NCBI RefSeq assembly: GCF_009914755.1 | Contig: NC_060939.1 | Strand: one strand, 5' to 3' | DNA length: 64,000 nucleotides | From: the human T2T-CHM13v2.0 reference genome, Homo sapiens | Part shown: positions 1-64,000 of the stretch, piece after piece | How positions within the stretch are numbered: the first letter of the stretch is position 1 | How the letters are laid out: each line of letters opens with the position of its first letter | Program-made: the position numbers and the translations under genes | The notes under the pieces: model-generated | Database searches by the model: none | What the model was told of the DNA's origin: nothing | The model's input: the letters and a program-made list of their open reading frames with translations, nothing else

Positions 1-280
1 TGGTGGCTCATGCCTGTAATCCCAGCATTTTGGGAGGCTGAGGCAGGTGGATCACGAGGTCAGAAGTTCGAGACCAGCCTGGCCAACATGGTGAAACCCT
101 GTCTCTACTAAAAATACAAAAATTAGCGTGGCATGGTGGTGCACATCTGTAATCTCAGTCACTAGGGAGGCTGAGGCAGGAGACTCGCTTGAACCCGGAG
201 GCAGAGGTTGCAGTGAGCCAAGACATGCCACTGCACTCCAACCGGGGTGACAGAGTGAGACTCTGGTTCAAAAAAAAAAA
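1..280 (+). mobile_element. AluS
   Basis: Alu consensus with A tail. Confidence 0.9.
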
Positions 281-1503
281 TTACTTGGGGTTAGTTTCAA
301 ACTTTCAGGGCTTACTAACCAAAGCATGATCCTTCTGGCTAGTAGTAACACAAACTACTCACAGCCCTGTGTGAGCTCCAGAAATTGTTTAGTTTACTAC
401 ATTCTGGTGGTCCTTTACCCGGCTTCATGGTGATTCACTGGATGTATACATAAGTTACTTCTCAGCCAAAGACTCAAAAAGATTCCTCTGCAGATTTCTG
501 GTGTTCTCTGTCTTTGTAAACTGGCCAATCCCAGGGCTCACCTCATTTGTTCTCTTTCTCTCAGAGATCATAGTTATATGTTGCCTGTTGTCCAATGTCT
601 GAAAGCCACTGTTTCATATATTTTATCCAGTTTTCTAATTTTCCAGAAAGAGAATTATTGTAAGTTAATTTTTGACAGGTGAAAATGTTAAGTCTGTTGA
701 CAGATTTTTCATGACTTCTTCAATTTAATTAACAGTAATAGGATTTGGGGGACTTTCAATTTCTTCTTGAGCCAGATGTAGTAAGTTACTTTCCTAGAAA
801 TTGGTCTTTTTCTTCAAGTTTTTAAATGCTGTTGATAGAATTATCTTATTAACTTTTAAACCTCTGTCTTATTTATAGCTGTGCCCCTAGTTTCGTTTGT
901 ATCTGCTGAAGTGTATATATCTGTCCACTGCTACAGGGGGGAATATAATAATACTCTGTCTCTCTTCCATTCTCCAAATCCCACAGAAGTACCTCTCATT
1001 TATGGCATCTAGCATGGAAAATGGTTAGCAAAAGATACTAAGAAATGCTCTTAGTATCTAACTCTTGGGGGATCACAGAAGAGAGATCCTGCGTTGCTAG
1101 TGGATAGTCCGGTGCAGTTCACTGCCTCAGGTGCTCAGCATCCATACATAGCCTTTTACCCACATTTATTTTCAAACAATGAGAATGACAGCATAATGCT
1201 TTCACCTCAGTTCTGTGACTATCTCTCATGCAAATGAAGATGCCCTCACTATCTTCCTTGGAAGGGGAGACCCAAAGTCCTACCAGTCATTTCTCTTCTC
1301 TTTATGATGGTCCTTCTTTTTCCTTTTCAGTCACAATCTTCCTTTGGTATCCTGTAACCTAAAAACTAAATTATGAGGTTAGCTACCATCAACTCACCCT
1401 AAATGAAAGAGTAGAGGACAGAGAAGGGGAAGAAAGTCTATATATTAGTTGTACATATATAAAACAAACCAAGGGAAAAATATGTTTAGCTACTAAAATC
1501 TCT

Positions 1504-1801
1504 TTTTTTTTTTTTGAGATGGACTCCTGCTCTTGTCACCCAGACTGGAGTGCAATAGCACAATCTCAGCTCAGCTCACTGCAACCTCTGCCTCCTGGGT
1601 TCAAGCAATTCTCCTGCCTCAGCTTCCTGAGTAGCTGGGATTACAGGGGCCTGCCACCACGCCCGGCTGATTTTTGTATTTTTAGTAGAGACGGGGTTTT
1701 GCCATGTTGGCCAGGGTGGTCTCGAACTCCTGACCTCGTGATCCGCCTGCCTTGGGCTCCCAAAGTGCTGGGATTATAGGCATGAGCCACTTTGCCTGGC
1801 C
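1504..1801 (-). mobile_element. AluS
   Basis: Antisense Alu, TSD AAAATCTC. Confidence 0.9.
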
Positions 1802-3217
1802 AAAATCTCATTTCTTAATTGGTGATGAGGCAGTAGTTGGTGTTAATAATTTCCTTCTTCCCCTATCCATTTCACATTCCCTATTCCCTCAGTCAGCCCT
1901 TCAACTAATTGGTTTTTATCTTACAGCATGAATTACACCTTCACTCTTAAGTTTGTGAACTATTAATGGTTCTGATTAAACTGTGTTGCTATAGTCTTCC
2001 TTTACTTTTTGATATGGGACATTGAAGTATTAATAGGCATCATATCCAGAATGAGTCAAGTCCACTGAGGAATTGCTGCCTCCTTCCTCCATTAGGGGGC
2101 CGTGAAATCAACCTGCCATCAGGTGACTGTCTGGTGCTGCTGAGAAAGCGTGCCATACTAGGGACTCATCGTTGACCTTTGCTATAGGTAGATTCAGCAA
2201 TCACCAATGGGAGTAGCCAGATCAGCCTTGGTGAGAAATCCCTATGGCAGAGCCGATGCATAACTTCTAACCCTGCTACATGGCCACATTATTTATGAGT
2301 CCATTGAGCAAGCCCTGGGGTAGCTGGGGAAATAGGTTGAAAGGCATTCAACCTCCTGCCAGTGCTTCCCATTGGCTAAACCCAAGCAGAAGCGAGAGGG
2401 CAAGGCAGCCTAGTGACACAGTCCACACAGGTCAGAGCAAGATGGAGAACAAGGGAGAAAGGATCTGGAGAAAGACACAAAAGTTACACAGTGTACTCTC
2501 TGTTGTGGTGCCTCAAGTAAGATTTCTGCTCACCAGACCTAGACTTTTTTTCAGTTAGGACTTTGTAGGCGCTCATTGTTTCAATTCTGGGGAGACCATG
2601 AGCAATTAGGCAATGACAAGGATGCCTGCAGCTCAAACCATTGATTACCAAACAGGCCTTGTGTCCCATTTCCATAACCATAACCATACTGTCTGGCATT
2701 TATATGCTGCCAGTGGCAGAGGCTAAATGCATATAAATGAGATTCCATTATTCCCACTGAGATCAAGGAGCCTAGATTAATGTCTGGCATCTATAGTGTG
2801 TGCTCAATAAATACTTGTTTATTGCATAAACACTTTGTGAGGTAGATATTATTATCTGCTTTCTGTGTATTTTGTTGGAGTCAATTGGCTAACCTTTCTG
2901 GCTATTTTTTATCAGTTTCCCTCTTCCAGATCTCGGCATGATTCCCTAAAGCTTAATACCACAGTCAAATCTATTACTTCCAAGCTCAGAAAGCTTAGTT
3001 GTTGGATGGGCTAAGCATCGACTCATGGAAACAGCAGCATCTGCAGTGTTCTTCATTGCCTTCATTTCAGAAGTTGTGTTCTTAACAGCAAGGAGTGTGA
3101 ATGCTTTTTACATCTTTGATGAGATCACTCAGAGCATGTGAAATGGAGGCAGGGAAACACAAGACTGAGGGAGTCCAGAGATTTGGGTTCTAGCCTGGTT
3201 CTATCTTTTGTGCATTG

Positions 3218-3673
3218 TGTTAGTTTCCTAGGGCGGCTGTAACAAATTGCCATAAACATGTAGCTTAAGACAAAAGAAATTTGTTCTCTCATCGTTCTGG
3301 AAGCTAGAAGTCTGATATCAAGGTGTTGGTAGAGTCACACTCTCTCCAAATATTCCCTCCTTTTTGACTCTTTCAGCTTCTGGTGGCTCCAGGCATTCCT
3401 TGCCTTGTGGCTTACCTAATTCCATCTCTACTTCCATCTTCACATCACTTTTTCTCTTCTGCGTCTCTGTGTGTTCAATATCCCTCTGCCTTTCTCTTAC
3501 AAGGACACCTGCCATTGGATGTAGTTTGCCCTAAATCAAGGATAATCTTATCATGAAACCCTTAGCTTAATTATATCTGCTAAGACGCTTTTTCCAAATA
3601 AGATAATGTTTAAAGTTCCAGGGATTAGAACTTGGACATCTCTTTTAGGGGGACATTATTCAACCCACTACAG
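3218..3673 (-). mobile_element. MaLR LTR (MLT1-like)
   Basis: TGTGTTAGTTTCCTAGGGCGGCTGTAACAAA...CAACCCACTACA pattern. Confidence 0.65.
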
Positions 3674-5554
3674 GCACATCAAATCACATCCTTCTCTGGA
3701 CCTCAGTTTCCCCATCTGTAAATTAAAAGGGTTGGATTGGATGAATCTCTAAACATTTTATAGTTCTCTTAATCTTTACTTCATGTAATCAAGGTTATAT
3801 AAATAATGTCACCCTAAACAATGTGGTTACAGGAGACAACCAACAACTGACCACTGAAAAATTCTTCACAGCATAGCACCACAACATAGGCAAGAGGTTC
3901 TTCTTTTGTGTTGTGTTTGTAAACCTGGCCCCAGCCTTTGCTCCATGCTCAAGAAGGTGAAATCGGCTCTAACTATCAAGCATCTCATTTCTGCTTCAAC
4001 AGCTCACAACCACATGCCCAAAAACAAGGAGGGATTTCTGATTCTTTAACAGGCTTCTGCAACCTCTGTCCTTGCACATATTGCCAGTGTCATCTTCTAT
4101 TACCTTTAGCTTGCTGCCCTGTGGCTCAGAAAGCCACAAGGCAGATTTCGTGACTCTTAGAAAATAATAAAAAAAAGTATTGAAATGCTTTCTTTAAATA
4201 TAAACCACAGTCATAAGTTATTCAGATATATATGAATAGCTATTTTTGGCAGAGGAAACCCCAGCAATTTTCAGTGGGCTCTAAAGAAAAAGCCATTGAG
4301 ACTACGCTGAGTGATTTGGGGGCCTGCCTTCCTGAAAATCACCAAGGTGATAAAGGTGGAGCCACTAGACAACAGAGCCATCTTGTAATTCTACAGAACA
4401 TACGGTGACCCTAAAACATTTCCAAAGGCTTAACATTTTAATGAGGCAGAAGGTTAAGATTGGATAATACACTGAACACAAATCTGATAACACTTCATAA
4501 CAATTTCATTTCAAAGAAAGACCCTTTGTTTCCAGTGGTCTCTTTGTAGCCCCCTCTCCTAAGCAGTTGGTTATATACCAGTTCGGAAAGGACAGTAATC
4601 TTTGTGATTAACGTCCAGCACCATGGCTACCCCAAGGCACAACACTGATATAGGTACCTTTGTCAATCAACAGAGTTCTCCAGCCTCTTTTGTCTGCTCA
4701 CTCCCCCCACCCCCACCCTCTTCTGCCCAACCATTTCTAACAGGGCACCCTCCTGTGACCACTTCTTTCTGCGACTCTCCCCACCCTGGCCCCAGCTCAC
4801 ACATACATAACTAATCAGGTGTCATATCCCTGGGGCCTTGCTCCTTAAATTCCAAGATAACCAGTTAATAATTTAAGGTTTTATCTTAACTGCTTTACAA
4901 TTGTTTATTAACCTTTGCCAAGGCTTGTGCTGTATCAGCATCAAGTATTTCATTGTCATTTTCTATCTTCTGGAAGATACGAAAAGAAAAAACTGTCAAG
5001 TCAGCCATTCTGGTTTGTTGATCTCAGCTTCACAGTCCACGGGTTGAGGTCAACTCTGGTCCCTAAACTTTCCTACCCGGGGTTTGTGAATCTTCTTTCC
5101 CCTCATTAAATATAATCTCTTTATCTAAATCTCCTCAGAGGGAGCCAGCTAACCTGCTAATTTGTAGAAGCGTGTTAAAAAATATTATCCTTCCACCCCA
5201 AAATAACATGATCATTTTAATGGAGCTCCCTCAAGCTAACCTCCTTTATGATGAGACCCTGAGACCAAGACAGGTCACAAAAGAAGATTCTCTGCTGCTT
5301 CCAGGGCCCCATGGTGTACCTGGATCTTCCAAGTATTCTTGTCACACAGAATCTGTCTCATTTGTGATACAATATCCAAATCATGGCAAAGGAGCAATGG
5401 CATACGGAAAAAAGCAGTGTTGCGTACATTTCTGTAGAATAAAAGATATATAATAGGAAGAAATGTGGTGTGAGTACGAGTGGGCCTAGAGGTGTATCCG
5501 TTCAGTTGAACCCTCCATATATAAATGTTGAGGCATTAGAGAGTAGGCAGATGA

Positions 5555-5930
5555 CTTAGTCGGCTTGGGCTGCTGTAACAAGATACCACAGACCTGGTGA
5601 GTTAAATAACAGACATTTGTTTTCTCACAGTTCTGGACACTGGAAGTCCGAGATAAAGGGTCCAACCAATTCAGTTTCTGGTGAGGGCTCTCATCTTGGC
5701 TTGCAGACTGTCACCTTCTCCCTGTGTCCTCAAAGGGCAGAGGGCGCTAGAGTGAGCAAGCTCTCTGGTGTTTCTTCTTATAAGGAGACTAATCCTATCT
5801 GATTAGGGTTCTATCCTATGACCTCATGTAACATTAATTACTTTCTTACTCCAAATAAAGTCACACAGGGGGTTAGGACTTCAACATATGAATTTTTTGG
5901 GAGAAAGGGGCACATATCAGTCCACAGCAG
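5555..5930 (-). mobile_element. MaLR LTR (MLT1A-like)
   Basis: CTTAGTCGGCTTGGGCTGCTGTAACAAGATACCACAGAC... pattern. Confidence 0.65.
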
Positions 5931-6068
5931 CAGGGAAGGCTTAATCTAGACCTCTTGCTCTGTGGCCCAGAAAGGTGCATCATGCCTTCCAATTGGTGGA
6001 GCCAGTAATCTACTGTTCTGGGACCTGGGTTGGAGGTTTATAAGTTAGGCTTATAAATCACTGCTAGG

Positions 6069-6419
<351 letters not shown>

Positions 6420-6463
6420 TTAGTGTTAGCTTCACACATTCTACAGCCTAGGGCCCATGCAGG

Positions 6464-7225
6464 TGTCGATGAAAAGAGTGAAACTCTGTAAAATATTTGA
6501 AGATATTTATTCTGAGCCAAAAATGGAGACCATGGCCCATGACACAACCCTCAGGAGGTCCTGAGAACATGTGCTCAAGGTGGTCGGGTACAGGTTGGTT
6601 TTATATATTTTAGGGAGGCATGAGACATCAATCAAATACATTTCAGAATACAATGGTTTGGTTCAGAAAGGCAGTACAACTCAAGGGGGGTGGCTTCCAG
6701 GCTATAGGTAAATTTAAACACTTTCTGGTTGATAATTGGTTGAGTTTATCTGAAGACCTGGGATCAATGGAAACGATTTTTCAGGTTAACATAAAGAATT
6801 GTGGAGACCAAGTTTCATTGCGCAGAAGAATACGTCAGATAGCAGACTTCAGAGAGACAGAGAGAGTATCTTGTAAAATGTTTCTTATCAGACCTAAAAG
6901 GGCACCTGGCTCTTAGCTGATTATCTCCTGGATCTGGAAAGAAAGGAAGAAAAACAAAGGGGAAAGGGGATCTCCATAGGATGTGTATTTTTCCCACAGG
7001 AGACCTTGTAGGGCAATTTCAAGGTATGGCAAGGAAATACATTTTGGGGTTAAATATCTTTTCCTTGTTTCATAATGTTATGCCAGAGTCAGACTGAGAA
7101 GTAAGTCACAATATATAGGGTCAAATAAAACCCATCTGATGATATTTTATGGTTTGTAGGGCATGACTCCCTAGACCCCTTAGGTAGGAATTTGGGCAAG
7201 ATAAAAAATCAGGGCTTAGTCCTCA
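6464..7225 (-). mobile_element. Solo ERV1 LTR, MER4 family (MER4E-like)
   Basis: TG...CA termini, 4-bp TSD CAGG (6460-6463, 7226-7229), - strand start TGAGGACTAAGC. Confidence 0.8.
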
Positions 7226-7335
7226 CAGGCCTGAATTTTTTTTTTTTTGAGACAGGGTCTCACTGCATTGCCCAGGCTGGAGCGCAGTGGCACAATCACA
7301 GCTCACTCCAGCCTCAAACTCCCAGACTCAAGTGA

Positions 7336-7548
<213 letters not shown>

Positions 7549-7762
7549 TGAAGACCCTTTGCTCAGAAGTTCTGTCTAACTCACTGTGGCCCATTGGCCC
7601 ACAGTCTGGGCCAACAGAGGGTGCAGTTTTAGAGTCCTGAGGATGACTTGCCGGCCTCCAAAATTTATTTATTTTACACATTTTAAGAAGTCAGGAAACA
7701 ATTCTAAACAAGATGCTCTATTTCCCTTCACTTGCTCACTGATTCTTAAAAGTTCTTTAACA

Positions 7763-8258
7763 CAGGGGTCCCCAAATCCCAGGCCATGGACCAGTACTGG
7801 TTAGGAACTGGCCACACAGCAGGTGGTGAGTGGCAGGCGAGTGAGTGAAGCTACATCTGTATTTACAGCCACTCCTTTTCGCTTGCTTTACCGCCTGAGC
7901 TGAGCCTCTGGTCAGATCAGCAGCAGCATTAGATTTTCTCAGGAGCATGAACCCTATTGTGAACCGCACATGAGAGGGATCTAGATCGCGTGCTCCTCAT
8001 GAGAATCTGATGCCTGATGATCTGTCACTGTCTCCCATCACCCCTAGATGGGATTGTTTAGTTGCAGGAAAACAAGCTCACGGCTCCCCAGTGATTCCAC
8101 ATTATGGTGAATTGTGTAATTATTTCATTATATATGACAATGTAATAATAGAAATAAAGTGCACAATAAATATAATGTGCTTGAATCATCCCAAAACCAT
8201 GGAAAAAATTGTCTTCCACAAAACCAATCCCTGGTGCCAAAAAGGGTGGGGACTGCTG
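7763..8258 (+). mobile_element. MER1A-like hAT DNA transposon
   Basis: CAGGGGTCCCCAA...GGGGACTGCTG terminal repeats and typical MER1 interior. Confidence 0.8.
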
Positions 8259-8355
8259 CTTTTAACAGAGTACAGGACCCACATGGGCTACTTTCTGGGT
8301 TTTTTTTTGTTTGTTTTTCTTGTTTTTTGTTTTGTTTTTTTTTTTTGTTTTTTAA

Positions 8356-8469
<114 letters not shown>

Positions 8470-9654
8470 TGAGACTATAGGTGCACACCACTATGCCCGG
8501 CTAATTTTTGTATTTTTAGTAGAGACGGGATTTCACCACGTTGGCCAGGCTGGTCTCGAACTCCTGACCTCAGGAGATTCGCCTGCCTTGGCCTCCCAAA
8601 GTACTGGGATTACAGGTGAGAGCCACTGCATCTGGCCCTGACGTGGGCTACTTTCTGACTTTGGTTTACAGTGAGGCAGCCGATTCAATTCTTATTTTTT
8701 TATTTTTTGGTGCTCCAGATGAGGCTTGAATTAGATTTCTTAAGGATAGGTTTTGATCAGGCTGGAGGGAGGAAAACTGGAGGAGAGAGCCAAGGGAAAA
8801 GAGGTGGGGATTTGGCTCTGAAGACGCTCTCTGCTGGCTTCCTATTCATCTGTGTGCTGTTCTCCCTCAGGACAGAGCCTGCCTCTATCACGGCCCCACC
8901 TTCCCATGCCCCCATTTCACCAGGTTGGGCCCCATTCCCTCCTTCACTCTGGACAGTGATTTCTCATGGAAAGGATTGGGTTGGAACTGCTTGCTGAGGT
9001 GGAGGGGAAAAGAGTGAAGCAAGGAGGTGACTGTACTATTGCATTCTATCTTCTCGCAGGCCACCTTCCAGTTTTTAATGCCACAGTCAGCAGATCCGCC
9101 ACTTGGAAAGGTTCTTGAGAACTCAGCCTGTGGACTGAATCATGGGCGGATTTGGTAACTTCAAAGCTGGTGCCAGCCTGGCGGCCCTTCCCTGCTATTA
9201 GAGTTATCTTATTTCAGGAGAACTTCGAATTACAATACACTTATCTTCATTGCAGCACTGTTAATGGAAGACATTTTCAGGAACTGGAACAGCCTCTTGA
9301 GATGTGACTTTGGGACTGACTCAGTCCCGCAGTTGCAATGCTTCTATCAGTGTCCTCTGGGGTTTTAGGAGTGCCTGGGGCAAGTCTAGAACCTACCTAC
9401 TTTATTGTGACCCTAATTGAGAAAATACCTAACTGTCTGGATTCACATCTAAGATTTCTACTCAACAGCAGTTGGGCAAGTTGCTTTATCTCTCTAAGGC
9501 CCCATTTTTGTAAATAGGGTTTTTAAAAAGCAGTAACTACTTCATAGAGGTTTGAGAGGATTCAGTGAGATAATGCATGGAAGGCCCTTGGCTCAGAGAT
9601 TGGCACTTAGTAAACTCTCAATAAAGGTTAACTGATATTATCAATAAAAACTGA

Positions 9655-10294
<640 letters not shown>

Positions 10295-10602
10295 TTAGAG
10301 CATAGAGCATATTAGAGCATAGTTTCTATGAGATGAGCATTTTCTCTCTCCCCTGTAAACCTTTGTCAAATTCCACTGACCATATTCAGTGCTCTGACAC
10401 AGAGCTTGACACCTTCTCACTGATGCATCAGCATTCTTGGCTGGGCTCCATGGTGCCATGTTCCTGTGCTGGCCTCTCAGGCAGGTAGCATCCAGCTGGC
10501 CATGCACATATTTACAAAAATATGACTCCTCAGAGTACTATTTGTTTTTATTAATTTAATTTTATTTTAGATTCAGGGGGTACCTGTGCATGTTTGTTAC
10601 AT

Positions 10603-12125
<1,523 letters not shown>

Positions 12126-14148
12126 TAAACAGAGGGCAGGAAAGAAAATGGAATCCCTAATACCAGGACAGAGCACTTGTAGCTCCTTAGGATTTGCCAT
12201 ATTCTCTCTCACTTTGCTTTCTGTGGCTAGATAAATCATATTTAGTTGATCTTTCAGTGAGGTGTCTAGAAATGCTTTACTGAAAAAGCAGGCTCTTTAG
12301 CACCTGATAGTGGAATTGGCCAAGACCAGTGCTGCAGTGCTGCGGGCTATTTATAACTTCCGTCCTCTGTTTCCAGACCCTTCATTCAGTGTCATCTCTC
12401 AGAAAGGAGCCTGCTATGGGAGACAAAGCTAGAGAAAAAAATATCTTACTTTTCACAGGCAAATGTCAAAAAGCACAGAATTCCATGAGAAATGAAAAGC
12501 ATTTCAAAAAAATAAACTATAATTGGATATATAAGACATTAATATAAAAATAAATAATAGGGTCCCTTGGAAAACATTTGTTATCACCATCCCTTTAAAC
12601 CTACTGTTTTAACTGCCCCCAGTAATTCAGATGGCCTGGTATTCAAGTCCACCTCTATCCAAAATTGTGAAGTTGAAGAAATGTGTCTTTCTTTCTTTTC
12701 TTTTTTTTTTTGACAGGGTCTCGCTCTGTTGCCCAGGCTGGAGCCTAGTGGCACGATCAGAGCTCACTGCAGCCTTGACCTCCTGGGCTCAAACAATCCT
12801 TCCACCTCAGCCTCTGTAGTAGCTGGGACCACAGGTGTGTGCCACTATGTCCAGGTAATTTTTTATTTTTTGTAGAGACAGGGTCTCACTATGTTGCCCA
12901 GCCTACACAGTTGAGTCTCGAACTCCTGGACTCAAGTGATCCTCTTGCCTTGGCCTCCCAAAGTGCTAGAAGGATTACAGGTATGACCCACTGCAGGGGG
13001 CAGAAATGTGTCTGAAAATGCTACCCGTCACACTCTACTCCATGCTTCTTTCTTTCCTTCACAAGCTCCTCCCTGAAGGATCCTCCCCTCTGGTGAGAGG
13101 GCACAAAGGCTCAATACCTAGCTAACACAAGAACAGAGAAGGAAAGGGTTAATAGGAAACAGAAGTATAAGGAATGCTTTACTCTGCCTGGAGGGGAAGG
13201 AAGGGGATTTGGGCAGAGGTGACCTCTGAGATGGCCTCTGAGAAGATAATAGTAGTTTGAGTTTAGGACAAATTGACTCTGAGATATCAGTGGATCCTCC
13301 AGGCAGAAATAACCTTCAGGTTTTTGCAGACAGGAGTGTGGGTGAGAGGTTAGGATTGGAGAGAGGGACTGGGTGTCCTCTCCATGAAGTGGGAAGTGTG
13401 TGATGGGCTGTCATCTTCACTGAAGCCTGAGTGCATGACAAGCAAAGCAGAGGGTCCCTATTATGACATGCCCCCCAGGCAGCTCCTGCAGCTTCATGCA
13501 GCCAATGCAGTTGGGGTTAGTGGGGAGATCTTAAGGTCCATTGTGCTCTAAGAATCTAAATGATTTGAAGAGGTAACCTTCTCCACACCCCTAGATAACA
13601 GCTATTTTTTACCTGGCTCCAAGGCCAGATGGAACTGAACAAGGAAGGGGCAGGTGGACCTCCAAGTAACTCCTTCATTCTTTGATTTCTTCAACCATCC
13701 TCTTGGAAGCAGGACAATTTCCAAGTCTATTCTCTTTCTTAGCTGATAACAAGATAATTTATCCTCTTAACATTAGCTCAACGAAAAGAAACTTGGAATT
13801 TTCAATTTGTTGGTTCTCTCCTTTTCCTCTAAATATAATTCCTCCATTTTAAATAAAATTTCTGGATTTTCTCCAAAGGTCACTGAATGACAGTATAGCA
13901 CTGCATTAACATGGACTAACCTAAACTTAGAGATAAAGAAGGGGTCACCCATGTGGGACAATCTCAGGGGTACTAGGAAGGTCCTGATGTTCAAAGCTAT
14001 CTATCTAGCTCCTTTCCTTAGGTTACAGCATTATTCCTTCTGTTTTATTATTTATTATCCAACAAGTATTTATTAATAGTTGCTATGCCTGCTTTGAAGC
14101 AGCCTAGGAAGGACTATACACTTGAGCTGTTGGTGATGAGTTTTTTAG

Positions 14149-14434
<286 letters not shown>

Positions 14435-15020
14435 TGTTGGGGAAACTAGCCCACACCATCCAGTGGGTACCCCGAGTCCAGCAGAGACAAAGGAGTTAGA
14501 AAGAGACAGAATAAGCATTTAAAAGGTGGGTCCAGGGAACTGGAGCATCGGAGGCTTGCTCACCGCCCAGAGCTCTCGGGCTTCACCCAATTTATTGGTT
14601 TACAAGCCCTTTGTTCTTAGGGCAGATGGGAGGGGGAGGAAGGGATGAGGAAAAGGATTAATCAGTGAAGGAGAACTCATGAGTCATTCGATAAGATGTA
14701 CAGCAGTGGTGGTTTCCGTGAATGCCCTTGAACAAAGGTGTGTGTCTAAACTACTTAAGATCTTGAACTTATTCGGACTGAAACAGGTGGTAGCAGGTTT
14801 CAGGAGGAGCCAAGATGTTTGATTATACTCCACTGCTTCAAGGGAGTGTTACCTCCCTGAGCAACCCGTGGAATGCCGCTGAGCGGTTATACTCTCAGGG
14901 CATAAAGACATAAAGGCAATAAGGAGACTTTTCTCCTCAGAGGCCGCTCATGGCTTCCCATGTGTGTCTCACACAGGGGAGACCAACTCAACTGGCACCC
15001 CACTAACTCTCTTTCTCACA
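14435..15020 (-). repeat. 3' LTR (LTR14C-like)
   Basis: Preceded on - strand by polypurine tract AAAAAAGGGGGACA (15021-15034); candidate AATAAA at 14591-14596. Confidence 0.92.
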
Positions 15021-15034
15021 TGTCCCCCTTTTTT

Positions 15035-17066
15035 GTCTTTATTAATTTTTTTTGACTAATAACTGCCATTGCTATCATGGCTCATTTACGGTGTCTGACT
15101 TCTCTCCCAAGGTGCTGTCTGCATCTGTAGACTAAAAACAAACAGCATAAACGACACAAACCAAAATAAAATTTGCAATTGTTGATCCACCTATGGTTTT
15201 AATCCACTTTAAAGGATTGGTATTAGAAAGGCCATCAGTGGCTCCAGCAAGAATATCAGCTCCAGGCAACATGGTGAGATGAGCCTGAGATGCCTCAAAA
15301 ACTTGTTTTTTCAATTTAATTTAATATTAAATTATCTTCTTTTCCTTGTGGGTGACAACTAATCATCACCCAATGGTGTTCAGTGGTATTATAAGAGCTA
15401 GGAGTAATACAAAAATCAGAAGTATTTCAATCACATTGCATATGAATTCTATGCTCCAAGCTCATAATCTGATCTCCCATCCAAATTACTGTTTGATGGA
15501 GATCATTAATTTGATTTGCCAGTTTTTGATCTATTTGGCTTTGGGAATTCCAAAGCTTAGAAGAATTTTTCTGCCAACTATCCACAAAGCCCGCAGTTTG
15601 AATAGAAGAGTACAAAGCAACACCAGCAGGAGCAGCAGGAGCAGCAGTAGCTGTGACAGCTATAAGGCCCATGATCACAGCTATTAAAGTAAGTATGAAT
15701 CTCTTTGATCTATTAAGTATTCCTTTTAGTACTTCAGTGATAATACGTATGGAGGTAGAGGCCTCCCAGGGTCTACTGAGGGAAACAGGTATCCAAACTC
15801 CTTCTTGGGCCCTAACCAGTAAAACGCTATTATCTTTATTAAAGGTAGAATTAATGCAGGTAAAAAGATGACAGTTGAGGCATGATATGGTTTGAGAGTC
15901 AGGTAGGATGTTAATTTTTCCCACTGCCAACATAAGAGGAGGTCTAACACAACTCTGCAATGGGACCAACTGATTAGAGGTCATGGCTACAACAAATCGA
16001 AGTTTTTTACTACGGGTCTCTGTTTTATATTCTCCTTTCCAAATCCAAATTGGGGTTTGAGCCATCATTAATTTCTACAGTTCTAGATGTTCTGGACTTA
16101 TAATTGGATCAATCATTTTTGGGCTTGGAGGAGCCATACCGTTTTCCTCCCACTTAATAGGGTAATTTGTTTCAATTTTTCTATATAATTTTGGTGCATT
16201 ATCTTGGTAGTCGTTTGCAAAAGGAGTCTCTCTACAATCTTTGCACTGTCCAGTACAATTTACTGCAAAGTGTCCCCTAGGGGCCCAATCAATGATTCCA
16301 TAGGAATTATTCTGCAGTACAGCAGCACTGTTTGCAATACAATCTTCCCAGGTTAGCACCTTTAGCTTTCCAGACCATTTAGTGGCCTGCCTAGGGCAGG
16401 GCTTCTTATTAGGTTTAAATTTATTAATCTGGCGATGTGTCATAACATAGCCATGCTCAAGGTATTTAATAGTGTCCAAAGATTGAAATGTTCTTCCACT
16501 GATTGCATGAATAGAGGCTTTTGATCCATTATGTGCAGGGACATAAACCATCCAAATTTGTTTATCATAATTTAAAAATCCTGCTGCTGGCCCCAGGCAG
16601 ATGGGAGGAAAGCGATAACCAATGGAAACATTCATTAACATTCCTTCCTCCTCTGGATGAGTAGGACCTCAGTTATCTGTTGGTCCAGGCATCCAGACAC
16701 TATCATTAATATAAACCTCCACCAGGGGGTCTAACCATGTAACAGACCTAATCAGTGGGGGAATGGAATGTAGGCCCAATAAATGTAATTTTGATCTGCC
16801 CCAGCTACGGGGAGACTCACCGCCAAGGAGATTACTGCCATCATAGCTATCATTAGATTACTGGTGGTCAGCAGCTTGTTCTGAGACCTCAGGTTCTCAT
16901 CTGCAATGTGAGCTAGTCTCTTCATCTGCCCACAGGTCGGTGGAGTTGCTTGGCAAGTTTTACTGGTTTCCATCTGCTCAACAGAGATGTTCATCTGAGC
17001 CATCTGATGAACCAGGGGTGCAGGGACATTCCGAGGTCTTTTCCTCTTCCTTGGATTCTGGCTCAT
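15035..17066 (-). pseudogene. env: ERV env (disrupted; 3' end approximate)
   Basis: HERV-K type leader, YWAYIPFP, furin site RSKR, fusion peptide [23 protein letters not shown] heptad; several stops and frameshifts. Confidence 0.9.
15075..17066 (-). CDS. Predicted spliced Rec-like accessory protein, join(17066..16821,15131..15075), 100 aa
   Basis: Open exon of 82 codons ending at donor GCG|GTGAGT, joined to acceptor TTTTTAG|TCT, then 18 codons and TGA. Same architecture as HML-2 rec. Expression unproven. Confidence 0.55.
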
Positions 17067-19605
17067 GGCACAGCTTAAGATGTCTTGTGGGTACCCAGAC
17101 AGGAAGCTGATTCTCTCCTGGCAAGATACAAGCAAAACCCTCGACCCCATGTAATGATTTTGCCCTTTTCCCAAGTTTGGTTCTGACGTCCTTCCACTAC
17201 ATGTTTTCCTTCATGAGGATTTATTTTTTGTCCTGTCAAATGCTGCTCTGCTGCCGTTGTAACCTGATCTCTAGACAAATTCAAAAAATTTAAAGTGATA
17301 AGAGCCAATTATAGCTGCATATGGAGAGTAGAGTGTTCTCTGGTTCCCCCCTCTGTCTTTTGTTTTTGTAATTGAGATTTTAAGGTTTGATTAGCCTGTT
17401 CAACAATGTCTTGGCCTTGAGAATTACAGGGTATTCCACTACTGTGCTCAATGTGCCATTGTTGAAGAAACGCTTGTGAAGATTTACTATAGTAGCCTGG
17501 GCCACTGTCTGTTTTAATCTTTTGTGGGATGTCCATGGCAGCAAAACAAAAAAGTAAATGTCTTTTAATATGAGCAGCTGCCTCACCTGTTTGGCAAGCT
17601 GCCCATACAAAATGAGAAAAGGTATCTATAGTAACATGGACATATGAAAGTTTCCTGAATGAAGGTACATGGGTTACGTCCATTTGCCACAACATATTGT
17701 GGGTTAATCCCCACGGATTAACACCAGTCCCTTCACGTGGCAGTTGTAGTACCTGGCACTGAGGGCAATGTTGCACAATGTCCTTTGCCTGTCTCCAAGT
17801 AATCTGACATTTTTGTTTAAGTCCTGCTGCTAACATGTGTTAGGGAGTGAAAATCTTGGGCATTAGTAAGCACAGTGGAAACTAGCAAATCAGCTTGATA
17901 GTTAGCCCTTACAAGTGGCCCTGGGAGATTAATGTGTCCTCAAATGTGCATAATATAGAAAGGAAAACAGCGATCATGCACTGCCTTTTGTAAAGAAGAA
18001 AACAGCTGATAGAGTTGTTCATCTGCAAGATATTTAGTGAGTGCAGTTTATATGTATTGAGTGGTTTGAACAACATAAGCTGAATCAGAGACAATATTTA
18101 CAGGTTGCTTAAAGTCTTCTAACACAGCTATAACTGCCCGTAATTCAGTCCTCTGTGCTGATTCAAAGTCAGTTTGAATAATTCTGTTTTTAGGTCCAAC
18201 ATAAGCTGCTTTTCCATTGCTAGAGCCATCTGTAAACACAGTCACTGCTCCTTCCAATGGAGTACTATGGGTACTTTTTGGAAGGACCCATGTTGTTAGC
18301 TTTAAAAACTGAAAAATTTTGTTTTTTGGATAATGATTGTCAAGAACTTCAGTGAAGCCAGCTAAATTTATTTGCCAATTGACTGAATTAAGAAAGGCTT
18401 GCTGAATCTGATTTTTATTCATTGAAACTATAATCTTATCTGGATCTGAGCCACAAAGTTTAACAACTCTAAGGCGAGCTTGTCCAATCAAGATTACGAT
18501 CTGGTCCAAGTATACTGTGAGTGTTCTAACAGTATTGTGAGGCAGAAAAGAACATTCAACTAAGTCCTCACTCTGAACTATAACCCCTGTAGGAGAATGG
18601 AAAGTAGGGAACACAATGAACTATAATGGTAAACTTGAGTCTATTCTATTAACCTGGGCCTGTTGTATTTTTTCTTCAATCATTTGTAATTCTTTGGCAG
18701 CCTCAGGAGTCAGTTCTTGTTTACTATTGAGAGCAGGGTCTCCTCTTAAAATAGAGAACAGATTAGACATAGCATAGGTAGGGATTCCCAAAGTAGGTCG
18801 AATCCAATTGATATCCCCTAATAATTTTTGAAAATCCTTTAAAGTTTTCAGAGAGTCTTTTCGAATTTGAACCTTTTGGGGTTTAATTGCCCTTTCCTGA
18901 ACCTGCATTCCCAAATATTGGAAAGGAGTGACCGTTTGAATTTTATCTGGTGCTATGAACAATCCAGCACTGGCTACCACCTCCTGTAAATATGAATAAC
19001 ACTGGATAAGTTGGTCTTGATTTTCGGCTGCACACAATATGTCATCCATATAATGAATGATATACGAATCGGGAAACTGATCTCTCACAGGTTGAGTAGC
19101 CTTCCCCACAAAAGTTTGACAAATAGTAGGACTATTCAACATACCCTGCAGCAGGACTTTCCAATGATATCTGGCTGCTGGTTCCCTGTTGTTTGTTCAT
19201 AGCAGGAATAGTAAAAGCAAATTTCTCAAAATTAGACTCTGCTAGAGGAATATTACAAAAGCAATACTTCAAATCTATAATTATTAATGGCCAGTCTCTA
19301 GGAATCATGGTGAAGGATGGAAGCCCTGGCTGCAGGGACCCCATTGGCTGGATGACTGCACTGACCACTTGTAAGTCGGTTAGCATGTGGCATCTGCCGC
19401 ATTTTTTTATTTATTACAAACACTGGCTAATTCCATGGAGAAAATGTGGGCTCAATGTTTCCTTTGTTTAATTGCTCTTTGACTAATTCCTGTAAGGCCC
19501 CCAATTTTTCCTGAGAAAGCAGCCACTGCTTGACCCAAACAGGATTTTGGGTCTTCCATTTTAAGGGAATAGGATTTGGAGGCTCAACGGTGACTGCCCC
19601 TAAAA
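17000..19605 (-). pseudogene. pol: ERV pol (RT-RNaseH-IN, disrupted; ends approximate)
   Basis: RT IIHYMDD, RNase H FTDGSS/EL/SDS, integrase CPQC, WQMDVTH, KTDSGP; split across frames. Confidence 0.9.
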
Positions 19606-19623
19606 ATGGTAACCTAATCCTGT

Positions 19624-20586
19624 TCAGTCATTTTTTACAGTAACCTGTATGGGTTCAGTAATGCCCATCTCCTGTTTTCCTAGGCCTTTTCCAGGAACAT
19701 AGCCCATGTTTGACATTATTTTTTGACTGGCTTGACCATACCAGGGAGAAGGGATTGAAATTTCTCTGCCCCATTTGTGAAGCAGATCTCTCCCCCATAA
19801 GTTAACAGGAATGGATGTAATTAGAGGTTGTATTGTGCCTTCCTGTTCTTCTGGACCAAGACACGGTAAGATAAAAGTACTTTGGAAAACTTCTGAAGCA
19901 GTTCTGACCCCAACAAGACCCACTGGGGCCTTTTGTTTGGGCCAGTTTTTTGGCCATTGATAAAGAGCTATGATCGACACATCTGCTCCTGTGTCGACCA
20001 GACTCTCAAATTGTTTTCCTTGAATAGTGACCATACAAATAGGACTATTGTCAGAGACTTGATTTACCCAATAGGCAGCCTTGCCTGCTGAATTCGTGCT
20101 TCCAAATCCTCCTGTTCTTTTTTCTGAGCTTTCTCCTAACTTAACATATGGTAAAAGCAACATTTGAGCTATTCTGTCACCTGGATTAGCACTCCAGGGA
20201 ACAGTGGAGGAGATAACAATTTGAATTTCTCCCTGGCAATCAGAGTCCACTACTCCAGTATGTACTTGAATTCCCTTTAAGTTTAAGCTGGACCTTCCCA
20301 GTATAAGTCCCACTGTGACATTTGGCAATGGGCCATAAACTCCCATTGAGACCTTCCTAGGAGGCTCCTCAGGAAGGAGGGATACAGCTTCCGTACAGCA
20401 TAAATCTACTGCCCTGCTTTTAGCTGTGGAGGGGGACAATTGCTGTACATTTGTACAGGGATAGGCTGGGCCAGGAACACTCTGTTTGGAGTCAGGGATG
20501 TCCCATCCTGAATTGGGAATGCCCCATTTTGAATCGGGGCCCAGGGCTGGCCCCTCTGTCTGCTTCCTGGCAAGGGCTGTCCTCTG
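19624..20586 (-). pseudogene. pro: ERV pro: dUTPase-protease-G-patch, frame nearly intact
   Basis: dUTPase motifs AVDL, GRSS, GVVDSD, DRIAQ, RTGGFGST; protease DTGAD and GRDLL; G-patch MGYVPGKGLGK. Confidence 0.9.
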
Positions 20587-22272
20587 TTATCAAACTTTGA
20601 ATGACATTGATTAGACCAGTGTTTTCCTTTTTTACATCTAGGACAGGTCCCTGGTTCCCTGCTTTTTCCTCCTGAGTTTTGCCTTTTTTGGCTCTTTGTA
20701 CATTCTCTTTTTGTATGTCCTATCTGTCCACAATTATATCAAGATCCAGGGAACACTCGTGTGTTTTTTGTTACTCTTAGTCCAGCCATTGCCTGAGCAA
20801 GGAGGATGGCCTTATATAAGTGATCCCTAATGCCACTGCAGGCTTTAATGTATTCACTTAAAGTTTTTTCCTCATTTAGATCTGCCTTTCCCTTAATAGG
20901 TCTAATTGCTGCCTGACATTCTGTATTAGCATTTTCATAAGCAAGCAGTTGAACTTTCCTGGCATGAGAATCCAAAATAGCCTTTGAGCTGTGTCTTGCA
21001 AACGGGCGATAAAATCTGGATGAGGCTCCCTTGGACCCTGTCGAACTGAGTTAAAAGAAGGATAAGTAGTACCAGGGTCATGAATTTTTTCCCAGGCTCT
21101 TGGGCATATACTTCTGAGCTGATCAACAGCCTCATCACCCATTACCATCTGTTGATTTATAGTACCTCATGCCTGTCCGATTCCAAGCAATTGATCAGAT
21201 GTGATATTAATGGGAGGTTGAGCTTGAGCATTTCTGCATGCCTGATTTGTTGCTTCATCTGTACACCAGGCTTTAAATTGCAGAAATGGAGAGGGGGACA
21301 GGGTGGATTGGGCTAATGACTCCCAATCCATAGGTATTAAACACCTGTTATAAGCCACAGATTGTAACAAGGAATGAACATAAGGAGAATTCGGCCCATA
21401 TTGTCCTATTGCTTGCTTTAAGTCTTTTAATATTTTAAAAGGAAATGGCTCCTAGCGTGCTTGGGCATGTTCTCTGGGCTCCTCAGCTGGCGAAATAATT
21501 ACCAGAAACTGCCAAGCATCCAAATCCCTGATTTCTCATCCCTGGCGAATGGATGCCTGGATTGTCCCTGTGCCATAATTTGTATTTGGGCCGGCTTGCA
21601 GCATTCCTTTACTATAATTAACAGGTGGACAAGCCTGGATCATTCCCTCACTGTAATTGGCTGTTGGGCCAGCCTGAAGCTTCCCTTTGCCACAGTTAAT
21701 GGTGGGGCGTGCAACAATGGGAGTGACAAGCCGCATCTCAGGCTCTCATTTCAAAAATTCATAAGGCTGAGGTGGGGGTGGCCATTCCGGACCTTCCCCT
21801 AAAGGCACAGTAGGTGGCACTATTTCTGCAGTAGGTGGAACTGTTTCTTTCATAAGTTTTTGGAGGTTAGCATATATAGCTTCCTGTTTCTTCCCCTTTT
21901 TAAAATTAGACTGTGATGGTTCACTTTGCTGATCATCAGAATCCTGATTATTAAACTTTTCTATGTCATCCTGAAACTCCTTCTCCTCCTCAGCGTGGAA
22001 GGGCTCTAGTGCTGTTTTAATTGCTGACCACACAGACCAAGCGGAGAAAGGAATATCGTGGCCCTCTTGTTGTGCTCGTTTTAAGTCTGATCCAACCTTG
22101 TCCCAATCTTTTACATTCATGGTTCCATATTCCAGGAACCAAGGAGAATACTTTTCTACGAGATGGAACAAAGATGTGAGATTTTGGGTACTCACAATTA
22201 CCCCCCACCACGGCACAATAACTGCCGCACCAGGCTTAAGTAATTAACACACTTACTTTCAGCCTGACCCAT
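20406..22272 (-). pseudogene. gag: ERV gag (disrupted)
   Basis: Myristoylation start MGQAESK at 22272, frameshift near 22200, MA/CA fragments, MHR VRQGPREPHPDFIARL, two CCHC knuckles (first Cys of knuckle 1 is now TGA). Multiple stops and frameshifts. Confidence 0.88.
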
Positions 22273-22422
22273 ATTTTCCTGAGGTTACCCTGGAATTCTC
22301 CAAGTGCCCTACTTACCCATAGAGCCTGAAGTAAAAACGTACTCAGGCATCCTTCATCAGTCGTCCTCCACTTTCCACACTCTGGCGTTTCTTCACTGGA
22401 TTATTTGTAGAGATTATGGGGA

Positions 22423-22440
22423 GCCCCATGTTGGGCGCCA
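22423..22440 (-). promoter_or_regulatory. Primer binding site, tRNA-Lys(CUU) type
   Basis: TGGCGCCCAACATGGGGC, one mismatch to TGGCGCCCAACGTGGGGC. Confidence 0.9.
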
Positions 22441-22442
22441 GA

Positions 22443-23029
22443 TGTTGGGGAAACCAGCCCCACATCACCCAGCGGGTACCCTGAGTCTAGAGGAAACAAA
22501 GGAGTTAGAAAGAGACAGAATAGCGTTTAAAAGGCGGGTCCAGGGGACTGGAGCATCGGAGGCTTGCTCACAGCCCAGAGCTCTCGGGCTCTGCCCCAAT
22601 TTATCGGTTTACAAGCTCTTTGTTCTTAGGGCAGATGGGAGGGGGAGGAAGGGATGAGGAAAAGGATTAATCAGTGAAGGAGAACTCATGAGTCATTCGA
22701 TAAGATGTATAGCAGTGGCGGTTTCTGTGAATTTCCTTGAACAAAGGCGTGTGTCTAAACTACTTAAGATCTTGAACTTATCGGGACTGAAATGGGTTGG
22801 AGCAGGTTTCAGGAGGAGCCAAGATGTTTGATTATACTCCACTGCTTCAAGGGAGTGTTATCTCCCTGAGCAACCTGTGGAATGCCACTGAGCAGTTATG
22901 CTCTTCGGGCATAAAGACATGAAGGCAATAAGGAGACTTTTCTCCTCAGAGGCCGCCCATGGCTTCCCATGTGTGTCTCACACAGGGGAGTCCAACTCAA
23001 CTGGCACCTCAGAAACTCTCTTTCTCACA
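22443..23029 (-). repeat. 5' LTR (LTR14C-like)
   Basis: On - strand TGTGAGAAAG...CCCCAACA, directly followed by the PBS. Confidence 0.92.
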
Positions 23030-23115
23030 GGTCTCGAACTCTTGACCTCAGGTGATCCACCTTCCTAGGCCTCCCAAAGTGTTGGTATTACAGGTGTGAG
23101 CCACCACGCCCAGCT
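23030..23115 (-). mobile_element. AluS, remainder right of the provirus
   Basis: Resumes GGTCTCGAACTCTTGACCTCAGG... Confidence 0.88.
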
Positions 23116-23907
23116 AAAACAGGTATTTTAATACATCCCTTATACATTAAATTATGTTAAAGAAGGTAGAGGAAGTAATGAGCTTGATGGAGATATGAAT
23201 GAAAGACATAAAAAGAGATTTGAAATAGAACTCTGGGCCAGGTGTGGTGGCTCATGCCTATAATTCTAGCACTTTGGGAGGCTGAGGTGGGTGGATTGTC
23301 TCAGCTCAGGAGTCCGAGTCCAGCCTGGGCAACATAGTGAAACCCCGTCTCTAAAAATACAAAAAATTAGCTGGGCATGGCAGTGTGTGCCTGTAATCCC
23401 AGCTACTTGGGAGGCTGAGACAAGAGAATCACTTGAATCCGCAGGCAAAGGTTGCAGTGAGCCGAGATCATGCCATTACACTCTAGCCTGGCCGACAGAG
23501 TGAGACTCCACCTCAAAAAAAAAAAAAAGAAAGAAAAAAAGAAATAGAACCTCTGAATATGAAAAATACAACATCTGAAATGAAAAGTACACTGGATAGG
23601 ATTAATAGCAGCTTAGACATGGTAGAAGAAAAATCAAACTGAAAGATACAGAGAAAAAAAGACTGGAAGAAAAAGCGAGAACACCATATTAGAGATTCAT
23701 GAAATATCATTAAGTGGCCTGGTGTACATTTAATTTGAGTCTCAGAAAGAAGAGATAAAAGGGGAAGATAGAACTCCTAGGGTCAAACAATCCTCCCACC
23801 TCAGCCTCCAAAGTAGCTGAGAATATAGATGTGCACCATGACACTGGGATTTGACTTGTTTTTAAGTTCACTGATTCTCTTCTTAGTTAAGCTGAGTCTG
23901 CCAATAA

Positions 23908-24132
<225 letters not shown>

Positions 24133-24901
24133 TAAGTAGCTGAGGCTATAGGTACGTGCCACCATGCCTGGCTAATTTTTGTGTAGTTTTAGTAGAGGTG
24201 AGCTTTCACCATGTTGGCCAGGCTGATCTCAAACTCCTGACCTCTAGTGATCTGCCTGCCTCGGCCTCCTAAAGTATTGGGATTGCAGGCATGAGCCATG
24301 TCGCCCAGTCAGTCCTCATCTCTTTATGCATGTTTTCCTCCTTTTCCACTACAGCCTTTAACATGTTAATCTTAATTATTTTAAATTCTCCATATAATAA
24401 GTGGATTATTTTAAAGGTCTTCATCTTCATTGTCTTCACATCAAATAGGCTGAGGAGGAGAACGAAGGGGAGGGGTTGGTCTTGCTATCTGAGGAGCGGC
24501 AGAGGCAGAAGAAAATCTGCATGTAAGCAGACCCACACAATTCAAATCCGTGCTGTTCAAGGGTCAACTGTAGTTGGAAGCTATGATGATGGTTTTAGTG
24601 TATACTTTTAGTAGAATGATGTAGTTAATTTTGTATAATTAACTGCATTTGTGAGTCTTTAAACTTAAAAATGATAAGGAAAACTATCTCCTTAGTTTTA
24701 AAGTTGCTTTAACAGGCAGGGCAAGGTGGCTTACACCTGCAATCCCAGCACTTTGGGAGGCCAAGGTGGGTGTTCAGGAGTTCAAGACCAGCCTTGAGGT
24801 CAGGAGTTCAAGATCAGCCTGGCCAATATGGCGAAACCCCATCTCTACTAAAAATACAAAAATTAGCTGGGTGTGGTGGTGGGTGCCTGTAATCCCAGCT
24901 A

Positions 24902-25006
<105 letters not shown>

Positions 25007-25284
25007 TCAAATAAATAAAAATAAATAAATAAAGTTGCTTTAACAGTTTATAAAAATAAAAATCACCTACTTTTTCAGTTAAAAATAAATCTTCCCACGT
25101 AACAGTCATAACATATGGATTATATCTGATTCCGGTTGGTCATTGCATTATCTCTTGATAGTGTGGTTTTTGTTTGTTTTTCCTTTTTTGTCATAAGTAT
25201 TTTGGTTGTAGGCCAGACATCTTGTGTAGAACAGTAGAGACTGGGATAAATTGCTTTTATGCCAGAAAATGGGCATATGCTTTT

Positions 25285-25965
25285 GTGTCAGTCCATTCTT
25301 GCATTGCTATGGAGAAATACCTGAGAGTGGGTAATTTATAAAGAGAAGAGGTTTAATTGGCTCATGGTTCCGAAGCTTGTACAGGAAGCATGATGTTAGC
25401 CATCTGTTCAGCTTCTAAGTAGGCCTCAGGAAACTTACAATCATGGCAGAAGGCAAAGGGGAAGCAGGCTCATCTTACATGGCCAGAGCAGGAGAAAGAG
25501 AGAGAGGGGGAGGTGCTGCACACCAGATCTCATGAGAATTCACTCACATACAGTACCAAGGGAAGATGGTGCTAAACCATTCATGAGAACTCTGTCCTCA
25601 CGAGCCAATCACCCCCAACCATGCCCCACCTCTAGCTTTGAGGATTATATATATATTTTTTGAGACAGAGTTTCACTCTGTCACCCAGGCTGGAGTTCAG
25701 TGGCTCGATCTTGGCCTACTGCAACCTCCGCCTCCTGGGTTCAAGCAATTCTCCTGCCTCAGCCACCATGCCCAGCTAATTTTTGTATTTTTAGTAGAGA
25801 CAGGTTTTGCTATGTTGGCCAGACTGGTCTCGAACTCCTGACCTCAAGTGATCCTCCCGCCTCAGCCTCCCAAAGTGTTGGGATTACAGGTGTGAGCCAC
25901 TGAGCCTGGCCTGGGGATAACATTTCAACATGAGATTTGGGTGGGGACACAGATCCAAATCATAC
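25285..25965 (-). mobile_element. MSTA-like MaLR LTR interrupted by an Alu (~25655-25911)
   Basis: GTCCATTCTTGCATTGCTAT...CAACATGAGATTTGGGTGGGGACACAGATCCAAA. Confidence 0.7.
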
Positions 25966-27121
25966 TAGTTTTTTTTTTTTTTTTTTTTTTAAGACAGGGT
26001 CTTGCTCTATCACCCAGTCTGGAGTGCAGTGGTACAAACCTGGCTCACTGCAGCCTGGAATTCCTGGGCTCAAAGGATTTTCCCGCTTCAACCTCCTGAG
26101 TAGCTAGTACTACAGGCATATGGCACCATGCCTGGCAAATGTTAGCCTTTTTTTTCTTTTTGTAGAAACAGGGTCTCACTATATTGCCCAGGTTGGTCTC
26201 AAACTCCTGCCCTCGAGTGATACTCCTGCCTCAGTTTCCCAAAGCACTAAGATTACAGGTTTGAGCTACCATGCTCAGCTAGGCGTGTGCTTTCTTTAGC
26301 TAAATCCTTAGTGTTTGGGGTTGAGTCGATCTAGTGAAAAGTTGAGCTGGATTTGTTGAATTGAGTTGGTGGCTTGTATGAAGATTTTTCTCAATAACTG
26401 CTTGAGCTTCAGCTTTAAGTCTTTTCTTTGCACCTATGCCTTAGAGAAGGCCCTCTCCACACATTCCCCCGCCCGCTTTACAGAAGTAAATGCCTGTTAC
26501 TTTCTACTCAACTCTTGCTATCCTGGTGTGGAAAAGGAGAGTGCCCTCTGTTTTACAGGCTCATCCTCAATCTTACACAGGTGTTATGTCCCTGGGTCTT
26601 GAAGGTGGGGCATTATCAGCAATCGTCCCTCCATCAGCAATAGGAAATCTCTAATGGCCTTGGTCCAGGGCAGTTTTCTGCCTCTCTTTCAGAGGTAGAA
26701 ATTTTTTTTTCTGTTCACTTCTCTCAGCAATGAGTCTTCACCTGTGGCCCAAGGGTGGCAAATTTTTTTCCCCTCTCCCAGTGATCCAAGGCAGTTTTGC
26801 AGGGGAGATAGATGAGAACAATCCAGGTAGAGCTTTGTGTCTTTCCTGCAGTGATAGCTGCTCACCTTTCCCAGGCCTGCACCATGAGGGGAACTTTCCC
26901 AAGTCTCCTGTTTTGCCCATGGTCTTTCTTCTTTTTTTTTTTCAACTTGCATTGCCTCTGACCCAAGTCAGTAGCAACCTTTATTACTTATAAAGATTTT
27001 TAAACATTTCCATTGTATTTACAACACAAATTTTAGGCAACACACTCCTATGAATGTGATGGTTTTAATGGTTAATACCTATCCAAGTAAAAAAATTATG
27101 CTTTAATGTGGAAAGAATTTT

Positions 27122-28420
<1,299 letters not shown>

Positions 28421-30527
28421 GAGCTCAACTCTCTTGGGCTTCTCTCAAGGATTGTAGACTTCTCAAGTCCTGCTGCTACTGGTTGCTCTGCAATGCCTTC
28501 AAACTTATTTTATATATTTTGTCCAGTCTTTTTAGTTGTTTTCAACAGGAGGGTGAGTTAAATGCCAGCTACTCTATTAAGACCAAAATTTTAAGTCCCT
28601 ATACTCTCCCTAGTTCTGCCTGCTTCTACCAGTAATTGAAGGAGATATAAAAGCAGAAAGGATAAAACCATCTATTACTTACATCGTATTTATTTCCCAG
28701 ATGGGTTTTGGCAGGCCACCTCATTTTCCAGGAGTAACCTCTAGGCTTTAGGAGAGTTACAACCTTTAGGACAGTTGTAAGTTTCAACTTCCACAGAAAT
28801 GACCAGAGCTAGCCTCTCATCCTGGCTCTCCCCTAACTAACTGTATGACTTTAGGCAAATTCCTCATCTTCTTTGAGTCTATTTTTTTTTCTTTTGATCT
28901 AAAATAGGATTAGTAGCTAACTTGCTTACCTTACAGGAATATTACAAGGATAGTGAAAGTATAGAAAAATCTTTTGAAAGACTATAAAATGCTGTAGAAA
29001 CAGAGGATCTCTTATTTATGTTTAACCTTGCAGCCCAGAAATAGCTTAGAACTGGGAGTAAGGGACTCAGGATATAGAATTGGCTTAGTCACTAACTAAG
29101 GTTTTGACTCTGGGTAAATCACTTTATTCTTCCTGATCTGTAATATGAGAAAGTTCATCCATCAAACTATATGTGATAAGGCAAAAAACAAACAATGGGG
29201 CCCAAGTCAGTTAATCAAGGGGAGGTACCTGCTAGGTTAAATCTTTTCCTCTTGGCAGTTGGGTTATGTCAATATTTGTGTTTAAAAAAAATCCGGATCC
29301 CTTGAGAAAGTGAGAGGAGTACTATGGCCTGCACTTAGAAGATGAAGATATGGGTTTTTACATCTTCTATAAGGAAAGAAAAAGGGAAGTGGGAGGGTGA
29401 GAGAAGACAGAGGTGTGATCACTGGCATCATTTCACCTGAACAGAATACTAGGATCTGTGCCTATCATTATGCTTGGACTTAGCCCCGGAAGTGGCAATT
29501 ATTTAAGGTAAAAACTGTTGGGGCGTGGTGACTGGAGCCTGTATCCCAACACTTTGGGAGGCCTAGGTGGGAAGATTGCTTGAGGCCAGGAGTTCGAAAC
29601 CAGCCTGGGCAATACAGTGAGAATCCTGGGTCTACCGAATAAAAATTTAAAAATTTAAAAATTAGCTGGATGTGGTGGCACACACCTATAGTCCTAGCTC
29701 CTCAGGAGGCTGAGGCGGGAGGACCACTTGAGCCCAGGAGTTTCAGGCTGCAGTAAGCTATGATCTCACCACTGAACTCCAGCCTGGATGACAAAGCAAG
29801 ACCCTGTCTCTAAAATAAATACATACATATGTACACAAATAAGGTAAAAATAAAAAAAAGATATAAGATATATATCCTTTTGTAATCTTATATATTTTTT
29901 ATACATTCTATCTTATACATATATCTTATATATATAAGATTTACAGGTATATATGTATTTAAAAATATACAAAAAGATATAAGATACATGTATAAGATAG
30001 AATGAGCAAGAGACACTTCACAGTCATATTGACATATAGGACAATAGCTTGAAAATATCTGTAAGCAGGTTCACTTTCAACACTGGTGTCTTATTTTCCT
30101 GAATTAATATAAGATCTTACAACAGTGCTCCACAATTGCAAAGTCATGTAATATTTTTCCAAGTTCTTTCTTCTGTATTAAATTACTTAATTTTCATGAT
30201 AATCTTATGAGATAGGATTAGGCAGGGTGGGAAAGATGGAAGAGGCCCAGAAAGGTAAAGTGAGTTGCTCTCGATCCAGAATACAACACACATCTACTCT
30301 GTGAGGGATTCTGTGTACGTCTGCGCACATACACATGCAGAACTGGGGAAACAGAAATATGTCCTTACTTTGGTGATTGGAATCCGCATCTACATACCAA
30401 ATAATCTAAGCCAGAATCTGTGGTGGTGATGTTGTTTTCACATATTTTACAAATATTTATTGATTGCCTAATAATATTGTGGTGGGCCTTGAGCCTAGGG
30501 ATACAGTGAAGAACAAGATAGAGAACC

Positions 30528-31965
30528 TGGCCAGGAGCAGTGGCTCACACCCATAATCCCAGTACTTTGAGAGGCCAAGGCAGGAGGATGGCTTGAGCCC
30601 AGGAGTTTGAGACCAGACTGGGCAACATATTGAGACCCCTATCCCCACAGAAAATTAAAAAAAGACTTAGCCAGGTGTGGTGTTACACGCCTGTGGTCCC
30701 AGCTACTCCAGAGGCTGAGATGGGAGGATCACCTGAGCCCAGAAGTTAGAGGCTGCAATGAGCCATGATAGTGCCATTGCACTCTAGTCTGGGTGACAGA
30801 GCAAGACCTTGTCTAAGGAAAAAAAAAAAAAAAAGAGAGCTTGTGCTTGAGGAGATCACTGTCTAGTAGGCGATGGTATGTGCTCTATAGGGTTCAGCAA
30901 CAACATGGTGCAATCAGAGTGCAGGGAGGGGTCCTAAGTTTTATCCAGAGGGCGTCATAGGAAGCTTTCTTTCTTTCTTTCCAGGCCAGGATAAGTGTTA
31001 CCAGCTCTGCAAAGTCTTTCTCTCCCTCTTTTTTTTTTTTTTTTTTTTTGAGATGGAGTCTCGCTCACCCAGGCTGGAGTGCAGTGGCATGATCATGGCT
31101 CACTGCAACCTCTGCCTCCTGGGTTCAAATGATTCTCCTGCCTCAGCCTCCTGAGTAGCTGAGATTACAAGCCTGCACCACCATGCCCGGATAATTTTTG
31201 TATTTTTAGTAGAGATGGAGTTTCGCCATGTTGGCCAGGGTGGTCTCGAGCGCTTGACCTCAAATGATCCGCCTGCCTCCGCCTCCCAGTGTGCTGGGAT
31301 TACAAGCGTGATTCACCGCGCTCGACCTGCAAAGCCTTTCTTGACACATCCGTCTTTCCTCACTGATCTGTTCGTTTTTTGATGGCAGAGACCTTGTCTC
31401 ACTCATTTTTATGTCCTCACACGGAAAACGGTGGCTGGCTAATAGTGGTTACTCAATAAGTATTTGTTGAATGGATTAATAAAATAATTCCTAGCAGTCA
31501 TTTGGCATGGAATCATGTACAGTCGTGCTGTTTATTGTTTTCTAGGGCATGTCTTTCCAGCACAAAATGATGGTAAATTTTCTGGGTGCAGAGACAGCTC
31601 TTACTGTATTTTACAGGCTACCCAGTGCCTAGTCCAGTGGTGGGTAATGCTTACAGGAATGTACCTGTTAGAAGTTCTTACAGAATTCTTTTGTTTTGTT
31701 TTGTTTTCTGACAGGGTCTCACTCTGTCGCCCAGGCTGGAGTGCAGTGGCGCAATCACAGCTCACTGCAACCTCCACCTCCAGAGGCTCAAGGGATCCTT
31801 CCACCTCCGCCTGCCGAGTAACTGGAACCACAGTCGTGTGCCACCGCGCCCAGCTAATTTTTGTATTTGTTGTAGAGATGTGGTTTCGCCATGTTGTCCT
31901 GGCTGGTCTCAAGCGATCCGCCCGTCTCGGCCTCCCGAAGTGCTGGGATTACGGGCGGGCGCCAC
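30528..31965. mobile_element. Three Alus upstream of the SLC28A2 promoter (+, -, -)
   Basis: Alu matches at ~30528-30833, 31028-31328, 31685-31965. Confidence 0.85.
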
Positions 31966-31989
31966 CTCTGCATAAGTCTTAGGCCTGCA

Positions 31990-32140
31990 AAACAGTCTTA
32001 AAAACATATAATAATTAACTTGAGAGGTGCAGTCCTCCTCTACAGTGAGGGCAGGCTCAGCGAAGGAGGGCCCAAGACATAAAACTAACCAATGGCAGGA
32101 AAGCCCCCATGCCCCACCCAAGCTGCCCCTCCTCCCTCGC
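31990..32140 (+). promoter_or_regulatory. SLC28A2 proximal promoter
   Basis: HNF1-like TATAATAATTAAC 32007-32019, CCAAT 32089-32093 and GCCCCACCC 32111-32119 lie just upstream of exon 1. Confidence 0.6.
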
Positions 32141-32202
32141 AGCTGAGCTTTTCTTTCAGTCCTTCACTGAGGAGCCAGAGGGAATCAATTCCACAAGCTG
32201 GG
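32140..32202 (+). other. SLC28A2: SLC28A2 non-coding exon 1 (5' end approximate)
   Basis: Strong donor GG|GTAAGT at 32202/32203, downstream of CCAAT and CACCC boxes. Next acceptor is TTTTTCAG| at 33122. Confidence 0.7.
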
Positions 32203-33138
32203 GTAAGTAAAGGTGTTTGGGGGAGGGCAGGTGCCTAATTTACAAATTTTTAAAGAGATCATATTTAAACTAAATGCAGGTAGTTTTGTGCCTAGTCAGG
32301 AAGGCCCTAATTTACACAATATAAGTTGGTTATGTGTGTTTAATGAAATTATACTTCAAATGCTTGAAGAGATCACATTTTCAAAAGCAATTCCATGGGG
32401 AAGGGAATTTTCTGCAAAGTAAATAAATATCTCAGAATGAACTTATATTCTAATTGTGAATGTCCATGTATTAAATTTGCTTATTCTGAGGCCCAAATGT
32501 TTGCTTATTTTGTTTAAAAACTTTACTTGGGATCATTAACATTCATACTAATTATTTTAAATGTAAGTTTTGTTAATTTCACTGATGAGTTCTCTCTGGG
32601 GCATAAAAAACCAATTCTTATGCTACATTATAGTCAGGAATTTGAAGGCCTGTAAATTGTTATCTGTTCAGCAATACTTTAGGGTCCGGGTCTTCCCAAC
32701 TGCCTTCCTCCCTGTTTCCTTCTTACTCAGCAAGCTCAGTGGGGCCTCCCTGGGGCTAAAAGGAGTAGTTACCCTGTGACTCTTTCTTTGAGGGTCCAAG
32801 TAGGAACCTTTATAGCCCAGATCCTGGGGCCCTGGGCGGCCCACTGATTCATTTCAATTCCACTGCCTTTCATTTCTCTTCTCCTATCTTACTGCCTCTT
32901 CTTTAGCTATTCACAAGAGGAAATAGGATTTTATTTTTCATTATTTATTATATAAAAATTACACATCCAATCTTCTCAATTCTCAGTTCTTAAAGAAATC
33001 AACTAAGCCTTCAAAGACTTTTAGTTTTGCGTTTTCCATGGGTAACTGGTCCTAAAAATTCTCCCCATCCCCACAGAACAGAATGACCAATCTTTCAGGC
33101 TTGGCCTGAATTTGTTTTTCAGTTGAGGAGAACAGGAG

Positions 33139-55446
<22,308 letters not shown>

Positions 55447-55586
55447 GGCTGCTTGATCTATTTCTATAACAGTTTTGATCTTAAAAGCTTTGTGATTGCA
55501 AAGGTGTTTATGTACTCAGGGTGCCCACAACTCACTCACCAAGATGTTTAACAGTAAGTAACAGTAAATGTAAAAGATTCATTTTG

Positions 55587-56488
<902 letters not shown>

Positions 56489-57550
56489 GAAAAAATAAGT
56501 ATTACTATGTCAAAAAAGTCTTACAAATCATGCTTCTAGTTGCCATCTTAAAAATTATGTGATGCAGTGTGCTATAAATGTGATTTAGTATGTAATTTGC
56601 CTGGGACGGGGGAGAAGCTACATTTATTGGCATTGTGGATGAGCTGGATTTATATTACTGATGTTACCTTTGAAAGGTATATGAATATTTAATGATAAGA
56701 TTTTTCTGGTTGTCAAACATTTGTAAATCTGCAAACTTCTTAACAACATTACACAGTAAACAAAAAATACTTCCTGTATACTAAGGAAGACTTCTAAGGA
56801 ATATCCATTTCTTAAAGGCCATTACTTCGTTGTAGTATTCTGCTTTAGTGCTAGCCACATTTGCTCCAAGTTTATGGGGAAGCCTTTAAAACAGTAATTT
56901 TCAGTGGGAAGGGGGCCAATTTTGCTTTTCAGAGGACATCTGACAGTGTGTCTCCAGACATTATTGGTGATTAAAGTGGGAGGATGCTACTGACATCTAG
57001 TGAGTAGAGGCCAATATTGCTACTAAAATTCCTATAACCAAAGGTCAGCTCTCCCACAACGAAGAATTACCTGGTCCCAAACGTCAATTGTGCTGAGACT
57101 CAGAAACTCTGATTCAAAATATTTTAGATATTTATTATATTTAATATTATTTATTATATTAATATTATAGCCCTAAGGAAGGGTTTCAAAAGGATACAGG
57201 AGTTCCTCAAAAAGTTAAACACAGAATTACCATAGAGCCCCACAATTCCACTCCTACATACACATTCAAAAGAATCAAAACTAAGTTCTCAAACAAGTAC
57301 ATGTACATGCATGTTCACAGTAGCACTATTCAAAATAGCCAAAAATTGGAAACAGTCTAAATGTCCATCAATGGATAAATTGTGTTACATACACACAATG
57401 GAATTTTATTCACCCATTAAAAAAAGAAGTACTGATTTATGCTATGTAGAGGCACCCCGAAAACATGCTAAACGAAAGAAGCTAGACACAAAAGTCTTAT
57501 TATTGCATGATTCCATTTAGATGAAATATTCAGAATATATAAATCCATAG

Positions 57551-57954
<404 letters not shown>

Positions 57955-58484
57955 GGGAATGTTTTGGAACTAGATAGAGGTGGTGGTTGTGCAACATTGT
58001 GAATATTATGTCACTGAATTGTTCACTTTAAAATGGCTGTTTATGTTATGTGAATTTCACCTCAATAAAAAAAATTTTTAGAAGGATTCAGGTACTTGTA
58101 TCTTCCCTTAGCTAATCTACGTCCTTCAATTTCCCAGTTCTCTCAGCTCAGAACCACTTGGTCGTCTTCTCAGTCTCGATTCCTATCTTCTCTCCCGTTT
58201 TCCAAACTTGACAGAAAAAGGAAGCTTCAATAAATTGTTTCTTGAACTACAGATGAATTTTACTCTATGCCTGGTTTATTTCTGAGAGGCAGCAGAATGC
58301 AATGGTTAGTGGTATTGGACATGACGCCAGATTACTTGAATTCTGATTCAAGCTCTGCCAGTTATCACTAAGGTGATTTTGGACAAGTTCCTTAACTTCT
58401 CTGTGCCTTGGCATCCTCATCTATAAAATAAAGATAGTGAGACCCACCTTATAGGTAAAGACAGTGACACTGCTGTAAGGGGAT

Positions 58485-58865
58485 TATCTGTTTTCTGTTG
58501 CTCATAACGGAATACGTGAAACTGGGTAATTTATAAAGAAAAGGAGTTTATGTCTTAGGAGGCTGAGAAGTCCAAGGTCAAGAGGCCACACCCGGTGAGA
58601 GCTTCTTGCCAGTGGGGACTCTGCGGAGTGCAGGGGCAGTGTAAGGCATCGCATGGTGAGGGGGCTCAGTGTGCTATCTCAGGTCTCCTCTTATAAAGCC
58701 ACCAGTCCCTCTCCGTGATAACCCATTAACTCATGAATGGATTGGTCCATTCCGGACGGCAGAGCCCTCATGACCCAATCACCTCTTCAAGACCCCATTC
58801 TCAATATTGCCACACTGGGGAACAGGTTTCAACATGAGTTTCCGAGGAGGCATTCAAATCACAGC
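58485..58865 (-). mobile_element. MST-like MaLR LTR
   Basis: AAACTGGGTAATTTATAAAGAAAAG...TTTCAACATGAGTTT pattern. Confidence 0.65.
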
Positions 58866-59099
58866 AGGGAACAAAACAGTGACTGCTCGCTCCAAGTCTA
58901 ATGTAAGGTTAGCTATTACTATTAGCTGTTACTAATAGCATTACTATACTTACTATAATACCATAGTTAATAGTATTATAGATTATAGTAGTAATAATAC
59001 CATTACTATCATTTAGGAACCTGAGTTCATGGCTATCGATTTGTTGAGTAATGTATGAAATTCAGTTCACACAAGGAAGCATGAGAGAAGGGGACTCTA

Positions 59100-59700
59100 T
59101 CTCCGTCCAGGGCGGGGGCCAACTTTTTAATTCGGTTTTTAAATTCTCAGGTTCCTACTTAAAGTAAACCTGGCCTAAACTCTCCCTCTTAGAGGGCTTC
59201 GCTGTAAATGCGGGAAGCATGCCAATCTCAACACCAGTGTCTGCAGAACACTGTCAAATGCAGGAGGGAACAGGAAAAACAAGAACTCACTGTGTCCTCG
59301 ATAAACGCGACGGGGCGAGAGGCGCTCCCAGGCGAGGGCGGAAGTGATGTGAGAGGGTGTAGACCGCCCTGGTTGGGTGGAAGGGCCAGTCAATCCTGGG
59401 AGGCCCAAAACGGGGACCAATCGCTCTTGGGCTCCGCCCTGGAGGCGGGGAAAACACGCCCACCACGCGTTGTGGGCGGTGCCACGGCGCACGCGCATTC
59501 CTCCCACAGCTAGTCTATCCGGGTCCTGATCCGGGACTCTGAGATGAAGAGCTGTTGGAGCAGGAGAGTCCTGAGAGAAAAAGACGGAAAATCGTGGAAA
59601 GGCGCTGTGGAAAGGAGTAGTGTGGAAAGGAGACCGCGGGGATGAGGAGAGGAGAGAGGCAGGCTGCATCACCGAATGGGCAGCATGTCTTAAAGTACAC
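59100..59700. promoter_or_regulatory. CpG-rich promoter, probably of an antisense lncRNA (SLC28A2-AS1)
   Basis: Non-repeat CpG cluster with GC boxes, CCAAT at 59222 and 59417, ETS GCGGAAGTG 59338-59346, NRF1 GCGCACGCGCA 59487-59497. Confidence 0.7.
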
Positions 59701-59804
59701 TGTTTGTCTTAAAGTACACCGTAAAGCCTCTCTTGTGCCTGTTGTTTAGAGCCTGCCCTTTTTGCTTAATGTGTATGGACATCTTTCTAGGCCAGTACTT
59801 ATAG

Positions 59805-59975
<171 letters not shown>

Positions 59976-60633
59976 TAATTTTTTTATGTTTTGTAGAGAC
60001 AGGGTCTCGCTATGAACGTTTGTGTCTCCTGAAGTTCATATGTTGAAATTCTACTCCCCCAGGAGGCTGAACAAGAGGGTAAAGCTCTTATAGGAGGGAT
60101 TAGGTTATTAGGGTGAAACCCTCATGAGTGGAATTAGTGCTCTTATTCAAAAGGCCTGAGAGAGGTCCCTTGTCCCTTCTGCCATGTGAGGTTACAGTGA
60201 GATGATGGCTGTGAGATGATGATGAGGAACTGGCCCTCATCAAACACCAGATCTTCTAGTGCCTTGATCTTGGACTTCCTATTTCCACAACTGTGAGAAA
60301 TGAGTTTCTTTTGTTTAAAAGACGCCTAGTCAAAGGTATTTTATCACAGTAGCCTGCACAGACTAAGACAAATAGTTTCTCCATATCTCTACCATAAATT
60401 TCTTATATTTCTTTTCAGTGGCACCTGGCTCCATGTCCTGTGTATGTCTGACTCCCAGAGGCCAGAGGTAGGCTCAGAAGGGTGGGGTTAGGGGATGGGT
60501 TAGGTCCAGCTGGTAGTTGATGAGGGTGGCCTGAGGGATCCAGACAGGAAGCTCCATGCCATGTTTCTGGTATAAGGCCAAAGATCAGAACTGATGGAGC
60601 CAAATCTGTTCTCAGGTAATGGAAGTGAGGTAA

Positions 60634-60795
<162 letters not shown>

Positions 60796-63063
60796 TGAGT
60801 AGCTGGGACCACAGGTGCATGCCACCATGCCTGGCTAATTTTTGTATTTTTGGTAGAGACGGAATTTCGCCATGTTGCCCAGGCTGGTCTTGAACTCCTG
60901 AGCTCAAGCGATCCATCTGCCTTGGCCTTCCAAGGCCACCGCGTCCGGCCATGTCATCAAATAGTTTCAACACAATTGCCAGACACTCATGATAAATATC
61001 TGTCATCAACAGGAAAGCATAGTTCAGGAAATTGATTCAAAATTACCTAAATAAAATATGTTACCACTTATATTTTCATTAGACTGATTAACTTTGATCA
61101 GTTTCTGTTTTTAAAAACTCAGCTCTTGCTTCCAGACAAGCAAATGGTGTATTTCTTTCAAGCCCCAAATTTACTTTGTCACTGTCTCAAGGTTCATGCC
61201 TCTCACATTCATCAGTAGATTTCCCTTGACTATAAAAATCCTTTCCATAAATTCGAAGCAGGAATCAAAACATAATATTGAAGCAGTTTAACAAATATAG
61301 AGTGGGAACTTTTTTTGCTGAAATCATATTTCCACTTGTCAAGAGCTGTTGTTCCATGAAGGGAGGTAAACATTACGACTGTGACATTGAGTGCCTCATT
61401 AAGAAAAATGGGAGGAGAGAGCCCTGTTTTCCATGGCGACAAGACTCAGATTTGAATTATTCATTAAATGAAGAATATTTCTTTATGATTAACCAAACTC
61501 AGAGGACAGTGTCACAAATTTCCCACAGAAAAGATATTCTTCAGACACTTGACAGTTGAGGGCTCCTGTATTCATGGTTTTGGAAGCAAATGTATGACTC
61601 TGTGAATGGGCAAACTGTCTTTGAACTATGTGACTATAATTTATAGAACAAAAACCAGTATCAATTTATTTCCTTGGTAGATTTCAGAGACAAGCTAAAT
61701 ATTTAAAAGAATGTTTTAGGATGGCTAGAGAATGGAAGACATTATCACTAGTCATATTTTTATAAAAGCAAAACACTCCATTGCATAACTCTTTGCTGCC
61801 TAGATGGTGGTCGCCATTCTTGTGGACTAACTGAAAGCCATTTGCTGCCTGGCTGCCCCATGCTACTGCAGACCACAGCTCACGGCACTGTTGAGCTGCT
61901 TAGATTTGGCTGACTGTGTCAGCGTGTGCGACTGAGCACAGTGGCACTTAACAAAGGCTTAGAAGGGGTGGGGAACATGCTCCTACCAGCCATATCGTGT
62001 AAGAATCACACACAAAAAATTCACTCAATTACTATTCATAATAATAGCTAACATTTACTGAGTGCCTACTAACTGCCAGGCGTTGGATATTACTTGACCA
62101 AATTCTCACAAAAACTCTATGAGGTATCTCACAGTCATAAAGCCACAGCCACAGCCCCTGGTGCTAACATGCCCCCATACACCCCCATACACTGAGTACT
62201 GACTCAGGAGGAAAGACTGAAGCATATTGGCCAAAATGGGCTGCAGAGGCTCTTTCTTCCTGAGAAGCTGGCTGGAGGAGTGGGTACTACCACCCAGAAG
62301 TGTGAGAGAGTTCATGTCTAGGGTAGGGTAAACCTTGACCACTGAGAGACAGGAGACAAAAAGAAGCCAGCATTGTTCACCCTTCCTCCCGTGAGAGGCA
62401 GTGGCTTCATATGTACTCCGTGGAGATGCCCTGGAAGGCCAGGCAAACATCTCTGTTCGCAGTGAAGCTATGGCCATCTTGGTAGCACATCTCTTTGTTT
62501 TTACATCTCCCCTACCTCACTTCTTTTTTCTCGTCATACTTTCTTCCCTGCAATTTCACCAATCAATAAAGCATCCATCACAAAAATGTGCATATTTTTG
62601 CTCTAAGCTTTTCTTGAGACTGTAGGCTCAAAAATGCTAGTACCAGGAGTAGTCTTTAAAAGCAGACCTTTAAAAGTGTGATTTTAGAGACTAGCCCACC
62701 TATCTAAAGGCAATCAGAACTGTTTCCCCAGTGGTAAACAGGATAGTATAACCCTGCCATGCAGGGGCATGCATGACAATTACTAAGGCTTTCACCTCCA
62801 GTTGACTGGGATGAGGTGCAGATAGAAGATAAGGAATTAGGATATTATGTGGCTGCTGTATTTGATCAGTATGGGAGCAATAATAACGGCACAGAGTGGA
62901 GAATAGACTGGCTGCTCTTGAGAGCATTGGAAGTCTTGGAAAAAGAAAATGATAGTTCAAAGCAGCATATTGCCAACTAAGTAACAATATGAAAGCCAGA
63001 GGAGTTCTGTGGCAGCCATAAAGGAGACTCATCTCTTGCAGCAGTAGGTTAGACACTGTTGAA

Positions 63064-63290
63064 AACAATGAGAACACTTGGACACAGGGTGGGGAACATC
63101 ACACACCGGGGCCTGTAGTGGGGTTGGGGGAGGGGGGAGGGATAGCATTAGGAGATATACCTAATGTAAATGATGAGTTAATGGGTTCAGCACACCAACA
63201 TGGCACATGTAAGCATATGTAACAAACCTGCACATTGTGCACATGTACCCTAGAACTTAAAGTATAATTTTAAAAAATTTAAAAAAATTA
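63064..63290 (+). mobile_element. L1PA 3' end fragment
   Basis: ACAATGAGAACACTTGGACACAGG...GTACCCTAGAACTTAAAGTATAAT. Confidence 0.85.
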
Positions 63291-64000
63291 GGTTCAGGGC
63301 TGGGTGCAGTGGCTCACACCTGTAATCCCAGCACTTTGGGAGGTCGAGGTGGGTGGATCACCTGAGGTCAGGAGTTTAAGAGCAGCCTGGCCAACATGGC
63401 AAAACCCTGTCTCTACTAAAAATACAAAACTAGCTGAACATGATGGTGCACACCTGTAATCCCAGCTGTTGGGGAGGCTGAGGCAGGAGAATCACCTGAA
63501 CCGGGAGACAGAGATTGCAGTGAGCCAAGATTGTGCCATTGCACCCCAGCCTGGGCTACAGGAGGGAAACTCTGACTCAAAAAAAAAAAAAACAATAAAT
63601 AAAAAGAAAAGAAAAGAAATTAGGTTCAGGATCCAGAATGGCAAAGCTGCTAAAGGTATTGAATGCATAGCTTCAACAGCTTTCCCATGTGGAGGTATTT
63701 TCCAGAAAAGAAAAATGTGAGGCGTTAAGACCTGAATAAGAAATATGTGAGTGGCAGAGTGACCAGTGAACCCAAGGCATCAGCATCACCTGCTAGACAT
63801 GCAGAGTCTCAGGCCTCGCCCCAGACCCACTGAATCAGAATATGCATGTTAACAAGATTCCCTGGCCGGGCACCGTGGCTCACGCCTGTAATCTCAGCAC
63901 TTTGGGAGGCAGAGGCAGGAGGATTGCTTGAGCCTACAAGTTCAGGGCCAGCCTGGGCAACATAGTGGACCCCGTCTGTACAAAAAAATTAAAAAAAAAA

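What the first reader, a model, noticed from the sequence alone, without database searches (positions are those of the whole stretch)
15075..17117. Intact two-exon rec-like accessory ORF hidden in an otherwise dead HML-9-type provirus
SEEN (- strand): leader donor GG|GTAAGT (22317/22316). Env acceptor TTGCTTGTATCTTGCCAG|G at 17117; the first ATG after it is at 17066 (gccATG). This opens 82 codons, [82 protein letters not shown], ending at a phase-0 donor GCG|GTGAGT (16821/16820). An acceptor TGTTTGTTTTTAG|TCT at 15131 adds [18 protein letters not shown] (TGA 15077-15075), total 100 aa. KNOWN: HML-2 Rec, a Rev/Rex-like RNA export factor, is made this way: env signal-peptide exon plus an 18-aa alternative-frame exon SAGVPNSSEETATIENGP*, with an Arg-rich NLS and a WAQLKKL NES. 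Here the second exon has the same length, position and S...P* ends, the basic patch RKRKRPR is present, and the NES region reads CGQMKRL (W>C). INFERENCE: this lineage had a rec gene and this locus could still encode it although env is broken. I do not recall rec being described for HML-9 and cannot check. Caveats: leader uATGs exist, and a short ORF can survive by chance.
Basis: partly seen in the sequence, partly recalled or inferred. Interest (0 to 1): 0.85.

Follow-up and report, generated by a model that had tools for sequence, protein, structure and literature searches.

The report
Relic rec-like gene in HML-9 provirus
A dead ancient retrovirus copy next to SLC28A2 still carries an unbroken two-exon reading frame built like the Rec RNA-export gene of the younger HERV-K(HML-2) viruses, but it has most likely survived by chance.

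Summary
The element is the HML-9 (HERVK14C) provirus 15q21.1, 8595 bp, on the minus strand.

The env acceptor, the phase-0 donor, the 3' acceptor, the 18-codon second exon and its TGA stop all align base for base with those of an HML-2 provirus taken from the same genome. Exon 1 is 32% identical to HML-2 Rec exon 1, and the alignment ends at the last residue of both. So the HML-9 lineage very probably had a rec gene of the HML-2 type.

Intactness here is not special:
- 3 of 16 HML-9 proviruses that hold both exons keep the whole frame.
- A simple decay model gives 0.05-0.21 survival per locus.
- Exon 1 has decayed about as fast as the neighbouring env sequence.

Exon 2 shows no constraint at protein level. 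Splicing, expression and export activity could not be tested. Two upstream ATGs open frames that run across the start codon.

None of nine literature searches found a rec described for HML-9. A "Rec domain" is published for HML-10. One key 2005 paper on this family could not be read.

Verdict: a real but ordinary new member of a known kind.

The parts
22443..23029 (-). 5' LTR (LTR14C type)
   Evidence: Direct repeat with the 3' LTR, 94% identical over 300 nt. It starts with TGTGAG and ends ...CCAACA two bases before the primer binding site.
22423..22440 (-). Primer binding site, TGGCGCCCAACATGGGGC
   Evidence: Read. Jia 2022 (PMC9178832, passages) lists the 15q21.1 primer binding site as the lysine type.
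22311..22319 (-). Leader splice donor, TGG|GTAAGT (exon ends 22317). It lies 45 nt upstream of the gag ATG at 22272.
   Evidence: The same GG|GTAAGTAG is kept in the one other independent copy I could read (L054 = L055). Use of the site was not tested.
17117..17137 (-). Env and rec 5' acceptor, tract plus CAG|G (exon starts 17117)
   Evidence: It aligns with HML-2 ...TTTCACCAG|GAG. The AG is kept in 16 of 17 HML-9 copies.
16821..17066 (-). First coding exon: 82 codons, equal to the N-terminal (signal peptide) part of Env. It has a basic patch RKRKRPR at residues 6-12 and KRLAHIA at residues 49-55.
   Evidence: Translation. Pfam PF15695 scores 39.2 bits against a cut-off of 27.5. BLASTP against HML-2 exon 1 gives 32% identity over 65 residues without gaps, E 2e-11, and ends at the last residue of both.
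16815..16823 (-). Internal (rec) splice donor, GCG|GTGAGT, phase 0
   Evidence: It aligns with HML-2 GTG|GTAAGT, which lies after codon 87. The GT is kept in 17 of 17 HML-9 copies: GTGAGT in 15, GTAAGT in 1, GTGTGT in 1.
15132..15151 (-). 3' acceptor, TTTATGCTGTTTGTTTTTAG
   Evidence: It aligns with HML-2 ...TGTCTGTTGTTAG|TCT. The AG is kept in 17 of 20 HML-9 copies and 10 of 10 more distant loci.
15075..15131 (-). Second coding exon: 18 codons plus TGA
   Evidence: It has the same length, frame and CCA-TGA end as the HML-2 exon. It is intact in 10 of 20 HML-9 copies and 8 of 10 more distant loci.
15021..15036 (-). Polypurine tract just upstream of the 3' LTR
   Evidence: Read. It aligns with the HML-2 tract.
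14435..15020 (-). 3' LTR, with AATAAA at 14591-14596. This is where a Rec-responsive element would be expected.
   Evidence: The U3-R part folds with z = -2.53, and 1 of 100 shuffles folds as well. The 5' LTR copy gives -1.69 and controls give -1.43 and +0.52. Inconclusive.

Best explanation
This is the fossil of the rec gene of the HML-9 (HERVK14C) retrovirus.

Inferred for the living virus: a doubly spliced RNA joined the leader (donor 22317) to the env acceptor (17117). It used the env start codon and the first 82 env codons, left env at the phase-0 donor (16821) just before the end of the signal peptide, and re-entered at 15131 to read 18 codons in a frame other than env. The product would be a small basic protein with an N-terminal Arg/Lys patch, a Leu-type export motif and a truncated hydrophobic segment. 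By homology with HML-2 Rec, it would have carried unspliced viral RNA out of the nucleus through CRM1 by binding a folded element in U3-R.

Shown here: the homology of all the sites and the open frame.

Inferred only: splicing, the protein and its activity.

At this 15q21.1 locus the frame has most likely stayed open by chance since integration, with no selection by the host and no known expression.
For: - The four sites and both exons are present exactly as described.
- Pairwise alignment with an HML-2 provirus of the same genome (full env frame) puts the env acceptor and the donor on the HML-2 sites. The HML-2 donor lies 261 nt (87 codons) after its ATG. This matches the published Rec exon 1 of residues 1-87 and exon 2 of residues 88-105 (PMC2649029, passages).
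- The 3' acceptor, the 18 codons and the TGA also coincide.
- The donor stretch GGT(G/A)AGTCTCCC is an island of identity in a region that is otherwise about 60% identical.
- The sites are kept across HML-9 copies and in HML-10-like loci.
- Exon 1 is homologous to HML-2 exon 1.
- An acceptor at the same place, of HML-8 origin, is used in macaque SERV-K/MER11 (PMC11379458, passages).

Evidence for chance survival:
- 3 of 16 proviruses with both exons keep the frame.
- The decay model gives 0.05-0.21 per locus.
- Stops plus frameshifts number 13 in 16 copies for exon 1, against 27 and 17 in 14 copies for the next two env segments of equal length. These are about 10, 14 and 12 distinct events by my hand tally.
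Against: - No transcript, junction read or protein was examined. RefSeq lists no gene on the provirus (hub table).
- In most HML-9 copies, exon 2 and its acceptor overlap the env tail. Their conservation is therefore partly explained by env.
- pN/pS over 9 lineages is 0.84 in the rec frame, against 0.59 in the env frame. The exon-2 peptide itself shows no constraint.
- The donor also encodes Val-Ser of Env.
- The model leader holds 8 upstream ATGs. Two of them (22350 and 22320) open frames of 57 and 47 codons that run across the rec-like ATG.
- A responsive element in U3-R is not shown.
- The leader donor could be checked in only one other copy.
Confidence: 0.8

Rival explanations
1. HML-9 never spliced a rec RNA. 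The donor-like and acceptor-like motifs and the short open frame are by-products of env coding: Val-Ser codons in the signal peptide, and Leu-Val plus pyrimidine-rich hydrophobic codons in the membrane anchor. RNA export would have been done by the Env signal peptide itself, as in MMTV and JSRV, or by a constitutive transport element.
For: - Exon 2 and the acceptor lie inside the env tail in most copies.
- There is no protein-level constraint in the rec frame.
- An 18-codon open alternate frame is not improbable: about 0.4 from (61/64)^18, my arithmetic.
- Pfam PF15695 covers Env residues 19-105 of HML-2 and runs past the donor. It therefore marks the Env N-terminus and not Rec as such.
Against: - All three sites fall on the sites HML-2 is known to use, with the same phase and the same exon length.
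- Synonymous choices that make the signals are the same in HML-2, HML-9 and HML-10-like loci. These are AGT for Ser, GTR for Val, and TTA before G.
- The homologous acceptor in HML-8-derived sequence is used in macaque cells.
Confidence: 0.13
2. The frame is kept by selection in the host. The locus would be a co-opted gene for a Rec-like protein that acts in germ cells, embryo or tumours.
For: - The frame is whole in a provirus whose other genes are broken.
- An Ensembl lncRNA, AC051619.4, is said to overlap the provirus (PMC9178832, table). It appears in oesophageal-cancer expression signatures (search listing only).
- HERVK14C is de-repressed when KAP1 is lost (PMC6172469, abstract).
Against: - Survival fits neutral decay.
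- Other HML-9 loci lose the frame at the expected rate.
- Overlapping upstream ATGs are present.
- There is no RefSeq gene on the provirus.
- No orthologue data are available here.
Confidence: 0.05

Closest known systems
HERV-K(HML-2) Rec (formerly cORF)
   Same: - Doubly spliced design.
- Exon 1 is the Env N-terminus, ending at a phase-0 donor just upstream of the signal-peptidase site.
- Exon 2 is 18 codons starting at the homologous acceptor and ending at the homologous TGA.
- A basic patch lies directly upstream of the shared RN..APL motif.
- A K(K/R)L..(L/I)A motif sits at the place of the mapped export signal.
(PMC2649029)
   Different: - Exon 1 has 82 codons rather than 87 and is 32% identical.
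- The exon-2 peptide shares 4 of 18 residues (my count).
- The basic patch is RKRKRPR rather than RRRRHRNR.
- The LTR is about 586 bp, and no responsive element is shown.
- No expression or function data exist.
Rec domain / 'Rec puteins' of type II HERV-K(HML-10) (Grandi et al. 2017, PMC5667498)
   Same: An Env N-terminal region outside HML-2 that is recognised as Rec-like. The HML-10-like loci I read (1q22 and 1p36.13 by position) share the donor, acceptor and 18-codon exon with HML-9.
   Different: That paper treats only the env-internal domain, as puteins of 72-76 residues. The word 'splice' does not occur in it. It describes no second exon and does not deal with HML-9.
sRec of macaque SERV-K/MER11 (Williams et al. 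2024, PMC11379458)
   Same: [quoted passage not shown]
   Different: Its second exon is 62 residues. Its splicing was seen in RNA-seq, and the protein had no export activity in their assay. Nothing of this kind is known for HML-9.
MMTV Rem and the JSRV Env signal peptide (Rej)
   Same: These are betaretroviral export factors that sit in the long Env signal peptide and carry basic and Leu-rich motifs (general knowledge; abstracts listed).
   Different: There the active part is the cleaved signal peptide of Rem or Env. It is not a short protein with a separate 18-codon exon, and the splice pattern is not homologous.

Membership tests
Rec of HERV-K type (HML-2 Rec as the type member) | First coding exon is the Env N-terminus and is homologous to Rec exon 1 | tested here: met
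   PF15695 scores 39.2 and 45.8 bits against a cut-off of 27.5. BLASTP gives E 2e-11 and 32% identity over 65 residues. Caveat: the Pfam model spans Env residues 19-105, so it does not separate Rec from Env.
Rec of HERV-K type | Phase-0 splice donor at the homologous place inside the signal peptide | tested here: met
   GCG|GTGAGT aligns with HML-2 GTG|GTAAGT, which lies after codon 87. The protein alignment ends at residue 82 of one and 87 of the other.
Rec of HERV-K type | Acceptor near the 3' end of env, upstream of the polypurine tract, opening an 18-codon exon in a frame other than env | tested here: met
   The acceptor, 18 codons and TGA coincide with HML-2. The exon is in an alternate frame to env in most HML-9 copies. 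In the window copy a 1-nt deletion has moved the broken env into the same frame.
Rec of HERV-K type | Arg-rich nuclear localisation and RNA-binding motif near the N-terminus (HML-2 residues 13-20) | tested here: inconclusive
   RKRKRPR at residues 6-12 sits directly upstream of RN..APL, as RRRRHRNR does in HML-2. BLASTP does not align this part. Function is untested.
Rec of HERV-K type | Leu-rich export signal (HML-2 residues 54-60) | tested here: inconclusive
   The aligned stretch reads KRLAHIA against KKLTQLA, with the hydrophobic spacing kept (motif positions from PMC2649029). CRM1 dependence cannot be tested here.
Rec of HERV-K type | Doubly spliced mRNA actually made | not testable with these tools
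   No transcript data are held. There is no RefSeq gene on the provirus (hub table).
Rec of HERV-K type | Structured responsive element in U3-R of the LTR | tested here: inconclusive
   z = -2.53 for the 3' LTR and -1.69 for the 5' LTR, against -1.43 and +0.52 for two internal controls. No Rfam family matches in the LTR.
Rec of HERV-K type | Export of unspliced viral RNA | not testable with these tools
   This needs a reporter assay.
HML-9 (HERVK14C) provirus | Identity of the locus with a catalogued HML-9 provirus | tested here: met
   The provirus is 8595 bp, on the minus strand, about 9 kb upstream of SLC28A2. Jia 2022 lists 15q21.1 on the minus strand at 8597 bp. Nineteen other copies at 81-92% identity lie at places that match their list.

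The most novel reading that the evidence does not exclude
The 15q21.1 HML-9 provirus, together with the chr6 (48.7 Mb) and chr19 (43.8 Mb) copies that keep the same frame, makes a spliced mRNA and a Rec-like shuttling protein in human cells when TRIM28/KAP1 silencing is lifted. That would mean Rec-type activity in human cells is not confined to HML-2. It would also mean the two-exon rec gene predates the split of HML-2, HML-9 and HML-10.
Probability: 0.07. Interest if true: 0.6.

Novelty: new member of a known kind. Interest (0 to 1): 0.38.

Why it matters
Rec is usually treated as a speciality of HML-2. Grandi 2017 says so while adding an HML-10 'Rec domain'.

Here, donor, acceptor, exon length and stop are shared base for base by HML-2, HML-9 and HML-10-like elements. 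This places the two-exon rec design in their common ancestor. It also gives a simple rule for annotating rec relics in other HERV-K groups.

For human biology it adds three loci with Rec-like coding capacity. Studies using HML-2 Rec probes, antibodies or peptide searches should be aware of them. There is as yet no sign that these loci are used.

Tried and rejected
1. I first concluded that HML-9 env ends at the TAG of the 3' acceptor, so that exon 2 would be free of env constraint. Searches showed this holds only for the window copy, which has a 1-nt deletion about 20 nt upstream. In most copies env reads through in another frame, as in HML-2. I withdrew the conclusion.
2. The pN/pS of exon 2 by frame, over 9 lineages, gave no support for a constrained Rec tail: 0.84, 0.65 and 0.59. 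I chose rows with an open rec frame. I left out L025 (a duplicate), L028 and L030. Counts of 'open frames' from that set are therefore biased, and I do not use them.
3. Folding of U3-R as a stand-in for a responsive element gave weak, non-specific values.
4. I wanted to check conservation of the leader donor in other copies.
5. Rfam found nothing in the LTR or near the exons.
7. Flockerzi et al. 2005, J Virol 79:2941, is the first description of the HERV-K14C family. It is not held and may contain a statement on rec.
8. Literature searches found no description of a rec gene or second exon for HML-9. I read passages of PMC9178832, PMC11209481, PMC5667498, PMC11379458, PMC2649029, PMC6172469 and bioRxiv 10.1101/2024.10.28.620668. 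I opened no supplements.
9. I did not make a multiple alignment with a consensus line. All comparisons were pairwise against natural copies.
Full report
**What is there.**
- The window is T2T chr15:43028001-43092000.
- On the minus strand lies a provirus of 8595 bp with two LTRs, at 22443-23029 and 14435-15020. The LTRs are 94% identical over 300 nt.
- It has a lysine-type primer binding site at 22423-22440.
- Its gag, pro, pol and env are all broken into pieces. The longest open stretch is 320 codons.
- By size, strand and its place about 9 kb upstream of SLC28A2, it is the HML-9 (HERVK14C) provirus '15q21.1' of Jia et al. 2022 (PMC9178832, tables read as passages).

**The observation.**
- Every coordinate and letter in the finding is right.
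- This covers the leader donor GG|GTAAGT (22317/22316) and the env acceptor (exon starting at 17117).
- It covers the first ATG at 17066 and the 82 codons up to GCG|GTGAGT (16821/16820, phase 0).
- It covers the acceptor TGTTTGTTTTTAG|TCT (15131) and the 18 codons ending at TGA 15077-15075.
- Joined in a script, the frame has 100 codons, about 11 kDa, pI 9.2.

**Homology with HML-2 rec.**
- The human genome is held, so I located HML-2 proviruses with Pfam PF15695. The best hits have 700-codon open env frames. I read one of them at chr7 4.70 Mb (L061, L091).
- Its first 87 env codons and the 18-codon frame SAGVPNSSEETATIENGP* are the published Rec exons: residues 1-87 and 88-105 (Ruggieri et al. 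2009, PMC2649029, passages).
- In pairwise nucleotide alignments, the window's env acceptor falls on HML-2 ...CACCAG|GAG. Its donor falls on GTG|GTAAGT, exactly 261 nt after the HML-2 ATG.
- Its 3' acceptor falls on ...TTGTTAG|TCT, and its TGA on the HML-2 Rec TGA, with no gap in the 54 nt between.
- BLASTP of the two first exons gives 32% identity and 58% positives over 65 residues without gaps, E 2e-11. The alignment ends at the last residue of both.
- The basic patch RKRKRPR sits directly upstream of a shared RN..APL motif, where HML-2 has RRRRHRNR, the mapped localisation signal at residues 13-20.
- The mapped export signal (54-60, KKLTQLA) aligns with KRLAHIA.
One other copy, on chr6, shares it.

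**Other copies.** I compared copies one by one with the window, or with a natural copy, and built no consensus.
- Exon-2 region in 20 HML-9 copies including the window: the acceptor AG is kept in 17, and the acceptor plus an 18-codon frame ending at the same stop is kept in 10.
- In 10 more distant loci (67-78% identical; by position mostly HML-10, including the two C4-gene copies): the AG is kept in 10 and the 18-codon frame in 8.
- Exon-1 region in 17 HML-9 copies: the env acceptor AG is kept in 16 and the ATG in 10. The donor GT is kept in 17 (GTGAGT 15, GTAAGT 1, GTGTGT 1).
- Three further loci at 71-81% identity also carry GT(G/A)AGT there.
- Of 16 proviruses holding both exons, 3 keep the entire arrangement: the window, a chr6 copy at 48.72 Mb, and a chr19 copy at 43.78 Mb. 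The chr19 copy has 81 codons and a GTGTGT donor.

**Is the intact frame more than chance?** No.
- I used the chr6 copy as the frame reference and counted stops plus frameshifts.
- Exon 1 has 13 in 16 copies, with 6 copies clean.
- The next 246 nt of env has 27 in 14 copies, with 2 clean. The following 246 nt has 17 in 14 copies, with 4 clean.
- Many events are shared by Y-chromosome duplicates or recur at one CGA codon. My hand tally of distinct events is about 10, 14 and 12. A fourth segment was unusable because the reference itself is shifted there.
- A simple decay model gives 0.05-0.21 survival per locus, that is about 1-3 of 16. It uses 4-6% substitutions, as implied by the 8% LTR-LTR divergence in Jia 2022. 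It assumes indels at 10-15% of substitutions and 2.7-3% of substitutions making a stop in this frame.

**A correction to my own reading.**
- In the window, env ends at the TAG that forms the 3' acceptor. I first took this to mean that exon 2 is free of env constraint.
- Searches show this is peculiar to the window, which has a 1-nt deletion about 20 nt upstream.
- In most HML-9 copies env runs through the acceptor and the exon in another frame and on towards the LTR, as in HML-2. Nucleotide conservation of exon 2 is therefore confounded by env.
- Over 9 lineages, pN/pS is 0.84 in the rec frame, 0.65 in the second frame and 0.59 in the env frame. The rows were chosen for an open rec frame, and L025, L028 and L030 were left out.
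- So the 18-residue tail shows no constraint on its sequence. HML-2 and the window share 4 of 18 residues.
- The case for rec in HML-9 rests on positional homology of the signals. It also rests on synonymous choices that make them: AGT for Ser and GTR for Val at the donor, and TTA before G at the acceptor. These are shared by HML-2, HML-9 and HML-10-like loci.
- Independent support comes from macaque SERV-K/MER11. There a rec-like splice uses the known sites although the acceptor region is HML-8-derived (Williams et al. 2024, PMC11379458, passages).

**Caveats for expression.**
- I assumed a transcription start about 30 nt after a TATA-like motif. The model leader then holds 8 upstream ATGs.
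- Two of them open frames of 57 and 47 codons that run across the rec-like ATG: 22350, with A at position -3, and 22320, at the donor.
- The leader donor is kept in the one other independent copy I could read, and the ATG at the donor is absent there.
- U3-R of the 3' LTR folds somewhat better than shuffles: z = -2.53, with 1 of 100 shuffles as good. The 5' LTR copy gives -1.69, and two internal controls give -1.43 and +0.52. A responsive element is neither shown nor excluded.
- Rfam has no match there.
- The Pfam 'HERV-K_REC' model covers Env residues 19-105 of HML-2 and runs past the donor. It matches 143 places in the genome. It marks the Env N-terminus of HERV-K-like elements, not a rec gene.

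**What is known.**
- Neither the human nor the chimpanzee HML-9 survey mentions Rec, except as HML-2 background.
- Grandi et al. 2017 report an 'Env Rec domain' in type II HML-10 and state that Rec had been thought exclusive to HML-2. They do not treat splice sites or a second exon, and the word 'splice' is absent from the text. Their mentions of HML9 do not concern Rec.
- Nine searches gave no description of rec in HML-9.
- Flockerzi et al. 2005, the founding paper on HERV-K14C, is not held. I opened no supplements.

**Verdict.**
HML-9 carries a rec gene of HML-2 design, and this locus keeps its frame.
- It is a new member of a known kind. A specialist would half expect it, given Rec, Rem and the HML-10 report.
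- Its survival here looks accidental, and whether it is used remains untested.

Noticed in passing
window 20520-20568 (-): Rfam gag/pro ribosomal frameshift site RF01097 scores 43.9 bits against a gathering score of 43. This fits a betaretroviral gag-pro -1 frameshift signal still recognisable in this provirus.
   Followed up: no
window about 15150-15153 (-): The window copy has a 1-nt deletion about 20 nt upstream of the 3' acceptor. The deletion moves the env tail into the rec frame, so env ends at the TAG of the acceptor. Most other HML-9 copies read env through this region, as HML-2 does.
   Followed up: yes
G000 C6:48.72 Mb (L037, L008) and C19:43.78 Mb (L038, L007): Two other HML-9 proviruses keep the same two-exon frame. 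The chr6 copy also shares the Cys, where most copies have Trp, five residues before the export-signal stretch.
   Followed up: partly
Y-chromosome HML-9 copies L041, L044, L045 (and L046): Three copies share AGG in place of the env/rec ATG, and L046 has AAG. All four share two 1-nt deletions just after the donor. This shows they multiplied by segmental duplication after integration.
   Followed up: no
env codon 132 of HML-9 copies (window about 16670): The same in-frame stop is found in 7 of 14 copies at one position, where the reference copy has an Arg codon. This may reflect recurrent CpG decay (inference) rather than shared descent.
   Followed up: no
Pfam PF15695 (HERV-K_REC): The 87-position model maps to Env residues 19-105 of HML-2 and continues past the rec donor into Env-only sequence. 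A hit therefore cannot tell Rec from Env. The model has 143 hits over its cut-off in the human genome.
   Followed up: partly
window 22257 region (-): A second GTAAGT lies 16 nt downstream of the gag ATG (AAA|GTAAGT). It is another possible leader donor and would carry the gag start into spliced RNAs.
   Followed up: no
window 14300-14379 and beyond 23030: Alu-type sequence flanks the provirus on both sides. It gives weak SRP and mir-1268 Rfam matches below gathering score and Alu-like frames.
   Followed up: no
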